IMG/VR virus record: IMGVR_UViG_2855946969_000005
Span: 35,286-99,285 of that record
Source: a virus
Taxonomy: Duplodnaviria; Caudoviricetes
DNA: 64,000 nucleotides
Direction: 5' to 3' (one strand)
Shown: in pieces, positions 1 through 64,000 of the stretch
Numbering within the stretch: position 1 is the first letter of the stretch
Layout: every line of letters starts with the position of its first letter
Notes under the pieces: model-generated
Database searches by the model: none
Told to the model about the DNA's origin: nothing
Seen by the model: only the letters and a program-made list of their open reading frames with translations
Translations under genes and position numbers: made by a program

Positions 1-2
1 TG

Positions 3-980
3 ATCGGCGTTGTCGTGTAGGTACTTGGTGAATCGTTCGATCTGCGCAGAGAACTTGTCGAATACCGCGCCACCGATCCGGATTTTCAGGCCGTCGATAG
101 CCGCGAACATGCGACGCATCGCATTCTCGAACACGACCGCGCCAGCCGCAGCCTTGTCCGGATCGACGCCCATCTTGGCGAGACTGTCGTTGTATTCCTT
201 GGTGAGCTTATCTACTTCGTTGCTGCGAAGCATGCGAACGAGATCTTCATGCAGACCCATCGCATTGGCGAAGGAATTGGCCTGATGCCGCGGCTGCTCT
301 GTAAAAGCACGCTTCAGTTCTTCGATAAGCTTTACAGTGCCGATGAGGTCGCCATTGGCATCCCGCGTCTGGACCCCAAGGTTTTTCAGCATCGTCTCAT
401 AGCCAGGGGAGTCGCGCATGTTCTTGGCGAGCGCTTCGACTGACTGAATTGCAGTCTCAGACGATACGCCCAACTGCTCCGCCGCATAGGCGAACGCCTT
501 GAGATCTTTGACGCTGCTGTTCGTGCGCTTGCTCGTATAGTACGCACGCTCCAAGCCGGACGCGATATTGTCCACAGCCGCCGTAATACCGACCGCGGCG
601 GCCTGGATAGCCGCCACCATCGCCAAGGAGCCCTTGACGAAAGCCGCAGTGCGGTCTTCATGGGATTGCGCAGCGCGCTTGTTGGCTGTGGTCTCGGTCT
701 CCCGAGCCTCCGCGCTCGCCTTCGCGGCTTTCGCTTCGGCCGCCTGCTGGCGCTTCAGGTCGGCGATGTGGGCGGCGGCCCCCTTCGTCCTGACGCCGCG
801 CTCGCGGTTGGTCTCGATGATCCGCTTCGCCGCGCCCTGCACGGTCGCCTTCGTGGCGCGCGACTCTGCCACCTCGACAGCGGACGCCACCTCGTCCGGC
901 GCCGCCTTCGCGCGCCGGACGCTGGCCTCATCGACCTTGAAGCCAAGGGCGTAAAAGAAGTCCTGAAGTATGTTGTTCAC
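3..980 (-). CDS. Tail tape measure / lytic transglycosylase-type protein, N-terminal part (runs off the window start)
   Basis: Not in the ORF track because it is truncated. GAGG RBS then GTG at 980: MNNILQDFFYALGFKVDE...IASGLERAYYTSKRT...AYAAEQLGVS, the N-terminus typical of tape measures in DUF3383/DUF3277 myoviruses. Follows the chaperone pair. Confidence 0.8.
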   Translation of the reverse strand, partial: MNNILQDFFYALGFKVDEASVRRAKAAPDEVASAVEVAESRATKATVQGAAKRIIETNRERGVRTKGAAAHIADLKRQQAAEAKAAKASAEARETETTANKRAAQSHEDRTAAFVKGSLAMVAAIQAAAVGITAAVDNIASGLERAYYTSKRTNSSVKDLKAFAYAAEQLGVSSETAIQSVEALAKNMRDSPGYETMLKNLGVQTRDANGDLIGTVKLIEELKRAFTEQPRHQANSFANAMGLHEDLVRMLRSNEVDKLTKEYNDSLAKMGVDPDKAAAGAVVFENAMRRMFAAIDGLKIRIGGAVFDKFSAQIERFTKYLHDNAD

Positions 981-997
981 AAATAAGCCTCAGGATC

Positions 998-1249
998 TCA
1001 ACGGCCGTTGTTCTTCTCTGCGGCTGCATTGGCGCGCGCTTGATTCTCCAAAGAGATATCAATCACCTCGTTCATGCGCGCGATGTCGCAGAGGTCGAAG
1101 GTCCCGTCGAATAGGCTCTCCGCTTTGCAGAGCCCTCGCTCAACGGGGCGCCACATCCACCCCTCTTCGTCGGGGAGGGCGACGGGGTCGAACTCTACGC
1201 CGCCGCTCTCCCGCCGATCGACGTGAAAGCGTTGCCGGGCCCAAAAGGG
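998..1249 (-). CDS. Tail assembly chaperone C-terminal extension (GT-like, DUF6889-like), reached by -1 frameshift
   Basis: LPDEEGWMWRPVERGLCKAESLFDGTFDLCDIARMNE lies in the -1 frame of the upstream chaperone; slippery C CCT TTT at 1249-1243. Confidence 0.75.
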   Translation of the reverse strand, partial: PFWARQRFHVDRRESGGVEFDPVALPDEEGWMWRPVERGLCKAESLFDGTFDLCDIARMNEVIDISLENQARANAAAEKNNGR

Positions 1250-1680
1250 CCGATGTTCTCCTGGATCACCTGCTGGGCGATCGCGAGCATCTCCAGGGCG
1301 GAGAGATCGTTGAACATCAGACCCGCGCCCTTGCGGTAGAGCAGGGACCACGTCGGCTGCGCCTCGCTGCCCTGACGGCGCGAGACCACCGCGAAGCACT
1401 TGTTGAGGACGTACTCCGAGTCCTCGTCCGACATCGCGCCGACCGCCTTGGCGATCGGGATGGCGATGGCGGCGAGGGTATCGGTGGAGGCCTCGGGCTT
1501 CGGGGCCTCGGCCCCCTCGTCCGAGCCATCGGCGGGCGCAACCTTGGCCTGCACGAGGCTCTGGCGGGCCTCCACCAGGGCCGCGACCACAGGCGTGAGA
1601 CGGCGCAGCACGTGGAACTGGGTCATGCCGTCGAGCTTGCCCGAGCGGTAGGTGTGCGATCCGACGACGAACTCGGCCAT
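1195..1680 (-). CDS. Phage tail assembly chaperone
   Basis: MAEFVVGSHTYRSGKLDGMTQFHVLRRLTP; lies between tube and tape measure. Confidence 0.8.
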   Translation of the reverse strand: MAEFVVGSHTYRSGKLDGMTQFHVLRRLTPVVAALVEARQSLVQAKVAPADGSDEGAEAPKPEASTDTLAAIAIPIAKAVGAMSDEDSEYVLNKCFAVVSRRQGSEAQPTWSLLYRKGAGLMFNDLSALEMLAIAQQVIQENIGPFGPGNAFTSIGGRAAA

Positions 1681-1691
1681 GGGGTGCTTCC

Positions 1692-2159
1692 TCAGATCAG
1701 GGGCTGGTCGAGGCCGTTGACGCCGAGGTTCGGGTCAATGACGATGAAGTCGAGCATCCAGTCCAGAGCCGGGCCGGACTTGCTGTAGGAGTTCTTCGGC
1801 AGCTTCACGAAGGCGCCGCGCAGACAGGTGTAGAAATCACCGCTGGCCACGTTGCCGAGGGTCAGCGTGTTGCGCCCGTGGTAGACAGCGGTGTTGGTCG
1901 TCTGGAGCTTGTAGAGCTGCAGGAGCTTCGCGTTGACCGGGCTCACCTTCAGGAGGTGGATGGTCACGCGACCGGCGCGGGTGCCGTGCAGGTTGTGCTG
2001 CCCGGCGCCGCCGGCGCCGATGATCATGGAGGACTTGTCCTCCGTCATGTCGATCTCGATGCCCTCCTCCGCGGCCGCCGCGCTCTGCGCGCTGAGGTCG
2101 AGGGAGCCGAAGGGACCGGCCAGGGTGCCGGTGAAATCGAGGAACGAGTACGCGGGCAT
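1692..2159 (-). CDS. Tail tube protein (DUF3277-like)
   Basis: YSFLDFTGTLAGP...AEEGIEIDMTEDK...GRVTIHLLKVSPVN; directly downstream of the sheath. Confidence 0.85.
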   Translation of the reverse strand: MPAYSFLDFTGTLAGPFGSLDLSAQSAAAAEEGIEIDMTEDKSSMIIGAGGAGQHNLHGTRAGRVTIHLLKVSPVNAKLLQLYKLQTTNTAVYHGRNTLTLGNVASGDFYTCLRGAFVKLPKNSYSKSGPALDWMLDFIVIDPNLGVNGLDQPLI

Positions 2160-2236
2160 GAGCGCGCCTCCTCAGGAAGAACGGGAACGGGTCAGGGCGG
2201 GGGCGCGCCGCGGCGTGGGCGGCGCGCCGGTCGGGC

Positions 2237-3733
2237 TCAGCGGTTGACCGTGAGCAGCACGTCCACGTCGTGGACGGCGCCCGCGAGCTTCACGAGCACT
2301 TGGAACGGCACGGCGTGGCGCGCCTCGCGGTCGGCCTGGGCCTGATCCGCGACGAGGCCGTAGATCACCGCGAAGCCGGTCGCGAGCATGTCGCCGGTCT
2401 CGATGGTGCCGACCGGGTCGCCGTTCCACTGGCCGGGGGCGAGCAGGCCGTTGTTGACGCCGCGCTCGCAGGCCCGCGTGATCGCGTTGGCGATCCGCAT
2501 CATGCCGGCGTCGGTCTGCGGGATCTTCGTGGTCGACTGCGCGAGTTCGTTGAACACCTCGGTCTGGATCTCGGAGACGAGCCAGTCGAGACCGTGCACC
2601 TCGTCGGCGAAGGTGCCGTCCGCCATCACGCCTTGCTGGATGATGGCGGTGTCGTTGGCGTACTGGACGAAGACGTTGACGTTCTTCGCCTTCAGCGTGT
2701 TCGCCTGGGTCTGCGTCAGACGCTCGGCCTTCACGCCCGGCTCGTTCTTGAACTTGAGCGTGATGGTGGAGCGGTTGGCCTTGAAGTTGACCGTGAACAT
2801 CCGCCCGATCAGCGAATTGATCGCGTGGATCGAGGAGGACGAATACTGCGAGAGGGTGCGGCGGTAGCCGAAGTCCTTCGCCACCGAGCCGAGATCGGTG
2901 TTGTTGGTCGGGTCCAGCACCGTGGTGTCGACGATGGTCGAGGCGAAGATGCGCGCGCGCTCCGAGCCCTCGATGTAGGCCGAGACCGCCATCTGGTCGT
3001 CGATCTCGGGGATGGCGTCGGTCGCCACCGTGAGGCCGTACCACTCGGACGAGGCGTCAGCGAGCGCGAGCACCGCGTCGATCAGCGCCTCGGCGGCGAC
3101 GCCGGGCACCGCGAGCGCGCCCTGCGCGGCGTTCAGGCCGAACAGCGCGGCGACGTTCACGCCCGCGCTCGGCGCCACGGGGTAGAGCAGCACCGAGGCG
3201 GTGCCGGCGCTGGGCGCGGTGAGGATGAAGCGGCTCTGCACCGCGTCGAACTTCACCGTGGTGCCGGCGGCGAGCGCGGCGAGCGCCGACTGGAGAATGG
3301 AGGCGACGCCGTTGATGTTGGTCGCGCTCGAGAAGTCGAGCCCGGTGACCTCGCGCAGCGTTCCGTTGATGGAGAGCTTCAGCGCGCCGGTCTTCACCGC
3401 GGTGAAGTTCGCGAGCGCGCGCTGGGTCGGGTTGAGGATCGTGCCGCGCAGGATGCCCGCCGCATCGGTGCGCACCCAGCGGCCGACGTAGAGCACCTTC
3501 GGGCGCGGTTTCTGGCTGAAGTAGAGGTTCGCCGCCGCGAACACGGGCGAGCTCGTGCCGTGGTCGAGGCCCACCGACAGGGAATCGGTGTAGGTGCGCA
3601 GGCGCTCCTGCTGGTCGATGGCGGGGCTGTCCGTGAGGGTGAGCAGCGTGCCGAAGTTGCCGGGCTGCGCCGCGATACGGGCGAGCGACAGCGTGACGTT
3701 GACGATGTTGGAGACGGAGAGGGCCTGAACCAT
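2237..3733 (-). CDS. Tail sheath protein (DUF3383 family)
   Basis: Start reassigned to MVQALSVSNIVNV (498 aa); YFSQKPRP, TITLKFKNEPGV, DEVHGLDWL and KLAGAVH motifs. Confidence 0.9.
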   Translation of the reverse strand: MVQALSVSNIVNVTLSLARIAAQPGNFGTLLTLTDSPAIDQQERLRTYTDSLSVGLDHGTSSPVFAAANLYFSQKPRPKVLYVGRWVRTDAAGILRGTILNPTQRALANFTAVKTGALKLSINGTLREVTGLDFSSATNINGVASILQSALAALAAGTTVKFDAVQSRFILTAPSAGTASVLLYPVAPSAGVNVAALFGLNAAQGALAVPGVAAEALIDAVLALADASSEWYGLTVATDAIPEIDDQMAVSAYIEGSERARIFASTIVDTTVLDPTNNTDLGSVAKDFGYRRTLSQYSSSSIHAINSLIGRMFTVNFKANRSTITLKFKNEPGVKAERLTQTQANTLKAKNVNVFVQYANDTAIIQQGVMADGTFADEVHGLDWLVSEIQTEVFNELAQSTTKIPQTDAGMMRIANAITRACERGVNNGLLAPGQWNGDPVGTIETGDMLATGFAVIYGLVADQAQADREARHAVPFQVLVKLAGAVHDVDVLLTVNR

Positions 3734-4323
3734 CAGGGCTGCGCCTTCTGTGACGAAAAGGGGAGGGCCGCGTGGCCGGTCCGGACGACGCCGCTGGCGG
3801 CGACGAGGTTGAGGACGCTGTATGTCCGGTCGATCTGGCGTCGGACGCGGAGCGACAGGTCGATGCGGCGCACCCACTGCCCGTTGGTGAGGGCGGGGGC
3901 CGCGATGGCCTTGCCGATGTCGGCAAGCGCCATGTTCGCGCGGTAGAGCGCCTCGCGGTTCTGGGGGATCGCGAGACCGTCACGCAGGCGCGCGGCGTAG
4001 CCCCAGGCGTTGGGGCCGTAGAACGAGACGAGGATCTCCACGCTCTCGTGCCGGCGCAGATGGTCCGAGCCGTCGCCCCGGCTGTCGTGGCGAACGTAGG
4101 CGTTGGCGTCGGGGGTCACCTCGGTGACGCCGAGCGCCGCCCAGTCCGCGTCCGCGGGCGGTTGCGGGGGCGGCTCGGCCTGCCAGCGCGGGCGAACCAG
4201 ATCGCCGGGCAGTCCGGTGATGCCGGCGATCGCCGCCTGGATCTGATCCTCGAACGCGTCGTCCTGCGTCGGCTGCGGACCGACAGGCGCGAGGTATCCG
4301 CCGCTGGCGGATGTGTTGGCCAT
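3733..4323 (-). CDS. Neck/tail terminator (tail completion) protein
   Basis: NTSASGGYL...GLPGDLVRPRWQ...SFYGP...RDGLAIPQNRE; synteny. Confidence 0.75.
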   Translation of the reverse strand: MANTSASGGYLAPVGPQPTQDDAFEDQIQAAIAGITGLPGDLVRPRWQAEPPPQPPADADWAALGVTEVTPDANAYVRHDSRGDGSDHLRRHESVEILVSFYGPNAWGYAARLRDGLAIPQNREALYRANMALADIGKAIAAPALTNGQWVRRIDLSLRVRRQIDRTYSVLNLVAASGVVRTGHAALPFSSQKAQP

Positions 4324-4354
4324 CGGCGGTGTCTCGCGTCGGGGGAGGGGAGCG

Positions 4355-4741
4355 TCAGACCGGCTGGGCGGTCAGGTCGGTCAGCGTGCAGACGGCGGCG
4401 CAGAAGCCGGAGCCGTAGGGGCTGAAGTCGGACAGGGCCGAGACCGTGTAGAGCGCGCCGAGGTACTCGATCCGATCGGCCGCCGAGCGCTCGGTCTGCA
4501 CCGAGAGCTTGGTGCGGGTGTAGACCGCGATGGCGCCGCTCGCCCGCGCGCCGTCCGGCAGCAGGTCGAGCATCGAGCCCGAGGCCGGCATTGCCACACC
4601 CTCCAGGGGCGTGCGCGCCGACGTGGTGCGGGTGCGCCCGTTCTCGCCGATCCCCTGCGCCCGGGTGAGCAGGAACAGCGTGCCGGGCTCGGCCGCGAAG
4701 TCGGGATCGTCGATGAGTTCGGAGGCGTCGAGGAGGGGCAT
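4355..4741 (-). CDS. Head-tail adaptor / head closure protein
   Basis: MPLLDASELIDDPDF...YGSGF; synteny in the neck cluster. Confidence 0.7.
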   Translation of the reverse strand: MPLLDASELIDDPDFAAEPGTLFLLTRAQGIGENGRTRTTSARTPLEGVAMPASGSMLDLLPDGARASGAIAVYTRTKLSVQTERSAADRIEYLGALYTVSALSDFSPYGSGFCAAVCTLTDLTAQPV

Positions 4742-4744
4742 CGG

Positions 4745-5299
4745 CTACTCCCCGCGCGGCCGGATGACGTAGGTGATGGAGTTCCGGAGTTGCCCGGTGT
4801 CGATCAGGGGCTTGGCGTTCGTGAGCGTCGGGGCCTCGCCCTTCGCTCGCGCCTTCAGTTCCTTGATCGCGCCCTTGCGCCCGCGGGCGGCGCGCGCCCG
4901 CAGCGTGCGCTCGGACAGCGGCGGGGCGATGCCCTCGTTGATCTTGCCCCGGATGGCGTTCTGCGCCGCGAGTCCGGCCATGTGCTGCGCCCGGATCATG
5001 CCCGCCTCGTCGCCGATCAGCGCCTGCTGACCCGCAAGAGCGTACGCCTTCGTGATGGCGCCCTCCCCCTCGGCGATCCCGGGCGCCATGAAGGGACGGG
5101 CCGGGATGTTCTGCTCCGGCATGCCGGTGTCGTGGATGTAGGCCAGCGCCGCGTTGTTCGGGCGCTCGCCTGTCTCCCCGGGCTCGGACGGGCGCTCGGC
5201 CTTCTCGGCCGGCACGCCGACGAGCACGTCCGTGCGGGTCAGCGCGCGCACGTTCTTCAGCACCCCGGCGAGGCCGGGGCCCTTGGCCGTTACGGTCAC
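4745..5299 (-). CDS. Virion morphogenesis / tail completion protein
   Basis: VLVGVP...NAALAYIHDTG...NIPARPFM...KPLIDTGQLRNSITY motifs. Confidence 0.8.
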   Translation of the reverse strand: MTVTAKGPGLAGVLKNVRALTRTDVLVGVPAEKAERPSEPGETGERPNNAALAYIHDTGMPEQNIPARPFMAPGIAEGEGAITKAYALAGQQALIGDEAGMIRAQHMAGLAAQNAIRGKINEGIAPPLSERTLRARAARGRKGAIKELKARAKGEAPTLTNAKPLIDTGQLRNSITYVIRPRGE

Positions 5300-5673
5300 A
5301 GTTGCGCCCCGCCCGCACCGAACATGCGCATCAGTTGATAGAACTGAACGCCGTAGGGGGTGGTGTTCCAGTTGCCTGCACCGGCGATCGTGCCCGCCCC
5401 CGTGTCGTAGCTCACCGAGAGCTTGTCGATGGACTTCGACGCGACGACGCCAACGCTTGCCGCGCCGCCCTTCGCGGCAGCTTTCGCGCTCGCACGGCCC
5501 GAGACGAGCTTGTGCGCGGTGTAGAGGGCGAGGCCCTGGTCGAGGAGTTCGGCCCAGCGCCCGGGATCGAGTTGCAGCGACGCCTGCTTCAACCAGAAGT
5601 CGATCGCCGCGTCCGGGTAGATCGCGGCGTCACCGAACTCGGTGAAGAGGGCCCGGAAGGTGGGCCGGTCCAT
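5296..5673 (-). CDS. Head-tail connector (DUF4054 family)
   Basis: FRALFTEFGD.AIYPD...LYTAH...SVSYD...WNTTPYG.QFYQL. Confidence 0.85.
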   Translation of the reverse strand: MDRPTFRALFTEFGDAAIYPDAAIDFWLKQASLQLDPGRWAELLDQGLALYTAHKLVSGRASAKAAAKGGAASVGVVASKSIDKLSVSYDTGAGTIAGAGNWNTTPYGVQFYQLMRMFGAGGAQL

Positions 5674-5675
5674 CG

Positions 5676-6125
5676 TCAGGCGGCCCGACGGGCCTTGGAC
5701 GGGGTGGGGTCGGTGGCCGGCTCGGCCGAGGGCGCCTCGGCGCTCGCAGCGGGCGTGCTGGCCTCGCTGATGAGCGCGTGGGCGGCCTCCAACTCACCGG
5801 TCAGGCGGGCGATCTCGGCCTTGGCCGCATCGCGCTCGGTGACCAGGGCATCGCGGGCGGCAACAGCCGCGTCACGCTCGGCCACGGCGGCGTCGCGCTC
5901 GCTGCCCGCATCCTTCAGGCTCTCGACCTGGCGGCGCAGCATGGCGAACTCGCCCGGATCCACGACGCCATCCGGCAACTCCTCTGGCTCGCCGCAGTGC
6001 AGCTTGGTGAACCAGTGATCGGCGTGCTCGTCCGGCACGTTGCGGTGGGTGCCGACCGAGTAGGGAACGCGCTCGCCGCCGGTGAGGGCCAGGACGAATG
6101 CCTTGATGACGTGGATGGTCTTCAT
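5676..6125 (-). CDS. Phage-associated protein (STY1053-like) with coiled-coil tail
   Basis: HVIKAFVL...GTHRNVPDEHADHWF N-terminus; ERDAA repeats; downstream of the capsid gene. Confidence 0.6.
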   Translation of the reverse strand: MKTIHVIKAFVLALTGGERVPYSVGTHRNVPDEHADHWFTKLHCGEPEELPDGVVDPGEFAMLRRQVESLKDAGSERDAAVAERDAAVAARDALVTERDAAKAEIARLTGELEAAHALISEASTPAASAEAPSAEPATDPTPSKARRAA

Positions 6126-6276
6126 GTCGGGATCCCAGGAGGACGCAGGCTTGACGGGAGCGGCGCCCGCGACGGGCCGCTGGCAAAGGGACTAAGCGAA
6201 TCGTGCGTCGGCAAAGGGCGCGAGAGGCGGGCACAGGGAACCCCATGCCCGCCGCCGCAAAGCGCGGCGCGACGGC

Positions 6277-7326
6277 TTACATGCCGTCGGCGTAGGCGAC
6301 CGTCTCCGGGTACACGAACTCCACGGCGCCGAGGCGGCCGTAGTAAGTCGTGATCTGGTAGAGGGAGCGGTACTCCAGCGGGGTGCGCTGCAGGGGCACC
6401 ATCGGGAACCGCACGCGGTTCTTCTGCTGGGTGTAGGCCAGCATGCGGTCGGTGCCGCCGACGCCGCGGCCCGTGAGCCACTTCACCGGCTGGATGTCGA
6501 GCGGGCGACCGTTCTGGGCGTTCGCGATGCAGTTCTGCTTCACGTACTCCAGCACCGAGATGTTGCCGGCCTCGGAGACCTTGCGGCTCACGAGGTAGCT
6601 GAACTTCAGCGGCGCGAGCAGGAGCTTGCTCGGCACGACCGAGTAGCCGGTGGCGGTCCACGACGCGGTGAGCACGTCGTTGATGTCCGCCACGATCTCG
6701 TCGGCGGTCTTGTTGCGCCACAGCGGCGAGGCGGCGGCGCCGTTGGCCACGTTGGAGGCAGCGACCAGCGGCGAGTTGGCCAGACCGAACATGCCGAGCT
6801 CGGCATCGCCGATGTAGACCTGCTCGTCGATGTCCATGTCGTGCTTGATCGACAGGCCGGTGTACTTCTGCGCGTCGATCGGCCGGCCGGCGCGGATGGC
6901 CGACTCCAGCTCGGGCAGGGAGTATTTCAGCTCCTGCGCCCAGATCGGCAGCGGGTTGGCCGTCTTGCCGATGTCGAGCGCGATGCCGGCGATCTGGTTG
7001 GCGGCCTTCGAAGCCCAGGACTTGCCGCCCGGGGTGGTGCCGCCGACCGAGGCGAAGGTCGAGTTGGTGAAGCTCGACACCTCGTCGCCCATCGACACGT
7101 CCTCGCGGAGGTCGATGTCACGACCCCAGGTCGTGGCGTAGAGCGGGGCGTGATCCTCCTGGTCGAGCCGCTCGAGCTCGCCGATGAGGAAGGCGCCGGT
7201 CGAGTCGATCGTCCGGCGGTCGTAGGTCTGGAAACCGCTGTCGAGCGTGCGGGCGCGGACCAGGGCGGGGGCGGCCAGGGTCAGGGCGGCGGCCGAGACG
7301 CCCACGATGTTGCGAGTGTGGAACAT
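6277..7326 (-). CDS. Major capsid protein (DUF2184 family)
   Basis: DSTGAFLIGELERLD...TWGRDIDLREDV...YYGRLGAVEFVYPET. Confidence 0.92.
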   Translation of the reverse strand: MFHTRNIVGVSAAALTLAAPALVRARTLDSGFQTYDRRTIDSTGAFLIGELERLDQEDHAPLYATTWGRDIDLREDVSMGDEVSSFTNSTFASVGGTTPGGKSWASKAANQIAGIALDIGKTANPLPIWAQELKYSLPELESAIRAGRPIDAQKYTGLSIKHDMDIDEQVYIGDAELGMFGLANSPLVAASNVANGAAASPLWRNKTADEIVADINDVLTASWTATGYSVVPSKLLLAPLKFSYLVSRKVSEAGNISVLEYVKQNCIANAQNGRPLDIQPVKWLTGRGVGGTDRMLAYTQQKNRVRFPMVPLQRTPLEYRSLYQITTYYGRLGAVEFVYPETVAYADGM

Positions 7327-7346
7327 GGAGGTCAGGTTCCCGGGGA

Positions 7347-7838
7347 TCAGATGTTGAACTCGAGCTCGGTCACGGCGCCGGCGTCGGCCGGACCCGCGAA
7401 GGTCGTGGTCGCGGGCAGCGCGATGGTGTTCGTGCTGTCGGCCGCGGCCTCGAAGCCGCCGATCGGCTTGCCAGCCGCCGGGGCGGCGATGCGCACGTAG
7501 ACCGTGCCGCCCTTCACTGCCGGGGCGGTGCCGCCGAGCAGGATCGAGATGCGACCGCGGCGCAGGACGTTGCAGTGGCCGGAGGTCGGCGGGACCGCGG
7601 CGCCCAGCGCGTTCTGCGAGGACTGCGTCGGGAAGGGGCGCACCAGCACGCCGGCGACGACGGCGGCGGTGTCACCCGCGCCGACCGGCACGAACTTGCC
7701 GGCGACGAACTTGCCGGGCAGGCCGTAGGCCGGGAACGGAGCGCTGCTGTCGTAGTTGCCCGGCGCGACGTCGGCGGACTCGGCGCGGGTCACGTCGCCG
7801 GGGATGCCGGCGGCCATCCGGTAGAGGAAAGCGACCAT
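7347..7838 (-). CDS. Capsid decoration/cement protein
   Basis: AFLYRMAAGIPGDVTR...GVLVRPFPTQ...GPADA...ELEFNI; lies between protease and capsid. Confidence 0.8.
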   Translation of the reverse strand: MVAFLYRMAAGIPGDVTRAESADVAPGNYDSSAPFPAYGLPGKFVAGKFVPVGAGDTAAVVAGVLVRPFPTQSSQNALGAAVPPTSGHCNVLRRGRISILLGGTAPAVKGGTVYVRIAAPAAGKPIGGFEAAADSTNTIALPATTTFAGPADAGAVTELEFNI

Positions 7839-7850
7839 GTCAGGGGGTCC

Positions 7851-9269
7851 TTAGTTCCGGCCCCAGCGGGCGCGGTTGGCTGCGTTGATCTGGGCGGGGG
7901 TGCGGGCCTGGGCCGTGGTGCCGCCGCCTGCCGCGCTGTCCCGGATCGAGGAGAGGATCGAGCCGGTGGTCTCGGTCTTGGCGCGCTCGCTCGCGGCCAC
8001 GAACAGGATGCGGGCGGCATCGCAGGTCATGTCGGCGAACTGGGTGCGACCGTCCGAGAACGGGGTGATGGCGGCGCGACCGGAATCGGTCTTCATCGCC
8101 GCGTCGAGCACCTTGCGCCGGAAGACGCAGAGGGTGTCCTTCGTCGCCTTGGCGTCGGCCTTGGCGTCGTAGGTCGGAAGCTTGATGCCGGGCGCGAGGA
8201 TCTCAGCGCGGGCGAGGGTGTCGCGGAACAGCGGGGCGAGCCCAGCCGCGTCGGCGGTCTTCCCCTTGTCCTCGTCCTCCTCGGCGGCCTCGTCCTTGGT
8301 CTCGGACTCGGCCTTGTCCTCCTCGGACGCCTCGTCCTTGGTCTCGGCGCCCTCGCCCTCCTCCTCGGAGGCCTCGTCGGTCGCGCCGGCCTTGCCGTCC
8401 ACGAGCTTCTGCAGGAGGGCCTCGATCGCGGCGAAGCGCGCCTCGCACTGAGCGCCCAGCGTAGCGACCGGGTCGTCGTCGCCGGTCTTCGTCTCGGCCT
8501 CGGCCGCGGCGGCCTCGCCCTTCTCCTCGGGGTCGGCGTCGGGCGTCTTCACCTCGATGACGACGCGCTGGGGCGCGGTCTCGCCGCTCTCCATCTCGGC
8601 CTGGGCGGCCTCGATCTCCTCGTTGAAGGCGGCCTCGTCCTTGGCCTTGAACGCGGTGGTCAGGCGGTCCCAGACGGTCCGCTTCGACTTGGGCATCTTG
8701 TGGTCTCCGATGGCGCAGCGGGGTCCGCACCGGCCTTCCTCGACCAGCGCGACGTGGTTCCCGATGATGTTGGTCTGGCGGCCCCGGCCGGAGCCCGCTT
8801 GCTCGTACTCGGCGTCGTAGCCGCAGCTCACCTCGCGCTTGCCGGCGCGGACCGCCGCGATCGTATCGGCGCAGGTGATGACGAGGTCGGCCAGGAGCAG
8901 GTCAGCGTGATCGCCGACGCCCTGGCGGACGTTTCGGACGAAGCCGCGAGCGAAGCGGCTCCAGTTCGAAGGGGTGACATCGACGGGCGGGTGGTCGTCC
9001 GTGACCGGCTTGCCCTCAAAGGACGCCATGGTCTCGGGCCGGAACACCTCTGCGGCGTCGCGTTCGACGGTGATGATCCCGTCCGCGCCCGGCTCCAGCG
9101 GCAACTCGCCCGCGGCGTAGTGCATCTGGCCGGTGCGGGCGATGGGGACCGCCTCGCAGATCAGGAAGCCCTCGGGCGTGAGCGTCTGGCTTGGGCCGAG
9201 ACGCGACGGGGCATAGAACGTCGCCCGCTGCGGATCAGCGTCCGCGCGGTCACGGGTCGGATGGGGCAC
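7851..9269 (-). CDS. Prohead protease/scaffold (DUF2213 family)
   Basis: TPEGFLIC..VPIARTG, SFEGKPVT..HP, EVSCGYDA, IIGNHVALV..GRCG; acidic scaffold C-terminal half. Confidence 0.9.
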   Translation of the reverse strand: MPHPTRDRADADPQRATFYAPSRLGPSQTLTPEGFLICEAVPIARTGQMHYAAGELPLEPGADGIITVERDAAEVFRPETMASFEGKPVTDDHPPVDVTPSNWSRFARGFVRNVRQGVGDHADLLLADLVITCADTIAAVRAGKREVSCGYDAEYEQAGSGRGRQTNIIGNHVALVEEGRCGPRCAIGDHKMPKSKRTVWDRLTTAFKAKDEAAFNEEIEAAQAEMESGETAPQRVVIEVKTPDADPEEKGEAAAAEAETKTGDDDPVATLGAQCEARFAAIEALLQKLVDGKAGATDEASEEEGEGAETKDEASEEDKAESETKDEAAEEDEDKGKTADAAGLAPLFRDTLARAEILAPGIKLPTYDAKADAKATKDTLCVFRRKVLDAAMKTDSGRAAITPFSDGRTQFADMTCDAARILFVAASERAKTETTGSILSSIRDSAAGGGTTAQARTPAQINAANRARWGRN

Positions 9270-9306
9270 GGGCAGGAGCCTCAGGCGAGAGGCCGGGCGG
9301 CGATCC

Positions 9307-10074
9307 TCAGTCGGGGATCACCACCTCGGAGTAGCACCGACAGTTGGGCAGGCAGCCCGCGTGACCGGTGAGCTTGTCGAGGGTGGGCGGGCTGTCCCAG
9401 CGGACGAACTTGCCCTCCATCGTACGGTGAGAGGGCCGAACGTCGCCGTCGCCCGAGGTGCGCCAGATGTAGCCCTCCGAGCCGACGTGCTCGGCCCGCG
9501 CCTGCGTCAGCGCAGAGGCGGTGCGCGAGACCTCGGTGCGGGCGATCAGCGTCGCGCGTGCTTCGGTCACCTCGCCGGTGCGCAGGATCTCGGCGGCGAT
9601 CGCGTCGGCGCGCCGCCCCTGCACGATCCCCTCCTGCGTCAGGCGGTGAACCCGCTCGGCCGCCTCACGCGGAAGGGAGGTGATCAGCCCGACTTGGTCG
9701 GCGAGTTGTCGCCGCATCACTGCGCCCGTGGGCGCCGTGGTGATCTCCTTGTGAAGCGCGCGGCCCATCTCGGCCGAGACATGCCGCCACGCCTGCGCGT
9801 CGCGCTGGGCCACCTCGGCGACCATGCGGGCCCCAACGGACTGCGCCCAGGGCTCGATCGCGTTGGCGTATCGGCGCAGAGCCTCGCCGAGCAGCGGCAC
9901 GCGCTCAAGACCCGCAAGGTCGAAGCCGCGGACCAGCACGCCGATGTGACGGGCGAGCCCGCGCAACTGCCTGGCGTAGAGGTTCTCGGCCTTGCGCGCC
10001 CGGATGAACGCCGAGCGCGGAGAGGGCGGGGCGCGGTCGCCGACGCTAAGCCGCGAGCGACAGTGCTGGCACAT
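9307..10074 (-). CDS. Minor head / head morphogenesis protein (Mu gpF, SPP1 gp7-like)
   Basis: LIARTE...YIWRTSGDGDVRPSH...HAGCLPNCRC; start codon uncertain. Confidence 0.88.
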   Translation of the reverse strand: MCQHCRSRLSVGDRAPPSPRSAFIRARKAENLYARQLRGLARHIGVLVRGFDLAGLERVPLLGEALRRYANAIEPWAQSVGARMVAEVAQRDAQAWRHVSAEMGRALHKEITTAPTGAVMRRQLADQVGLITSLPREAAERVHRLTQEGIVQGRRADAIAAEILRTGEVTEARATLIARTEVSRTASALTQARAEHVGSEGYIWRTSGDGDVRPSHRTMEGKFVRWDSPPTLDKLTGHAGCLPNCRCYSEVVIPD

Positions 10075-11506
10075 CGGGCCTGCCCTCGGGGGTTGTGGGC
10101 CCATCCGCGGGGTCCGCGACCGGGTCGAGTTCGCTCGGCAGCGGGATCGTGTCGTCGGCGGCCTCGATGTCGGCGTCGGTGATGTTCGACCACACGCCGG
10201 TCACATCGCTGGACTGCCGCAGTTCCTTCAGGGCCGTGCGGTCGGAGACGACGCCGGCCTCCTTGGCGCCGAGCACGGTGTCGGTCACCGTCTTGGCAAC
10301 GTCCGCCTTCTCCTTGTCCGACATCTGCCACAGCGGCTCAAAGCTGAACTCAAAGCCCTCGGGGAGGGGGCGCCCCGTCTCGGAGCGTGCGAGCACGTCG
10401 AGGATACGCGCGAGCCCCGGCCGCAGGCGGCTCTCCTGCTGCGCATTGATCCCGTCGTAGTAGTTCCGGATGTCGCTCTCGCCGCTGGAGAACCCCGCGG
10501 GCGATTGCCCGAACAGGATCACGAGCGGGATGCCCGAGGCCATGGACAGTTGTTCGGCGAAGCGTGCCAGCACGTCGGGCAGGCCCGAGAACTGGTAGGT
10601 CAGCGCCTCGAACTTGTCCTTGGCATCAATGAGAGTGATGCCCTCGATCGACTGGAACCGCCGGATGGCCTCGACGCGCTTGGCGAGGACCTCCAGCGCC
10701 GGCCCGCCCATCCCGAGGATGTCAACGAGACCTTCGATCTGGAGGACGCGCAGGTGCGCGCGGTAGACAAGCTGCGCCGTGCCCTGCGTGGTGGAGTCGA
10801 AGGCCACCAGCCGGTCGTAGAGACGCTCGACCACCGAGGCCCCCCAGCCGTTCTCGGCCTGGGCCTGCCAGAAGGGGAGTTCGACGCCGTCGAAGCGGAT
10901 CACCCGGGAGTAGTGGACGTAGCGACCCGAGAGCGCGGGCGCGTTGGCGTTGGGGATGTAGTATTTCGGCTGCCCGAGATCGGGGCCGAGCTCCTGCACG
11001 GTCTCGGTGAGTGTCGGCTGCACCATCCACCGGTCGAGGACGAGGATGCCCTTGAACTGGCCGGGGCCCACGGTCTCAGGGCGTAGCGGTGTCGCCGGGT
11101 GCTGGCCGTCGATCAGGAGCACCCCGATCGCGCCGCCGTAGAGGCGCGACCACTTCAGCGTGCTCTCGATCGCTTTCCACACCCCGCGGCGCTGCAGGCC
11201 GGCCTTGATCGCCTCGCCGTCGTCGGGCGGCAGGGTCGAGCCGAGGTCGATGCCGGCGCGCACCATATCCTCGGCAGGCGTGTCAACGATCCGGCCGACG
11301 ATGGCCGATCCGCGATACATCCACTCGAGCTGCAGGCGGTTCCGGGTGACCGGGTTGAAGCCGTACTGCGAGGCTGAGGCGAGGTTGTCCGTCCCGATGC
11401 CGATCCGGGCCTCAAAGTTCTGGTAGCTGTCCAAGGTGCTGAGGCGGTCGGCGGTCGGCGCGGACCCGGCCGGCACGCGCAGGCGCGGCTTCTCGGAGGT
11501 GCTCAT
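10046..11506 (-). CDS. Portal protein (DUF1073 family)
   Basis: IVDTPAEDM.RAG, WSRLYGGA, VHYSRVIRFDG, IPLVILFGQSPAG, F.PLWQMSDKEKA. Confidence 0.9.
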   Translation of the reverse strand: MSTSEKPRLRVPAGSAPTADRLSTLDSYQNFEARIGIGTDNLASASQYGFNPVTRNRLQLEWMYRGSAIVGRIVDTPAEDMVRAGIDLGSTLPPDDGEAIKAGLQRRGVWKAIESTLKWSRLYGGAIGVLLIDGQHPATPLRPETVGPGQFKGILVLDRWMVQPTLTETVQELGPDLGQPKYYIPNANAPALSGRYVHYSRVIRFDGVELPFWQAQAENGWGASVVERLYDRLVAFDSTTQGTAQLVYRAHLRVLQIEGLVDILGMGGPALEVLAKRVEAIRRFQSIEGITLIDAKDKFEALTYQFSGLPDVLARFAEQLSMASGIPLVILFGQSPAGFSSGESDIRNYYDGINAQQESRLRPGLARILDVLARSETGRPLPEGFEFSFEPLWQMSDKEKADVAKTVTDTVLGAKEAGVVSDRTALKELRQSSDVTGVWSNITDADIEAADDTIPLPSELDPVADPADGPTTPEGRPDVPALSLAA

Positions 11507-13044
11507 CAGCCGAACGCTCTCATCATCTGCTCGGCAGCCGAGCCGGCCCCGCCCACCATCTCGTTGACTGCGTCCATGGTCGGATCAACTTGGTCGTCGT
11601 GCGCGCCGTTCGGGAAGGCGAGCATCTCGCCCCGCCAACCCGCGATCCAAGCCGTCTCGGGCCCCTCGGCGGGGATCCGGACGAGCCCGGCCGCGAAGGA
11701 CGGCAGCGCGTCGTTGGCGCGCATCACCTTGTCCTTCTCGCGCGGGATGCCGACCACCGGCACCACGACCTGAGCCATGGCAGGATCAACGGGCAGCCGC
11801 CCGAGTGACTGGATCAGGCCTGTGCCGGAGGATTTGTCCTCGATCTTCATGGCGCGTAGGGCGCCGAAGATGGTGTGATCCGCCGCGCGGTGTTTAGCCC
11901 AGAAGAGCCGGGCGGTCTTTTCCAGATCCGGCGCCTCAAAGCGCCCGCGGATCTGGTCCAGCAGGTATGCTTTGCCGTCCTTGCCCATGCCCCAGCACTG
12001 GAACACGGAGTAGTCGTTCCGCTCGGAGGTCTTCTGCGCCGTGTCGACGTAGATCACCCGGTAAGCGAGGGGCGGCAGCACGGTGTAGGGCGTGAGCCAC
12101 TCCGCCTTGAACAGGTTGCCGCCCGCGACGGTGGGCACCTGCCCATACTGGCCCGCGAAGACGTAGGGATTCGTCTTCAGGAGGACGATCTGCTCGCCGG
12201 TGTGCTTGGCCGCCCAGAGGGGGCCGTCCGGCAGACCATGCGGGATCGGGTCGCCGTGGGTGTACTCGGCCGGGTAGAGGGCCGCGTTGTCGATCTCGAC
12301 GGGCAGGAGCAAGTGGTGCCAGCGGCAGCCCGCGCCGCCCTTCAGGAGGAAGCCCGAGAAATCGTCCACATGCAGGCGCTGCATGATGACGATGACGGGC
12401 ACATCCTCGTGCGCGAGGCGGCTCTTGAAGGTCGAGTGCCAGCGGTTGTTGACCTTGGTCCGCTCGATCTCGCTCTCGGCATCGTCGGGTTTGACCGGGT
12501 CGTCGATGATGAGGGCGCCAGTGAAGCCCGGCTCCATACGGCCCGCGCGGAAGCCCGTGATCGGGCCCGCCGCGTGGGAGGCCTTCATCCCGCCGCCCTC
12601 GGTCGTGCGCCAGAGTTCCTTGGCGGCTACGTCGTCACGAATTTTGACCGGCCAGTGCTCTTGGTAGCCCTCCAGGGCCACGACGTCTCGCACCGAGTTC
12701 GAATTGAACAGGGCGAGCGGGCCGTTGAACGAGGCGTGGATGAAGCGTGCGCGAGGGTTCCAGGCCAGACCGCGGGCCACGAAGTGGACCACCGCCATCT
12801 CGGTCTTGGTGTAGCCCGGCGGGATGTTGATGATCAGGCGCGGGATCTCGCCCCGGATGACCCGGTCGAGGGTATCGGCGATCACGCGATGATGGGCGCC
12901 GACCAAGAACTCGGCCTGCTCTTTCTCGCGGAAGAACTTCGCGGTGAACCGAAGCTGGCTCTCCAGGCAGTCGACCCGGTCAAGCTCCTTCAGTGTCGCC
13001 CGCGGATCCGCCAGCCAGTTGCTCAAGCGCTGCTCGAAGCCCAT
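11506..13044 (-). CDS. terL: Terminase large subunit
   Basis: Walker A INIPPGYTKT, Walker B LIIDDP, IMQRLH, nuclease DTA and FPNGAHDDQVD. The true start may be slightly internal. Confidence 0.93.
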   Translation of the reverse strand: MGFEQRLSNWLADPRATLKELDRVDCLESQLRFTAKFFREKEQAEFLVGAHHRVIADTLDRVIRGEIPRLIINIPPGYTKTEMAVVHFVARGLAWNPRARFIHASFNGPLALFNSNSVRDVVALEGYQEHWPVKIRDDVAAKELWRTTEGGGMKASHAAGPITGFRAGRMEPGFTGALIIDDPVKPDDAESEIERTKVNNRWHSTFKSRLAHEDVPVIVIMQRLHVDDFSGFLLKGGAGCRWHHLLLPVEIDNAALYPAEYTHGDPIPHGLPDGPLWAAKHTGEQIVLLKTNPYVFAGQYGQVPTVAGGNLFKAEWLTPYTVLPPLAYRVIYVDTAQKTSERNDYSVFQCWGMGKDGKAYLLDQIRGRFEAPDLEKTARLFWAKHRAADHTIFGALRAMKIEDKSSGTGLIQSLGRLPVDPAMAQVVVPVVGIPREKDKVMRANDALPSFAAGLVRIPAEGPETAWIAGWRGEMLAFPNGAHDDQVDPTMDAVNEMVGGAGSAAEQMMRAFG

Positions 13045-13510
13045 CCCGGCCTGCCTGGTCCAGGCCCGAGAGGTCGGGCTTCACGACGGTCTCGGATTGG
13101 ATCGGGCCACCGCCAAGGCCGCCGATCTCCCGCTTGTTGGTGAAGGCGCCGCCCGACTCCTTGGCTGCCTGCTCCATGAGCGAGGCCACGAGGACGAGGT
13201 TGCCGGATTTCTCGGCCTTCTCGGCGAGGCGCTGCAGCGTGCGCAGACGAACCGCGCGGTGCGAGACGCCGATCCGGGCGGTGTCGGTGAGGAACTCGGT
13301 GCGGGTCGATTCGAAGATCGCCCGGTAGCCCTCGGAGAGGAACCGGCCGGCCCGCTTCGTCGGATCGTAGGCCTCGACCTGCTGAGGCGTGACGGCCAAG
13401 CCGTCGAACTCTTCCTTCACGGCACGCACGACGGCCGAGGGCGGATCGAAGCACGCAAGCTGCTGGACGATGAAGGTTTTCACCTCATCGGAGAGCGTGT
13501 TCTGGGCCAT
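12980..13510 (-). CDS. Terminase small subunit (DUF2280 family)
   Basis: VKTFIVQQLACFDPPS...YDPTK...EQAAKE.GGAFTN. Confidence 0.85.
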   Translation of the reverse strand: MAQNTLSDEVKTFIVQQLACFDPPSAVVRAVKEEFDGLAVTPQQVEAYDPTKRAGRFLSEGYRAIFESTRTEFLTDTARIGVSHRAVRLRTLQRLAEKAEKSGNLVLVASLMEQAAKESGGAFTNKREIGGLGGGPIQSETVVKPDLSGLDQAGRDGLRAALEQLAGGSAGDTEGA

Positions 13511-13535
13511 GGCTGTCTCAAGGGGCTATCAAGGA

Positions 13536-14177
13536 TCAGCCCACTCCTCTCCCGCACGTCCCGCAGGCGCCGGCGATGTCGGCCTCACAGATGATCGGTG
13601 TACGGCCAGCGGCAGCCACGAGGGCGGCGGTCTGACCGGCGGCGTTGCCCACCCCGTAGCGGGAGACGACGCCGACGAACTCCTCAACGTCATGGCCTCG
13701 TATGCCGAAGACGGGCCGGCCGGTCTGGGCGTTGAAGCGCGGCGCGCCCCAGCGGTCCCGCTTCTGGCCAGCGTGGTAGAGTTCGTGCTCGACCAGGGCG
13801 CAGAAGGCAGCGTCGGAACACTGGTCGGCGTAGGCAGCGTCGAAGGTGAGCAGGAAGTCGGGGATGGTGCCGAACCACCCGGTGATCTGCTGCTCCCATC
13901 GGGCCTTCGCCCAGCGGTTACCGATGAAGGTGGCCTCCTCGCAGAGGCCGACGACGGTGTTGCCCTTGCTCTCCATGGGCTCGGAGCACCAGAGCAGGCC
14001 GAGGGTCGCGTCACGCAGGTGCGCGTGATCCTCGTTCAGCAGTCGCGCGTCCTCCGCGATGAAGGTGGCGCGGGCCCAGGCCTCCAGATCGTGTGCGGGC
14101 TCCACCGTGCGGAAGGCGGTGGCGGCATCCTGCTCCATGAGGAGCGAGGCGGGCGGGCGCGGGCGGGCTAGTTCCAT
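13536..14177 (-). CDS. Putative phage metallopeptidase
   Basis: FCALVEHELYH (HExxH) and HDVEEF.GVV.RYG; typical position upstream of terS. Confidence 0.85.
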   Translation of the reverse strand: MELARPRPPASLLMEQDAATAFRTVEPAHDLEAWARATFIAEDARLLNEDHAHLRDATLGLLWCSEPMESKGNTVVGLCEEATFIGNRWAKARWEQQITGWFGTIPDFLLTFDAAYADQCSDAAFCALVEHELYHAGQKRDRWGAPRFNAQTGRPVFGIRGHDVEEFVGVVSRYGVGNAAGQTAALVAAAGRTPIICEADIAGACGTCGRGVG

Positions 14178-14239
14178 CGCCCCACCCTAGGGAGAAGACC
14201 ATCGCGGGCGGGAGAAGTCTTCTCCCCGCCTGTTGCATC

Positions 14240-14806
14240 ATGTGGAGAAGTCATGCGTTATGGACACGATCTGTTCCGCACCTGCAACACAGTGATGCGC
14301 CGATGCTCGACAGCAGCTCCAGCCGGTTCGACTTCTCCGAGCCGTACGCACCCACCTCGTCCGAGGACGAGACCCGCTCCGATTACTCGGCGGCGATCTC
14401 GCGCGCTGCGCCGGCTCTCCCCGCCTCGCTGGATCCAGAGGCGATCAGCGCGGCGCTGTCGGCAGCGTTCGCGGCAGGGGTGCGGGCAGCGGCCGAGCGG
14501 GCGGCCTCTCGTCAGAAGGTCCGGGGCGACCAGCCGAAGTACCAGATCATCGCCGACCTCCTGCAGCGTGAGCAGGGCTGCATGGCCTGGGAGATCCGGG
14601 AGGCGACGGGCTGGACGACGTTCTCGATCCCCCGCTGGGCGGAGGCCGCCGGTCTCGTGCTGCACAAGGTCCGGATCGCCGGGAACACCTTCCGGTTCTT
14701 CGGCATCCCACGGGAGATGGCCGAGACCATGGACTATGAGGTGATCGGGCCGCCGAAGGACATGCGGATCGTGTTCCGGCCGAAGGCGGTGCGGTTGCAG
14801 GCCTAG
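14240..14806 (+). CDS. Hypothetical protein with DUF3489-like winged helix
   Basis: KYQIIADLLQREQGC..WEIREATGW; opposite strand to its neighbours; start uncertain. Confidence 0.55.
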   Translation: MWRSHALWTRSVPHLQHSDAPMLDSSSSRFDFSEPYAPTSSEDETRSDYSAAISRAAPALPASLDPEAISAALSAAFAAGVRAAAERAASRQKVRGDQPKYQIIADLLQREQGCMAWEIREATGWTTFSIPRWAEAAGLVLHKVRIAGNTFRFFGIPREMAETMDYEVIGPPKDMRIVFRPKAVRLQA

Positions 14807-15558
14807 GCCGCGAGCGCCAGAAGAGGCTCGGGCTCGGCCTGGGCGAGACGCCGCGCCGCGATGGCGTGGTGCGCCGGCGCCTTCTCGATCAGGATCGAGC
14901 GGCGACCGAGGGCGCGGCAGGCAATACCGGTGGTGCCGGTCCCCGCGCAGGAATCCAAGACGAGATCGCCGGGGCGGGTATAGGTCGCCACGAGGTAGCG
15001 CATCAGCTCCTCGGGTTTTTGGCTGGATAGTAGCCGCCCTTCCGCGCCGCGCCGATCCGCCTTGATGGTGATCAGGTCGCGGGGATAGCGCAGGCCGTCC
15101 GAGCAGTCGGTCGTGGCGGGACGCTGGAACTTGTAGACGTTGCCGTCCGCCTTCGTCGCCTTCCGGTACGGCTCACCCTGAACCATCTGCGGGTTGTAGG
15201 TGTGCGGGCCCGGCGCGAAGACGAGGACGTCCTCCGTCACGCGCAGCGGCTGGCGCTTCGCGTTGAGGTGCCCCGACATCCGGTTCACCTTGTCCCAGGT
15301 CCAGCGGTAGCGGAACCAGTCGAGGTTCGAGACCGTGAGGAGGGCCGAGAACACGCCCGAGGCGGTGAGCACCACCACCCCGTTCGGCGCCAGCACGTGG
15401 CGGTAGGCCGCCCAGAGCGCGTCGAAGGGGATGATCTGGTCCCAGGCGCACCGCGTGGACCCGTAGGGCAGATCGGCGATGATCGCGTCGACCGAGCCGG
15501 CGGGCAGGGTCGGGATCACCGAGAGGCAGTCGCCCAGGATCAGGGTTGGGTCCGGCAT
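14803..15558 (-). CDS. DNA N6-adenine/N4-cytosine methyltransferase (beta class), orphan
   Basis: Start reassigned to MPDPTLILGDCL; catalytic DLPY, QKP, LVLDSCAGTGTT SAM motif. Confidence 0.9.
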   Translation of the reverse strand: MPDPTLILGDCLSVIPTLPAGSVDAIIADLPYGSTRCAWDQIIPFDALWAAYRHVLAPNGVVVLTASGVFSALLTVSNLDWFRYRWTWDKVNRMSGHLNAKRQPLRVTEDVLVFAPGPHTYNPQMVQGEPYRKATKADGNVYKFQRPATTDCSDGLRYPRDLITIKADRRGAEGRLLSSQKPEELMRYLVATYTRPGDLVLDSCAGTGTTGIACRALGRRSILIEKAPAHHAIAARRLAQAEPEPLLALAA

Positions 15559-15569
15559 GCGGGCTCGCG

Positions 15570-15647
15570 TCAGCGGCCCAGCGGCCGGTCGGTGTCGATG
15601 AGGACAGTCTGGCCGGTGATCGGGTTGAGGATGGCGATCTTCGCCAT
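15570..15647 (-). CDS. Small ORF MAKIAILNPITGQTVLIDTDRPLGR
   Basis: 25 aa; fills the gap in a tightly packed operon. Confidence 0.4.
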   Translation of the reverse strand: MAKIAILNPITGQTVLIDTDRPLGR

Positions 15648-15650
15648 GGC

Positions 15651-15896
15651 TCAACGCTTCCGGTAGCGGCCAGCAGCGTTGCGCGCTGGCGGCGCGTAGG
15701 CGCAGCCGGACGGCGGCAGTTCGCGGCACGGCATGACGAGCACCCAGATCAGTCCGGCGACGAGCCCGGCAGCGAGGACCGCGAAGAGGTCCGGGTGTGT
15801 GAGGAGCGCGTCGCGCGCCGCCTCGCGGAGGCCAGGGCCGATTGCGGCGCCCAAGCTGCCCGCAAGGGTCGCGGCGAGAACGGAACGGAGCATCAT
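15651..15896 (-). CDS. Small membrane protein
   Basis: Two hydrophobic stretches. Confidence 0.5.
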   Translation of the reverse strand: MMLRSVLAATLAGSLGAAIGPGLREAARDALLTHPDLFAVLAAGLVAGLIWVLVMPCRELPPSGCAYAPPARNAAGRYRKR

Positions 15897-16047
15897 GGCC
15901 TCTCGGGATCGGCGGCGGGCGCCGGCTCCTCCGGCCAGGGTGCGCGGTAGGGTTCAAGCCAGCCCGTCGACCAAGCGGCGATGCCGACGGCGTAGGACAG
16001 CCAGAGCTCCACCATGCGGTCGATGAGATCGGGGCGTGGGCCGAGCG

Positions 16048-16272
16048 TCACGCGTAGAGGTCCGAGGCATCGATCGGCGGCCCGGCGGCCTCAGCAGCGC
16101 GGGCCCGGATCGCCGGGTCGGCCTGCCAGCCGTTCGCCGCGGCGAGCTCCACGTAGTCCCGGCTCGAGACGTAGCCGGCATCGCAGAGCGCGCGCACGGT
16201 GGTCTGGTCGAGCGTGACGAGTACGACCGGAGCGGGCGCGCCGTAGCCGTCGAACGGGTCAGCGTGCCGCAT
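16048..16272 (-). CDS. Hypothetical protein
   Basis: MRHADPFDGYG...; overlaps the stop of the upstream gene. Confidence 0.45.
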   Translation of the reverse strand: MRHADPFDGYGAPAPVVLVTLDQTTVRALCDAGYVSSRDYVELAAANGWQADPAIRARAAEAAGPPIDASDLYA

Positions 16273-16486
16273 GGTCCTGTCCCTTCCGGCGTTCGCAGGC
16301 GATCTTGAGATACCGACCCTCGCCCGGATGGCCGAAGGTCTCGGCGGCGAGCGTCTGGCCGACATGGGCGCACTCGGCGACGGTCGCGACCGGCTGGGTC
16401 ATGACGTCGAGCGCATTGGTGCGGTCGCAGTCTGGGCCGGCGATGGACGCGGCGCAGACGAGGATGACGGCGAGGGCCTGGGACAT
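16259..16486 (-). CDS. Small cysteine-containing, probably secreted protein
   Basis: MSQALAVILVCAASIAGPDCD...EC...KIAC; four Cys. Confidence 0.6.
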   Translation of the reverse strand: MSQALAVILVCAASIAGPDCDRTNALDVMTQPVATVAECAHVGQTLAAETFGHPGEGRYLKIACERRKGQDHAAR

Positions 16487-16827
16487 CACGCGCTCCGGAG
16501 ACCGTAGACGGGGACGCAGCGCGCCCGCACCGTCCACGCGCCGGCCGGAAGGCCGATACGGGCGAGCATCGCGGGCTCGGCGAATTGCTGCATGGCCTCG
16601 GCCCGGGTCTGGCAGGCGTAGCGCTGCCCCCAGGTCCGGGGGGAGGGCGGGAGCGCGACACAGCCCGCGGGCCGGCAGGCCTCGGCGAGGATCTGGAAAC
16701 CGGTGACGACGCGGGCGTCCTGCGCGTGCCCGGCGCCGATGGCGGCCAGGAGCACGGCGGAGGCGACGGCGACGTAGAGCACGGCCACCCGCCAGCCGAG
16801 CGGGAAGCGGACGGCGGCGCGGTTCAT
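16486..16827 (-). CDS. Secreted cysteine-containing protein
   Basis: Signal peptide ending AGHA-Q; four Cys. Confidence 0.55.
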   Translation of the reverse strand: MNRAAVRFPLGWRVAVLYVAVASAVLLAAIGAGHAQDARVVTGFQILAEACRPAGCVALPPSPRTWGQRYACQTRAEAMQQFAEPAMLARIGLPAGAWTVRARCVPVYGLRSA

Positions 16828-16883
16828 GGTGGGGCTCGCGGATCAGGGATCCCCTCCCCCCTCAGCGGGGGAGGGTGGTCGGC

Positions 16884-17141
16884 TCACTCGGCCGCGTAGC
16901 GCAGCACCACCCGCTCGGCCGCGCCGACGCGGAAGGGCAGGTAGAACGAGGGCGGCTCGTAGCCGGTGAGGTGCGTACCGGGTGGCAGCGCGTAGACACC
17001 GGGCGGGATTTCGCCCTCGTCGTCCGTCACCACGGCGGTGAGACCGGCGGAGGCTCCGGGGCCGAACACGCCGCAGAGGTAGGCGATCAGGCAGGCGAGC
17101 CCGAGAACGGCGGCGACGCCGATGGCGATGGCGGCGTCCAT
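16884..17141 (-). CDS. Small membrane-anchored protein
   Basis: MDAAIAIGVAAVLGLACLIAYL N-terminal TM segment. Confidence 0.5.
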   Translation of the reverse strand: MDAAIAIGVAAVLGLACLIAYLCGVFGPGASAGLTAVVTDDEGEIPPGVYALPPGTHLTGYEPPSFYLPFRVGAAERVVLRYAAE

Positions 17142-17323
17142 CAGCGCCGTCCCGGCTTCACGCGCGGGGCGAAGCGGCCACCACGACCGCCCTGCACCCG
17201 CGTCTCGCCCGCCGCGTACCCGTCCGCGTAGGACTCCCGGCAGACTGTGTCGGCGAGCGGGACATGGGCCGTGAGGCCGCGTTCCTTGCGCCAGCGGCCA
17301 AGGGCGAACGAGGGACCGTGCAT
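17141..17323 (-). CDS. Hypothetical protein
   Basis: Coupled to the next gene; SYADGYAAG motif. Confidence 0.4.
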   Translation of the reverse strand: MHGPSFALGRWRKERGLTAHVPLADTVCRESYADGYAAGETRVQGGRGGRFAPRVKPGRR

Positions 17324-17457
17324 GGGGGATCAGACCGGATAGGAGCGGGCGGGCCGGCCGGGCTGAAGCACGGGCGGGGCGGGCAGAATCAGGGGCAGCG
17401 CCGGGCGCGCCGCGGCGAGCGCGACGGCGGCGGAGAGAGCGAGGGCGACGCGGAGCA

Positions 17458-17727
17458 TCAGGCTGCCATCCGGACCGCAGCGGGCGTGCCGCCCAGATCG
17501 TCGGTCGGCAGGCCATGGGGCGGTGCGACGCCGACGTCCCACTGGTCGTGCGGCAGGTGCTCGGCGGCGAAGGCGCAGGCCTTCTCGGGCGAGCCGAATT
17601 TCTCGGCCCGGGCGATGTCCTTCGTCCAGGTGAAGGGGCGCCAGCCCTTCGCGCGGGAGCCCTCGGCGTCAGGCCGCGCGAGGTAGCGCCGGAGCCGGCC
17701 GGACCCGAAGCAGACGACGTAGCGCAT
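17458..17727 (-). CDS. Hypothetical protein
   Basis: MRYVVCFGSGRLRRYL...; protein-like composition. Confidence 0.45.
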   Translation of the reverse strand: MRYVVCFGSGRLRRYLARPDAEGSRAKGWRPFTWTKDIARAEKFGSPEKACAFAAEHLPHDQWDVGVAPPHGLPTDDLGGTPAAVRMAA

Positions 17728-17904
17728 GGGTTCGGTGCTCTCGGAATCGATGGATCTGCGCGCGCTCGCGCCGCTCCTCCGCCTCGACCCACGCCAGGGC
17801 ATCACGCACCGGGGATCGAGAGGCGGCGAGACGAAGGTCGCCTTCCGAGAGCCGGAGGTCAGGCTCTCGGGCATCGGCGTCGGCGAGGACGCGGTCGGTG
17901 GAGG

Positions 17905-18564
17905 TCATGCCGTGAGCAGGCCCACGTCCCGGAGGAAGGCCGCCACGTCGAACAACTCGGGAGCGAGTTCCATGACGAAGGCGCGCTTCGTCGGGGCGTC
18001 CATGCCCAGCACGTCGCCGTAGCTGAAGCCGTAGGACATCAGGAACAGCGTGAGGCGAACCTCGGGCGGCGTCGGGCCCGCGGCGGGCGCACGGAGCGGT
18101 GCGGGCTCGGCCGGCGCTTGCCCCCAGGGGCTCGTGCGCGCGGCGGCCGCGTCCCGCTTCGGGCAGACGATGCCCTTGCACCACCCCGGTGCGTCGTACC
18201 CGCAGCGCCGGCAGGCGGTGCCCGCGGTCGGCTTCGGCTCGGGCGCCGGCTCGCGCCGCGGCACGCGCGGCTCGGCCATCGTGCCGAGGATCGACATGGA
18301 CGTCATGTTCCGCCGCTGCACCATGATCGGTTCGCGGAAGACCGGGATGTCGTCGGGCCGGCCGCGCATCAGCAGCGCCTCGTCCGCCTCGGTCGGCGCG
18401 ACCAGCACATGCGTGGAGGCCATCGCATCGACGCCGTGCATCGACGTGCGCAGGTCCCGCACGAGACAGGCATCCGCCTTGTCCATCACGAAGACGACCA
18501 CGCTGGTGCGCGGCAGGGACGCGACGAAGGCCGCCGTTTCGGCGACGCGATGCGGCTCAATCAT
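17905..18564 (-). CDS. Hypothetical protein with CxxC...C...C cluster
   Basis: CRRCGYDAPGWCKGIVCP. Confidence 0.45.
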   Translation of the reverse strand: MIEPHRVAETAAFVASLPRTSVVVFVMDKADACLVRDLRTSMHGVDAMASTHVLVAPTEADEALLMRGRPDDIPVFREPIMVQRRNMTSMSILGTMAEPRVPRREPAPEPKPTAGTACRRCGYDAPGWCKGIVCPKRDAAAARTSPWGQAPAEPAPLRAPAAGPTPPEVRLTLFLMSYGFSYGDVLGMDAPTKRAFVMELAPELFDVAAFLRDVGLLTA

Positions 18565-18695
18565 GTTGGAGGTCCGGTCAGGGTTAGGGCGAGCCGCACA
18601 GGCGGTCGCGGGCCGGGCGCGGGATGCGTCGGGCCGGGCGCGCGGCGGGAGCCGGCGCAGTCAGAGCTTCAGGGGATCACAGGATCCGGTGAGCT

Positions 18696-18832
18696 GTAGG
18701 GGTCGAAGGCGGGCCGGGCTCGACACCGGCTCAGAGTATTCGGCTTTACAGGTTCGCCATGTCTCTGCCGCCCACTGAGTAGGCCCTGCCTTGGCTGGCG
18801 CGTCCTTCCGCGCCGCCGCCTTCGACCGCTAC
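18696..18832 (-). ncRNA. tRNA-shaped structured RNA, copy B
   Basis: Perfect 12-bp terminal stem GGTCGAAGGCGG/CCGCCTTCGACC; D-like arm GCGCG-GAAGGA-CGCGC; T-like arm GCCGG-TGTCGAGC-CCGGC stacked on the 3' strand; about 67 nt replaces the anticodon/variable arms; no encoded CCA. Confidence 0.65.
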
Positions 18833-18835
18833 CGC

Positions 18836-19096
18836 CTATGCCGCGAGCGCGAGGCCGCGGAGTGGTTCGAACTCCATCACCGGGAGAACGATGGTGGCCA
18901 CCTCCCCGCGCGGCGGCGGGTTCTTCTGTATAGCGTCGAGCGCCGCCTTGATCGACGCGATCTCGCCGGGGCCCGTGCCGACTCTGTAGAGGGTCGGACC
19001 GGTCCAGACCTGAGGCCGGATCACCGGAAGCCCGACAGCCGCCGCGCCCGCGGTTGCGAACACGCTTCCGAGGAAGGATCGGCGGCTCAGGCGCAT
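18836..19096 (-). CDS. Small Tat-signal protein
   Basis: MRLSRRSFLGSVFATAGAAAVG twin-arginine motif; GGAG RBS. Confidence 0.6.
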   Translation of the reverse strand: MRLSRRSFLGSVFATAGAAAVGLPVIRPQVWTGPTLYRVGTGPGEIASIKAALDAIQKNPPPRGEVATIVLPVMEFEPLRGLALAA

Positions 19097-19118
19097 CGGG
19101 CTCGTCTCCACATGGCCA

Positions 19119-19290
19119 GAGCAGCAGGGGGCGAAGGCGGACCGGGCCTGCAAGGAACCCGGCAATTCGGTCCGCACCTTTCTCGACAGATCTCGGCGCA
19201 TCCTACGGCCTGCAGATTGGGCGCAGGTCTATGCACGCCCTCAGGGCCGAAGCCCTTTCACCGTGTCGCCGCCTTCGACCACTACTGCTC
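19119..19290 (-). ncRNA. tRNA-shaped structured RNA, copy A (expanded)
   Basis: Long terminal stem GAGCAGTAGTGGTCGAAGGCGG/CCGCCTTCGCCCCCTGCTGCTC; UUCG hairpin inside the D-like loop; T-like arm GCCGGG...CCCGGT; 5' end homologous to copy B. Confidence 0.6.
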
Positions 19291-19296
19291 AGGGGC

Positions 19297-19326
19297 GAAC
19301 GTTACCAGAACGTCCGATCTCCGCAA
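19297..19326 (-). promoter_or_regulatory. sigma70 promoter overlapped by a LexA (SOS) box
   Basis: TTGCGG-16-TAACGT with extended TG; perfect GAAC-N7-GAAC at 19297-19311 covering the -10. Confidence 0.65.
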
Positions 19327-19399
19327 GCCGTAGCGCCCACGCATACAGCCCCGCACGAAAGGCGATCGGCGGTAGCGCGGGCATGACGGGATCCTTGGA

Positions 19400-19480
19400 T
19401 CAGGTGAGCGCTAGGACGCCCAGCAGCAGTGCGGCGCCCGCCGCGATCGGCAGGCAGATGGCCAGGGCGTCGGCGCGCAT
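19400..19480 (-). CDS. 26-aa hydrophobic peptide
   Basis: MRADALAICLPIAAGAALLLGVLALT after GAGG; single TM helix. Confidence 0.45.
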   Translation of the reverse strand: MRADALAICLPIAAGAALLLGVLALT

Positions 19481-19487
19481 CAGAGCC

Positions 19488-20354
19488 TCAGAGGATCGGG
19501 GCGTGCGTGCCGTCTTGCAGGACGTGCGTCGTCGCGCCGTTCCACTGGAACAGGTATTCGAGCGCGCCGCGGTACTTCTGATTGTCCACGATGTAGGAGA
19601 TGCCGGACGGATGCCAGATGCCGCCGTTCGGTGCCGGGATCCCCTCCCCGTTCAACTCTGCGCAGATCGAGCGAAGTGTGCGCTTCTCGCGCTTCACCGC
19701 CTTGTAGATCCGCTTCACGACTTTAGCCTGCTCGGGCACGACGACCAACTGGCGTTGGCCTTTGTCGCCGCCCTCGACCCGGTAGCCGTAGGGCGCCCTC
19801 CCCCCGGCGAAGCCGCCGCGGCCGGCCTTGTTCATCCGGCCGCCGGCTGTGCGATCCCGGATCGTGTAGCGCTCGTTCTCCGCCATGCCGGCGAAGATCG
19901 CGAAGAAGGTTCGGCCCATTGGGCTCGACGTGTCGATCACTGACTCGGTCACGGACCGGAACGCCACCTCGTGCTGCTCGGCCAGATCCGAGACCGTCGT
20001 GATCGCGTAGCGGATGTCGCGCGCCAGACGGTCGATCTTGTAGACGAGCAGGATCGAGAATGCCCGCGCCTCTGCCAACTCCATCACCCGGGCGAAGCCG
20101 GGGCGATCCGCCGGGCGTGTCGCACCGGAGAACCCGGGGTCGGTGATCGCCTCGACCACCTCGTAGCCCTGGCTCTCAGCGAAGGCGTGAACCGCGCGCT
20201 GCTGCGTCTCGAGGCCGGTGCCGCTGTTGGCCTGCTCATCGGTCGAAACGCGGAAGTAGGCGACGACCTTGGTGCGCTCGGCCGCCTTCTGGCTAGCTCG
20301 GACTTCCGTCCTAGCCTTGATCCGGGCTACCCGTTTGCTGCCAAAAGCGCCCAA
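19488..20354 (-). CDS. Serine recombinase (resolvase plus recombinase domain, no Zn ribbon)
   Basis: YFRVSTDEQ, DPGFSGA...RPG, VYKIDRLAR, ERYTIRDRT..GR, GGRAPYGY. Confidence 0.9.
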   Translation of the reverse strand: MGAFGSKRVARIKARTEVRASQKAAERTKVVAYFRVSTDEQANSGTGLETQQRAVHAFAESQGYEVVEAITDPGFSGATRPADRPGFARVMELAEARAFSILLVYKIDRLARDIRYAITTVSDLAEQHEVAFRSVTESVIDTSSPMGRTFFAIFAGMAENERYTIRDRTAGGRMNKAGRGGFAGGRAPYGYRVEGGDKGQRQLVVVPEQAKVVKRIYKAVKREKRTLRSICAELNGEGIPAPNGGIWHPSGISYIVDNQKYRGALEYLFQWNGATTHVLQDGTHAPIL

Positions 20355-20516
20355 AACGCTAACCCTACCAGAGCGTTAAGACCCCTAGGAAGCCGCTTTG
20401 TCCAAACTCTCACAAGAATTCGAACACGGCGATGCTTCGGGGTAGGGACGGCTGGTTAACAGATGGTTTACGCTGCGTCTCTGGCCGCGCTTGCGGGCCG
20501 CCCTGGGAGCCAATCG

Positions 20517-21232
20517 TGTCGCGCCTGAAGCTCTATCGCGCCATCGGTGTGAAGCCCGTCGCCTCGCCGATCACGGCGATCCGCGCCGAACTCCGGAGGT
20601 ACGACCGCAAGCGGACGTGCCGAGCCCGCGCGATCCTCATACCCGTCACAGAGCCCCGGGGGCCCGGCTCGGGGGCGCACGCCGGACGCCACATGCAGCT
20701 GAAGCTCAGCGCCCAAGCCTTCCTGAGAGGGCAGGGGAAGCTCGACGTCACCCTGGAGCAGGACGACCGAGGCCGCGTCTATGACGTCGCAGCCACGTGC
20801 GAGCGGGTGGCGGTCGAGGTCGGCCAGACCCAGGTGTCGAAGCTACTCAGCATCGCCCAGGATGGCGTGCTTGCCATCTGGCTCCCGTACCGCCCCGAAG
20901 GCGACTATCAGGTCGGCGATCTCGCTCAGGCCGTGGCGCTGACAAGCCCGCGCGTCCGAGCGACCAAGAAAAACACTCCAGGGGCGATTGCCGTTCACAT
21001 CGAGCAGAGGCGCACCCTTGCAAGGGCGTACGCTGTCATACTGGAGACCAATTCTGTGGACGCCTACCTAGCTGAGCTGAATTTGTTCAAGAAGCCCCGA
21101 CTCCGAGAGCATGAAGAGTTCGCAACGAACTGCCTCAAACTGCCGGAACCCATTCCCGACGACGAGCCAGAGGTCCAACGAGAAATCGAAGTCGACTGGG
21201 CGGGCCTAAAGAAGGCCTTCCCCTTCATGTGA
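20517..21232 (+). CDS. Hypothetical protein, possible PD-(D/E)XK-like nuclease
   Basis: H..LK...YDVAA....VAVEVG pattern; start uncertain (20432, 20517 or 20693). Confidence 0.45.
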
Positions 21233-21241
21233 GGGTCCGAC

Positions 21242-21662
21242 CTACGCCGCGCTCGCCAGCCCGATCGTCCCCGCGATCCGCCGATGCGGCGCCCGGACCT
21301 CGGCCTTGGCCACGTGCCCCGCCCGCTTCGGCCCGAAGTTGGCGAACACGTCCTGCGCGCGGAAGGTCCCGCGCTCGGCCGGGTCGTCGCGGCGCGCCAC
21401 CTCGTTCGCCCGGCGTCGCATGGCGCGGGCGAGATCGAGCTTGGCGTGGACGGGCTCGGCTGGGTCCGTGTTGCTGGCGAGGGCGAGCGCCTCGACCTGG
21501 TCGGCGAAAGCGCGGAGCTCGGCGACGTAGTCGAAGCGGCGCTTCAGGGGAGGGGCCACGTGCGGGCTCCGGTTTCCAGTGACAAAGGCGTTGGCAAGGC
21601 CGGACCCCAACTCGGCTATCGCACCCGCCCTTCGCCGATGCGAGTAGCGGGGTTTGATCATG
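21242..21662 (-). CDS. Hypothetical protein
   Basis: Helical protein-like C-terminal part RFDYVAELRAFADQVE; start uncertain. Confidence 0.4.
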
Positions 21663-21880
21663 CGGAGAGACGCGCGAGATCCGCCGGGGCCTGAGGGCTC
21701 GCCGGGGCGCATCATCATCCGCCAAGGTACTGAGGGTGCGTTTACAGACTTCTTGCCAAGATGGACGCGCAGTTCGCGCGAATAGCATGCGGCACCGAAC
21801 GACGCCTCGCCAGTGCTAAACTCGACTGCTTTGGAGGGGAGCAGAGCCCAGCAGCCCGCGCCAGCGAAGTACGCTAGACG

Positions 21881-21916
21881 CACAAAAGGCCCCCGCGTTT
21901 CCTTGGGAGCCCTTGT
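21881..21916 (-). terminator. Rho-independent terminator of a short minus-strand transcript
   Basis: AAGGGCTCCC...GGGGCC-TTTTG; TTGACC about 45 nt upstream of the stem. Confidence 0.5.
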
Positions 21917-22031
21917 TGAGCCGCTATGGAAACGTGTGTGCCAAATTCCAAGCCCGAGGTCAACAGCCATGGCGGGCCGCCATCGCGGCCGGCGCGCCCG
22001 CGAGAAAGAGGAGAAGACCGCGCCTGAGTGG

Positions 22032-22063
22032 TTGATATCAGCCCAGGAGAACGTACTATGAAC
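22032..22063 (+). promoter_or_regulatory. tnpB promoter with LexA box; leaderless transcript
   Basis: TTGATA-16-TACTAT; perfect GAAC-N7-GAAC at 22049-22063; GTG start 6 nt after the -10. Confidence 0.7.
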
Positions 22064-22065
22064 GC

Positions 22066-23205
22066 GTGAGCATCGTTTGTGCGCATCAATATCGGATCTA
22101 CCCGACGAAAGAGCAGGCCGACCTGCTCACGAGAACGTTCGGGTGTGCCCGCCTTGTATACAACATGGCTCTTGAGCATTGGCGAGATGCTCATAAGGCG
22201 GAGCAGCGACTTATCCCCTTCCGCGAGCTAAGTGCGATGTTGCCGACGTGGAAAGGCAAGCTGCCGTTCCTCAAAGAGGTATCGTCGGTCCCATTGCAGC
22301 AGGCAATTCGCCATCTAAATGAAGCCATAGGCAATTTCTTCCAGAAGCGAGGCAAATACCCTTCTTTCAAGAGCAAAAGCGGTCATCAGTCTGCGACATT
22401 CATGCGGAACGCGTTCAAGATTGCCGATGGCGATTTGACGCTTGCGAAGATGCCCCACCCGCTGCGCGTTGTTTGGAGCCGCCCACTTCTGGGGCACCCG
22501 TCGACCGTGACGATCACGAAAGATCCTGCAGGAAGGTGGTTCGCTTCACTACAATTTGAGTGCGCCCATAAAGTCGTTCCTGCGCCGAGCAATGCCGCAA
22601 TTGGTGTCGATGTCGGGCTTATTGATATTGCTGTGACGAGTTGCGGCAAGCGGTATAAGGCCCCGCGGTATCTCAGTCAGCGGCTGCATTCGCTTAAAAG
22701 GGCCCAGCGTGCTCTAGCAAGAAAAAAGAACGGCAGCAGAAATCGGGAAAAAGCAAAGCAGCGCGTCGCACGGCTGCATTCCAAGGTGGCTGACCAAAGG
22801 AGAGATTTTACCCATAAGCTTTCGACTAACCTGATCCGCGATAACCAAGCGATCTATGTAGAGGATTTGGACGTTGGCCCGTTGGGTAGAACGTTCCTGG
22901 CTCGCGCAATCTATGATGCAGGCTGGGGCATGCTCAGGCGGCAGCTAAAGTACAAAGCCTCTTGGTACGGCAGGTCTCTGATAAAGGTCCCGAAGCATTA
23001 CCCTAGCACTAGGAAGTGCTCCAACTGCGGCATCATTGGCCAGAAGAAACCCTTGCCCGTTCGGACTTGGACATGCCATGGCTGCGGCGCAGAGCATGAT
23101 CGGGATATGAATGCTGCAATAAATATTTTGGCCGCGGGGCACGCGGTGTCTGCCTGTGGAGAAGTCTTAAGTCCTGTTCCAGAAATGGATAGGCAGCCTT
23201 CGTGA
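22066..23205 (+). CDS. tnpB: TnpB RNA-guided nuclease (IS200/IS605 type, no tnpA)
   Basis: YRIYPTKEQ...FGCARLVYN; RuvC-I GVDVG, RuvC-II VEDL, CxxC/CxxC, RuvC-III HDRD.NAA.NI. All three acidic residues are present. Confidence 0.95.
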   Translation: MSIVCAHQYRIYPTKEQADLLTRTFGCARLVYNMALEHWRDAHKAEQRLIPFRELSAMLPTWKGKLPFLKEVSSVPLQQAIRHLNEAIGNFFQKRGKYPSFKSKSGHQSATFMRNAFKIADGDLTLAKMPHPLRVVWSRPLLGHPSTVTITKDPAGRWFASLQFECAHKVVPAPSNAAIGVDVGLIDIAVTSCGKRYKAPRYLSQRLHSLKRAQRALARKKNGSRNREKAKQRVARLHSKVADQRRDFTHKLSTNLIRDNQAIYVEDLDVGPLGRTFLARAIYDAGWGMLRRQLKYKASWYGRSLIKVPKHYPSTRKCSNCGIIGQKKPLPVRTWTCHGCGAEHDRDMNAAINILAAGHAVSACGEVLSPVPEMDRQPS

Positions 23206-23289
23206 AGCAGGAACCTGTGAAGCAATTCATAGGATCGCATGGGCGATTCAGCCCTTGAGAACATGCCAAGGGCGTCTCGTGAGTCTTGC
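23131..23289 (+). ncRNA. TnpB omegaRNA/reRNA scaffold plus putative guide
   Basis: GCCGCGGGGCACGCGGT..GCCTGTGGA...GAAGCAGGAA scaffold typical of IS605 right ends; GGGC-GATTCA-GCCC hairpin; ends ATGCCAA at 23269 (canonical ATGTCAA); guide about 23270-23289. Confidence 0.65.
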
Positions 23290-23291
23290 CC

Positions 23292-23390
23292 CTACAAATA
23301 CAAGGACCCAATCCATCTTACCGTCCCGTAAGCCGCCGCCGCGAAGGCGTAGGGCAGGCAGTCGATCCAGCATTTGAGGGGGACGGTCAC
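23292..23390 (-). CDS. Small hydrophobic protein
   Basis: MTVPLKCWIDCLPYAFAAAAYGTVRWIGSLYL; GTGA overlap with the upstream gene. Confidence 0.35.
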   Translation of the reverse strand: MTVPLKCWIDCLPYAFAAAAYGTVRWIGSLYL

Positions 23391-23764
23391 GTCGGCGCGT
23401 GCTCGCTGATCTTCACGTCGAGCGCCGCAAAGCGCCCGAGTTCGCCGAACACCCGCACCTTGATCGCCTCGCGCGGGCCCGGCGCCATGACACCGAGGGA
23501 GAGAGGCGAAAGGAACTGGTAGTCCCAGCGCGGATCCTCGTGGACGCTCGCGCTCGCGCAGCCGACGAAGGTGGAGCCGGACCAGATCTCGACCCGGCCG
23601 GGATCGGCCGCGGGATCGATCTGGATCGGGAATCGGCCGGTGAAGCCGATGCGGACGAAGAAGGTGGCTGCCGGACGTGGCGGGGCTGCGGCCGCGCGGG
23701 CGAGCGCCGGTGCGGCGAGCGCGCCGGCACCGAGACCAAGGAGGGCGCGACGGGCGAGGATCAC
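23387..23764 (-). CDS. Tat-signal secreted protein
   Basis: ARRALLGLGAGALAAPALARA. Confidence 0.6.
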   Translation of the reverse strand: MILARRALLGLGAGALAAPALARAAAAPPRPAATFFVRIGFTGRFPIQIDPAADPGRVEIWSGSTFVGCASASVHEDPRWDYQFLSPLSLGVMAPGPREAIKVRVFGELGRFAALDVKISEHAPT

Positions 23765-24024
23765 GCCCGCCCTCCCCCGAGCGCCGGGCGCAGGGCTTCG
23801 GGCCGCAGTGGGACCTCAGCCGCGATGCGGGCCAGGATGTCGGGGTGCGCGTGGATCGCGTCACCGAAGACGATCACTTGGGGGCTCGCCCGCTGCACGG
23901 GACGGATGCGCTGGGGATGACCCTGCCGCCGACGGCGCGACGCGCGAGAGGGCGAGCGCACCTCGGACCAGTCCTCCGCGGTCTCGGTGAGGAACGGGGA
24001 CGGCATGAGGCGCATGCCGAACAT
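23761..24024 (-). CDS. Hypothetical protein
   Basis: EDWSEVRSPSRASRRRRQGHPQRI motif; coupled at both ends. Confidence 0.55.
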   Translation of the reverse strand: MFGMRLMPSPFLTETAEDWSEVRSPSRASRRRRQGHPQRIRPVQRASPQVIVFGDAIHAHPDILARIAAEVPLRPEALRPALGGGRA

Positions 24025-24956
24025 CAGGCGGCCGCCGCGTAGACAGCCGGATCAATGTGCCGGACCGGCTCCGGCGTGCGCTTGCGCGGCGGCAGGGTGG
24101 CGACCTTCGCGGGGGCGAGATCGTCGTTCATCGGTACGAGGCTCGGGCGCACGGTGGCGGGCTCGGTCGGGCCCGAGAGCCAGGGCGCGGCCGGCGCGCG
24201 GGGCGGCGTCACCTTGAGCGAGGTGAGGTGGCCGAGCCGGTCCGCGAGGTAGCAGAGCGCGGCGTGCTCGGTGGCGTAGCGGGCGCGGTCCTCGGCGACG
24301 TCGTTGTGATCGCGTCCCCAGACCAGGCGGCAGTAGAGGCCGGCGTCGCGGGCATCGCCCTTGGACGCGGCGCGCTGCGGCGCGGTGAGGAAGAGGGGAT
24401 GCCCCTGCGCATCCACGCCGGCCGGCGTCGAGACCATGCGCCAGAGCACGACCTTGCCGTTGGGGCCGATCTCCTGTTCGCAGTGGACGGTCTCGTCCAA
24501 GCTCGGGCGCTTGCCCTTTACGGCATGTGTGATGAGCCAGCCGCAGGCCTCGAGCACCGCGTTGTAGGCGATCTGGTTGGCCCGGGTTTCCCGGCCGAGC
24601 CGGTAGCCGATCCGGTAGCCGTCGAGGTTGAGCGGGAGCGGCTCCCGCGCCTCGGCCGCCCGCTTGATCGCGGCGTCGAGCGCCAGGATCTCCGCCTCGA
24701 TCAGGAGCGCGTCGGGATGGGGGTCGCCCATGGCGAGCGGCATGCCGGGCTCGCGAGACCAGCAATCGATGCGACCGCCGAAGATCCCGCCCCGCCACAT
24801 CGGGTGCATGGAGGCGGTGGGCGGGGCCTTGATCGGCTGATCGCGGCGGCGCTTGGGCAACTCGTCCCGGAGGCACCACCGCAGGACTTCCTCCACCGGC
24901 AGCGCACGGCGCGCCCGGCCCTCAGCGGTGAAGGTGTTCGGCGCCGACGTGAGCAT
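24024..24956 (-). CDS. Conserved prophage protein, candidate late regulator/antiterminator
   Basis: VEEVLRWCLRDELPK...PHPDALLIEA; sits at the early/late junction. Function is inferred from position only. Confidence 0.5.
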   Translation of the reverse strand: MLTSAPNTFTAEGRARRALPVEEVLRWCLRDELPKRRRDQPIKAPPTASMHPMWRGGIFGGRIDCWSREPGMPLAMGDPHPDALLIEAEILALDAAIKRAAEAREPLPLNLDGYRIGYRLGRETRANQIAYNAVLEACGWLITHAVKGKRPSLDETVHCEQEIGPNGKVVLWRMVSTPAGVDAQGHPLFLTAPQRAASKGDARDAGLYCRLVWGRDHNDVAEDRARYATEHAALCYLADRLGHLTSLKVTPPRAPAAPWLSGPTEPATVRPSLVPMNDDLAPAKVATLPPRKRTPEPVRHIDPAVYAAAA

Positions 24957-24989
24957 GGTGGGGACTCCCGATGTGCGCGTCCGGTCCGA

Positions 24990-25004
24990 GAACGGAGCGG
25001 AAAC
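24990..25004 (-). promoter_or_regulatory. Near-consensus LexA box
   Basis: GAAC-N7-AAAC, 34 nt upstream of the 24956 start; TTGACA at 25044-25039. Confidence 0.45.
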
Positions 25005-25040
25005 ATCGGTCTCTTCACTCAGGCCCGATCAATCTCACTG

Positions 25041-25457
25041 TCAAGCGGCTTCACGGTGCTGCGACAAGAAATTCTTGAGGTCCGCCGCGTTCTTAGCTGC
25101 GGTGATCCGCTCGCAGGCGCGCTTGCGGCGGCGGTGGAAGGTCGCGGGGCTCCACCGGTCCCCTTTTCGGCTGCACCACTCGGCGATCGAACCCTCAGCG
25201 CGACCGCCCTCCGCCATGATCCGGGCCCAGGTCACGACCGCGAGGAGATCGTCGCTGCCCTTGCCGAGCACCGTCCGAGCGAAGGCCAAGATGTCGAAGG
25301 TCGACGAGGGCTGGTTCGGATTCACAGCGATCAGCGCATTCCCCGCGGAGGCGATCAGCGCCGTCTCCCGCAGCGCCCGCATGGGGATGACCAGCCATCG
25401 CTCGACATCGCGAACGGTCCAGGGAGCGGGAGGTGCCAGTCCGGTCGGGGCGGGCAT
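25041..25457 (-). CDS. Hypothetical protein, possible C-terminal HTH
   Basis: WTVRDVERWLV...SIAEWC...WSPATFHRRRKRAC.RI. Confidence 0.55.
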   Translation of the reverse strand: MPAPTGLAPPAPWTVRDVERWLVIPMRALRETALIASAGNALIAVNPNQPSSTFDILAFARTVLGKGSDDLLAVVTWARIMAEGGRAEGSIAEWCSRKGDRWSPATFHRRRKRACERITAAKNAADLKNFLSQHREAA

Positions 25458-25511
25458 GGTGGGGAAGGCGGGGGACTCTCGGGTTGGGGGAGCGAGCCGC
25501 GGTTGGCTCGG

Positions 25512-25715
25512 CTAGGGGCTGGGCTCCACGTGGAGGAACAGCATCGTGGAGATGATGAGCAGCGTCCCGAACGCGTAGGACGCCGGGATGTCGCGCCAGT
25601 CCCGTGGGATCCGCCCTGCGACCTGCATGAACAGGCGCGTCGCCGTGACGGACGTGGCCATGGCCGACACGAGCATGGCGGCGAACAGGATCCAGCCGGG
25701 GAGCGTCTGGGGCAT
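25512..25715 (-). CDS. Small two-TM membrane protein
   Basis: Two hydrophobic helices. Confidence 0.45.
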   Translation of the reverse strand: MPQTLPGWILFAAMLVSAMATSVTATRLFMQVAGRIPRDWRDIPASYAFGTLLIISTMLFLHVEPSP

Positions 25716-25719
25716 CGGC

Positions 25720-26067
25720 CTACCCCTCCCCTGCCCCGTTAGCTGTGGCGTTGAAGCGTCCGCGCGCCCGCCAGCCATCCACGAAGCCTGCCCGCCACGT
25801 CGCCTCGGCGAAGGTCGGGATCCGGTGGCGCTCGCCGAAGGCCCGAACATCGGGCGGGCACCGAAGCTCGGAGAGGCACGACAGCGCCGCGACGCCGGCC
25901 GCGCGATCCTCCGCATCAAGGCGTTCCTCCCGTTCCCGCAGGACGTCCGGGTTCGACAGGAACAGCGCCTTGTTGCGGAGGTCTCGGTTCTCCCGCCGGA
26001 GCGCCAGGATCTCGCTGCGCATCTGCGCGGGCGTCAGCAGCTCGGTGTCGTCTGTGACGTGGCTCAT
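25720..26067 (-). CDS. Hypothetical protein
   Basis: Coiled-coil segment; ATGA coupling. Confidence 0.5.
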   Translation of the reverse strand: MSHVTDDTELLTPAQMRSEILALRRENRDLRNKALFLSNPDVLREREERLDAEDRAAGVAALSCLSELRCPPDVRAFGERHRIPTFAEATWRAGFVDGWRARGRFNATANGAGEG

Positions 26068-26450
26068 GGCGCCTTCCCCTCCACCGCGTAGATCACTGAG
26101 ACGCCAGCTGCGTCGGCCTGCTTAGTCATGTCGGTCGTGCCCTCGCCCCAGCGTCCGTTAGCCCGCGGGAACGCGAAGACGATCTCCGGCTGCACGACCT
26201 CAAGCATCCGTCCGTTCCGGTACGGGCCGCCGGGCTTTCCACGCCCCTCCCAGTTCGGCGGGAAGGCGATCCGGTCGATCCCGCGCTTCATCGCCCACTG
26301 GTCGCCCATGAGATCGGCACCGCCGGGGCGGTGGGTGTCGAGGCCTGTCACGACCAGGGTGATTGGGCGGCGTGCATGATGCGCGTCGAGGAACGCCCAG
26401 GCGCGGTGGAACAGGGTGAAGTCGCGACCGCCGCAGATCAGGGCGCGCAT
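26064..26450 (-). CDS. SLOG/YspA-like protein (DUF2493)
   Basis: MRALICGGRDF...GAD....WA...G.PGGPYRN..ML...GT.DM. Confidence 0.85.
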   Translation of the reverse strand: MRALICGGRDFTLFHRAWAFLDAHHARRPITLVVTGLDTHRPGGADLMGDQWAMKRGIDRIAFPPNWEGRGKPGGPYRNGRMLEVVQPEIVFAFPRANGRWGEGTTDMTKQADAAGVSVIYAVEGKAP

Positions 26451-26701
26451 ATGGTCGCCTCCGCGGTGGGCTGTCGCAGAGGCAGCGATCCTGTTTCGAC
26501 GAAGTGCTGAAGCAGCGGCACGAGCGCCGCGGCCATCTCCTGCGTGAGGTGCGCACGAGAGCCCTCGCCCTCGTCGCACCCGAGCCAAATGCACGCCTCC
26601 TCCGCGAGGCTGCTTTCTTGGATGGAACAGCTCCGCTGGTAGCGGTCGAGAAAGCGCCCGACCGCGAACCCGCGCGAGGTGGTCGCGAGTTCGATAATCA
26701 C
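26438..26701 (-). CDS. Hypothetical phage protein
   Basis: TSRGF..GRF.DRY...CSIQESSLA...IWLG...HLT.E...L.P.L..F..TG. Confidence 0.6.
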   Translation of the reverse strand: MIIELATTSRGFAVGRFLDRYQRSCSIQESSLAEEACIWLGCDEGEGSRAHLTQEMAAALVPLLQHFVETGSLPLRQPTAEATICAP

Positions 26702-27261
26702 GCGCCCTCCCCCTTCCATCCCCGCGCCGCGGCCGCCGCGCGCAGCACGACCTTCGCCGGCTCGTACTTCGCGAGGAGCCGGGCCCGGGTCGCTTCATCC
26801 AACAGCGCCAGCCGGTCCGGATCCGAGTTGACCTCGACGTCCGCGAGCTTGACCAAGATGCAGTGGAGCGGCGCCTTCGCACCGATGCTCGCGATCCACT
26901 CCGCGTAGGGGCGCGTATCCCCGCGCTGGCGCGTCAGCCATTCCACGCCCGTGACGACGATCAGGCTGAAGCCCTCGGCCCGGAGGTGATTGCCGTCGTA
27001 GGGGGCGTCCTCGATGACGTCGTGAAGCCACGCGATTTGCATGGCCTCATCGAAATCCACTCCGCGCCAGCTCCGGGGCGCGAACTCTACCAAGACCTCA
27101 AGAACCCGGGTCAGGTGGCGCGCGTACGGGTGTCCGGCCTTGTCGGTCTGGCCGCAGTGGGCGTGCAGGGCGAAGGTGCGGGCGTCCTGCTCTGTCCGCC
27201 GGAAGCGGGGAAGGACAAGCGCTGGGCCGAGCGGGCCATGGTCGATCGGGGCGGGCTTCAT
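26698..27261 (-). CDS. HD-domain hydrolase (SpoT/Mesh1-like small alarmone hydrolase family)
   Basis: AH.GQTDKAGHPY..H..RV, AWLHDVIED, VKLAD. Confidence 0.8.
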   Translation of the reverse strand: MKPAPIDHGPLGPALVLPRFRRTEQDARTFALHAHCGQTDKAGHPYARHLTRVLEVLVEFAPRSWRGVDFDEAMQIAWLHDVIEDAPYDGNHLRAEGFSLIVVTGVEWLTRQRGDTRPYAEWIASIGAKAPLHCILVKLADVEVNSDPDRLALLDEATRARLLAKYEPAKVVLRAAAAARGWKGEGA

Positions 27262-27637
27262 CGCGCCACCTCGGCGGGCGCGGGCTCCGGCTCGACCAAG
27301 GGGGTGCCTCGCGCGATCAGGGCGGCCACGGCCTCTGCGCGGCTGATCCGGCGGCTTGCATCGAAATCGTAGCGGTGGCCGTGCTCGTCCCGCCCGTAGT
27401 CCCGCAATGCGCAGTACCGACCCCGGGCGGCCTTCACGAGCGGCTCGCTGTAGGAGAGCGGATCGTGGCGGTTCTCGATCGCATCGAGGAGCCGAACGAT
27501 CTGCGTCGACAAAGCCGTGTCGGCCTGGCACGCGGGGTCCTTCCCGCCCTGGACCGCGCCGACGAACCACGACCCGAACTGAACGCCGTAGAGACGTAGT
27601 CGGAGATCGCCTCTTGGCGGGTGAGGAGATCGGTCAT
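27258..27637 (-). pseudogene. Hypothetical gene with an apparent 1-nt frameshift near 27592
   Basis: The coupled ATG (MTDLLTRQEAISDYV) is out of frame with the protein-like C-terminal part (LYGVQFGSWFVGAV...). Confidence 0.45.
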
Positions 27638-28518
27638 CGGGCCGCTCCGGTACGTTGGTCCTGCAACCGCGCCAGCTCACCCTGCATGACTTCGCGTGCC
27701 GCACAGAGCGCCGCCAACGGATCTGGCGAGGAAGAAGCTTCAGCGAGCATCCTCATGGCCGATCCGATCACCCCACTTGGCGGGCCGCCATAAGGTGAGA
27801 AGTCACCAGGGTCTGGTGCCTCCAGGAAGCTGAAGAAATCGCTGCGAGTAAATTTCGCCGTTCCATACTGACTGTGGAAGCGATGATGGCAGGGCTCGCA
27901 TAGAGTTGCGCCATTTGAAATGTCTTTGCGTCTCTCAACGCAACGTGCATACCCAACGATATGATGGGCGCAGCGCGCATCTTCGCTGTGGCATGCGGCA
28001 CATACAAATTTGTCCCGGGTCAATACGCTCGACCGCCACGAAGATGTAGATCTGTAGGCCGATCTCTCTGCGTCCGAGATACTGGGATCCCACCTCGGGT
28101 GCTCTGGCCCCTTACGACCTGCAAGATTCTTCGACGCCAGGGCGCTGGAATTCTCTGACTGCAGGCACCCGCAGGACTTGGTATGACCCGAGGTCAATCT
28201 CCCATATGTCAGTTCGGTTATGCCGCCACATTCGCATACGCATCTCCAAATTGAGATGCCACGCGCAGTCGAGACAAGATCCCGAGCCGTCAATCGGCCA
28301 AACTTACGGCCAGTAATATCCTTTGCCTGCCGCCGAGACTTCAGGCAGCCGCAGGATTTTGTGTTCCCGGACTTCAGGTTCAGTCCGGTTGCGGTTGCGG
28401 ATTGTCCGCAGTCGCATCGGCAAAGCCAAGTGGTCTTTCCACTTGGGTCGTAGCCGGCACGGCCATTGACCACAAGCATGCCGAACCGAAGCCCCGAAAG
28501 GTCAATCACCCTTCGCAT
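27634..28518 (-). CDS. HNH homing-endonuclease-like protein with two CxCxCG...TKSCGC repeats
   Basis: WLCRCDCG...GNTKSCGC twice; VLTRD...CAAC...HHI...NGATLC..CH..FH; AT-richer than its flanks. Confidence 0.85.
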   Translation of the reverse strand: MRRVIDLSGLRFGMLVVNGRAGYDPSGKTTWLCRCDCGQSATATGLNLKSGNTKSCGCLKSRRQAKDITGRKFGRLTARDLVSTARGISIWRCVCECGGITELTYGRLTSGHTKSCGCLQSENSSALASKNLAGRKGPEHPRWDPSISDAERSAYRSTSSWRSSVLTRDKFVCAACHSEDARCAHHIVGYARCVERRKDISNGATLCEPCHHRFHSQYGTAKFTRSDFFSFLEAPDPGDFSPYGGPPSGVIGSAMRMLAEASSSPDPLAALCAAREVMQGELARLQDQRTGAAR

Positions 28519-28735
28519 GCTTTTCTCTCTCAACGGCCCGAGTGGCGTACCAGAGGCACTTTTCGAGATCTTGAATCTTGCTGGCTCCGTCCTTTAGGCC
28601 GGCGCGCCACGCATATTTGATGATATTGCCGATCACGAAGTCATAGTGCTCTGTGATCGCGATACATTCCACGCCGGAGGGATGCGAGGTGTAGTGCTTC
28701 GGATGATTGACAGCATCGTTCGCTTGCTCGGCCAT
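28502..28735 (-). CDS. DUF3310 family protein (T7 gp1.7-like nucleotide kinase family)
   Basis: VNHPKHY...ECI...GNIIKY.WRAG.K....DLEK..WY. Confidence 0.85.
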   Translation of the reverse strand: MAEQANDAVNHPKHYTSHPSGVECIAITEHYDFVIGNIIKYAWRAGLKDGASKIQDLEKCLWYATRAVEREKHAKGD

Positions 28736-28738
28736 GGC

Positions 28739-29599
28739 TCAGACCTTCGGATGCAGGCAGCGGGTAGCCTCGAAGCCGTCGGCGGCCTCGTAGACCTCAA
28801 AGTCGTAGAAGGTGAGCGGGGCGAGTTCCTTCAGCGCGCGGGTGAAGGTGACCGCGAGGCGGCGGATCTCGAGATCGGCACCTTCCCCGCCACGCAGCGC
28901 GCAGACGTGCCGGGCGGCGCGCAGGTTCATCGTCCAGAGCAGGCGCGTCTCCGCGCTGTTCGGCAGGTGCGCGCGGGCGGCCTCCAAGATCCGCTTCTTC
29001 CGCATCGTGTTGAGCTTGCGCCCGATCTCGCCGCCGGGCGTGCTGGGATGGGTGAGACAGGTGAGCCGGGCTTGCAGCGTGGCGTAGGCCTGGAGCGCGC
29101 GGGCGCACTCGCCCTGGAACTCCAACAGGACGCTCTCGGCGTCGTCCGCGCCCGCAATCGCGGCGACGAGCGGCGGCACGACGAAGCGCACGTCCTTCGC
29201 ATCGACGTAGCGCTGCGACTCCTGGGACGGATCCGCGCCGGCATGGTGCCGGAGCAGCTCCAGCGACAGCGACCGGGACACGCCCGAGATCGCGAACGAG
29301 ATGGTGGAGTGGTGGAGCACCGAGCCGTGCTGCATCTCCACGATGTTGCGGAGGTAGTCGGGCCGGGCGCGGCCCTGCTCCCACGAGCGGTAGCAGAACC
29401 GGCCGCCGAACTCAGGCAGCGCGTCGATCGACTCCCGCGGGCTGTGCGAGATGTCGTCGTGCAGGATGCCGATCGGGGTGTCGTTGTAGAGCAGTGCGCG
29501 GTGCCCGTGCGCATCGGCCCAGGCTTCCAGGCCCGTGGGGCTGATCACGGTGTGCGCCACGACGTGGACGCTCGGCTCATGCACGAGTTGGACGGTCAC
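28739..29599 (-). CDS. thyX: FAD-dependent thymidylate synthase
   Basis: H.SVL.H, GVSRS...ELLRHH....SQESQRY, EAAR..LPN...T....TMNLR, A..EIR. Confidence 0.88.
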   Translation of the reverse strand: MTVQLVHEPSVHVVAHTVISPTGLEAWADAHGHRALLYNDTPIGILHDDISHSPRESIDALPEFGGRFCYRSWEQGRARPDYLRNIVEMQHGSVLHHSTISFAISGVSRSLSLELLRHHAGADPSQESQRYVDAKDVRFVVPPLVAAIAGADDAESVLLEFQGECARALQAYATLQARLTCLTHPSTPGGEIGRKLNTMRKKRILEAARAHLPNSAETRLLWTMNLRAARHVCALRGGEGADLEIRRLAVTFTRALKELAPLTFYDFEVYEAADGFEATRCLHPKV

Positions 29600-29664
29600 G
29601 CATCGCTCTCCGGTTGATCCGAATCGGCCCGGCCGCGCGCGGCAGCCGGGCCCCTCCCCTCGCC

Positions 29665-30183
29665 TCAGGCGGCGGCCTTCGTCTCGGCGGGCTTGTTGCG
29701 GGCGCGGCCCGTGGTCTTGCCGGCGGACTCCGGCTCCGGCTCGGCGCCCGTGGCGGCACGGCCCGGCTGGCCGAGCCCGAGGCTCTTGGCGAGCGCCGAG
29801 CGCTGGGCCGAGTAGTTTGCCGAGGTGGTCGGGTAATCGGCGGGCAGACCGTAGCGGGCGCGGTAACTCTGCGGGTCGAGCCCGTGCCGCGTCAGGTGAC
29901 GCTTGAGGGTCTTGTACGACTTGCCGTCGATGAAGCTGATCAGGCCGTCCGGACGGATCGATTTGCGGATCTCGGCCGGGCTCGGCTTCGTCACCTCGGG
30001 CTCGGCATCCGCGGGCGCGCTGCCGCCGGCAAGACCGGTGAGCGTCGCGTGCACGGTGCTGATCAACGCGGCGAGGTCGGCCGCGGGGACGCTGTTGTTG
30101 CTGACGTATGCGCAGACGATGCCGACGGTCCGGTCCATCGCGTCATCGGCGGCAAACGCTGTGGTCTCGGGGTCTTCGCTCAT
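29665..30183 (-). CDS. mucR: MucR/Ros family transcriptional regulator
   Basis: IV.AYVSNN, IRKSI.PD.LISFIDGKSYKTLKRHL..HGL.P..YR.RYGLP.DYP. Confidence 0.92.
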   Translation of the reverse strand: MSEDPETTAFAADDAMDRTVGIVCAYVSNNSVPAADLAALISTVHATLTGLAGGSAPADAEPEVTKPSPAEIRKSIRPDGLISFIDGKSYKTLKRHLTRHGLDPQSYRARYGLPADYPTTSANYSAQRSALAKSLGLGQPGRAATGAEPEPESAGKTTGRARNKPAETKAAA

Positions 30184-30536
30184 GGGAACTCCTGAATAGG
30201 ATGGGGCGGAATGGCAGAAGCGGCTCGCATCATTTGTCGCGAGCATTCTGTTACATTGGCCGTAACAACTCCTAGTATAGGAGAAGACCGTGCAGGCTCA
30301 AAATGGAATATTTCGCGATCTGTTGTTCGCGCCGCATTTTTCGAGCGCGACTGCAATCCCACGGGGCAGAGGGGCGCGACGCACGGGCCCGGCCGGCGGC
30401 CGCGTGTAGATGGAGGGCGCGGCGCCGAGCCGGCGGCGGTCCACCGCGCGCTCGGCCCAGAGCGGCGCGACCACGTCAGCACGCTGCCACATGCCCCGCG
30501 GCCAGCGCCCGGCGGCGGGCGGGGCGTAGCGGCGCT

Positions 30537-30965
30537 TCATGTTCTCGCCTCGGCCTTCGCGAACTCCCAGATCGGCACGCTCTCCGCCCGGTTCGGCACG
30601 CCCCGATGCGTCTGCCGAACGCCCGACCGCTCCGTGACGAACTCGGTGGCCGAGATCGCCACCACGGTCCTCGGGTAGAGCAGGATCATCGCCCCGCAGG
30701 CATCGACCCGGACCGCGGCCGCCAGTCGGTGCACCCCGAACAGGCCGATCGCGTCCCACCCGTGCTCGACCGCTTCCACGCCCCGATCTCGGAGGAAGAC
30801 GAGCATTGCCCGCCGCACCTCTGGCCACACGGGCGGATCGTCCACGGGCGCGCCTGGCGCCCGCCAGAGGAACCCCGCCATCGGGATCCGATCAGACGGC
30901 AGCGCCTTCACCAGCGCGCCCCAGGCGGCGACCTGATCGGCGGGGGAGAGGGCGGGAGCACTCAC
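30537..30965 (-). CDS. Hypothetical protein
   Basis: A..HGW...LFG.H motif seen in prophage replication-region genes. Confidence 0.5.
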   Translation of the reverse strand: MSAPALSPADQVAAWGALVKALPSDRIPMAGFLWRAPGAPVDDPPVWPEVRRAMLVFLRDRGVEAVEHGWDAIGLFGVHRLAAAVRVDACGAMILLYPRTVVAISATEFVTERSGVRQTHRGVPNRAESVPIWEFAKAEART

Positions 30966-31411
30966 GCGGCGGCCGCCCGATGCGCCACGATCGGTGCGCA
31001 GCCGACCGGGAAGACGGCCGCCATGTAGGCGTAGCCGCCGTAGTCCTCCATCCGGGCCGGCGCGTTGCGGGCCGGGTCCAGCACGGTTCCGTCATGCAGG
31101 ACCAGGACGAGGTGCGAGCCCATACCGTGCCCGGCATCCACCGAGCACATGTGCAGGTTCGCCCACGGCGCGATCGGCCAAGGGCTGCGGTCCAACCCCG
31201 CGATGCGGTCGTGCCGGTACACGAGCTGCGAGGCGAATCCGTAGTGGTTGAGGTAGCCCTGCCAGACGTCATGGCTGAAGCCGCGCCCCGGCGGCCCGAG
31301 CTCGGCCGCCACCTCGTCGTAGGAGCAGCCGCGCACCATGGCGATGCAGGCTGTCACACAGCCGTAGGGCTCCTTCTGTCCGACGAGGTGGGGCCGAGCG
31401 TATCCGCTCAC
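30962..31411 (-). CDS. C39-like cysteine peptidase domain protein
   Basis: Q....GCVTACIAM, HLVLV, VLDP. Confidence 0.6.
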   Translation of the reverse strand: MSGYARPHLVGQKEPYGCVTACIAMVRGCSYDEVAAELGPPGRGFSHDVWQGYLNHYGFASQLVYRHDRIAGLDRSPWPIAPWANLHMCSVDAGHGMGSHLVLVLHDGTVLDPARNAPARMEDYGGYAYMAAVFPVGCAPIVAHRAAAA

Positions 31412-31728
31412 GCTGGCACCTCGACCCCCGCCCTACGGATCACGGCCGCTACCGCGCAGCAGACCGCGTCGGCGTCTATCTCCGCAACAGCCTTGCCGAG
31501 GATCTGTACGTCCTCGCGCGTCTGCCCGAAGACCACGATCCAGCGCCCGCCCGTGCCCCCGAGTTCGGCGCCGTGCTCCGCGATCAAGGCGTCGGACACC
31601 TCGCCGATGTAGAGCATCCGCCCGCCGCCCAGGCCGACCGACATGCCGACATCAGCCGACGCGTCGAGTTCGGAGCAGTGCCCCGTGATCTGGGCTGCAT
31701 CGTACATGCGGTCTTCCGTCGTGCTCAT
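31408..31728 (-). CDS. Hypothetical protein
   Basis: GAGG RBS; ATGA coupling. Confidence 0.5.
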   Translation of the reverse strand: MSTTEDRMYDAAQITGHCSELDASADVGMSVGLGGGRMLYIGEVSDALIAEHGAELGGTGGRWIVVFGQTREDVQILGKAVAEIDADAVCCAVAAVIRRAGVEVPA

Positions 31729-31970
31729 ACCCGCTCCTCGCTGAACGTCGCGGTGATGCCGGGAAAGGCGGCGCGGAGACCGGAGGCGCCCCGGATCCGC
31801 TCGCGCTCGGCGGCGTAGAAGGCCTCGGCCGCCTTGCTCACGGCGGCGGGCGGGCGCCCGTTGCAGGGGCCCTTGAGTTGCACGACGCGGTGCAGGGCTT
31901 CCTCACCGGCCCGTCGGGCGAGCTCCAAGGTCGCGATGCGCCGACCCGCCTGCTGCACCGAAAAGATCCG
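31725..31970 (-). pseudogene. C-terminal fragment of the PcfJ-like gene split by ISL3
   Basis: Removing the IS and one target-site copy gives in-frame ...GVSRI-FSVQQAGRRIATLEL...QLKGPCN. Confidence 0.85.
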
Positions 31971-32000
31971 GGTTCTTCGTCATACGAGGTTGATCGGAGG

Positions 32001-33290
32001 CTAGAACGTGCCCGCCTCCAAATCGGCCTCCAAGGTTGATAGCGGCGCCCCGAGCCAGACCTTCTGCATGATCGGGACGCCCTTGCCGTAGCGGCCGATA
32101 TGCGCCCACTCGCCGAACTGCGCCTTCCCGAACTCGCCGTGTTTGAGGATGGCCTTCTTGCGCAGCACGTCGAAGGTATAGCCCGCCCCATTCACGTTCA
32201 TGCGGCGTATCAAACCGTTCAGGCGCTCGACGTAGCCGCTGGTGAAGCGGTGCTCGAAGTAGCGGAGGATGTGCGGGCGCCAGAGCTTGAAGGCGTCGAT
32301 GCTCGGCTTGAACGGCCGCTCGAACTCGGGCGGCACGCTGGCGAGCCACTGGTTCGTAGCATGCTCGGCGGCAGCGCGGCTCTCGGCCTCGTAGATGTCG
32401 TAGAACCGCTCCTTCAGATCGTAAGCGGTCGCCAGCACCGGGTAGAGGCCGAAGAGCCTGCTGAGGGTGGTTTGCGTCTCGGGCTTGCAGGTGTCCCATC
32501 GCGCGAGGAAGACTGCGCGGCGGCGCTTCAAGGCGATCCGGTCCTTGTTGGACAGGTCGCGGTAGAGAGCCTTGCGGACCACCTCCATACCGTAGTTCGC
32601 CGTCCGCTGGACGTGGTACTTGTCCACCACCGTGACGGCTTTAGGGAAGACAGCCTGCGTCAGCTTCCGGTAGCCGGACCACATGTCCTGACAGACGATC
32701 TCGACCTCTTCACGGCCCGCCATCATATGGAAGTAGTCGCGCAGATCGACCTCTCGCCGGGAGGGCTGCATGTCGATCATCAGTCCCCGCTCCACGTCAC
32801 CGATGACGAAGCGGGCCCGGCGATGCAGGTAGATCTCATCCATGCCGAGGACGCGCGGCAGCTTCGGGATGTACCCCTTCAGCATGCGGTCGCTGTAGTC
32901 ATCAAACAGACGGCGGATCAGCGTCTCGTGGACGCCGTTGACCTTTGCGGCGGTTGTGAACGAGTGCTCTACGGCCTGCCGCTCAAGGTGCTTCTTGAAC
33001 CGCAGCGTGATCCGCCGCTCGGTGTCGATGTCCGGTAGCTCCTCGTAGCTGATCTTGTGGCACTTATTGCAGCGGTAGCGCTGCCGGGAGACCTCAAGCC
33101 AGACAGGCTGGCCTTGGATGGCGTGGTCCCTGAAGCGAACGGCCTTCGTGCCGTTCTTGCTCTTGTCGTTCCAGAGGCAGCACCCAAACGGCAGCAGGGG
33201 CTTCTTGCTCGCCGCTCGCACGATGAGGAACCCACCCTCCTCATACGTGTCTACTGCCGCCAGATTGGGAAGGCGCAACAGGTCCGTCAC
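32001..33290 (-). CDS. ISL3 family transposase
   Basis: RQRYRC..C, LGMDE, VCQDM, VDKYHV, TSGYVERLN..IR. Confidence 0.93.
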   Translation of the reverse strand: MTDLLRLPNLAAVDTYEEGGFLIVRAASKKPLLPFGCCLWNDKSKNGTKAVRFRDHAIQGQPVWLEVSRQRYRCNKCHKISYEELPDIDTERRITLRFKKHLERQAVEHSFTTAAKVNGVHETLIRRLFDDYSDRMLKGYIPKLPRVLGMDEIYLHRRARFVIGDVERGLMIDMQPSRREVDLRDYFHMMAGREEVEIVCQDMWSGYRKLTQAVFPKAVTVVDKYHVQRTANYGMEVVRKALYRDLSNKDRIALKRRRAVFLARWDTCKPETQTTLSRLFGLYPVLATAYDLKERFYDIYEAESRAAAEHATNQWLASVPPEFERPFKPSIDAFKLWRPHILRYFEHRFTSGYVERLNGLIRRMNVNGAGYTFDVLRKKAILKHGEFGKAQFGEWAHIGRYGKGVPIMQKVWLGAPLSTLEADLEAGTF

Positions 33291-33480
33291 GCATCCCCCT
33301 CGGTAGCCTTGCCCGGCTTCTGGCGTTCGCGACGCTTCAGTTCGCTCTCAATCGCCTCGCGAATGAATGCAGCCATGCGATTGGCCCCAACCTGCGCGGC
33401 AATGCGCTGGCGAGTGTCTTCTGTCAGCCGGACCATGGTCGGCTTTACGTTCAGCGGAGGGCGCCCCATGCGTCGGGGCA
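33287..33480 (-). CDS. Ribbon-helix-helix regulator coupled to the transposase
   Basis: MGRPPLNVKPTMVRL...RMAAFIREAIE.EL.RRE; start approximate. Confidence 0.7.
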
Positions 33481-33567
33481 TAAGCGGTTGCGAAAAGTTC
33501 GACAAGAGGCACCAAAAAGCGGTTGCGCTTATTGACACCATAACCGCAATCGGTTATATCTGTCTAC
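33480..33567. promoter_or_regulatory. Overlapping divergent promoters with repeated operator-like sites
   Basis: Plus strand TTGACA-17-TATATC; minus strand TAGACA-18-TATGGT; palindrome ATAACCG-CAAT-CGGTTAT and two AAGCGGTTGCG copies. Confidence 0.65.
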
Positions 33568-33586
33568 ATCAGAGACGGAGATACCC

Positions 33587-33727
33587 ATGCCCACCGATCA
33601 CAGCCGATACACAGCAGCCGAACTTGGATTAATCGAGGCTGGCATCGCCCGTGGCGAGACGATGATCTTCCTCGGTTACGACGCCGACGAAATGGCCCGG
33701 TTCTACTGCGTGGAAGCGATGTGGTGA
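33587..33727 (+). CDS. IS passenger, 46 aa
   Basis: GGAG RBS; MPTDHSRYTAAELGLIEAG...EAMW. Confidence 0.55.
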   Translation: MPTDHSRYTAAELGLIEAGIARGETMIFLGYDADEMARFYCVEAMW

Positions 33728-33864
33728 GCGACGTTATTTGCCGACACTGCCGAGGCCGGGGCTGGATCAGCACGGGCATCTTCGGCTGCGACCCCTGCGA
33801 CGATTGCGGGGAAGACGAGCAAGAGATCAAGACGGACGAGCCGGAGGACGAGCAAAATGGTTGA
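33724..33864 (+). CDS. IS passenger, mini zinc-finger protein
   Basis: GTGA coupling; CRHCRGRG...CDDC. Confidence 0.5.
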   Translation: MSDVICRHCRGRGWISTGIFGCDPCDDCGEDEQEIKTDEPEDEQNG

Positions 33865-34210
33865 TGTGTTCCACGGCGTGCCCTTCCGAGTTTACCGCGA
33901 ACCGGCCCGCCAAGAGCCAGCCGACAAGGAGATTGGCGAGGTGGTCGCCCGGTTGAAGAACGGCTCTCTGCGCCCGTGCGGTAACTGCGGCGGGCAGGGC
34001 TACGGAGATATGGGGCAATCCGCCTGCTCTCGGTGTGGAGGGATCGGTGTCTTCGACACGCGGAAGAGCGGAGAAGTCAGGGCGGACCCCGTATTCGATC
34101 CGGCCATCACACTGCCCGATCCTTACGATGAAGGCCCCGGCCCTTGGTATGATGGGCAGAAGGTCAAAGAGATCGAGCGCACGACCGGAATTAAGTTCGA
34201 GGCGAAATAG
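33857..34210 (+). CDS. IS passenger with DnaJ-type CxxCxGxG zinc finger
   Basis: CGNCGGQG...CSRCGGIG. Confidence 0.6.
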   Translation: MVDVFHGVPFRVYREPARQEPADKEIGEVVARLKNGSLRPCGNCGGQGYGDMGQSACSRCGGIGVFDTRKSGEVRADPVFDPAITLPDPYDEGPGPWYDGQKVKEIERTTGIKFEAK

Positions 34211-34219
34211 GAGAGACCA

Positions 34220-34831
34220 ATGCACAAGCTGATCGCAGACCCGCAGATTGTCCAGGTGCGCAAGAGGGCCAGCGAGGGAGATTGCCCCATTACCCCGAGC
34301 CTGTCCGTTGAGAGCTTGGAGGATCTGGTGCTGCATCTCGCCGATGCGAAGAAGGAGGGTCAATCGGCGAAGATCAATTGTGACGCCTTCTCCGCTGTCC
34401 AGGCCGTTGTGCGTGCAGCATGGCGCCTCGTTGACAACACCGCGAACGGCGGGACGGAACATCAGGCTGTGCCGAGCGAGGATTGGCGGGAACTCGCGGA
34501 TACCCTGACCCGGCTCAACGAGATGATTCCGCCCGGCGAGCGCCCGGCAGAGCCGCCGCTCGCCGTTGCGCTTTTCTGGCCGACAGTCCGCGAGAGCGGG
34601 GCCGAGGGTGGGGTCATCTCGGAAGCTCTATCGCATACGACCGATGATGCCGCATTGGCCCACGCCAGGAGGCTGTGGCCTCTCTCCGAGGCATCCGACC
34701 AGGAAGACGATCGGTATCGTCGCGCCCTTCACTACGCCTTCGCTCGCGGGGCATGGTGGGCGACATCAACCCCAGACGACGAAGCGGGCATCAAGCCCGC
34801 TTCTCCGCCATCAACCTCGAATGACGAATGA
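34220..34831 (+). CDS. IS passenger hypothetical protein
   Basis: AGGAG RBS; ends inside the IR. Confidence 0.55.
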   Translation: MHKLIADPQIVQVRKRASEGDCPITPSLSVESLEDLVLHLADAKKEGQSAKINCDAFSAVQAVVRAAWRLVDNTANGGTEHQAVPSEDWRELADTLTRLNEMIPPGERPAEPPLAVALFWPTVRESGAEGGVISEALSHTTDDAALAHARRLWPLSEASDQEDDRYRRALHYAFARGAWWATSTPDDEAGIKPASPPSTSNDE

Positions 34832-34833
34832 CC

Positions 34834-35756
34834 AAGATCCGGGACACGCCCGTCACCACCGCGGCGCTGTAGGTGCCGACGCAGTGGCGCATCGCGGCGC
34901 CCTCCGCCCAGAGATCCTCGCAGGATCGGAGCGGCACGAAGTCGAAGCCCTCGACGACCACGGGCGCGTTTGTGAAGGGCGCGTAGTCCATCGCCTCGGA
35001 GAACTTCACCCCGAGCCCGTGGGCGGCCCGCTGTTCGGCGGCGGCGCGCCCGAGTGCCCGGTGCCAGCGCTCGGCGGCCGCCTCGGCCTGGGCGAGCGTC
35101 CAGCGGGTGTCGAAGACAGCGCCCGGCACGCCTGCCACCTGCCCGAGACGGTTGCCGCGGAAGCCGGGGACGTTGACGGTGCCGGAGGCCGCCATCGCGA
35201 GGTCGGCGATGGTCTCAAGCACCCCTTCGTGCCCGCGCCGCACCTCGCGCGCCGCGCGCGCCACCCAGTCGAACTGGAACCACGCGTTCCCGCACCGGTA
35301 CTCGCAGTGCTCCGACCAGACGGTGAGCGCCCGCAGCCACGTGTCCTGCTGCGTGCGCGCTGCCGGGATGATCTGCGCCAGCGTCGAGGGCGGCAGCCGG
35401 CCGAGATGGAAGACCACCGGCCAGCGCTTTGGGTGCAGCACGCTCGGCGCCAAGGCGCGCAACTGGAACGCGCACCCGTAGAAGCTCATCACCTCGCGTA
35501 GCTTCGCCCCGCGCTCGCAGAGCATCCGCATGGGCGGGCCGGCGTAGGCGCGCGCTCGGGCGGCAGCCGTCCGCCCCGTCTGCCCGGCATTCGCCGAGAG
35601 CACGATCACGGGCGCCTGCCGGATGTAGTCGAGGGCGCGCTCGTGGCAGCCCGCCATCGCGGCTGCGGGCCGGTGCAGGGCCTGATTCCCGAACAAGGCT
35701 TTCGCCTCCCGCTGGGCGTCGCCGCGGGACCAGGGGGCAGAAGCGGTCTCGCTCAA
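34834..35756 (-). pseudogene. PcfJ-like domain protein, N-terminal part (interrupted by ISL3)
   Basis: PLRS..DL..EG..MRHCVGTY. Confidence 0.8.
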
Positions 35757-35980
35757 GCGTTCCCCCTCCGCGCGGCCCGCTCATCCCGGATCACCCGATG
35801 GACATCCGCCTCGTGTCGTCCGACTTCAGCTTCGATCTCCGCCGTATCGAATCCATCCGACCACAGGTCCAAGATCTCGGACCGGAGGTCGGCGCTGATG
35901 GGGAGTCCCTTCTGGGGCTTGGGCTGAGCCGGCGCGCGCGCGGCAGACAGCGGGAATGATTCGGCGCGGGCGGGGATCAT
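35753..35980 (-). CDS. Small HTH-like protein
   Basis: ILDLWSDGFDTAEI....GRHEADV.RVI. Confidence 0.55.
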   Translation of the reverse strand: MIPARAESFPLSAARAPAQPKPQKGLPISADLRSEILDLWSDGFDTAEIEAEVGRHEADVHRVIRDERAARRGNA

Positions 35981-36966
35981 GCAGCAGCCTTCGTGCTCGT
36001 GTCGGGGAACGGGGTGACGGTGCCGGCCGGGCGGATGCCCTCGGCGACCAGGATCGCGGCGGGCACCTTCGTGTCGGGGTGGTCGGGCGCCGGCGTATGC
36101 CGGGCGAGCGGCCAGTCCCCACACGTCGTCCGCCAGTGCCGCACGTAGTCGGTCCACTGGGCGGGGCTCAGCTTCGCCAGGAAGGCGCTCTGGGCGGGCG
36201 CGGCGCTGGGGGCCGGGCGCTTCTCGCGCTCGACCGCGGCTAGGATCTGCGGCGAGACGTTGGCCCATCGAAACAGGCGCCGCCCGCCGGCCGCAGCCGA
36301 CCGGCCTTCCGCCTCCACGACCGGCATGACGTGCCGCTCCAGATCGGCGCCGGCGGCCATGGCCTCGCGGATCGGGCGCATGTCGAGGGCCAGCCGGATC
36401 GGCCAATCCTTGTCGGCCGGCAGGCAGGCCAGCAGCTTCGCCCGGAGTTGGTCGTCGTTCAGCGTCGGCTTGGTCGGCAGGACAGGCTCTGCCTTGACCT
36501 CGGTCGGCCGGTCGGTCGGGCGCGCATCTTTGCGCGCGTCACCACCCGTAGGGTGGATAGGGTTAGGGTTAGGAGCTTTCGGTTTGCTATCCCGCGGGGA
36601 ACCCAATGGGTTATCCGCTTTGTTATCTGACAATGACTTAGGCCTGCCACCGCGCGTACCATTCTCGCGCGCGGCCTCAGCACGTTTGCTGACGTGAACC
36701 CGCTCTTTCGTGAGCCGCTTCTGTGACCAGACACCGTCCTCGATGGCCCAGAACTCGGCGATGACCGGTCGGATCTTGGACCAGGTGCGCGGGTCGACGC
36801 GGGCCCAGCGGGCGAGCTTCGCGTCGTCATCCGGGAGCGTGCAGCCGGGCGAGCGCCACGCCACCATGAGGAGCATTAGGTACGCGCCGGTCTGCTGCGC
36901 GTTCAGGTGCCCCGTGTCGGCGATGAAGGCGTCGGTGAAGAGGGGGAGGCTCGGGAATTGCCCCAT
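35977..36966 (-). CDS. Phage replication initiator (DUF1376/YdaU family)
   Basis: PSLPLFTDAFIADTGHL....GAYLMLLM..W; ARENG.RGGRP. Confidence 0.85.
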   Translation of the reverse strand: MGQFPSLPLFTDAFIADTGHLNAQQTGAYLMLLMVAWRSPGCTLPDDDAKLARWARVDPRTWSKIRPVIAEFWAIEDGVWSQKRLTKERVHVSKRAEAARENGTRGGRPKSLSDNKADNPLGSPRDSKPKAPNPNPIHPTGGDARKDARPTDRPTEVKAEPVLPTKPTLNDDQLRAKLLACLPADKDWPIRLALDMRPIREAMAAGADLERHVMPVVEAEGRSAAAGGRRLFRWANVSPQILAAVEREKRPAPSAAPAQSAFLAKLSPAQWTDYVRHWRTTCGDWPLARHTPAPDHPDTKVPAAILVAEGIRPAGTVTPFPDTSTKAAA

Positions 36967-36968
36967 GA

Positions 36969-37478
36969 TCAGCGCTCCCAGTAGCGGGCAACACACCAGT
37001 CCAGCGCCTCGCGGACGCATTTCGTGGGGTCGCGGTAGAGTTCGGATCCAGTGAAGCGCATGATGGTGTAGCCGGAGGCCTGAAGTGCTCGGTCACGAGA
37101 GCGGTCGCGTGCAGCCTGTTCTTTGGTGCGCTCGTGAAAGTCGTGCCCGTCACATTCGATGACGAGCCGAGCGCAAGGGTCGCTCGGCGCATCGTGGCGC
37201 TTGGCGAAGACCAGAAAGTCGACCGGCCAGTTCAAGACGCGGGCCTGCCGAGACAGAAAAAAGTCGTAGTCCTCGACAGGATCCTCCACGCCGGAATGCA
37301 TCCTCCCGCGGTAGCCCATGTAGTCAGGGTGTACCGCCAGGAAGGTGAGGAAGCCCGTAGCGAATAGCGCCTCGATTGGGCTCGCATACCCAGGCACACC
37401 ACTGTCATAGACGCCCTTTACATTGGCAGCGATGACGGCACCTAGATCCAGAGCAAGTTTGTCGATGCCGTATGTCAT
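36969..37478 (-). CDS. DUF559/Vsr-like endonuclease
   Basis: VDF...LVIECDGHDFHERTKEQAARDRSRDR.L...GY...RFTGSE. Confidence 0.85.
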   Translation of the reverse strand: MTYGIDKLALDLGAVIAANVKGVYDSGVPGYASPIEALFATGFLTFLAVHPDYMGYRGRMHSGVEDPVEDYDFFLSRQARVLNWPVDFLVFAKRHDAPSDPCARLVIECDGHDFHERTKEQAARDRSRDRALQASGYTIMRFTGSELYRDPTKCVREALDWCVARYWER

Positions 37479-38998
37479 CACGCCATCTCCGCCAGGATGT
37501 TGCAGGCGATGTTGCAGAAGCATTCGACGCGGATCTTCGGGCCCGAGCGCTGCTTCAGGATCCCGATCTCCAGCACGTTGCGGCGATCCATTAGGCGGAT
37601 CTCTTCCTCGTCCGTACGGTCGGCCTTGATTTCAAGGTAGTAGGCTTCGCGGAACAGCCCGAGGACGACGTCGGCGTCCTGTTCGATGGAGCCGGAATCG
37701 CGCAGGTCCGAGAGCTGCGGGCGCTTGTCCTCGCGGTTCTCCACCGCCCGGTTGAGCTGGCACAGCCCGACGACGGGAATGCCGAGTTCCTTGGCGAGTC
37801 CCTTCAGGCCGCCGGAGATCTCGGTCATCTCCTGCACGCGGTTGCCGGCGTAGCGGGCGGCGGGCTTCACGAGGCCCATGTGGTCGACGATGAGGGCCGA
37901 CATCGGCGTGCCGGCCCGTTCGGCACGCAGCTTCATCTGCCGGGCGCGGGCGGCGATCTGCGAGAGCGTGAGGTTCGGCTGTTGCTCGATCCAGATCGGG
38001 ACGGTGCGTGCGGTCGCCTCCGCCTCCGACAGCCGCCAGAGTGCTTCGTCCGAGAGATCGTGCGCCTGGGCGATCGCCCGGTAGCTGATCTCCTCCCGAG
38101 CTCGCGGATCGTAGGCCAGGGCCGCCAGAACGCGCTCGGTGAGTTCGATGTCGTCCATCTCGAGCGAGACGAAGCCGACTGGGCCGGTATGGCGCGCACT
38201 GGAAAGCGCGATGTGCAGCGCCGCCGCGGTCTTGCCCATGCCGGGCCGGCCCGCGAGCACGATGAACTGCGGGGCCCGCATGCCGAGCGTCACCTTGTCG
38301 AGGCTGGGCACGCCGTAGGGTGCACCGCGGACCTCGCCGGTGCGCCGGGTCTCGTCAATGCGGGCCAGCACCTTGGCGGCGCTCTGCGCGAGAGTGGAGC
38401 GGCGGACGTGCTCGGCGAGCCCGGCGCTGGCCACCTCGTCCAGACGGTCGATGATCTGGGCGGCGTAGGCGGTCGGGTTGTGCACCGAGCCGTCCGTCAT
38501 CCGGGCGGCGGCTTCCTGCGCCACTTCCAGGACGGTGCGCATCCGCGCGGCGTGCGCCACGGTGCGGGCGTAGTCGGCGGCGCCCGTGACGGAGGTCGCC
38601 TCGGCGGCGAGGCGCGCGAGATAGCGGCTGACGGTGACGCCGCCGAGATCCACGTCGCCGAGCATGGCGGTGAGGAGCTTCCAGTCGATCGCGTCGCCCG
38701 CGTCGCGGCGCGCGCACATCGTCTCGAAGATCTGGCGGTGCACGTCGTCGGCGAAGTCGGCCGCGACGACGTGATCCCGAGCCCGGTCCAGGGCATCCGG
38801 GTTGATCAGGATGGCGCCGAGGAGCGCCTGCTCCATCTCGATCGCCTTCGGGGGCGCGGGCTCGGCCGGGGCTGGCGCCTGGCTTGCCGTGAGCCACGTC
38901 GACGAAGCGGTAGGCGCAGTCGCCTCGGCGCCGTGCGGCGGGCGAGCGAGCGGCACGACGTTGTCGGCGAAGGACTCGCTCGGGGGGCGCTCGGTCAT
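37478..38998 (-). CDS. dnaB: Replicative DNA helicase, DnaB-like
   Basis: EQALLGAIL, AGRPGMGKT, SLEM, QLNR..E.R.DKRP.LSDLRDSGSIEQDAD. Confidence 0.93.
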   Translation of the reverse strand: MTERPPSESFADNVVPLARPPHGAEATAPTASSTWLTASQAPAPAEPAPPKAIEMEQALLGAILINPDALDRARDHVVAADFADDVHRQIFETMCARRDAGDAIDWKLLTAMLGDVDLGGVTVSRYLARLAAEATSVTGAADYARTVAHAARMRTVLEVAQEAAARMTDGSVHNPTAYAAQIIDRLDEVASAGLAEHVRRSTLAQSAAKVLARIDETRRTGEVRGAPYGVPSLDKVTLGMRAPQFIVLAGRPGMGKTAAALHIALSSARHTGPVGFVSLEMDDIELTERVLAALAYDPRAREEISYRAIAQAHDLSDEALWRLSEAEATARTVPIWIEQQPNLTLSQIAARARQMKLRAERAGTPMSALIVDHMGLVKPAARYAGNRVQEMTEISGGLKGLAKELGIPVVGLCQLNRAVENREDKRPQLSDLRDSGSIEQDADVVLGLFREAYYLEIKADRTDEEEIRLMDRRNVLEIGILKQRSGPKIRVECFCNIACNILAEMA

Positions 38999-39186
38999 CG
39001 CATCACCTCGCGGCGCTCGGCGGGATCGGGAATGAAGATCTGCAGGAAGGCGCGCCACGCACGGCTGGCGGCGAGCCCGTCTTCCAAGGCGAGCGTCTCG
39101 TCGGCGCGCTGCTTGGCGGCGACGTAGTTCTCCCAGGCCTCGGCCTGCCTCGCCTCGACGTGCGCCTTCAGGTCGACGACGCCCAT
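38995..39186 (-). CDS. Hypothetical protein
   Basis: Coupled to dnaB. Confidence 0.55.
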   Translation of the reverse strand: MGVVDLKAHVEARQAEAWENYVAAKQRADETLALEDGLAASRAWRAFLQIFIPDPAERREVMR

Positions 39187-39190
39187 CGCC

Positions 39191-39937
39191 CTACTCCGCC
39201 GCCATCAGGAGCGGCGCAGGCGCGTCGACCGCCGCTAGCGCGCCGGCATAGCGCGCCACATCGTCGGGCCGGGTGAGCGCCTCGCGGCGGCCGGGCGGGA
39301 TGTGGGTGAAGATCGTCTCGGCCGCGGGATCATGGTGCGTGAGCCAGACCACCCAAGCGTAGGCCGTGGCCGTCGAGGCGGCGGGATCCCAACGGCCCTT
39401 CACCATCGGTACGCGCTCGGCGAACTGAGCGACGATCCAGGGGCGGCGCTTGCTGAACAGGCGCTCGTACCGGCCTGTGCCTTCCAGCCAAGCCGAACGG
39501 ACCAGCATCGCGACGCCGACCGTGGCGTAGTCGAGCGCGGGGAGGGCGAACTCCTCCGCGAGGCGGAAGGGCGGGTTGGTGATGATCCAGTGCGGCGGAG
39601 AGACCTGAACCTGAGGCGGCCAGGACCACGGGAGCAGGAAGTCGACCTGCGCCGTCTGCCCGGCCCAGCCGTAGCCGTGCAGGTCGGTCGCGAGCACCCG
39701 TCCGAAGGATTCGGCGAGGGGGCCCGCCATGTGGCCGCCGCCGCAGGCCGGCTCCCAGGCCGTCTGACGGGAGAGCGACTCGGCAGCGCGCTCGCCGCCG
39801 CGCGCCGCGAGCATCTCGCACAGCGCCCGCGTCGCCCAGGGCGGCGTCGGGAAGTGGTCCGCTGAGTCCAGAGCCTCGCGCCGGGACGCCATCACGGCCG
39901 TGTGGCCGGTGGGGAGGGGGGTGGGGGCGGGGCTCAT
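39191..39937 (-). CDS. DNA N6-adenine methyltransferase, orphan
   Basis: FPTPPW, WEPACGGG, IITNPPF. Confidence 0.85.
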   Translation of the reverse strand: MSPAPTPLPTGHTAVMASRREALDSADHFPTPPWATRALCEMLAARGGERAAESLSRQTAWEPACGGGHMAGPLAESFGRVLATDLHGYGWAGQTAQVDFLLPWSWPPQVQVSPPHWIITNPPFRLAEEFALPALDYATVGVAMLVRSAWLEGTGRYERLFSKRRPWIVAQFAERVPMVKGRWDPAASTATAYAWVVWLTHHDPAAETIFTHIPPGRREALTRPDDVARYAGALAAVDAPAPLLMAAE

Positions 39938-40506
39938 GCGGCCACCCCGAGGTTGAGGCGGTGGTACGCGTCGAGGACGGCGCGGACCTGCACGCGCGCG
40001 TCAGCGAGGGCGTCGTGCTCGACATCGCCCTCACGGCGGTAGGCGTCGAGCTTCCCGATGCCGGCGAGATCGAACAGGGTGCGGGTGTCGCGCGCGTCGC
40101 GATGGCCCCACGGCGTATCGAGCTTGCAGGCGCGGTAGGCCTCGGCGAGGAGCACCGGATCGAAGGTCGCACCGTGGCCCCAGATGCGCCGATGGTGCGG
40201 GGCCCACTGCTCCAGCCAGAACCGGAATGTCTGCAGCGCGATCGGCAACTCGTCGGCCTGCTCCGGAAACGCGGCTTCCCGCGCAGCCGCGCCCTGGCGG
40301 GTCCACCACGCGACTGTGTCGGGATCGATGCGAAGGCCGTAGGCGACCGCGGAAGCCGGTCGGATCGCGCGGGAGAACGAGGATGTCACCTCGCCGGCCA
40401 ACGGATCGAAGGCCACAGCGCCGATGGTCAGGATCACCGAGCCCGGGGCCGTGCCCAGGGTCTCGAGGTCGAGCATGACGTGAGTGGTGAGGAAGGTGGA
40501 GGTCAT
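39934..40506 (-). CDS. DEDDh 3'-5' exonuclease (Rv2179c/ExoVIII-like)
   Basis: MLDLETLG, WG.G.TFD, RD.RT, HDALADA..Q. Confidence 0.88.
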   Translation of the reverse strand: MTSTFLTTHVMLDLETLGTAPGSVILTIGAVAFDPLAGEVTSSFSRAIRPASAVAYGLRIDPDTVAWWTRQGAAAREAAFPEQADELPIALQTFRFWLEQWAPHHRRIWGHGATFDPVLLAEAYRACKLDTPWGHRDARDTRTLFDLAGIGKLDAYRREGDVEHDALADARVQVRAVLDAYHRLNLGVAA

Positions 40507-40689
40507 GCTGCCTCTCGCAGGGTTCGCAGTGCGTCCGCACGCGCCAGGGTTTCGGCGAGTGCTTCCCGCCCCAAGGCGGACAGAGCGGCGTAGGCGTCCT
40601 CAAACTCGGCGAGGGCGCTGGAGCATTCCGGATCAGCAGCGCGCCAGAGAGCTGCGCGGTAGAACCGCTCCTTCGCGGCTTGCCGGACC

Positions 40690-41559
40690 TCAGTCTGTGC
40701 AGGCGCAGTCAAGGGACTCCTCCTCTTCGCTGAGGGTGAGGAGGTCGCCTTGGTCCTGCGACAGGCGCAGCATCTCGGCGTAGCTCGGCCGATCCTTGCG
40801 GAAGTAGGCGAAGTCGCCGGGGCGCTTCGTGCTCTCGAACCGGCGCTCTTGAGCGATCCACCACTCGGCGAGTTCGGGGCGCTCGCGCAGGATGCCGAGG
40901 ATCGTGCTCTGACCCTTCAGGAAGCAGAGATCGCAGTTGCCGAGCGGCGTCTTGCCGCCGACGTTCTGCAGGCGAAGGTCGAAGGGCTGGCGGGCCCAGA
41001 AGGCGGACACGTCGCGCTTCGTGACCCGCGCGTCGTAGAGCGGCATGACGGGCACACCGAAGCTCTTGCCGTCCTTTCCGCTCTCGTGCCGGCGGTGTTG
41101 CTTCTCGACCCGGCTCGGCTCGTCAAAGCGCAGGCCCTTCACGTCAGACCAAGTGGACCAGCCGGCGATCTCTCGGGCATAGGCCTGGAGCCGCTTGATC
41201 TTGCTGTCGATGGTGCAGAACCGCATGACCGGGTTCGCCAGCATCTTCCGCGTGGCGAGCACGGCCGCCAATGGCTCGCCGTCCCGGCAGGCCGAGTTGT
41301 GGTCGACGATCCGGGTGCGGTGCCCGGCCTCGGCGTCGAACTCCAGCCACACGATCCGCACGCCCCAGCGCTCCGAGCATTCCTGAACGAAGTCCAGGGT
41401 CTCGGGTATCTCCCGGCCGGTGTTGGCGAAGGCGACATGCACGTCCGCCGGCAGAGTGCCGCCGTGCGCCTGAAGGATGTTCCAGAGCATGAAGCCCGAG
41501 GTGCGGCCGCCCGAGAACGAGATGAGCGCCGGGCCGGTTATGAGGTACGGGCTGCTCAT
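40690..41559 (-). CDS. PAPS-reductase-like (PP-loop) protein
   Basis: SFSGGRTS, FANTGRE, RFCT...K, GNCDLCFLK, terminal CAC. Confidence 0.85.
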   Translation of the reverse strand: MSSPYLITGPALISFSGGRTSGFMLWNILQAHGGTLPADVHVAFANTGREIPETLDFVQECSERWGVRIVWLEFDAEAGHRTRIVDHNSACRDGEPLAAVLATRKMLANPVMRFCTIDSKIKRLQAYAREIAGWSTWSDVKGLRFDEPSRVEKQHRRHESGKDGKSFGVPVMPLYDARVTKRDVSAFWARQPFDLRLQNVGGKTPLGNCDLCFLKGQSTILGILRERPELAEWWIAQERRFESTKRPGDFAYFRKDRPSYAEMLRLSQDQGDLLTLSEEEESLDCACTD

Positions 41560-41954
41560 GCCGCGATCCTCTCGGGCGCGAACCGCCGCACCTGATCCCG
41601 CCCAGCATCGGTGAGCACGTACCGACCGCGTCCGATGGCCGTGACGATGCCGGAGAGGGAGAGCGTCTCCAGCCAGATCTGTCCGAGGTGGCTGGCCTTG
41701 GGGCCGGTGAGACCTTCCGTCAGGGCCATGCCGAGACGAATCGGGGCGACGGGACTGTGGAGGGCGCAGAAGGTGCGGAAGACCCGCTCCAGTTCGGTGC
41801 CGAGTGCCGGGCCGCTGGCGCGGGCGGTCTCGTCAGCCAGAGCGGCGAGCGCCTTCTCGACCTGGTCGCGCAGGTAGGCGCAGGGCGGGGCCCCGGGTGC
41901 CGACTGCTCCAGATCGGAGAGGAGCGTGCGGAGGATGGCGGCGGCGGGGATCAC
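41556..41954 (-). CDS. Hypothetical protein, C-terminal winged helix-like
   Basis: GRYVLTDAGR. Confidence 0.5.
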   Translation of the reverse strand: MIPAAAILRTLLSDLEQSAPGAPPCAYLRDQVEKALAALADETARASGPALGTELERVFRTFCALHSPVAPIRLGMALTEGLTGPKASHLGQIWLETLSLSGIVTAIGRGRYVLTDAGRDQVRRFAPERIAA

Positions 41955-42286
41955 GCGCGCGCCTCCGCGGTCTGAGCGGTGCGGGCGGCGAGGATGCGGG
42001 CGCGCTCGGCGACCGGCAGCCCCAAGCGGGTCAGCGCGACGCGCTCGGCGGCACTGTGGCCCTTCGGGTAGATGCGGCGGCGCTCGGCGCGGGCGGCGAC
42101 GTTGGCGCGCGTGGCCGCGTCGTGCTCGGGCATGCCCTGACACCACTTCACGACCGCCGGGTGCTTCACGTCCAGTGCCAGTGCGATGGCGGCGACGCGC
42201 TCGCCGGCGGCGCGACGTGCGCGCGCCTCGGCTTTCAGGTCGGCGTACGGGACGCCGGAGACGGGATGGAGCTTCTTCGTCGTCAC
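41951..42286 (-). CDS. HTH protein (paralog 1)
   Basis: HPVSGVPYADLKAEA...IALAL......VVKWC. Confidence 0.55.
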   Translation of the reverse strand: MTTKKLHPVSGVPYADLKAEARARRAAGERVAAIALALDVKHPAVVKWCQGMPEHDAATRANVAARAERRRIYPKGHSAAERVALTRLGLPVAERARILAARTAQTAEARA

Positions 42287-42615
42287 GGGCGGATCTCCGG
42301 GCGGGCCTCGGCCACGCGCTGCAGGAGGGCGATGCGCTCGGCGCGGTCGAATCCTTCGCGGGCGAGCTTGCGGCGCAGGGCGTCGTGGCCGGCCGGGTAG
42401 AAGCGGCGTTCGTCGGCCTTCAGCGCCCTGTTGAAGCGGCATGCCGCCGCGTGGTGGGGCGAGCGGCGCACCCACTTGCTGATTGTGCCGTGCCAGATGC
42501 TCAGGCGAGCGGCGATTTCCGGCGTACGCACGAACTGCGCGCGCAGCGCGAGCGCCTCGGCCCGCAGGTCTGCGTAGGAGCGCCCGGAGGCGGGGTGGAT
42601 CTCGTGGCGGGGCAT
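42283..42615 (-). CDS. HTH protein (paralog 2)
   Basis: HPASGRSYADLRAEA...IAARL......ISKWV. Confidence 0.55.
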   Translation of the reverse strand: MPRHEIHPASGRSYADLRAEALALRAQFVRTPEIAARLSIWHGTISKWVRRSPHHAAACRFNRALKADERRFYPAGHDALRRKLAREGFDRAERIALLQRVAEARPEIRP

Positions 42616-43055
42616 CAGGCGAGCGCCTCCCCGGCCTGAAGGGCGGAACGGATCTCGGTGGCGCGAGCGCGGCCCTTCGCTGTGACGCGCCAGCCCTCGC
42701 CCTCGACCTTCTCGACGTCGCCGAGCGCACCCAGGCGGTTCAGGAAGCCCGCACCGCGGGCGCAGCAGTTCTTCGTCGTGGTGCTGGCGGGCAGCACGGC
42801 CCGGCCGAGATCGCCGCTCGAGGCCACGCGACCGTCGAGGCGATCGACCAGCACGACGAGCGCCCGGTCGCTGATGGTGGGGGTCGGCGGCGCCTTCGGC
42901 AGCGGGCGCACGTCCGCGACCCGGATCGCCTTGCGCAGGAGCGTCTCGCTGTCGGCAAGCGTCAGGGTGACGGCGCCGTCCGTGAGGAGTCGGTCGAGGA
43001 GCGACTGCAGGCCGGTCTGGACCGTGCCGCGGTAGGTGTGGAGGGGCGCGTTCAT
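42615..43055 (-). CDS. Hypothetical protein, winged helix-like
   Basis: LNRL...GDVEK...GWRVTAKGR. Confidence 0.5.
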   Translation of the reverse strand: MNAPLHTYRGTVQTGLQSLLDRLLTDGAVTLTLADSETLLRKAIRVADVRPLPKAPPTPTISDRALVVLVDRLDGRVASSGDLGRAVLPASTTTKNCCARGAGFLNRLGALGDVEKVEGEGWRVTAKGRARATEIRSALQAGEALA

Positions 43056-43405
43056 GCGGCACCTCCCACCTGGGGCCGGATCACGCCCCACTGTTCGAGG
43101 AGCGCGATCGGGTCGTCCCGGCCGTAGGTGATCTCGCACGACACGCCGATGGCACGGCAGAGCGCCTGAACGTCGAGCTGTTCGACGCTGGGCCGGCCCG
43201 TGGCAGTCTTCAACTCGATCAGGCCGAAGCGCTGGTTGCCGCCGAGAACGAGGAGGTCCGGTACGCCGCGGGTGAGCCCGGCTTGGCCCATGGCGCCCGC
43301 GTTCGGGATCGCGGCCACCAAGGTGTTGGGCAGGCCGAGCGTGCGCCAGTGCTCCACGACAGCCGCCTGGATCTGTGTCTCGCGGGGGAGGCGATGGCGC
43401 ATCAT
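43052..43405 (-). CDS. VRR-NUC domain nuclease
   Basis: E..IQ, AIPN, GVPDL, IELKTATGR.S.EQ. Confidence 0.85.
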   Translation of the reverse strand: MMRHRLPRETQIQAAVVEHWRTLGLPNTLVAAIPNAGAMGQAGLTRGVPDLLVLGGNQRFGLIELKTATGRPSVEQLDVQALCRAIGVSCEITYGRDDPIALLEQWGVIRPQVGGAA

Positions 43406-44349
43406 GCCCGCGCCTCCCGAGCCGGCGGCCACGCTTCGGGCGCGAACGTTGAGACCAAGCGCACGTCGGCCCAGAGCGGCGGTGGCTTGTAGTCCGGGTG
43501 CGGCCGCGCCTCCTCAATGACGATGCGGAGGATCGCCTGCGGGTCGTTCATGGGGAGACGCAGCCGATCGCCCAGCACGACGGCGCGCTTCAGCCCCTCC
43601 ATCACCTGCCGGAGCAGGGACGGAGCGGCACCCCGCGTCACCTCGGTGAGGGCGTCGATCGCCTCGTCCCCGAAGTCGTAGGGCATGCCGTAGCGCTTCA
43701 GGATCGCGAAGCGCTCGTCCTCGCCCGGCAGGTCGACGGAGATCTGCAGGCCGAACCGACGCCAGAGCGCCTTGTCGAGCTTGTCGTGCCGATTGGTCGC
43801 CGCGATGAGCCGTCCGCCGAACCCCTCGATCCGCTGCAAGAGCGTGGTCAGGGCCGCGTTCATCTCGCGGGCGCAGGCTTGGTTGTCGTCGGTGCGCTCG
43901 GTGCCGATGGCGTCGATCTCGTCCATCAGGACGATGCAGGGGGCGCCGACCTTGGCGAGCCCGTCGAACAGCTCGGCGATGCGCCGGCCCGTGCCGCCCA
44001 GTGAACTCTCCACGAGTTGCTCGGCCTTCACGATGACGAGCGGGACGCCGAGGCGCGCTGCCAAATGGTGCGCGAGCGTCGTCTTTCCGGTGCCGGGCGG
44101 GCCGTAGAGGAGCGCGGTGGAGCGCGGCTTCACGCCGACCGCCCGCAGTTCCTCAGCGGCGTTGATCTCGTGCAGCCAGCCGAGGATGGCTGCCCGCACC
44201 ACCTCGCCTAGGATCGGCTCTTCGGCGTCCTTCGGCTCGCGGACGTCGACCAGGGTGCCGAGCTCGGTGCGCAGTTGCTGGGCCGCGCTGGCGGCCTCCG
44301 CAGTCTTGCTGCCGCGGCGGCGCAGGTCCGAGAGGTTGGTGGGCCTCAT
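43402..44349 (-). CDS. AAA+ ATPase
   Basis: GPPGTGKT, LMDEID, AATN, LD.ALWRRF. Confidence 0.9.
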   Translation of the reverse strand: MRPTNLSDLRRRGSKTAEAASAAQQLRTELGTLVDVREPKDAEEPILGEVVRAAILGWLHEINAAEELRAVGVKPRSTALLYGPPGTGKTTLAHHLAARLGVPLVIVKAEQLVESSLGGTGRRIAELFDGLAKVGAPCIVLMDEIDAIGTERTDDNQACAREMNAALTTLLQRIEGFGGRLIAATNRHDKLDKALWRRFGLQISVDLPGEDERFAILKRYGMPYDFGDEAIDALTEVTRGAAPSLLRQVMEGLKRAVVLGDRLRLPMNDPQAILRIVIEEARPHPDYKPPPLWADVRLVSTFAPEAWPPAREARA

Positions 44350-45002
44350 GCCTCACCTCCCTGCCCTGCGGACTCATCGGTCTTCTTCGGCTTGACCTTG
44401 CGCCGGAACGCCTCCGGGATCTCCATCCCGTCCGACCCCTTGCGCGCGCACCAGCCCTCGTCCCAGGCAGCACGGCGCGGGTCGCCGGCCGCGTAGGGGT
44501 TCGCGAAGATCTTGGTGCCGGCACCCGCCGCAGCGGAGCCAGCCTCACGTGCCTGGGAGATCTCCGCCTCGCCCATCAGGCCAGCCGGTGGATGGGGAGG
44601 CAGCGTGGGCTCGGCGCTGCCCTCTGCCCCGGCATCGACCCCAGTGGGCGGCTCGTCGTCGTCTTCCCGCTCTTCCGGCTCATCGAACCGACGGCGCGCG
44701 GCCTCACCAAGCGGCGTACCGTCGAGCATGCCCAGGCTAGCGAGGTAGACGTCGGCGATGCTCTCGGCGTCGATGCGCGCAGCCTTCTGATCCTCGGTCT
44801 CCCGCATGCGAGCGACGACGATCATCAGGGCCTTCTTGTCGATGCCCTGGGACGCGGCCTCGTTTTTGATGTCCTTGATGTCGGACGCGAGCACCTTGCG
44901 CTCTTCCTCCAAGTTGAGGACGCGCTGGGCGTAGGAGCGGATCTGCTCCGCGGTGCTGAAATTGGCAGGCGGTTGCGCTTTCGCGCGATTTGTGGAACCC
45001 AT
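44346..45002 (-). CDS. GapR/DUF2312 family DNA-binding protein with C-terminal extension
   Basis: QIRSY..RV..LEEE.K.L..DIKD...EA...G.D.K; C-terminal NPY...R.AWDEGW. Confidence 0.8.
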   Translation of the reverse strand: MGSTNRAKAQPPANFSTAEQIRSYAQRVLNLEEERKVLASDIKDIKNEAASQGIDKKALMIVVARMRETEDQKAARIDAESIADVYLASLGMLDGTPLGEAARRRFDEPEEREDDDEPPTGVDAGAEGSAEPTLPPHPPAGLMGEAEISQAREAGSAAAGAGTKIFANPYAAGDPRRAAWDEGWCARKGSDGMEIPEAFRRKVKPKKTDESAGQGGEA

Positions 45003-45095
45003 GGGTCAACTCCACGAAGTCAGAACGAGCGATTTTCACCGCCGCCCGGTCCCCGGCCGCCAAGCCACGGGGGATCGGGCGGTTCGCGTTTGTGG

Positions 45096-45509
45096 CTAGG
45101 CCGCGTCGCGCGCGGGCCAGCCGGAGGGGTGGTAGGCCCCGCCAGGGAGCTTCCGGCCGAGCGGCAAGCTCACCACGGTGTCGTCGGCGATCAGCGCGGC
45201 GCGGGCGGCGCTCGCTCGGCTCTCAGCCGCCTCTTCCTCGGCGGCGCGCACACGCAGCGCCATGACGCTGGCGAGCTGCGAGGCGAGGCTGTCGGCGTGG
45301 GTGAGCGCCTTCAGCACCTCCTGGCGCAGCGCGTATTCCGGCTGGTCCATGCTGCCGTGGCGACCGCGCAGCGGGGCGTTCACGGCGGCAAGCTCGTCCC
45401 GGACCCGGCTGAGCAGGTCGCGCAGGTCGAGACCGTCCGGGTTGGTGGAGGAGCGCAGAATGGCCTCGCGGGCCGGCGCGGCGCCGTCCGCGGGAGCAGT
45501 CTCGAACAT
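45096..45509 (-). CDS. Hypothetical helical protein
   Basis: GGAGGAG RBS; MFETAPADG...NPDGLDL.DLL. Confidence 0.55.
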   Translation of the reverse strand: MFETAPADGAAPAREAILRSSTNPDGLDLRDLLSRVRDELAAVNAPLRGRHGSMDQPEYALRQEVLKALTHADSLASQLASVMALRVRAAEEEAAESRASAARAALIADDTVVSLPLGRKLPGGAYHPSGWPARDAA

Positions 45510-46151
45510 GGGCGTCTTCTCCTCCACCGAGAGCGGCACGTCCTTGGCGGACCGGGGAAAGGCTTCCTGTCGCGGGGTGGGCGCCGTACCTCTCGATGCA
45601 TGGTGGCGAGCGAGAGCAGCGGGCGCGGCGGCGCGGACGAGCAGGGCAAGGCCCGTGGGATGAAGGGGCGTGCCCCGGCCCGCCTGCGGAACGCCCAGTT
45701 CCAACGCGGCGAGACAGGACACGCCCGCACCGTGCCCGCCACGCCCAAGGCAAGCGCTCAGGCGGACGCGGTGACCGCCGGGAAGGCGGATCGGGGAGAG
45801 GGTTGCCGGGCTTTCTCGGCCCACGCCCGGCATGCGGGTTCCGCTCAGGGAGGCCGGGTCATTCCGGCTTTGGCCCTGGTCGAGGTCGTGCGCCGCGAGG
45901 GGCGCGTCTTGGTGCTCAGGGGAATCCCAAAGGGCGGGCGGAGCATTGAGGCCCCGCCCGAAGTCTCGGGAGAGAACGCCCTGGCGGGCAACGTCGACGC
46001 CGGCAACGGCATCGTTCTGGTGCAGGGCCGGCGTCATGCCGCCCTCGCTGTCGCTACGCCGGAAGAGACCCGGCGATGATCCTGATGGCGAACGGGCGCG
46101 CGGCGGGACCGCGCTACGCTCAGGGCTCCGTTGCGGGAGCCCAGCCGAGCC

Positions 46152-46484
46152 GTGGACGCCTCCGAACTGGACGACATGATCGCCGACCAAGCCGCCACGA
46201 AGCAGGTGTTGCTCATGGCGCTGCGCCGGCTCGCTGCGCTGACGCGGGAAAGCGGACGGGATCCGCGGGCACTGGCCGCCCGATGGAAGACGGTCGGCCG
46301 GCACGCGATGGACACGACCGAGTTCGGCACGGCGCCGGAGCACGAAGCCTCGGTGCGGGCGGAAGCGAAGGCGCGGCTCGACGAGATCATCGAGATTGGC
46401 CTGCTAGAGCCGCCGGGCGGAGCCCCGCTCGCTTGCGCGATGCGACCGAGCGCGGAACTTCGCTCGCGAAGGCCGGGCGGATAG
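46152..46484 (+). CDS. Hypothetical protein convergent with cro
   Basis: Helical, protein-like composition; start uncertain. Confidence 0.45.
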   Translation: MDASELDDMIADQAATKQVLLMALRRLAALTRESGRDPRALAARWKTVGRHAMDTTEFGTAPEHEASVRAEAKARLDEIIEIGLLEPPGGAPLACAMRPSAELRSRRPGG

Positions 46485-46713
46485 TTGCCGCCGCCGGACG
46501 CTTGTGGGCGATCTTCTCGTCCCGCAGGCCGTACAGCAAATCGAACGTGATGCTGTTTGCTTGGCCTTCGGCGGAGTCGACGATGCGCTTGAAGTAGTCC
46601 GGCGGAATGCTGTCACGCGCCTTCAGCACGCGCACATGGCTCTCGGGGATCCCGAGGATCCCGGAGGCGCCCGGAACACCGAGCGCATCGATGACATCGG
46701 AGAACGAGTTCAT
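46387..46713 (-). CDS. Cro-like HTH repressor (leaderless)
   Basis: MNSFSDVIDALG.......LGI....VRV.K.RDSIPP.YF; divergent from cI. Confidence 0.75.
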   Translation of the reverse strand: MNSFSDVIDALGVPGASGILGIPESHVRVLKARDSIPPDYFKRIVDSAEGQANSITFDLLYGLRDEKIAHKRPAAATIRPAFASEVPRSVASRKRAGLRPAALAGQSR

Positions 46714-46720
46714 GGAGCTA

Positions 46721-46786
46721 TCGCTACATGAGGTAGCGAGCGTGGTCAACACGGCACGAAGCGATTGGCCCGCTACACTGCGTAGC
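46721..46786. promoter_or_regulatory. OR-like region: two GCTAC-N5-GTAGC operators with divergent promoters
   Basis: Palindromes at 46723-46737 and 46772-46786; minus strand TTGACC-17-TAGCGA; plus strand -10 TACACT 7 nt before the cI ATG. Confidence 0.8.
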
Positions 46787-47467
46787 ATGGATGACACCAA
46801 GCTACGCAAGGCGCAGGGCGCGCGGTTGAAAAGCGCGCGCGTGGCCGCCGGCTATCGCTCCGCGCGCGAGGCGGCCCTATCGAACGAGTGGTCCGAGAGC
46901 ACCTATCGGGCCCACGAGGGCGGCACCCGTACCATCGGCCAAGACGATGCTGAGCGGTACGCGAACCGATTTCGGTTCGATGGCGTCCAGGTCTCGGCGC
47001 GCGGCATCCTATTCGGCGACGAGGATGCGGGCGAACCCGTCCGCGAGGGTGGCAACATCGTAGGCGTGGCGGGACTGATCAGCGCAGGCGGCCTCATCGA
47101 CACAGGGTCAGAGCAGATCCCGGACGACACGAACCTCTACGAGATCGAGGTGCCCTTCCCCGTGCCTGAGGGCACGATCGCCTTCCGCGTCGAAGGGCCG
47201 TCCATGCATCCACGCTACGACCCTGAGGACGTGATCCTCTGCTCAAAGCATGGCGAGAACCCGGAGAACCTGGTGGGCGCCTACGCCGCCGTCCGCACGA
47301 TCGACGGCCAGCGCTACCTCAAGCGTCTCCTCCGCGGCAGTCGGCGCGGGCTCTACCACTTGGAGAGCCACAACGCCCCGCTGATCTCCGACGTCCGCCT
47401 GAAGTGGTCCTCCGGCATCATCGCCACGGTTCACGGCCAACACTGGAAACGCTTAGTCCAGGGATGA
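46787..47467 (+). CDS. CI-like repressor (HTH plus S24 peptidase)
   Basis: RLKSARVAAG...TY..HE.G; ISAG cleavage site; VEGPSMHP; YLKRL. Confidence 0.92.
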   Translation: MDDTKLRKAQGARLKSARVAAGYRSAREAALSNEWSESTYRAHEGGTRTIGQDDAERYANRFRFDGVQVSARGILFGDEDAGEPVREGGNIVGVAGLISAGGLIDTGSEQIPDDTNLYEIEVPFPVPEGTIAFRVEGPSMHPRYDPEDVILCSKHGENPENLVGAYAAVRTIDGQRYLKRLLRGSRRGLYHLESHNAPLISDVRLKWSSGIIATVHGQHWKRLVQG

Positions 47468-47473
47468 GTCCGC

Positions 47474-47737
47474 TCAGAACGGTAGGTGGTCGAGTAGTGC
47501 CTGCGGGACGTCGCCGAACACACCAATGACGATTGGCTCCTCGGCCATGCCGATGTCGTCGTCGTTGAGCGCCTTTAGCGCCACTGCTCCGACCGCCGTG
47601 CGGCTTCTGCCGACTTCTCGCGCGAGCTCTAGCGCCTGCTCAGGTGTTTTGCACGGGCTCTGCCGGCACTGGACATGGTTGCCCGCCTTGTCCTTGTTGA
47701 AATACTGAACGCTGTAAACGACCTTGCTGCCCACCAC
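47474..47737 (-). CDS. Small hypothetical protein preceded by an SOS box
   Basis: GGAGG RBS; VQYF...GAVA...EPIVIGVFGDVP. Confidence 0.6.
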   Translation of the reverse strand: MVGSKVVYSVQYFNKDKAGNHVQCRQSPCKTPEQALELAREVGRSRTAVGAVALKALNDDDIGMAEEPIVIGVFGDVPQALLDHLPF

Positions 47738-47778
47738 TGTCCTCCCTTTGAGGCGAACCCAGGGTTGCGTACGGACCA

Positions 47779-47793
47779 GAACAAAGCAAGTAC
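47779..47793 (-). promoter_or_regulatory. LexA box variant GAAC-N7-GTAC
   Basis: GAACAAAGCAAGTAC upstream of 47737. Confidence 0.55.
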
Positions 47794-47870
47794 ACAATCG
47801 GTTCCTGTGCACGAGTGTGGATAACCGTGCTACATGCAGCGGGGCCGCTCCGCGCCCCTAGGCGCACAAA

Positions 47871-47914
47871 TCGCTACATGGCGTATTGACGCAAATCGCT
47901 ACTCCATGTAGCGT
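47871..47914 (+). promoter_or_regulatory. PL/OL-like promoter with two operators
   Basis: TTGACG-17-TAGCGT; GCTAC-TCCAT-GTAGC and degenerate GCTAC-ATGGC-GTATT. Confidence 0.8.
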
Positions 47915-47953
47915 TATCTCCATCGCCGCTCCCCGAGCCGATGGAGCCCCAAG

Positions 47954-48313
47954 ATGTCCCACCACAGCCGCAAAGGTTTCTCCTGGGGTTCCGCCCTCCG
48001 GGATCTGAAGTCCGACCGCGCTCAGCGCCCCGTGCCGCAGCGCGACTGGAAGATGGTCGAGGGCTGGCAGCAGAACGGCGGTCTCGCCTACGTCTGCCGT
48101 GACGAGAACGGCGCGTTCCTCGGCGCGGTCTACCCGAACAACAACACGCTCAGCGCGGTCGTCATGGCCGATCCGGCGACGCGCGACTCGTCGCTGATCT
48201 CCGGCGGCTGGAAGTTCGATCCGGCCGGCCTCCGGGACGCGAAGGTTGCGGTCGAGACCGCGATCGCCGCGCATCGCGTCGCCCAGGCCGCCGCTCCTGC
48301 GCAGGCGGCCTGA
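47954..48313 (+). CDS. First gene of the early operon, hypothetical
   Basis: GGAG RBS after the PL-like promoter. Confidence 0.6.
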   Translation: MSHHSRKGFSWGSALRDLKSDRAQRPVPQRDWKMVEGWQQNGGLAYVCRDENGAFLGAVYPNNNTLSAVVMADPATRDSSLISGGWKFDPAGLRDAKVAVETAIAAHRVAQAAAPAQAA

Positions 48314-48315
48314 CC

Positions 48316-48642
48316 ATGGCGCCCGCTGAAGCTCTCCGGGCGGCTGCCGCCCTTCTCGCCGACCCGGCGAAGCACGCGACCGAGGTCATGGCTCGGGACA
48401 TGGATGGCCTGCCCTGCGACCCGCTCGCCCGCCGGGCGCGGTGCTGGTGCACCTACGGTGCCCTTCGTGTCTCGGCCGGCACCCGCCGCGCCTACGACGC
48501 CGCGCTCCCGCACCTGCACGACGCCGCCTTCACCCTCTTCGACACGAGCCCGGACGAGGTGAACGACACCTTCGGCGCCGAGATCTCGGTCGGTCTCCTC
48601 CTCTACGCCGCCGCCCTGGCGGATCGCGCCACGGTGCACTGA
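48316..48642 (+). CDS. Hypothetical protein (DUF6197-like)
   Basis: ARD..G......A.CWC..GAL...ND. Confidence 0.55.
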   Translation: MAPAEALRAAAALLADPAKHATEVMARDMDGLPCDPLARRARCWCTYGALRVSAGTRRAYDAALPHLHDAAFTLFDTSPDEVNDTFGAEISVGLLLYAAALADRATVH

Positions 48643-48643
48643 C

Positions 48644-48940
48644 ATGGCCTCCCCTCACCTCACCTACGAGGCGGCGAAGGCTGCCGGATTTCAGGTCGCC
48701 GAGGCGCGTCGCATCGCCTGCGGCCGCCAGTTCCAGACCTCGCTTGATCGCGACGCAGGCACGCGCATCACCGCGCTTCTGCTCCTCGACATCCCGGCGG
48801 TCGACGGCGGGCTGAAGGGCCTGCCCTTCACGGCGCTGATGCTCGCGACGTGGCAGCTCCGGGCGGAGGACGTGATCGCAGCCGGTGGCGTGGTCGTGGG
48901 CCACCCCGCGCCGGCCGCTCCGCTCGCGAGGGCCGCGTGA
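48644..48940 (+). CDS. Hypothetical protein
   Basis: Operon packing. Confidence 0.5.
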   Translation: MASPHLTYEAAKAAGFQVAEARRIACGRQFQTSLDRDAGTRITALLLLDIPAVDGGLKGLPFTALMLATWQLRAEDVIAAGGVVVGHPAPAAPLARAA

Positions 48941-49629
48941 TGCCCGGCGCCCGCGACAGCTACGAGTGGGTCGACCTCCCAGTCGGTCCCCAGCCGATCC
49001 CCACCTGGGCCAAGGGCCTGAAGGTCGAGTGGCTTGAAGGCTACGGCAACCCGCCGGGCATCCGGCTCAAGACGGACTGCGAGGCTCGCGAGTGGGCCGG
49101 GCAGGTCTGGTCCTGCGAGGACGGTCGCTACATGGCCGTTCACGAGGACGGGCGCGCCCGCTGCTACTATCACCACGGCGCGGTCGGCGAGACAGCGCTG
49201 ACCCGCTCCGAGGGCGGGAAGCTCGTCGACTATGTTGGGCTCGCGACCGCGCAGTCCGACGGCCTCGCCGGCTCGCACGTCCGGATCACGATGAAGGACG
49301 GCGAACACGCCGGGCGCGAGATCTCGCTCCGGGGCCCGTGGTGCGGCGCGACGCCCGCCGGCTACGTCGATACCGCCTACATCAACGTCGCCGATCCGCG
49401 GTGCGGCTACCCGCCCGAGCGCCACTGGACGCAGCGCGTCGGCACGGCCGGCCTGCTCATCACCGAGGACCTGTTCCTCCGGCTCCTCGCCCGGTTCGCG
49501 CCGGAGTGCCGCTGTGCTCGCGTGACGACGCTCTGGACCAAGCTCGAGCCCGTGCGCGGTGACTGGGACGAGCCGAAGTCCTGGGAGATGGAGCGTCGGC
49601 GTCTGGCGGCTCGCGAGAGGGCTGCCTGA
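48940..49629 (+). CDS. Hypothetical phage protein
   Basis: TGATG coupling; GLAGSHV.ITM.DG....LRGPW. Confidence 0.55.
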   Translation: MPGARDSYEWVDLPVGPQPIPTWAKGLKVEWLEGYGNPPGIRLKTDCEAREWAGQVWSCEDGRYMAVHEDGRARCYYHHGAVGETALTRSEGGKLVDYVGLATAQSDGLAGSHVRITMKDGEHAGREISLRGPWCGATPAGYVDTAYINVADPRCGYPPERHWTQRVGTAGLLITEDLFLRLLARFAPECRCARVTTLWTKLEPVRGDWDEPKSWEMERRRLAARERAA

Positions 49630-50042
49630 TGCCCCGTCGCGAGTTCACGAAGGCCACGCAGCGGGCCGCCTTCAAGCGCGCCAACGGCCAGTGCGAGGGC
49701 GTTCTGCACACCGGCCTGCGGTGCGAGGCGGTGGTCGAGCCCGGTCGGGTCGAGTTCGATCACGTCATCCCCGACGCGCTCGGCGGCGACAACTCGCTTG
49801 AGAACTGCGCCGCGCTTTGCCGGCTCTGCCACCGCGCGAAGACCACCAAGGATCAGGGCCGGATCGCGAAGGCGGACCGGCAGTCCGACCGGCACATCGG
49901 CGTGAAGGACCCGCATCGTCGGCGCCTCACCTCGGCCGGATTCACGAAGGCCGAGCCCCAGCGGCGTGCCTCCACCCCGCTGAGCAAGCCGCCGGTCGTC
50001 AGCCTGATCGGCCGCCGCAACACCCCCTCCCCCAACCGCTGA
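49629..50042 (+). CDS. HNH endonuclease
   Basis: EFDHVIP..LGGDNSLENC..LC..CH..KT. Confidence 0.85.
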   Translation: MPRREFTKATQRAAFKRANGQCEGVLHTGLRCEAVVEPGRVEFDHVIPDALGGDNSLENCAALCRLCHRAKTTKDQGRIAKADRQSDRHIGVKDPHRRRLTSAGFTKAEPQRRASTPLSKPPVVSLIGRRNTPSPNR

Positions 50043-50195
50043 AGGAGCCAAGCGCGTGTCACGTCCCCTGCCCTCTCCGCGCCTCTCCGACGCGGAACAG
50101 CGCGAGCGCCAAGCCCGCGAGATCGCTGCGGCGCGCCGGGCCTACGAGGCCCAGGTCGCCGCCTTCATCCTCGGCGCTCGGGAGGCTCGCGCGTA

Positions 50196-50522
50196 ATGGC
50201 CGCGATCGTCCTGCCCTCCCCGCGCCCCGCCCACCCGGCGCACCTCCACCGTGAACTCGCCAACGCGCACGCCGTGATCCGCGGCTCGCAGCGTGGCCCC
50301 CGCCCGGTCGGCTTCGTGGACCTCCAGATCCACGAGGACGCCATCCGCTCCGGCGAGAGCACGCGGGTTTACCGTAACAGCACGAGCGAGCTGCACGCGA
50401 TCGAGGACATGGGCGACGTGTTCTACGCCGTCTGGTCTCTCGGACTCCGCTCCATCGTCACCTACCTCGCGCGGCCGCAAGACTTCCGAGTCCGGCCGGG
50501 CGTCCGGTTTGGGAGGGCCTGA
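50196..50522 (+). CDS. Hypothetical protein
   Basis: GGAGG RBS. Confidence 0.5.
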   Translation: MAAIVLPSPRPAHPAHLHRELANAHAVIRGSQRGPRPVGFVDLQIHEDAIRSGESTRVYRNSTSELHAIEDMGDVFYAVWSLGLRSIVTYLARPQDFRVRPGVRFGRA

Positions 50523-50525
50523 GCG

Positions 50526-50834
50526 ATGGGGTTCTCCCGCCTCTTCAGCGCCGAGGGCGACTTCGCGGCCGCGCGCCAGGCCGAAGCCTTCCTGCAGCGC
50601 GCCGGCTTCTCGGTCGGCCACAGCGAGCGCGGCTCGCCGCGCGGCATCCTCTTCGGCGACTACGACATCCAGGAATGGCGCAACCTGCGCGCCTCGGACC
50701 GGGCGGCGCTGCACGGCCAGATGACCGGCGACGGCCGCCATGGTCCGATCCGCATCTGCTTCGTGGATCGGCTGCCGGACGACGCGGTGCGGGCCCTCGA
50801 CCGAGCACTCAAGGCGGAGGGGGCCGATGCCTGA
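50526..50834 (+). CDS. Hypothetical phage protein
   Basis: GDF.A...A..FL...GFSVG..ERGSPRGILFG.YDI.EWRNL. Confidence 0.6.
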   Translation: MGFSRLFSAEGDFAAARQAEAFLQRAGFSVGHSERGSPRGILFGDYDIQEWRNLRASDRAALHGQMTGDGRHGPIRICFVDRLPDDAVRALDRALKAEGADA

Positions 50835-51015
50835 GACCGCTGGCCTGATCCTCGGCCTCTGCGCCCTGGCCAACTTCCTCACCCTGGTGGTCCTGCCCGA
50901 TCGCTTCGCCACCGACGAGGCGGAGCACCCCACGCACGACAGCGCCGGCAACGTGCGCTGATCCGGCCGGGCCGCGCCCGGACCGCCCTCTCCTCCCCCG
51001 TTTCTGGAGTCCCGC

Positions 51016-51282
51016 ATGTCCTTCGGGCCGAACAGCTACGTCGAGCGTCTCGCTGGCGTTCTCTACCATGGTCTCTGCGGTGCCGGCGTGCTCGGCCTCC
51101 TGCTCCTGGCCGGGACGGCCCTCTTCGGCGCCCCGCGAGATGCTACCGACCCGCCCGCGGGCAGCCTATCGGGCCTGATCCTCTACACGGACCACGGCAC
51201 GGGCTGTCAGTACGTCGGCAAGTCCGGCGCCCTGACGCCGCGCATGCAGGCCGATGGCAAGCAGGCGGGGTGCCGGTCGTGA
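51016..51282 (+). CDS. Membrane-anchored DUF6440-like protein
   Basis: TM segment followed by LYTDHGTGCQY...LTPR..ADG. Confidence 0.55.
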   Translation: MSFGPNSYVERLAGVLYHGLCGAGVLGLLLLAGTALFGAPRDATDPPAGSLSGLILYTDHGTGCQYVGKSGALTPRMQADGKQAGCRS

Positions 51283-51521
51283 TCGGCGCCGACGCCCTCC
51301 CCCTGGCAGCGGCCGCGTTCGCGGGTCTCGGCTGCCTAGCCTCCATCGCCGAACTCGGCATCCGGCTTCAGCGCGGGATCGTGGATCCGGTGCCGGCCTC
51401 GGCGGACACGGCCAGCGCCGTCGCCGGCCACCTCGCGCACGTCGCGATCATCGGGGCTGCGGTCGCGCTCGCCACCGTCGCTGTTCTGCGGACGGTGATC
51501 CGGGGAGGCGCGCGTGGGTAG
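51279..51521 (+). CDS. Small membrane protein
   Basis: Two hydrophobic helices. Confidence 0.45.
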   Translation: MIGADALPLAAAAFAGLGCLASIAELGIRLQRGIVDPVPASADTASAVAGHLAHVAIIGAAVALATVAVLRTVIRGGARG

Positions 51522-51921
51522 CCTCACCAAGGAGGACATGGCCGAACTCGGCCGGACGCTGGGCGCCAAGCTCGCCAGCTTCGCGGATCAGGCGGAGGCG
51601 AAGCTCCGCGCCTCGGGCGTCGAGCCGGAGGATCGCTGCGCCTCCTGCGCCTTCCGCGCCGGCACCGTCCCGAACACGAAGGCCCCCGCAACGGGTCTCG
51701 ACGCGCTGAAGTGCTTGGTCGAGCGCCACCCCTTCGGCTGCCACCACGACAAGGAGGACGGCCTGCCGACCCGGCTGTGCGGCGGCTTCGTCAACATCCT
51801 GGCCGCCGAGACCGGACCGAAGCTCACCGAGGCGCCCTGGCCGTTCTCGGATGAGATCGAGCCGAAGTTGGTTGGGCGGGATGTCGTTGGCCGCCTTGCG
51901 GCAGGAGGCGCCCGTGTCTGA
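51514..51921 (+). CDS. Cys/His-rich hypothetical protein
   Basis: CASCAFR.GT.PN...C.....F.CH...C.G. Confidence 0.55.
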   Translation: MGSLTKEDMAELGRTLGAKLASFADQAEAKLRASGVEPEDRCASCAFRAGTVPNTKAPATGLDALKCLVERHPFGCHHDKEDGLPTRLCGGFVNILAAETGPKLTEAPWPFSDEIEPKLVGRDVVGRLAAGGARV

Positions 51922-52342
51922 GGCTGCCCCCAAGACAGACGCGCAGATCGTCACCGAGGTGAACGACCTCGCCCGCAAGATGCTCGCTTATCTCGGCGTC
52001 GGTTTCACGGCTCCGCCCGGCTTCAAGTTCTACGAGGCGGATGAGCGCGAGTGGCGCGCCCGCGAGGCGTGGCGTCGAGCTGCCGAGGTCTACGAGTGGA
52101 TTACCGGCACCGAGGTGCACGACGCCCTGCTTGCCTTCCAGGAGGAAGGCGACCCGGTGGCGGAGACTGCGGCACGCCACGAGACCATCGCCCGCGCTCT
52201 CTGCAAGGCACACCACCCGGACCGGGATCCGGATGAGATCCAGGCAGACTTTGATCCGCCGATCCGGCTTTGGCATGGCTACCTGAAGGCGGCGGCCGCG
52301 GCTGACGAAGCTCTCGCAACGCGGGAGGCCGCCCAGGCATGA
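51914..52342 (+). CDS. Hypothetical protein
   Basis: AGGAGG RBS with GTG start. Confidence 0.5.
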   Translation: MSEAAPKTDAQIVTEVNDLARKMLAYLGVGFTAPPGFKFYEADEREWRAREAWRRAAEVYEWITGTEVHDALLAFQEEGDPVAETAARHETIARALCKAHHPDRDPDEIQADFDPPIRLWHGYLKAAAAADEALATREAAQA

Positions 52343-52821
52343 GCGCGATCCCTGCCATCACGATCTGGGAGCCGTGGGCCTCCCTAATCATCGCCGGCGC
52401 CAAGCCCTACGAGTTCCGGGGCTGGGCAGCGCCACGCGCCTACCACGGCACCCGCATCGCAATCCACGCGGGCGCCCGGCCAGTCCGAAAGGCAGAGGTC
52501 GCCGACCTAATCGTGCGCCTCCGCGGCCCGCAGGCTTGGACGACCTGTCTGCGGCCGGAGATTGCCTTGCCGATGCTCGACCGGCTGCACGCCAACCCGA
52601 AGGCGGCGGTCCTGTCCCATGTGCTCGGCACCGCTGTGTTGGGCCTGCCGATACGGGCCCATGAGATCGTCGGCGAGTTCGGCGGCATCCTGAACGACAG
52701 CGACCGGGCCGAGCACTGCAACTTCGCATGGCCGCTCACCGACATCCGGCCGTGCATACCGCCTGTACCAGCGCGGGGCGCTCAGGGGTTCTGGCCTTGG
52801 GGTGCGGAGGAGGCGGCATGA
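52339..52821 (+). CDS. ASCH domain protein
   Basis: AITIWEPWASLI..GAK..E.R.W....IAIHAG...ARG.QGFW. Confidence 0.85.
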   Translation: MSAIPAITIWEPWASLIIAGAKPYEFRGWAAPRAYHGTRIAIHAGARPVRKAEVADLIVRLRGPQAWTTCLRPEIALPMLDRLHANPKAAVLSHVLGTAVLGLPIRAHEIVGEFGGILNDSDRAEHCNFAWPLTDIRPCIPPVPARGAQGFWPWGAEEAA

Positions 52822-53126
52822 GCCTCCGCTCCCAATACCTCCACGACCCCTACTTGGTCGGCAACGGCGCATGGTGCTCGACGTGCTTCCCTGAGGGGAA
52901 GCCGGACACGACCGAGTTCGGCACCGCTGTGAACTGGCGCGAGCGGGTTCGCCCGCTCTGCAACGAATGTGCTGGGAATGGCCGCGTCGCCTTCTCGGCT
53001 GAGACCATCGTGCGCAACACCCGCGCCGGCGGTCCCCAGCCCGATCCCCCCTTCGTCCCGGCCAGACTGCGCCCGTCCTCACGGGTCGAGCGCGTGCGCC
53101 CGCAGATCCGCCGGAGGACCGTATGA
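52818..53126 (+). CDS. Zinc-finger hypothetical protein
   Basis: CSTC...CNECAGNG. Confidence 0.45.
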   Translation: MSLRSQYLHDPYLVGNGAWCSTCFPEGKPDTTEFGTAVNWRERVRPLCNECAGNGRVAFSAETIVRNTRAGGPQPDPPFVPARLRPSSRVERVRPQIRRRTV

Positions 53127-53512
53127 GCACAGAGCCGACCATCTACATGGCCAGCAAGACGGCGCACGCGCCGCGCTGGCGGGATCTCCGGGCCTCGGGC
53201 TTCCGGATCATCTCCACCTGGATTGACGAGGCAGGCGTCGGCGAGACGCAGTGCTTCACCGACCTGTGGCGGCGCTGCGTGGACGAGGCGGCCGGCGCGG
53301 ACGCGCTGATCGTCTACCGCCAGCCCGGCGAGGTGCTGAAGGGCGCCTTCGTGGAAGTCGGCGCGGCGCTCGCGGTCGGCACGCCGGTCTACGCCATCGG
53401 CTGCGACGAGTTCAGCTTCGTGAACCACGCAGGCGTCACGCGCTGCCCCACCCTGGCGGAGGCGCTCGCGCACGTCACCGGCCGCGCCGTCACCCTGGAG
53501 GCCGCCGCGTGA
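53123..53512 (+). CDS. Nucleoside 2-deoxyribosyltransferase-like protein
   Basis: IY.AS...STW...AD.LIV...GA.VE.GAALA.G.PV. Confidence 0.65.
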   Translation: MSTEPTIYMASKTAHAPRWRDLRASGFRIISTWIDEAGVGETQCFTDLWRRCVDEAAGADALIVYRQPGEVLKGAFVEVGAALAVGTPVYAIGCDEFSFVNHAGVTRCPTLAEALAHVTGRAVTLEAAA

Positions 53513-53922
53513 ACATGCCGCTCGCCCTCCCCTGCCCCGCCTGCAACGGCGACGGCTTCGTCTCCTTTGAGGATCGGCACACCGAGACCGCGAAGGAGGT
53601 CTGCCCGGTCTGCCGGGGGCACGAGACGATCCCGGCCGAGACCGGCACGGCGCACGACGCCGCGTTCGACACGTTGCGCGCCGGCCCTGTCCAAGCCCTG
53701 TTCCAGCCCGATCCCGGAACCGAGTGGACCATCACCACCGAGGCCTCTCCCAACGGCGTGTTCCTCGTCATCAGCTTCACGCTCTACGGCGCGCCCGCGA
53801 CGCTGAAGCTGGCGATGGATCGGCCGGACGCGCGCACGCTGTCGGCTGGGCTTCTGGCCGCCGCCGGTGACGCGGCCGCGCGCACCGTTCCGGCAACCGA
53901 AGCGACAGAGGCGCAGGCGTGA
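53509..53922 (+). CDS. Zinc-finger hypothetical protein
   Basis: CPACNGDG...CPVCRG. Confidence 0.5.
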   Translation: MNMPLALPCPACNGDGFVSFEDRHTETAKEVCPVCRGHETIPAETGTAHDAAFDTLRAGPVQALFQPDPGTEWTITTEASPNGVFLVISFTLYGAPATLKLAMDRPDARTLSAGLLAAAGDAAARTVPATEATEAQA

Positions 53923-54179
53923 TGCGCTCTGCCCATCCCCTCACCCACGCCGCCGTCGCCCGGCAGCTTCACGCCAAGGGCTACCGAACCTCCGGCCTGC
54001 GCAGCGTCGGCTACGGCCCGCTGGCGGTCTGCCGCGCGATTGTCCGCGCCTTTGAAGGTTCGGACGTGCCCCTCGGCGCGGTGCCCGGCACCCCCGACGA
54101 CTGCGCCGAGATCCGCGCCGAGCTCGCGCGCCTTGAGACCGAGACGCTGACCCCCTCCCCTTCCGAGACGAGGCACTGA
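53919..54179 (+). CDS. Hypothetical protein
   Basis: Coupled ORF. Confidence 0.45.
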   Translation: MMRSAHPLTHAAVARQLHAKGYRTSGLRSVGYGPLAVCRAIVRAFEGSDVPLGAVPGTPDDCAEIRAELARLETETLTPSPSETRH

Positions 54180-54180
54180 C

Positions 54181-54708
54181 ATGGGACTCGCCCCGCAACC
54201 CATCCTGACCGCCTCCCCGCTCGTGGCCCGCGGGCAGTTCGGCGCCCGCGCCTACGGGCCGGGCGAGGCCGACGCGCAGCGCGAGGGCTACCGCCGGCAG
54301 ATGGAACGGATCTGGGGGCGCCCGGTGCGCGCCGTGGTCGTCCTGCCGGAGCCGCAGGCGTCGCGCGCGCCGGGCACCGAGGGTGCCGCCCTCGCGGCTG
54401 CTCCACCCGCGCCCGACGCCGACGCGGAGGCGATCGCCCGCCGCGTGGCCGAGGCGCACGGCACCACGCTCGGAGCCCTGCGCGGGCCGGCCCAGACAGG
54501 ACCCATCCTCATCGCCCGCCAGATCGCGATGGCGACGCTTCACGCGGAGCGTCCCGACCTGAACACGACCGCCATCGGCGCCGTCGTCGGGCGCGGGCGC
54601 AAGGCGGTTCTCCGCGCTCTGCACCTGCACGGGATCCCGCCGCGGCGGTCCGGGGCCCCAAGCCCACCGGTCCGCGCGCCGAACTCCGTCACGGGGGCGC
54701 GCGCCTGA
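54181..54708 (+). CDS. DnaA C-terminal (domain IV)-like HTH protein
   Basis: I...VA..HG.....L.G......ARQIAM...S/T..AIG...GR....VL.A. Confidence 0.7.
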   Translation: MGLAPQPILTASPLVARGQFGARAYGPGEADAQREGYRRQMERIWGRPVRAVVVLPEPQASRAPGTEGAALAAAPPAPDADAEAIARRVAEAHGTTLGALRGPAQTGPILIARQIAMATLHAERPDLNTTAIGAVVGRGRKAVLRALHLHGIPPRRSGAPSPPVRAPNSVTGARA

Positions 54709-55526
54709 TGGCCAGCACCGAACCCCGCACCGTCCGCGGCCCCGACTACCAGGCCAGCGAGGACGACCTGATCCGCGCCCACTATCCCCGCCGTGGCGCG
54801 CAGTGGTGCTCCGACCGCCTTCCCGGCCGCACGGTCAACTCGGTCTATGGCCGGGCTCGCGCGCTCGGCGTCGCGACGGCGCGCGAGGTGGTGCGGATCA
54901 CCACCACGCCCCTCATCGACGCGATGATCCAGGCGGCCTACCGCGGCGCGCGTCCGCGCGGCTTCGTCGGAGCGCTCGCCCGCAGGACTGCCCGCCCCGA
55001 TTGGTGGATCCCCCGGCGCGCGGCCGAACTCGGCCTCACCCCTTCCCGCGATCAGCGCACGTGGAGCCAGGAGGAGCAGGACTACGCGGACGCTCACCCG
55101 CTCGACGCCCCCGCGGTGCTCGCCAAGAAGATGCGCGCGCACGGCTGGCACCGGACGCCCGGGGCGATCGCGTGGCGGCGCGCGCACGGTCAGGTGGAGC
55201 GCTTCGACAGCGAGCGCTTCACCGCCGCGGGCCTCGCCGAGGTGATGGGCGTCGATCCCAAGATCGTCGTCGGCTGGATCCGCAACGGCTGGCTCGCCGC
55301 GCGCACGCGCTGGCAGCCGACCAAGGATAGCCCTGGGCGCGAGGGTTTCATCATCCACGAGCGCGACGTCGCCCGCTTCATCGTCGCCCACCCGACCCGC
55401 GTCAGCCTCGCCAAGCTCGAGCCGAACAAGGTCTGGCTGATCGACCTCCTCGCCCGCCACGCGCGCCCCGCCACCACCACCGGACGCCAGGGCAGCAAGC
55501 CCGCCGAACTCGGAGCCGCCGCATGA
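54708..55526 (+). CDS. Multi-HTH DNA-binding protein
   Basis: Repeated W/Y...E...R motifs and a MerR-like LAEVMGVD...V..WI..GWL.A. Confidence 0.6.
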   Translation: MASTEPRTVRGPDYQASEDDLIRAHYPRRGAQWCSDRLPGRTVNSVYGRARALGVATAREVVRITTTPLIDAMIQAAYRGARPRGFVGALARRTARPDWWIPRRAAELGLTPSRDQRTWSQEEQDYADAHPLDAPAVLAKKMRAHGWHRTPGAIAWRRAHGQVERFDSERFTAAGLAEVMGVDPKIVVGWIRNGWLAARTRWQPTKDSPGREGFIIHERDVARFIVAHPTRVSLAKLEPNKVWLIDLLARHARPATTTGRQGSKPAELGAAA

Positions 55527-55744
55527 CGCAGCACCGCGACATCACCCTGCCGTGCGCCGGGTACGCGGAATGGCGCTTCCGCATCGGCCGCACGGTCGAG
55601 GGCATCGCCGCCGGCGGATCCCATCGCATCCGCCGTCGTGACGAGGACGTCACCCGCGAACTCACGGCCGCTCACCGTCTCGCGAAGCTCACCACAGAAC
55701 AGGCGCCGGTCGCGGCGGCCGAAGATGCGGAGGACGTGGCGTGA
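55523..55744 (+). CDS. Hypothetical protein
   Basis: Coupled at both ends. Confidence 0.4.
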   Translation: MTQHRDITLPCAGYAEWRFRIGRTVEGIAAGGSHRIRRRDEDVTRELTAAHRLAKLTTEQAPVAAAEDAEDVA

Positions 55745-56217
55745 TCCTGCCCGACTACATGATTCGTGATCTACGCGTCGGCGAGGGCCGCCACGTGCTT
55801 GAGCCCTGGTCCGAGCGTACCGTTCAGAACGGCATGTCTTACGGCCTGTCCTGCGCAGGCTACGACATCCGCACGAAGCAGGGCGTGATCTTGCCGCCCG
55901 GCGGCTTCTCGCTGCTCTCGTCCATTGAGCATTTCCACATGCCGGACGACGTGATCGGCATCGTGCACGACAAGTCTACGTGGGCGCGTCGTGGGCTGGC
56001 CGCGCAGAACACCGTGATCGAATGCGGGTGGATCGGCTGGCTCACACTGGAAGTCAGCAATCACGGCGCTGATGTGATCGAGATATGCGAAGGTGATCCA
56101 ATCGCGCAGATCCTGTTTCATCAGATGACGGCGGCGCCAGAGCAGGTTTACAGAGGCAAATACCACAACCAGGCTGATCGTCCTGTCGGCGCTCTCTCCG
56201 AGGGAGATCTGGCATGA
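55741..56217 (+). CDS. dcd: dCTP deaminase / trimeric dUTPase family
   Basis: SYGLS..GYDIR, KSTWARRG, NTVIE.GW.G.LTLE, IAQ..F, Y.GKY..Q. Confidence 0.85.
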   Translation: MILPDYMIRDLRVGEGRHVLEPWSERTVQNGMSYGLSCAGYDIRTKQGVILPPGGFSLLSSIEHFHMPDDVIGIVHDKSTWARRGLAAQNTVIECGWIGWLTLEVSNHGADVIEICEGDPIAQILFHQMTAAPEQVYRGKYHNQADRPVGALSEGDLA

Positions 56218-56588
56218 GGACCCGCCGCCGCACCAACGCCCGCTACACCCGGGACGCTCTGGAGCGCGCCATCGCCCTGCACGACCGGGACGGCCTCACA
56301 TGGCCGGAGATCGCGGCCCTGCTGGGCTACCGGCAGAACTCGCTGGAATCCACGGTCTCGCGCTTCCGCCGCGGTCTCTGGGCGCCTGCACTCAACCGCC
56401 TGGCCGAACTCGATGCCGCCATGGAGCGGCTGATCCTCGCCGAGGGCGTCGTCACTGTCCCGGCGATCGCGCGGAGCTTCGGCCTGAAGCCCTGCACGGC
56501 GCAGCGCCGCCTCGCCCGCCGCGGGCTCGATCGCGAGATGCGCGAGGATCTCGCCGCGTCCTCCCACGATCTGCGGAGAGCCGCATGA
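56214..56588 (+). CDS. HTH protein
   Basis: GLTWPEIAALLG. Confidence 0.55.
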   Translation: MRTRRRTNARYTRDALERAIALHDRDGLTWPEIAALLGYRQNSLESTVSRFRRGLWAPALNRLAELDAAMERLILAEGVVTVPAIARSFGLKPCTAQRRLARRGLDREMREDLAASSHDLRRAA

Positions 56589-56673
56589 CCGCCTTCCATC
56601 TCAAGTCCCCCAAGTCCTTCCGGGACATGGCGTCTTATGCACGGGCACGGGTTGGAATGGACTGGAGGCGGGG

Positions 56674-57282
56674 ATGAGCGCTGCCGAACGCCTCATGGGC
56701 CGCGCCCGCATCGCTTACGCCGATCCGCCCTACATCGGGTGCGCGCACCTCTACCGGGACCACCCCGACTACGGCGGCGAGGTGGATCACGTCGCCCTGA
56801 TCGAGCGCCTTGAGGCCGAGTTCGATGGGTGGGTGCTGCATGCCGCGGCCACGCCCGACAGCATGGCGACCTTGGCGCCACTGGTGAAGGCGACCGGCGC
56901 TCGCTGGATGACGTGGGTGAAGGGCTTCGCTGCCTACAAGCGCAACGTCTCCGTGGCCTACGCCTGGGAGCCTGTCATCGTGAAGGCGGCCCGCAAGCCG
57001 GTCGTCAGCAAGCGCCTCGTCATGCGCGATTGGGTCGAGTGCCCGATCACACTGAGACGCGGGCTGACCGGCGCGAAGCCCGAGAAGGTCTGTCACTGGG
57101 CCTTCGAGATGGTCGGCGCCCGTCCCGACGATGACCTGTCCGACCTCTTCCCCGGCACGGGCGCCGTCACCGAGGCGTGGCGGACATGGCGCGGGAAGTT
57201 CGCGCTGCCGGACGGACCGCTGTTCAACGCGGCTCGCCCCACACGGCCCGACGCCCTGACCGATCAGCGAGGCCCGGCATGA
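56674..57282 (+). CDS. DNA methyltransferase (DPPY), orphan
   Basis: YADPPY, AKP, DLFPGTG.V. Confidence 0.78.
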   Translation: MSAAERLMGRARIAYADPPYIGCAHLYRDHPDYGGEVDHVALIERLEAEFDGWVLHAAATPDSMATLAPLVKATGARWMTWVKGFAAYKRNVSVAYAWEPVIVKAARKPVVSKRLVMRDWVECPITLRRGLTGAKPEKVCHWAFEMVGARPDDDLSDLFPGTGAVTEAWRTWRGKFALPDGPLFNAARPTRPDALTDQRGPA

Positions 57283-57500
57283 CCCAAGCCCCGATCCCTG
57301 CCGGTGGAGCGGTCGAAGCGGGGGCGAACAAGCCTCAGGTCTCCGGCGAGCACTACTGGATCTGGAAGGCGAAGCTGCCCGGCATCGTGCATTGCAAGTG
57401 GTGCGGCCTGACCCGCAGCCCGGCCGCTAAGGCTCGGCGATGTGAGCCCCTTCCCGCTGCCCGCGCCCTGCCCCTAACAGAGATGGAGGACCGCACATGA
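57279..57500 (+). CDS. Small CxxC protein
   Basis: H.W...CKWCG..R....C. Confidence 0.4.
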   Translation: MTQAPIPAGGAVEAGANKPQVSGEHYWIWKAKLPGIVHCKWCGLTRSPAAKARRCEPLPAARALPLTEMEDRT

Positions 57501-58831
57501 GCGAGAGCGTGACCCTGGCTGCCCTTCACGCAGCGAACAAGGCTCGGCAGACGGAATGGTGCGAAGGCGGAGCCCCTGAGCCCGATCTGGCCTTTCGCGG
57601 CAACGAGCTTGCCGGCGAGACGGGCGAGGCCTGCAACGTCATCAAGAAACTGGAGCGCGAGCGCCACGGATGGCGCGGCTCACGGGCCACCCCGGATCAG
57701 CTTGCCGAAGAACTGGCCGATGTCGTGATCTGCGCCGACCTGTGCGCGGTGACGGCCGGCATCGACCTCGGCGCGGCGGTCGTCGCCAAGTTCAACGCGA
57801 CCTCGGAGAAGGTCGGGCTGACGACACGACTGGAGCCCGCCGCCCTCGCCTCAACCGCCGGAGCCGGGGCGGGGGATTGGCAGCCGATCTGGACGGCGCC
57901 GAAGGACGGCGATCCGCTGGATCTCTGGGTTAAAGACCAGAATGAGTATGGCGGGGGCTATCGCGAGGCCGACGCCCGCTGGGCGCGCCCAAACCATACC
58001 TGCGGCGAGGCCGGTCACTACTGCGATAGTTGCCCGCCGAAGGGCAATCAGTGGTGCGACAACCTTGGGCGCTGGATCGAAGTAGATGATCCGGAGGAAG
58101 GCGGACGCCAGATCACGCATTGGCGTCGGCCCGCAGGCCCCGGTCAGTCTCCCGCCGTCCCGGACTCGCCCAGATCAGGGGCGGGGGACGATCTAGAACA
58201 GGCGACCGCCGACCAGATCAAGGCGGGGCTTGAGGTGTTCCAGGCCTCTCCCTCCGCCCCCGTCGAGCACGGGGTGGAGATCAGGCAAGCGATGGTTGTC
58301 GATCTCGCGTGTGCGATGCTGGACGAGGGCCCGGCAGGACAAGTCCCCATCGGGGTCGATGCTGCCTCGTTTGGTCGAGGTCAGCGCTCCGGATGGGACG
58401 CCGCTGTCTCAGAGTTCTTCCGCCGACTGTCCGCCCTCTCTCAGGGAGGTGGAGCGGGTCGATCCGAACGGGCGGTGGAGACCAGGGAGCGCGCTGGCGC
58501 CGTCTTCATCATCATCCGCACGACCGGTGAGTACTCGGACCGCTCAGAAGACCTGATCGCTGCGACCTTCGACGGCGAGGCTGCGAAGCGCTGGACCGAA
58601 GAGACGCAGAAGGTTTGCCAGACCCTGGCCGCAGAGACCAACCGCGCCTTCATCGAAGAGGGCTTTGAGGCCGAACAAGCCGCCCGCGCCGCCGCGAAGG
58701 CCCGATGCCCGGATCCGACGTTCGAGCCGTGGGGCGGCTACGCGGAGGACGTTCAGTACGGCATCCGGGAGATCAAGATTGGTCTTCCCGCCCCCGCTCA
58801 GTCGCCCAGCACCTCGGAAGAGGAGGGCTGA
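57497..58831 (+). CDS. MazG-like NTP pyrophosphohydrolase fused to DUF551-like and further domains
   Basis: ELAGETGEACNVIKK.ER...LAEELADVVI...KFN; WQPI.TAPKDG...ITHW. Confidence 0.8.
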   Translation: MSESVTLAALHAANKARQTEWCEGGAPEPDLAFRGNELAGETGEACNVIKKLERERHGWRGSRATPDQLAEELADVVICADLCAVTAGIDLGAAVVAKFNATSEKVGLTTRLEPAALASTAGAGAGDWQPIWTAPKDGDPLDLWVKDQNEYGGGYREADARWARPNHTCGEAGHYCDSCPPKGNQWCDNLGRWIEVDDPEEGGRQITHWRRPAGPGQSPAVPDSPRSGAGDDLEQATADQIKAGLEVFQASPSAPVEHGVEIRQAMVVDLACAMLDEGPAGQVPIGVDAASFGRGQRSGWDAAVSEFFRRLSALSQGGGAGRSERAVETRERAGAVFIIIRTTGEYSDRSEDLIAATFDGEAAKRWTEETQKVCQTLAAETNRAFIEEGFEAEQAARAAAKARCPDPTFEPWGGYAEDVQYGIREIKIGLPAPAQSPSTSEEEG

Positions 58832-58833
58832 CG

Positions 58834-59442
58834 ATGGCTTCCTACGACGACATCAAGCGCATAGCAGCGCTGAGCTTCACCAACCACGCCATCACCGAGG
58901 CCCCGGCCCGCTCTTGGCGGCTCGGCAAACCCGGTACGAGCGTCTACGCCTTCCGCGTCACCTGGGCGCCCGGCATGGTGGCGCTCTCAGGCGACGTGGG
59001 AACGGTAGTCTACGAGATCTGGCCGGCATTCAACACGCTGGAAGGTGCGATCGACCTCGTGGCGCAGGCTGATTTTTCGTACCTCGCCAGCAAGAGCGGG
59101 GTCGATAAGGAATTTGATAGAGAGGCCACGGTCGCCGACCTGATCCGGTACGCCTACGACGGCAAGCGGCAGGGCTGTCGGGAGCGACTGTTCGCGCAGC
59201 TATGTGACGAGTACGGCGGCGACCCAGACAACGTCGTAGATCGCAAGGAAGCTGTTCGAGCTTTCCGCGATGACGACAGCCTGAGTGCTGAGCGCATCTA
59301 CGGCATCACGGGTGACGCGGAAGATCTGCGCTACAGCCTGCCGCCCGGCGCCCGGTGGGCTTTTGAGGCAGTGAAGTTCTGGGCCGAGACCATGCGTACG
59401 CCCACTCCCTCTCCCGACACCATGGGGGCGAACCGTGGGTGA
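58834..59442 (+). CDS. Hypothetical phage protein
   Basis: WRL.KPGTS.Y.F....PG....SGD.G...Y.ASK. Confidence 0.6.
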   Translation: MASYDDIKRIAALSFTNHAITEAPARSWRLGKPGTSVYAFRVTWAPGMVALSGDVGTVVYEIWPAFNTLEGAIDLVAQADFSYLASKSGVDKEFDREATVADLIRYAYDGKRQGCRERLFAQLCDEYGGDPDNVVDRKEAVRAFRDDDSLSAERIYGITGDAEDLRYSLPPGARWAFEAVKFWAETMRTPTPSPDTMGANRG

Positions 59443-59743
59443 ACTGGCCATCGCAATCCGCACCACCTACCGCGTCGATATGGGCGACGTGCTTTCGCGC
59501 GTGACGCTCAAGGCTCCGATGAAGGCGGCCCGCAAGGAGGTTCGCTTTGAGGTGCAGCACCTGATTTACGAGATGTGCGACCGGTTGTTGGACTGCCCGC
59601 CGCTCACGGAACAGTACCTCGCGTGGCACCTCTGCCGAGAAGGGATCGCCGATCCGCTGCCGGGGCATGAGCCGCCAGGATGGGAGCAGATCCTGCGCGA
59701 CCGGGCGGAATTTGAAACCTCTGATCCGGAGCCCTCCCGATGA
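59435..59743 (+). CDS. Hypothetical protein
   Basis: Operon packing. Confidence 0.45.
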   Translation: MGELAIAIRTTYRVDMGDVLSRVTLKAPMKAARKEVRFEVQHLIYEMCDRLLDCPPLTEQYLAWHLCREGIADPLPGHEPPGWEQILRDRAEFETSDPEPSR

Positions 59744-60300
59744 GCGAGACACAACCCGACCTCCGGGAGGCGCTGGCACGCGCTGCGACCGTTCTCATCT
59801 GTAAAGGCGCGTGCCTGATCCCGAGCATGTGCGCGATGTGCGATGCCCGGAAACAGCAGGCCATCAAGGCCCTGTCCGCGCAGATCGAACCGATCCTCGC
59901 CCAGGTCTCTGCCCTGCAAGCCGAGGTGGAGCGCCTTCAGAAGGTCGAAGGGGAGAGGGGAAGACTTGAGCGCGTGACTTCGTCACCGGGCTACTCATCT
60001 TCGACAGAGCCGCAAAGCGTCTCTGCCCTGACGGGCGAGTATCACTCGCGCGAGAGCGTCGAGATTTTGCATGGCAAGATCAAGAACGCGAGGGCCTATG
60101 CTGATCGTGAAGACTTTCTGCTGTCAACGATCTGCCCGTCATCCGAAGAAACTGATATATTATTGCGCGCGTTATCGGAATACGCGCAAGCCGCGCAAGG
60201 GACGGAAGCCCGGCAGGGCCGAGACGCTTGCAGCTCGGTTCACGACGGCCCGGTCGCCACCGCTAGTACGGCAATCAAGAACCGCAGCGAGGCCACATGA
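59740..60300 (+). CDS. Hypothetical protein
   Basis: Coupled ORF; its 3' end contains a structured repeat. Confidence 0.45.
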   Translation: MSETQPDLREALARAATVLICKGACLIPSMCAMCDARKQQAIKALSAQIEPILAQVSALQAEVERLQKVEGERGRLERVTSSPGYSSSTEPQSVSALTGEYHSRESVEILHGKIKNARAYADREDFLLSTICPSSEETDILLRALSEYAQAAQGTEARQGRDACSSVHDGPVATASTAIKNRSEAT

Positions 60301-60445
60301 GGCCAACACAGCGTGTCTACGCCCTGACGGAGCGCATGGGCCGAATAATAGTTCGGCGCTCATTCGTTACAACCGACATCGCGCCATGTGATCGAAGCCC
60401 CGCAGGGGCCGAGACCGGGACGGGCTCGGTTCACGAGAGCACGGT
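60199..60445 (+). repeat. Two copies of a ~55-nt two-hairpin element (60199-60254 and 60388-60445)
   Basis: GAAGCCC-loop-GGGCCGAGAC-loop-GCTCGGTTCACGA..GC.CGGT; stems conserved, loops vary. Confidence 0.7.
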
Positions 60446-60510
60446 GACTGGCGCAGCCAGGCAGGCGCCCTCCGACAACCCACTCACCGAGACAAAGGAG
60501 GGCTCAGAGC

Positions 60511-60846
60511 ATGTCTGACACCCCTCTGGTCAAAGCCGTGCTCACCCTCTTGGAGGTGATGAGCGCTGAGGAGCGCTCCTCCGTTCAGCAGCACATGGAC
60601 ACGCTGGGCTTGCCGCTCACCGCCAAGTCCGGCTCGGTCCTACGGCTCGTTGGCGGCCTATTCCCGCCCGGGGTCGTCCTGCGTGTGCCGGATGCCATCG
60701 CGGCGTGTCAGGCTGAACGCCCTGAGACCTCGGAGAAGGAGGTCTACAACGCCCTCGGCTACCTGACCCGCCGGCACAAGATCCGGCGCGTCTCGCAGGG
60801 CGCCTACACCGCCATCGAAGCCGCGGAGCCCTCCCATGCCCGATAG
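60511..60846 (+). CDS. Winged-helix protein
   Basis: KEVYNALGYLTRRHKIRRVSQGAY. Confidence 0.6.
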   Translation: MSDTPLVKAVLTLLEVMSAEERSSVQQHMDTLGLPLTAKSGSVLRLVGGLFPPGVVLRVPDAIAACQAERPETSEKEVYNALGYLTRRHKIRRVSQGAYTAIEAAEPSHAR

Positions 60847-61090
60847 CCTTCCCCCTGAAGACGAGATCGCGCGCCTGCGGGCGGAGAATGAGGAACTGAG
60901 GGCCGAACTTGAGCGGCGGGGCGGCCGGCGCTGCCCGTTCCCGGCTCTGGACATCAAACCGGAGGAACCCTGCCCGGTTTGCGGCGACCTCGGCACCTTC
61001 ACCCATGAAAGCATGGACAAGCCGAACAACTGTGTGGAACGCCCGGTGCCGCGTCCCAACGCTTGGTTCGGAGGTTGCCATGCCCGATAA
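60836..61090 (+). CDS. Small CxxC protein
   Basis: EIARLRAE...PCPVCG. Confidence 0.45.
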   Translation: MPDSLPPEDEIARLRAENEELRAELERRGGRRCPFPALDIKPEEPCPVCGDLGTFTHESMDKPNNCVERPVPRPNAWFGGCHAR

Positions 61091-61349
61091 CCCCGAGATC
61101 GCACGGCCGCGGGCGGAGACAGAGAGATTGAGCTCCATGAGGAAGATGGTGGCTCAAAAGCGCGCGAGCGTCCGTGCTTCAGAGAGCGAGGGGGATCGGC
61201 GCGCATCCGTTGCCGGACTTCTGGCTGCAGCACAGCCAACCATCAGCAGGCAGGGCACGCTCATCATGCTCGACTGCCCGGATGGGACGATCACGGATGA
61301 TCTGTTCGATGCGCTGGAACTGGCATCTGGAGCGGTAGAAGCGCCCTGA
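61080..61349 (+). CDS. Hypothetical protein
   Basis: GGAGG RBS. Confidence 0.45.
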   Translation: MPDNPEIARPRAETERLSSMRKMVAQKRASVRASESEGDRRASVAGLLAAAQPTISRQGTLIMLDCPDGTITDDLFDALELASGAVEAP

Positions 61350-61452
61350 ACGCCGGTCTCGCCTGCAGGTTCCTCCCCAGGCGAATCCGCGCCCGAGCTT
61401 GTGCCTGGCTTGCGGGGGACTCGACTCCTTGTCCCGAATCGGTCTCATCTCT

Positions 61453-61497
61453 TCGCTAGCGGTGGTATGGCGTAATCTGCCGATTTACCGCTAGCGA
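61453..61497 (+). promoter_or_regulatory. Inverted repeat upstream of repA (candidate autorepression operator)
   Basis: TCGCTAGCGGT...ACCGCTAGCGA, perfect 11-bp arms. Confidence 0.6.
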
Positions 61498-61505
61498 GAA
61501 GGGCC

Positions 61506-62735
61506 ATGAACCAGCACGTCCCCGTGGAAGGCGCCGACGCGCACTCCAACCAGATCGCGGCGGCCCATGCCCGGCTGCTCGGCGGCAAGCTGCAGGATCT
61601 CGCGGCCGGGTTCTACCCGCCTACCGCGGAAAAGACCCTGCGGCGATTCTCGGCCGGCGAGACGGCGCGCCTGCTCGGCATCACCGAGGTGCGGCTGCGG
61701 CAGCTCCCCTTCGACCGGCTGACCCCTGATCTCGAGATCGGGCCGGCCGGGCGCCGCTACTTCACCCTCGCCGAGATCCACGCGGTCCGCCGCCATCTCC
61801 ACGAGATCGACCGGGTGGGGCGGGGCTACCTCCCCCACCGCGACGCGGACAAGGGCGAGCACCTGCAGGTCATCGCGCTCACGAACTTCAAGGGCGGCTC
61901 GGCCAAGACCACGCACACGGCCGGGCTCGCCCACTACCTCGCGCTTCATGGCTACCGAGTGCTGGCGATCGACGCCGACCCACAGGCCTCGCTCTCGACC
62001 CTACTCGGTGTCCGGCCCGACGACAGCGGCCCGACCATCTACGACGCGGTGCGCTACGGCGAGGGCCAGCGCCCGATGCGGGAGGTGATCCGGCCGACCT
62101 ACTTCGCCGGGCTCGACCTCGCCTCGGCGAACCTCGAGCTTGAGGAGTTCGAGTTCTACGCGCCTCTGATGTCGAGCCCGGACCGGCGCCGGTCGGCGGG
62201 GGCGCCCTTCTTCGCCCGGCTCCCCGTGGCGATCGAGAGCGTCGCGGCCGACTACGACGTGGTGGTGATCGATTGCCCGCCGCGGCTGGGCTACTTCGCC
62301 ATCTCGGCCCTCTGCGCGGCCACCGCCACCCTGATCACCGTCCACCCGCAGATGATCGACCTCGCGTCGATGCGGCAGTTCCTCACGATGATGAGCGACC
62401 TGATGGAGACGGTGCAGGAGGAGGGCGCCCCGCCGCCGGCCCAGGACTGGTTCCGCTACCTCGTCACCCGCTACGACCCGCAGAGCGTGCCGCAGACCTC
62501 GGTGGTCGGCATGCTGCAGGATCTGTTCGGCAGCTACGTCCTCCCGAGGGCGATGCTGCAGACCCCGGCCGTCTCGACCTCGGGCTTGGTCGGGCAGACG
62601 ATCTACGAGACCCCGCTCGGCAAGGACCGCAGCGACGAGGTGAGCCGAGCCACGTACCGCCGCGCGCTCGACGCCTTGGACGATGTGAACCGTGAGATCG
62701 AGACCCTGATCCGCCGTGCCTGGGGTCGGGCATGA
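61506..62735 (+). CDS. repA: Plasmid partition ATPase RepA
   Basis: EKTLRRF, NFKGGSAKTT, IDADPQAS, DCPP, TVHPQM.D, LIRRAWGR. Confidence 0.95.
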   Translation: MNQHVPVEGADAHSNQIAAAHARLLGGKLQDLAAGFYPPTAEKTLRRFSAGETARLLGITEVRLRQLPFDRLTPDLEIGPAGRRYFTLAEIHAVRRHLHEIDRVGRGYLPHRDADKGEHLQVIALTNFKGGSAKTTHTAGLAHYLALHGYRVLAIDADPQASLSTLLGVRPDDSGPTIYDAVRYGEGQRPMREVIRPTYFAGLDLASANLELEEFEFYAPLMSSPDRRRSAGAPFFARLPVAIESVAADYDVVVIDCPPRLGYFAISALCAATATLITVHPQMIDLASMRQFLTMMSDLMETVQEEGAPPPAQDWFRYLVTRYDPQSVPQTSVVGMLQDLFGSYVLPRAMLQTPAVSTSGLVGQTIYETPLGKDRSDEVSRATYRRALDALDDVNREIETLIRRAWGRA

Positions 62736-63742
62736 GCAAGAGCATTCGGGATCTGATGTCCCGCCGCGTGGCTGAGCCCGCAACGGACAGCCCGCCCTCA
62801 ACGGGATCAACGACTTCACCCCCCTTACCAGGTGGTAATTCGCCCTCCCCTCGCCGCACCGGTGCAGCCCGCTCGTTCGGCGCCGCGTGGCAGGCGCAGG
62901 AACAGGCTCGGGCCGTAGCCGACGCCGAGCGCGACGGCAGCGTGGTCGAGCTCGATCCGGAGATCTGCGATCCTTCAGCTATCGCGGACCGGGTGCCCGA
63001 CACCACGGACGCCGCCTTCGACGCTTTCGTGGAGCAGATCCGGGAGGAGGGCCAGCGCAGTCCGGCCCTGGTGCGGCCGAAACCCGGCGAGCCCGGGCGC
63101 TACGAAATCGCCTATGGGCGTCGGCGGCGCCGGGCCGCGCAGATCCTCGGCCGGCCGCTGCGCGCCATCGTGCGCCCGCTCAGCGACACGGAGCTCGTTA
63201 TCGCGCAGGGATCGGAGAACCTCGCCCGCGCCGACCTCAGCTACATCGAGCGCGCGCACTTCGCGCGGAACATGGTCCAGGCCGGCGTGGCGCGCGAGAC
63301 GATCGCGAAGGCAATGGGCACGCAGGCGACCCACCTCTCCAGCTTGCTCACGGTCGCCGACGCGATCCCCGCCCCCGTGCTCGCCACCATCGGCCCGGCA
63401 CCGAAGATCGGCCGGCCGAACTGGCTCACGCTCGCCGACCGGATCAAGACCGCGAGCCCAGAGCAGATCGACACCGCCATCGCCTCCCCCGACCTCGCCG
63501 GCAAAGCATCGGACGAGCGGTTCGCCGTGGTGTTGGCCGCGCTCACCGTGGTGCCGAAGCCAAAGGCGAAGCCGAGAGCCGAGACGCTGAAGGACCCCAA
63601 GGGCCGGAAGTACGCGCGCGTCGAGCGCAGCGCGACCGGCCTCCGCGTGACGGTTGAGGAGGCTGCCGAGCCCGGCTTCGGCGACTACCTCGCCCAGCGC
63701 ATCCCCGAGATCCTGGCCGCCTACCGGGCGAGCAAGGGCTAA
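62732..63742 (+). CDS. repB: Plasmid partition protein RepB (ParB family)
   Basis: GQ..P.LVRP, YEIAYGRRR, AQG.EN.AR.DLSYIERA.FA, IGPAPKIGRP.W. Confidence 0.95.
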   Translation: MSKSIRDLMSRRVAEPATDSPPSTGSTTSPPLPGGNSPSPRRTGAARSFGAAWQAQEQARAVADAERDGSVVELDPEICDPSAIADRVPDTTDAAFDAFVEQIREEGQRSPALVRPKPGEPGRYEIAYGRRRRRAAQILGRPLRAIVRPLSDTELVIAQGSENLARADLSYIERAHFARNMVQAGVARETIAKAMGTQATHLSSLLTVADAIPAPVLATIGPAPKIGRPNWLTLADRIKTASPEQIDTAIASPDLAGKASDERFAVVLAALTVVPKPKAKPRAETLKDPKGRKYARVERSATGLRVTVEEAAEPGFGDYLAQRIPEILAAYRASKG

Positions 63743-63786
63743 CCCCGCCGATCCACCATCGAACTGAAAGGAGACGAGGACACCGC

Positions 63787-63843
63787 AAAAAGAAAGGGCC
63801 CACCGAACCGAAGTCCGGCAGACCCTCTCTATCGTCTGGACAA
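63787..63843 (-). ncRNA. repABC counter-transcribed RNA (ctRNA)
   Basis: repB-repC intergenic; minus-strand ATGTGATTCT -10 region; hairpin ending in CCCTTTCTTTTT. Confidence 0.7.
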
Positions 63844-63949
63844 CGACAGAGAATCACATCTCCCGGCACATCGCAAGGCTGAACCCCGCCGACCACGCGT
63901 AATCGCGTGACGGCGAACGCCCGATCTTGGCCCGGTGCTCGACCTGAGC

Positions 63950-64000
63950 ATGACCCTCCACATCACGACGCCCTTCGGGCGGCGATCGCTGACGGCTGCG
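63950..64000 (+). CDS. repC: Replication initiator RepC, N-terminus (truncated by the window end)
   Basis: MTLHITTPFGRRSL, the RepC TTPFGRR signature. Confidence 0.88.
   Translation, partial: MTLHITTPFGRRSLTAA

Follow-up and report, generated by a model that had tools for sequence, protein, structure and literature searches.

What are the two elements which flank a small gene on the minus strand of this phage DNA, and do they belong together? The window analysed here is a stretch of 64,000 nucleotides (positions 35,286 to 99,285 of the IMG/VR record IMGVR_UViG_2855946969_000005). An initial annotation presented the elements, here called copy A and copy B, as homologous tRNA-shaped RNAs behind an SOS-box promoter. 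The present analysis arrives at a different grouping: A and B are very probably two genuine structured-RNA genes which belong to two different families. Both families are real, conserved and strand-specific. They are apparently undescribed, common in phages and sometimes located among tRNA genes.

Layout of the locus

The strings quoted for both elements are located on the minus strand of the window (Table 1). Copy A starts with GTAGTGGTCGAAGGCGGCGACACGG at 19284 and copy B with GTAGCGGTCGAAGGCGGCGGCGCGG at 18831, and CCGCCTTCG is the closing sequence of both. The Tat-signal mini-gene which the RNAs were said to bracket is indeed present between them and resembles a coding gene in its GC3 signal and its domain match. 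Copy A ends 30 nt before this ORF, and between copy B and the following gene there are 130 nt.

Table 1. Coordinates of the features at the locus (positions within the window)
Feature	Position	Strand	Remarks
Copy A with extended closing stem	19116..19293	minus	25-nt inverted repeat, 84% complementary
Copy A as matched by A-family covariance models	19126..19279	minus	R2 167.8 bits, R3 88.8 bits; A in both training sets
A: P1 closing helix, 5′ strand	19269..19280	minus	pairs with 19129-19140
A: P2, 5′ strand ACGGU	19260..19264	minus	pairs with GCCGU at 19205-19209; invariant in the A family
A: pseudoknot, 5′ half CUGCA	19211..19215	minus	complementary to UGCAG of the P4 loop (19148-19152)
A: P4 hairpin GCCGGG ... 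CCCGGU	19141..19163	minus	directly against the P1 3′ strand
LexA-type box GTTC-N7-GTTC (GAAC-N7-GAAC on the plus strand)	19297..19311	minus	motif present, not enriched; overlaps a weak -10
Serine recombinase, 288 aa (Resolvase and Recombinase domains), upstream of the RNAs	19488..20354	minus	normal length for the family in 25 IMG/VR loci
ORF of 86 aa with twin-arginine signal, between the two RNAs	18836..19096	minus	TIGR01409 match; coding GC3 signal
Copy B	18693..18835	minus	20-nt inverted repeat, 90% complementary; starts 3 nt past the Tat ORF stop codon
B: hairpin H1 GGCGCG-GAAGGA-CGCGCC	18797..18814	minus	stem covaries in the B family
B: hairpin H2 GCCGG-UGUCGAGC-CCGGC	18713..18730	minus	against the P1 3′ strand (18701-18712); then N-C-C-U type tail
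Leader between B and the next gene	18562..18694	minus	kept in relatives without the A-ORF-B module (7 differences in 133 nt)

Copies A and B have arms of about 23 nt in common. A repeat search yields three inverted arm pairs of 20-25 nt at 84-91%; the best one joins the 5′ arm of A with the 3′ arm of B (91%), and the four related arms alternate in orientation. The 12-mer GGTCGAAGGCGG, with up to one mismatch, has nine matches in the window, four of which are the arms themselves. Since shuffled windows contain 1.49 matches on average and none of 100 reaches nine, the arms are beyond chance. The interiors, in contrast, show no similarity in either orientation, which rules out copy A as an inverted version of copy B and confines the likeness to the arms. 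Thus, the shared 5′ end and common closing sequence of the initial annotation stand, while the resemblance does not extend to the interiors. Taken alone, the interiors fold no better than shuffles (z of -1.49, -0.63, -1.42 and +0.23). In other genomes which carry both RNAs, A and B do not share their arms, and the arms common to both are probably a local peculiarity which arose by recombination between the two genes.

The 99-kb record contains no further copy of A or B, and exact-arm patterns gave only chance matches in coding regions of the viral and genome contig collections. A flank-word scan of metagenome contigs returned a single chance match, and neither the region nor copy A gave a relevant BLAST match to phages and plasmids. 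In addition, the presumed host stretch was matched in none of 401 genomes in a class-level DNA search, no relatives of the neighboring 219-aa and 302-aa proteins were found among viral contigs, and none of the terminase relatives carries an A or B element.

The 86-aa Tat ORF has no relatives in the protein collection, and a search at similar length returned only the ORF itself. A longer relative of which it could be a fragment was not found either, which is weak evidence against such an origin. The recombinase gene is not truncated. Of 25 related loci, 21 have their stop codon at the corresponding position, one codon further on, and in the remaining four it comes 4-26 codons further on.

In front of copy A, a weak -10 (TAACGT, 19304..19299) lies 17 nt after CTTGCG (19327..19322), both hexamers being read by eye; a simple promoter scan, applying its own rule, reported no sigma-70 site. 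The SOS-box promoter of the initial annotation is a mixed case: a perfect motif overlaps the weak -10 and is well placed, but the motif is not enriched and is missing in two relatives. GAAC-N7-GAAC occurs at three sites in the window where 1.46 are expected, and because 19 of 100 shuffles contain three or more, it is present but not statistically notable. The stretch with the box is kept in the relative X8 and replaced in X2 and X9. By eye, other members of the A family show consensus-like -10 sites without a LexA box; most have an apparent -35/-10 promoter directly in front and a terminator hairpin or a pyrimidine tail behind. We tentatively entertain LexA control of the copy A promoter in this phage, on the motif and its placement, although its absence is the safer expectation.

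Two families of structured RNA

A-type RNAs measure about 100-170 nt, and a closing helix forms between their 5′ and 3′ ends. Within it lies a cloverleaf-like four-way junction, in which the ACGGU/GCCGU arm is conserved, a third arm differs between members in length and loop, and the last arm, GCGGGG/CCCCGC, stacks on the closing helix. A pseudoknot of 5 bp connects the loop of the first arm with that of the last. In copy A, the closing helix is long, the first arm is D-like and the last arm is T-like. Copy A displays the ACGGU/GCCGU arm, the last arm and the CUGCA/UGCAG pseudoknot, and is matched by the family models, to whose training sets it belongs. The loop of its D-like arm bears an inserted cUUCGg hairpin. 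In this respect, the tRNA-like frame with a cUUCGg insertion proposed at the outset is sustained as a frame supported by covariation. Host copies are 92% identical to copy A over 72 nt. The closing helix of the family measures about 9-11 bp, and the long stems of 17-22 bp seen in A and B are peculiar to this phage.

Covariation, which the initial annotation had put forward as a check, is strong in the A type. In the alignment A4 (19 sequences), 98.2% of the cells are paired as compared with 78.6% after shuffling, and 19 pairs change on both sides; with the pseudoknot included, 98.4% are paired against 35-46% in slid controls. The alignment A5 (30 distinct sequences) gives 95.3% against 71.5% in shuffled and 37-50% in slid controls, but its sequences were gathered with a pattern which fixes the core, so that only P1, P3 and the pseudoknot count as free evidence. 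The pseudoknot, which lies outside the model, takes six variants in 49 distinct sequences, and all of them are complementary at five of five positions. Furthermore, G-U cells exceed A-C cells by 101:2 and 111:13, which fixes the strand of the A-type RNA.

Copy B lies outside this family, as the A-family model R3 gives it only 12.4 bits whereas copy A reaches 88.8. The notion that A and B are homologous copies of one RNA is thereby abandoned: B belongs to another family, and the arms alone are alike. A covariance model from both copies could be built as suggested (R1), but it matched only the two copies themselves.

The B type is defined by a closing helix which ends in GCGG/CCGC, a hairpin H1 with a GA(A/U)GGA loop (GAAGGA in the general description of the type), a middle part of 64-171 nt which varies freely, an invariant 3′ hairpin H2 and an N-C-C tail. 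Apart from the closing helix, only the two outer hairpins are conserved. Among 19 IMG/VR contigs found with a 21-mer, 17 have H1 and a closing helix of 6-12 bp. A set of 19 rows, with copy B of the window (winB) and a host copy included, comprises 15 distinct helix sequences and six covarying H1 stems. In our own reading by eye, at least 11 of 18 B-family sequences have N-C-C behind the helix, and two have ACCA. Copy B has a closing helix paired at 12 of 12 positions, a GCGCG/CGCGC stem in H1, an exact H2 and a CCU-type tail.

Both types occur well beyond this phage. Among 146 genomes of the probable host genus, a 5-sequence model finds the A type in 18, with one copy each. A core pattern retrieved 42 IMG/VR contigs, 33 of which are confirmed by R3 at 66-97 bits. 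In 17 of these 33 viral copies the RNA lies antisense between Mu F and G or I, that is, among head-morphogenesis or late genes, and in one further locus (L091) between a scaffold-like gene and a capsid gene. Eight host copies occupy a fixed chromosomal site behind hisZ-hisG and have their own terminator. Some members border on tRNA genes: two (L122 and L123) lie between tRNA-Tyr and tRNA-Thr, and A types are found just upstream of tRNA-Thr, which in L087 and L088 begins 1 nt past the end of the model match. Two genomes of the host genus show the order A′-tRNA-Thr-B′. A tRNA is nearby in only 3 of 18 host A loci and in 3 of 36 loci of a second A set. B types are located inside an array of 17 tRNAs (L181) and right behind tRNA-Thr and tRNA-Trp (L184).

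Comparison with tRNA and other known RNAs

ARAGORN reports no tRNA gene in the window, and a search of 18400-19700 with RF00005 returns nothing up to E 10; together these results rule out a canonical or intron-containing tRNA. No family of Rfam 15 reaches its threshold for A or B, and the tRNA, tmRNA and Y-RNA models are all unmatched. In related loci the tRNA detectors matched true tRNAs only. That the elements are non-coding, structured and non-decoding is supported.

Several features are nevertheless shared with tRNA. The two ends form a closing helix, and in copy A and its family four arms follow in cloverleaf order, the last one, like a T arm, is stacked on the 3′ strand of the acceptor-like helix, and the loop of the first arm contacts that of the last, as in the case of the D and T loops. 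The B type adds an N-C-C tail, read by eye. In contrast to tRNA, the closing helix measures 9-22 bp instead of the 7 bp of an acceptor, neither family has a conserved anticodon-like loop or the 7-nt anticodon loop, and the T-like loops of 8-12 nt deviate, in our own reading, from the T-loop consensus. Moreover, the two loops touch through a Watson-Crick pseudoknot of 5 bp. The 3′ ends of the A family carry, by eye, pyrimidine-rich tails or terminators instead of N-C-C.

Phage tRNA clusters harbor other small stable RNAs, for example the RNAs C and D of T4, and some A and B members likewise occupy slots in tRNA operons or arrays. Bacterial Y RNAs (YrlA) are non-decoding, possess a tRNA-like module and form a long stem from both ends; some occur in phages. 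A and B resemble them in being non-decoding, in their tRNA-like build, in the long stem formed by the two ends and in their occurrence in phages, but no Y RNA model matches, and to judge from the models the conserved nucleotides have nothing in common. GOLLD and ROOL RNAs are several hundred nucleotides long, unlike A and B with 100-230 nt, and the Rfam searches gave no match of A or B to them. GOLLD and ROOL are structured RNAs of phages and bacteria which often lie in tRNA arrays and whose function is not known (PMC12990946). A limited literature search returned no description of A- or B-type RNAs.

Alternative readings and possible function

One alternative view is that the RNAs are cis-acting leaders, with A as a riboswitch or attenuator for the Tat ORF and B as an aptamer of the c-di-GMP-II-GCG type for the downstream genes. 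This motif is reportedly described in the supplement of Weinberg et al. 2017. Copy B aligns with its model (RF03170) at the closing helix, at the GGC/GCC pairs and at GAGCC.GUG.CGAGCCCG next to the helix, thus over the closing helix and the 3′ module, with 26.7 bits (E 0.041 in a 1.3-kb search). Both RNAs also precede a gene, by 30 and 130 nt respectively, and combine conserved cores with variable outer helices, as aptamers do. But the score is far below the gathering threshold of 47.9 bits, 31 central model positions are skipped, and copy A is not matched at all. The model finds none of eight other B loci at E up to 5, nor the host B′ at E up to 10. It is over the cut-off in none of 151 alphaproteobacterial genomes and, among 14 controls, only in Deinococcus radiodurans, while at E up to 10 it matches eight of these 14 controls. 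On these results we reject a c-di-GMP-II-GCG riboswitch. A types are, in addition, followed by terminators, convergent genes or tRNAs, or are antisense to their neighbors, and a cis-acting role of the two RNAs appears very unlikely. Most A types look free-standing and 17 of 33 viral copies lie opposite to the flanking late genes, so the late-leader and cis-antiterminator roles offered in the initial annotation fit poorly as well.

The antisense position of these 17 viral copies would also suit an antisense or structural role. One such role is that of an RNA for virion structure or assembly, like the prohead RNA of phi29 or the self-assembling ROOL and GOLLD, with loops which pair between molecules. 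The site among Mu F and G or I and the locus between scaffold-like and capsid genes agree with it, as does the perfect 5-bp complementarity kept by two loops across six variants, given that covariation is blind to pairing in cis or in trans. Against it, the host copies sit at their fixed site behind hisZ-hisG, Mu-like phages carry the RNA opposite to the head genes, and copy A in this window is not in the head cluster; of the readings considered, this one has the faintest claim. Slightly better placed, though still improbable, are self-cleaving ribozymes or pure processing signals for RNase III or RNase P which would cut a polycistronic transcript around the ORF. Closing stems of 17-22 bp are long enough for RNase III, some members adjoin the 5′ ends of tRNAs where RNase P cuts, and the scattered, phage-rich, orientation-independent contexts recall those of known small ribozymes. 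However, all ribozyme families of Rfam are unmatched, long stems are not a family feature, and the promoters and terminators apparent by eye make processing of a longer RNA unnecessary for most members.

Lastly, A and B could act as DNA. The 23-nt arms would then delimit a small cassette, mobile or recombining, with the interiors as its cargo, whether MITE-like, attC-like or as sites for the adjoining serine recombinase, possibly as invertible switches. The alternating arms and the recombinase gene directly upstream are in keeping with this, and near-identical relatives differ exactly at the A-ORF-B module: X2 and X4 lack 18695-19334, X8 has the Tat ORF without copy A, and X9 has one element with B-like arms and a different interior. 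In L078, an extra element combines the arms of the B′ of this locus with an unrelated interior. Phage genomes do contain intergenic repeat cassettes such as PeSL of T4-type phages and MITE-like elements, which likewise show repeated arms around a small ORFan gene in a region variable between close relatives. In this phage, however, the repeats form the closing helices of two RNA genes which are conserved and covary, and A and B arms are not alike in other genomes. The covariation, the excess of G-U over A-C and the covarying pseudoknot speak for a single-stranded fold on one strand, and family members have, by eye, promoters and terminators of their own. Inverted repeats are present as in small insertion elements, but no target-site duplication is seen by eye, and the two copies are the only ones in a 99-kb record which does not cover the host chromosome; exact-arm scans of three collections gave only chance matches. 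The RYYYAAC and GTTRRRY cores of integron attC sites are absent from the arms, and the adjoining recombinase is of the serine type. The recombinase family occurs in 25 other loci without such an element downstream. As regards invertible switches, the comparison covered contigs of relatives, and no joint with a change of strand was seen in them. We consider a DNA-level role unlikely, to much the same degree as ribozymes or processing signals.

We return to A and B as separate small structured RNA genes. The element which carries them would be a temperate phage-plasmid, with a Methylobacterium-type host. Judging from the promoters and terminators read by eye, transcription of most members would begin at the closing helix and stop shortly after it; none of the sequencing runs listed for this stretch is registered as RNA. 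Our best guess for the function is that of trans-acting tRNA-shaped RNAs: the molecules would be stable, their ends may be matured by the enzymes which process tRNA ends, and, acting in trans, they would tie up a host or phage factor which recognizes tRNA-like shapes. Anticodon nucleases, other tRNA-directed defences, processing enzymes and translation factors are examples of possible targets. Such a mechanism is possible but less likely than not. The encoded N-C-C end of B could be completed by the CCA-adding enzyme. That A and B are in full two undescribed non-decoding tRNA-shaped classes, with a CCA-completable end in B, mimics which engage the tRNA machinery and an SOS switch for A, seems rather unlikely. 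The overall picture of two RNA genes of two families on a temperate phage-plasmid of a Methylobacterium-type host, with a mechanism of tRNA mimicry and possible LexA control, is one we incline to by a narrow balance.

If the families are indeed undescribed, two well-supported structured RNAs would join the short list of phage RNAs without assigned function, one of them (A) common in the head-gene cluster of Mu-like phages and the other (B) embedded in phage tRNA arrays. Their alignments and models provide material for probing, pull-downs and deletions, and the variable A-ORF-B module of close relatives offers natural ‘knock-outs’ for comparison. The tRNA-like build and the tRNA neighborhood lead to a testable question: are non-decoding tRNA mimics employed by phages to counter tRNA-targeting defences, or to adjust how tRNA is processed?

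Layout of the locus and its replicon

The 5′ ends given in the initial annotation for the two minus-strand elements, copies A and B, and their closings on CCGCCTTCG agree with the window sequence. These end sequences, or arms, span about 23 nt. An arm 12-mer occurs nine times in the window with at most one mismatch, compared with a shuffle mean of 1.49; as none of 100 shuffles reaches nine, the arms are not due to chance. The four arms pair as inverted repeats (20–25 nt, 84–91%), and the best-matching inverted pair consists of the 5′ arm of A and the 3′ arm of B. In the GC3 frame plot both copies are non-coding and the intervening ORF is coding. A recombinase-gene 17-mer at 19763–19779 (−), GGTCGAGGGCGGCGACA, which codes for part of a PYGYRVEGGD stretch, matches the beginning of the interior side of copy A's arm (GGTCGAAGGCGGCGACA) in 16 of 17 positions; this match could be chance or a relic.

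Features of the A/B locus and of the surrounding window
Feature	Position	Strand	Relation or basis
Serine recombinase gene	20354..19488	−	first in minus-strand order
Two tiny ORF-like stretches	between recombinase gene and GTTC-N7-GTTC motif	−	sequence
GTTC-N7-GTTC motif	19311..19297	−	sequence
Copy A	19293..19116	−	sequence
86-aa ORF, twin-arginine signal	19096..18836	−	between copies A and B
Copy B	18835..18693	−	starts 3 nt past stop codon of 86-aa ORF
130-nt leader, then next gene	downstream of copy B	−	sequence
Second perfect GAAC-N7-GAAC site	22049–22063	+	~2.7 kb upstream of A/B region
ISL3-family transposase gene (DDE_Tnp_ISL3, HTH, zinc ribbon)	32001–33290	−	inserted among phage genes
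mmgR/suhB-family sRNA (RF00519)	45921–45996	−	46.6 bits, above threshold; ~600 nt from S24 gene
S24 peptidase repressor-like gene	46607–47467
RepA (ParA-type) and RepB partition genes	61506–63742	+

The window is part of a 99-kb IMG/VR record. Among its genes are those for virion and packaging functions (terminase, PhageMetallopep, DNA methylase), those for DnaB and ThyX, the ISL3 transposase, the S24 repressor-like gene and the partition pair repA–repB. RepA is matched best by Methylobacterium and Methylorubrum plasmids (61–62% identity); given these matches and the virion genes, we read the record as a probable phage-plasmid of a Methylobacterium-type host. A truncation of the 288-aa recombinase was considered and rejected: relatives in 25 IMG/VR loci align to its end, and 21 of the 25 stop one codon past the stop of the window gene.

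The A–ORF–B module differs among very close relatives, which were compared over 17800–20500 in contigs of four public runs. Contig X2 is identical to the window over 19335–20500 and X4 over parts of this interval; both differ in 7 of 133 places at 18562–18694 and carry other sequence in place of 18695–19334. In X9, position 19332 is followed by 21 other letters and then by a single element with B-like arms, the interior of which (~108 nt by our own arithmetic) cannot be aligned to copy B. In X8 the ORF lies directly behind 19293 and copy A is absent. The leader behind copy B (18562–18694, −) is present in relatives without the module; it contains CGCGCCCGGCCCG repeated twice and a GGATC..GATCC palindrome and may serve the genes that follow as a promoter or a regulator site.

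The A-type family

A recombinase match led to a genus whose genomes we searched at the DNA level; 72 nt of the copy A interior recurred in two of them with 92% identity, in each just upstream of a tRNA-Thr gene. At loci L087 and L088 the A-model match stops 1 nt before tRNA-Thr. Five A-type sequences yielded a consensus fold of 41 pairs, and the covariance model built from them (R2) found one copy in each of 18 of 146 host-genus genomes. A conserved-core pattern retrieved 42 IMG/VR contigs, 33 of which were confirmed by a further A-family model, R3, at 66–97 bits; copy A, which was in the R3 training set, scores 88.8 bits.

Covariation, which the initial annotation proposed to test, is strong for the A type. 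In alignment A4 (19 rows), 98.2% of the cells are paired, a value reached by none of 500 shuffles, in which 78.6% are paired; with the pseudoknot included, 98.4% are paired compared with 35–46% when the partners are slid, and 19 pairs vary on both sides. The corresponding values for A5 (30 distinct rows) are 95.3%, 71.5% in shuffles and 37–50% slid, with 19 of 30 pairs varying on both sides; as both alignments were fitted to the model and the core was fixed by the search pattern, the independent evidence resides in the closing helix (P1), P3 and the pseudoknot. The excess of G-U over A-C cells (101:2 and 111:13) indicates that the modelled strand is the folded strand. Copy A therefore belongs to a family of structured RNAs that covary.

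The A-type fold is modelled as a four-way junction in cloverleaf order. In the consensus fold, the closing helix (at least 9 bp) is followed by a 4-nt linker and a first arm (ACGGU/GCCGU) whose loop may hold extra hairpins. The third arm is variable and precedes a 5–6-nt linker, and the last arm (GCGGGG/CCCCGC) abuts the closing helix. The first-arm loop of copy A holds two extra hairpins, including the cUUCGg hairpin correctly recognized earlier in its D-like loop. Five bases of the first-arm loop pair with five of the last-arm loop in a pseudoknot which is part of no model. All six variants among 49 distinct sequences are fully complementary: CUGCC/GGCAG, CUCCC/GGGAG, CUGCA/UGCAG, CUGCU/AGCAG, CAGCA/UGCUG and CUCCA/UGGAG.

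Within the host genus, 8 of the 18 A-type loci lie 39–97 nt behind hisZ/hisG-like genes (236 nt in L102), as read from N-terminal sequences. Two stand against tRNA-Thr, and one, beside a ParB-type protein, has an odd tRNA-like gene on one side and tRNA-Met on the other. Others have prophage-like surroundings, L091 preceding a Phage_capsid_2 gene. A tRNA-like gene at L090 (1619–1720, −; 102 nt) is reported by ARAGORN as 'tRNA-???' with a four-base anticodon and scores 47.1 bits with the Rfam tRNA model, 30 nt replacing six central anticodon-loop positions; it lies directly upstream of an A-type RNA and tRNA-Met in a prophage-like region. A family-level sample contained A-type RNAs in 2 of 141 genomes, one of which has two, each between tRNA-Tyr and tRNA-Thr. 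Of the 33 viral copies, 17 occupy the gap from Mu F to Mu G/I on the opposite strand.

By eye, most A-type members show a −35/−10 pair, with the −10 (often TATACT) 7–10 nt before the closing helix, and a terminator hairpin or pyrimidine-rich tail behind it; for this reason most look like free-standing small RNA genes, each transcribed from a promoter of its own and ended by its own terminator. The window has CTTGCG-17 nt-TAACGT at the same place before copy A. Of the SOS-box promoter proposed earlier, the placement stands as suggestive, since a LexA-type motif spans the spacer and −10 of this putative promoter, whereas the window holds no more GAAC-N7-GAAC sites than expected by chance. At L077, ~250 nt of non-coding sequence (1700–1990) behind a CTTGAC-type promoter precedes a unit of A′, tRNA-Thr and B′ (host-genus relatives of copies A and B); it has no Rfam match and may be a further structured RNA.

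The B-type family and known RNAs

Copies A and B had been described as homologous, a view that we abandon: the arms are their only common part, and the interiors show no relation in either orientation. R3 gives copy B just 12.4 bits, nearly all from the arms, and we assign it to another family. Folded alone, the interiors are no better than shuffles; whole-element folding gives z values of −3.8 for copy B and −0.94 for copy A.

In genome G882 (L077), a 213-nt B′ lies ~80 nt behind the tRNA-Thr that A′ precedes, and in G876 (L078) an inserted stretch with an extra small element separates tRNA-Thr from the 213-nt B′. B′ and copy B share the 5′ hairpin, in which a compensatory change is seen, and are identical in the 18-nt 3′ hairpin; the closing helix and middle differ. 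The extra element (L078 ~1660–1760, − of the locus) has the same closing arms as B′ (TTCGATGACG / CCGTCATCGAA), but its 65-nt interior is unrelated. The insert that contains it is flanked by GAATTCGA..TGACG repeats, and the sister genome (L077) has no such element.

Searching IMG/VR with a 21-mer from the 3′ module gave 19 contigs, 17 of which have, in a scripted check, the 5′ hairpin and a closing helix of 6–12 contiguous pairs. The 5′ hairpin has six covarying stems and the loop GA(A/U)GGA. With copy B and one host copy added (19 rows), the closing helix takes 15 distinct sequences and the middle measures 64–171 nt. By our own reading, N-C-C follows the helix in at least 11 of 18 sequences, with ACCA in two. 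Several elements have promoter-like sites in front, by eye. One B-type element follows tRNA-Thr and tRNA-Trp directly, another immediately precedes an A-type RNA (L137), and a third is inside a 17-tRNA array (L181). This array fills 3 kb (148–3160) of a 92-kb viral contig, and the RNA, on the strand of its neighbours, sits between tRNA-Arg(CCU) and tRNA-Glu(UUC). The two types occur together in the window, G882, G876, their IMG/VR twins and L137; among these, only the window has arms common to both.

ARAGORN detected no tRNA or tmRNA in the whole window, and its sole match at Rfam thresholds is the mmgR RNA, which lies inside the putative phage-plasmid record; the elements are thus neither tRNAs nor threshold members of an Rfam family, as the checks suggested at the outset reveal. 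A permissive Rfam scan of 18400–19700 gave one lead, a match of copy B to RF03170 (c-di-GMP-II-GCG) that scores 26.7 bits, short of the 47.9-bit threshold, and skips the middle 31 model positions. We reject membership: at E up to 10 the model hits 8 of the 14 control genomes; at E up to 0.001 it hits none of 151 alphaproteobacterial genomes, in a search where Deinococcus alone of the 14 controls matched, over the cut-off; and it hits neither B′ nor any of eight other B-family loci. The main text of PMC5737381 does not contain the name c-di-GMP-II-GCG.

Possible roles

Both folds are conserved and strand-specific, both families are phage-rich, and some members are associated with tRNA genes. 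Our best guess, which we consider possible rather than probable, is a trans-acting tRNA-shaped RNA engaging a tRNA-recognising factor. Transcripts would begin and end at the closing helix, the paired ends would protect both termini, and the helix with the stacked last arm would present a tRNA-like acceptor/T-arm shape. In members abutting tRNAs, the ends would be set by tRNA-processing enzymes. The strongly conserved junction and loop contact suggest recognition by a common partner.

This mechanism does not account for the arms shared by A and B, the X9 arms around another interior or the extra element of L078, and it competes with a DNA-level role of the arms, as a cassette or in recombination. 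The other rivals keep the function in RNA, which would be a leader regulating in cis, a processing signal or ribozyme, or an assembly RNA; for the arms themselves each of the rivals is possible.

The A and B families are absent from Rfam 15 in scans of these loci, no description was found in a limited literature search, and both are apparently undescribed. GOLLD and ROOL, which likewise occur in tRNA arrays of phages (PMC12990946), are among the nearest known RNAs. The others are tRNAs, Y RNAs and the stable RNAs encoded in phage tRNA clusters, and all of them are analogues rather than relatives. The structural evidence behind the interest of the A and B RNAs is strong, and we rate them as belonging among the phage and host structured RNAs that are tRNA-like or associated with tRNA arrays.

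Follow-up and report, generated by a model that had tools for sequence, protein, structure and literature searches.

The tnpB gene described here lies in a window of 64,000 nucleotides of phage DNA (the whole stretch that was analysed, taken from a 99,285-base record). It probably belongs to an ordinary, solitary, non-autonomous tnpB-only insertion element of the IS200/IS605 family in the variable cargo of a temperate alphaproteobacterial phage-plasmid, a reading to which we assign a probability of about 65%. We take the tnpB-only kind to be the IS1341-like group of ISfinder. Few mobile genes are commoner than TnpB-bearing IS200/IS605 elements, which phages often carry, and the element as it stands is routine. 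In the arrangement that we propose, the element would have been gained horizontally, would now reside within a variable cargo segment of 1.76 kb and would consist of three parts: a short left region with the family's own predicted promoter, the start codon falling 6 nt past the −10 box; an intact tnpB; and an omegaRNA scaffold that takes in the 3′ end of tnpB and extends to position 23269. The following 16–20 nt would act as the guide by default, because they are simply the DNA that flanks the right end. The TnpB–omegaRNA complex is presumably still made, and its sole programmed target would be a copy of the locus minus the element (TAM plus GGGCGTC...). By such targeting of element-free copies of the locus, TnpB usually serves the selfish retention of its element. 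The element is probably immobile at its present site. Nothing that we found shows a new, DNA-damage-timed use of it.

Genomic setting and host

The DNA between positions 22000 and 23269 has a G+C content of 53.9%, compared with 68.7% for the window, and the GC3 of the element is 0.60, compared with 0.8–0.96 in the phage genes; these differences point to a foreign origin. A sequence-only reading of this DNA had described the gene as AT-richer than its flanks and as antisense to the phage operon, and both descriptions hold (54% versus about 69% G+C; flanking genes 23387–23764 and 24024–24956 on the minus strand, tnpB on the plus strand). We place the element in a variable cargo segment (21573–23335, 1.76 kb) because a related isolate prophage (sequencing run X6) has other DNA instead. 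The X6 sequence is identical to the window over 20500–21572 and corresponds to it again over 23336–24800, with 26 differences, all of them in 23336–23770 among the pieces listed. At 21572 and 23336 the X6 contigs pass into unlike sequence, and G+C and GC3 change at the same borders. Contigs of X1 and X3, which come from one study, depart from tnpB at 22728 into unlike DNA, a hint that the population sampled there includes a disrupted variant. Unitigs end at 23268 (X2) and near 21914–21920 (X1 and X3); these are possible branch points, seen at low coverage, where gaps carry no weight as evidence.

The host is probably an alphaproteobacterium, as judged from RepA, which shows 88% identity to a protein of a Roseococcus MAG, followed by Methylobacterium, and from a match to the mmgR-family RNA (Rfam). 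The similarity of RepA points to a Roseococcus-like member of the Acetobacteraceae. The phage encodes an S24-peptidase repressor and is therefore itself probably damage-inducible. No partner gene of a known family is adjacent to tnpB. The serine recombinase near the element does not qualify as an IS607 transposase (its score of 41.6 bits lies below the cut-off of 110), and the idea that the recombinase gene (19488–20354) is truncated was dropped; the open frames of its relatives span 298–322 residues. An ISL3 transposase at 32001–33290 represents a second IS of the record.

The tnpB gene and its product

The tnpB gene (22066–23205, plus strand) starts with GTG and encodes an RNA-guided endonuclease of 379 residues that belongs to the IS200/IS605 family. 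The product matches the Pfam domains HTH_OrfB_IS605 (PF12323, 63.7 bits), OrfB_IS605 (PF01385, 96.3 bits) and Cas12f1-like_TNB (PF07282, 87.3 bits), all above cut-off, as well as the NCBIfam model guided_TnpB (323.9 bits, cut-off 100); against the narrower NCBIfam model IS200_TnpB it scores 354.9 bits, below the cut-off of 425. The public gene call (P0001, 322 residues) starts 57 residues downstream and consequently lacks the HTH domain (Pfam, residues 6–47). The RuvC and zinc-ribbon core is shared with Cas12f/type V effectors, and weak NCBIfam matches to Cas12f2 (46.8 bits, cut-off 450) and C2c8 (115.6 bits, cut-off 350) were obtained. Unlike a type V CRISPR–Cas locus, however, the region 20500–24800 contains no arrayed repeats and no cas genes lie near tnpB.

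The structures of ISDra2 TnpB from Deinococcus radiodurans (8bf8 and 8exa) align with residues 8–358 of the product (E = 5e-66), and the domain order and the RuvC and zinc-finger motifs are shared with that protein (8bf8, 8ex9, 8exa and 8h1j). In the alignment with 8bf8_A the GVDVG, VED and HDRD motifs and both CxxC pairs are retained; the acidic triad of RuvC (Asp182, Glu266 and Asp347) is intact and the zinc-finger cysteines (Cys318, Cys321, Cys337 and Cys340) are present. The element occurs once in the 99 kb record, and a search of all 99,285 bases for Y1 tnpA (Pfam PF01797) gave no match at E ≤ 10, the same search being positive in 10 of 14 control genomes. The sequence-only reading had proposed a solo, catalytically intact TnpB with no tnpA, which is borne out by these results.

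The nearest protein, among 5.8 billion proteins, is 59% identical (P0002); no DNA locus was found for P0002, a viral scan returning only relatives of 37–51% identity to it, and the nearest loci retrieved for comparison with tnpB are 44–53% identical. This lack of close relatives counts against the insertion-element reading. A divergent TnpB–omegaRNA pair such as this, which shares at most 59% identity with any known one and has an uncommonly short left region, may be of interest for compact-TnpB collections.

Compared with 119 homologues, the product matches 120 of the 132 columns that are at least 95% conserved, whereas the homologues keep 98.8% of the same columns on average; since these homologues are mostly mutually close actinomycete sequences, the baseline overstates normal conservation. 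The 12 lost columns fit a rival interpretation that we regard as improbable, namely that the element is a dead relic which was severed from its left end and is drifting, with TnpB and the omegaRNA inactive and the reading frame merely unhit so far. The protein argues the other way in several respects: the 379-codon frame contains no stop and no frameshift, every catalytic and zinc-binding residue is retained and conservative exchanges (F/I, L/I, I/V, S/T and E/D) make up most of the 12 changes. A lone frame of this length with its catalytic residues kept is compatible with selection for function, a point that also counts against a plain insertion element. The stop codon falls within a conserved GAAGCAGGAA stretch that is read as KQE in relatives, and early stops upstream of the KQE-coding stretch also occur in several relatives, which weakens the case for a relic further. 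A C-terminal frameshift was considered as a sign of decay and dropped; the stop positions of relatives differ by 3 to 150 nt.

The omegaRNA, the right end and the guide

The covariance model R1, built from 47 relatives with the window sequence left out, has a single match in the 64 kb window, at 23127–23269 on the plus strand (68.1 bits, E = 1.4e-19, full model length). The omegaRNA scaffold predicted in this way shares 79 nt with the 3′ end of tnpB and finishes with ...ATGCCAA at the right end. R1 matched all 32 held-out relatives, with scores of 41.6–143 bits; the score of the window element ranks 30th of 33, inside their range. The scaffold ends GTCAA in 58 of 64 relatives and similarity among the relatives stops at that point; we set the right end at 23269 because the R1 match ends exactly there. 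No Rfam family matches the tnpB–omegaRNA locus, and both the scaffold and the right end are predicted here from homology to relatives. The same holds for the likeness to ISDra2, in which the guide RNA runs from the 3′ end of tnpB to the right end and the flank serves as guide. The positions agree with the earlier proposal of a scaffold ending ATGCCAA with a guide from 23270 (GGGCGTC).

The right end includes the terminal hairpin of the omegaRNA (23240–23262, plus strand), which is also the right copy of an end repeat and has the stem CATGGGC/GCCCTTG with one mismatch. Two of the five pairs of the terminal hairpin are non-standard, as expected from its earlier description as imperfect, the middle stem is shorter than in relatives and the right end reads GCCAA. 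Together with the low rank of the omegaRNA score, the lack of a family-type left end or TAM (see below) and the X1 and X3 contigs that leave tnpB at 22728, these departures fit a relic; the GCCAA ending, however, recurs in the relative L014.

The putative guide segment (23270–23289, plus strand) is the flank of the right end, has a predicted length of 16–20 nt and begins GGGCGTC. It has no second match within the 99 kb record at up to three mismatches, and its matches in a collection of 2.9 million viral contigs (five 16-mers, unextended and unrelated) look like chance. The suggestion that the guide had been retargeted to a competitor or host locus finds no support in these searches. They bear equally on the wider idea of a domesticated phage weapon or regulator, an active TnpB guided against such a locus by analogy with phage TldR, which we consider extremely unlikely. 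The idea can draw on a single, intact, phage-borne copy with its own predicted promoter and no tnpA, and on the phage-encoded TnpB derivatives with host targets described in PMC10705468; the window protein resembles TldRs in belonging to the TnpB family, in being carried by a temperate phage and in having a predicted guide RNA downstream of its gene. TldRs, however, are defined in that paper by RuvC inactivation (at least two DED changes) or by C-terminal truncation and are linked there to non-transposon genes such as fliC and oppF, whereas the window TnpB has its DED triad and zinc finger intact, and so is not a TldR, and has no partner gene of the fliC or oppF type or of any other known family adjoining it. 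Moreover, the guide has precisely the position of the flanking DNA beside an ordinary insertion, the composition of the element is not ameliorated, and the closest relative seen (X6) lacks the element, whose place is in variable cargo and not in a conserved module.

Left end, promoter and LexA-type motif

The left copy of the end repeat (22029–22052, plus strand) resembles the right copy in 19 of 24 columns, a score reached by 25 of 2000 shuffles and by 6 of 1946 random window pieces, and is probably a remnant or a compact form of the left-end hairpin. Its fold is weak (z = 0.04) and it lies 14 nt from the start codon, compared with about 40–100 nt in those relatives whose left regions were inspected. 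A left-end profile and a covariance model of the family gave no match upstream of tnpB, although they detected known left ends in only 35 of 75 and 17 of 36 cases, and the sequence T[C/T]ATC is absent from the expected left-junction position. In near-identical relatives this left junction is held in common while flanks and guides differ (for example, L069/L071 and L033/L042/L047). In ISDra2 a tnpA gene is present and insertion takes place 3′ of TTGAT (PMC2806898), whereas the window element lacks tnpA throughout the record and its only TTGAT (22032–22036) lies within the end repeat and the −35 hexamer. We rejected this TTGAT as an ISDra2-type TAM; the 29 nt between it and the start codon are too few to hold a left-end hairpin, and T[C/T]ATC takes the place of TTGAT in relatives of the clade.

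The sequence-only reading had also allowed for a compact IS1341-type element whose left end doubles as a promoter. The end repeat, whose left copy overlaps the promoter, agrees with this description, which fits better than the other proposals of that reading; a family-type left end and TAM, on the other hand, were not found. As in tnpB-only IS200/IS605 members generally, tnpB would be the sole gene between the two ends, with a right end and omegaRNA like those of 64 relatives and a promoter beside the start codon. The window element differs from these relatives in being single-copy and without close kin, in its undetected family-type left end and in the proximity of its left hairpin copy to the start codon. 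The missing left end, read with the limited sensitivity of the two detectors in mind, counts against a plain insertion element.

Since the record contains no TnpA, and neither a left end nor a TAM of the family type is recognizable, the element is probably immobile; supply of TnpA in trans from the host chromosome is possible. Near-identical copies at unrelated loci, which the sequence-only reading had named as the mark of an ordinary mobile IS, did not appear: no close second copy exists in the genome, viral, phage and plasmid collections searched. That reading had also suggested related prophages as a place to look for an empty site; no joint that skips the element occurs in four sequencing runs, and none was found through related phages. 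Phages that share the neighbour 24024–24956 are only 30–44% identical and have another gene order, and the neighbours 20432–21232 and 23387–23764 have no viral relatives. The lack of a second copy, of an empty site and of a TAM argues against the insertion-element reading at this locus.

A σ70-type promoter-like site lies at 22032–22059 on the plus strand, with TTGATA (22032–22037) separated by 16 nt from TACTAT (22054–22059), as had been noted from the sequence, and its −10 box ends 6 nt upstream of the GTG. It is the sole promoter-like site in 21500–23800 (9/12, with 0.5 sites expected). A −10 hexamer is found 4–9 nt upstream of an in-frame start in 63 of 78 relatives, compared with 5.6% of 1560 shuffles; 27 of the 78 have the −35 hexamer as well. 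On this comparison the layout of −10 box and start codon is an inherited trait of the IS clade and no local invention, so it cannot be regarded as a peculiarity of this copy. The position of the −10 box, 6–7 nt before the start in nearly all tnpB genes of the clade, suggests leaderless expression from the left end. The mRNAs of these genes may lack a leader, or nearly so, and arise from a promoter within the left end; a full-text literature search turned up no paper that describes such a layout.

The motif GAAC-N7-GAAC, which had been placed across the −10 box, is indeed present at 22049–22063 (plus strand), where it overlaps the predicted −10 box. As a motif match only, it agrees with the alphaproteobacterial LexA-box consensus, GTTC-N7-GTTC or GAAC-N7-GAAC as given in PMC9578287, PMC3091678 and PMC12700426, which may not be the host's own. 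By itself the motif is at chance level in the window, with three sites compared with 1.46 expected and 19 of 100 shuffles reaching three, and conservation across homologues amounts to 1 of 78 relatives. We read the motif as most likely a by-product; one of its halves is part of the ...GAGAAC found after the hairpin at either end of the element. A perfect consensus match exactly over the −10 box is not predicted by the by-product reading, and it counts against a plain insertion element.

In a rival account, host LexA bound over the −10 box would repress tnpB until DNA damage, and the TnpB–omegaRNA complex would be made during the SOS response and prophage induction; this would be compatible with either a selfish or a co-opted element. 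The match is perfect with an AT-rich spacer, the host is probably of the right class, the phage is probably damage-inducible and transposition of ISDra2 goes up after irradiation (PMC2806898). The chance frequency of the motif, its occurrence in a single relative and the sharing of one half-site by both ends speak against the account, as does the fact that the motif was noticed only after the fact. None of the matches listed in the full-text literature search, judged by title and the start of the abstract, concerns LexA control of tnpB. We consider the account unlikely. A more specific version, in which a deletion fused the left-end hairpin to the start-proximal family promoter and so gave rise to a LexA operator across the −10 box, confining the nuclease to the SOS response and the prophage induction that follows from it, seems to us highly unlikely.

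The earlier proposal of a nuclease timed to DNA damage is thus not sustained, given the inherited promoter layout and the rarity of the motif among relatives. Comparison with relatives undoes the combined picture of an SOS box, a leaderless start and a retargeted guide: the arrangement of promoter and start codon is inherited, and the guide is no more than flank. If LexA does bind here, RNA-guided transposon nucleases would be tied to the damage response, and were the LexA-gated account true this would be the first LexA-gated TnpB. An explanation of the second GAAC as a family-conserved spacer was set aside as weakly backed; GAAC occurs between the −10 box and the start codon in 4 of 63 relatives.

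The TnpB protein

The tnpB gene (22066–23205, + strand) encodes a protein of 379 residues with a GTG start and three TnpB Pfam domains, and scores 323.9 bits with the NCBIfam model guided_TnpB (cut-off 100). The solved structure of ISDra2 TnpB aligns with residues 8–358 (E = 5e-66); the RuvC motifs GVDVG, VED and HDRD and both CxxC pairs are common to the two proteins, the key residues here being D182, E266, D347, C318, C321, C337 and C340. Of the 132 columns with at least 95% conservation across 119 homologues, 120 are retained and the 12 losses are mostly conservative changes; that the element is a dead relic is judged unlikely. The public gene call (P0001, 322 residues) leaves out the N-terminal HTH, which is recovered by the GTG start at 22066 in agreement with the N-termini of relatives. 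There is no in-frame start codon between the upstream stop (22033–22035) and this GTG, and the sole Shine–Dalgarno-like sequence, AGGAGA, lies 16 nt upstream of it. By the features tested, this is a TnpB–omegaRNA module of an IS200/IS605 element and would work like one, and we put the probability that it is an ordinary solitary IS module at about 0.65. Assignment as a TldR, following the definition in an excerpt of PMC10705468, was rejected because RuvC is intact, and assignment as a CRISPR effector because no array is present in 20500–24800.

OmegaRNA, right end and guide

The nearest protein among 5.8 billion is 59% identical to the TnpB of the window, and no close match to the element was found in genome, viral, phage or plasmid collections. 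The comparison used 80 metagenomic relatives at 44–53% identity, the top 80 among 580 that were confirmed, 64 of which were anchored on HDRD to compare the DNA 3′ of tnpB. As read from the listed sequences, conservation extends up to GGGGAGGATGTCAA and divergence is complete thereafter, with GTCAA ending the conserved DNA in 58 of the 64. An omegaRNA covariance model (R1), built from 47 relatives with the window excluded, gave a single full-length match in the window, at 23127–23269 (+ strand), with 68.1 bits and E = 1.4e-19. R1 also matched all 32 held-out relatives (41.6–143 bits); placed among them, the window would come 30th of 33 by score. The sequence-only reading had thus placed the scaffold, the right end (at 23269) and the guide start (at 23270) correctly, and the imperfect terminal hairpin that it described was confirmed.

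The same reading had raised the possibility of a domesticated nuclease retargeted to a competitor or host locus. With up to three mismatches allowed, the 16-mer that follows the right end matches nowhere else in the record. In the viral collection it has five exact matches, none of which extends, and their 5′ sides are unrelated. Nothing here suggests a retargeted guide, and we regard such a weapon as very improbable. GCCCTTG, the 3′ arm of the terminal hairpin, can also pair perfectly with CAAGGGC, a heptamer made up of the final three bases of the right end and the first four of the guide (23251–23273; −11.7 kcal/mol and z = −3.87 when folded as DNA). This pairing would be an alternative to the canonical hairpin, in competition with it, and would cover the guide start.

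Left end, promoter and LexA-type motif

In the relatives, the left end consists, in order, of flank, T[C/T]ATC, ∼15 nt, a hairpin resembling that of the right end, a variable stretch, the promoter and the start codon. Neither a profile HMM nor a covariance model built on this region found a match upstream of tnpB in the window; their recovery of left ends is only 35/75 in leave-one-out and 17/36 in held-out tests. The left-end model also matches the right ends of relatives, indicating that an element's left and right hairpins are similar. In the 150 nt before tnpB, the right-end region finds its best match at 22029–22052 (19 of 24 columns, a score attained by 25 of 2000 shuffles and by 6 of 1946 random pieces). 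We take this as a putative left hairpin that is degenerate or compact and lies only 14 nt before the start codon. A shift in composition occurs near 22000. Signs of a currently mobile IS were sought and not found: the record contains one copy of the element and no tnpA (a search for Y1 transposases throughout the record found none, with matches to the positive controls), and neither a left end, by models of limited recovery, nor a TAM-like motif near 22000 was found. A nearby serine recombinase was rejected as an IS607 transposase, being a phage-type enzyme.

The sole promoter-like site within 2.3 kb around tnpB is TTGATA-16-TACTAT. A TAnnnT hexamer ending 4–9 nt (mostly 6–7) before an in-frame start is present in 63 of 78 relatives and in 5.6% of 1560 shuffled controls; together with a −35 hexamer of at least 4/6 matches, the values are 27 of 78 and 0.5%. 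The promoter and start layout, with its −10-like hexamer in these 63 relatives, is thus inherited within the tnpB clade; it points to tnpB mRNAs that would be leaderless, or nearly so, and transcribed from within the left end. Among the papers listed by full-text searches, judged by title and start of abstract, none dealt with leaderless tnpB or with this layout. In the clade the hexamer often has an inverted repeat (TTTACA … TGTAAA/TGTGAA) on its flanks and TTGAC ahead of it; the counterpart in the window is 22054–22068.

Control by LexA had been proposed from GAAC-N7-GAAC at 22049–22063, which as a motif fits the alphaproteobacterial LexA consensus (from excerpts of PMC9578287, PMC3091678 and PMC12700426). 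The window contains three such motifs against 1.46 expected, a number reached in 19 of 100 shuffles. Conservation across homologues was not borne out: the motif is near the start in only 1 of 78, a weak test, given that the majority of relatives come from different phyla. A GAGAAC that follows the hairpin at both element ends contains one of the half-sites, and GAAC occurs in the spacer between −10 box and start in 4 of 63 relatives. Among the papers listed by a full-text search and judged likewise, none dealt with TnpB and LexA. Functional SOS gating of tnpB is rated unlikely, and an ordinary module the preferred reading. A second GAAC-N7-GAAC site (19297–19311) is intergenic, between a serine recombinase gene (19488–20354, − strand) and an ORF (18836–19201, − strand).

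The phage-plasmid and its variable segment

The window represents bases 35286–99285 of a 99,285-base IMG/VR record that is linear and ∼90% complete. The record encodes a portal protein, terminase, DnaB helicase, S24-peptidase repressor and ISL3 transposase, together with repABC-type partition genes for RepA and RepB (61506–63742). RepA shares 88% identity with a Roseococcus MAG protein that bears the same name, and Methylobacterium proteins rank behind it; RepB scores above the TIGR03454 cut-off. The presence of phage genes, an S24 repressor and RepA/RepB in one record argues that it is a temperate phage-plasmid of an alphaproteobacterium. The ISL3-family transposase (32001–33290, − strand) is complete, with zinc-ribbon, HTH and DDE domains, and constitutes a second insertion element. 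An Rfam match to RF00519 (mmgR/suhB sRNA family; 45921–45996, − strand; 46.6 bits, gathering score 41) adjoins the S24 repressor region, and a phage gene for an N6/N4 DNA methyltransferase is located at 14803–15957 (− strand).

The element and its left flank occur at full identity in two metagenome studies, one of which may be the source sample. In X6, a sequencing run of an isolate ('organism A'; depth ∼17) with a related prophage, 20500–21572 is present with zero differences and 23336–24800 is also present, with 26 differences in 23336–23770 that affect third positions of codons in the gene 23387–23764. The X6 contigs pass into unlike DNA at 21572 and 23336, so that the 1.76 kb segment 21573–23335 has been replaced in this prophage, not simply deleted. 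Shifts in G+C and GC3 coincide with the borders 21573/23335, and the ORF 21242–21970 (− strand) is chimeric, with a GC3 of 0.95 where it is shared with X6 and 0.64 where it is unique to the record. The replacement and the composition borders place the element within a variable cargo segment outside the conserved phage backbone. No joint skipping the element (an empty site) was seen in the sequencing runs. Contigs from two runs of one study (X1 and X3) follow tnpB to 22728, the end of an A-rich run, and continue into 80–294 nt of unlike sequence; they may derive from a variant whose tnpB is interrupted or rearranged.
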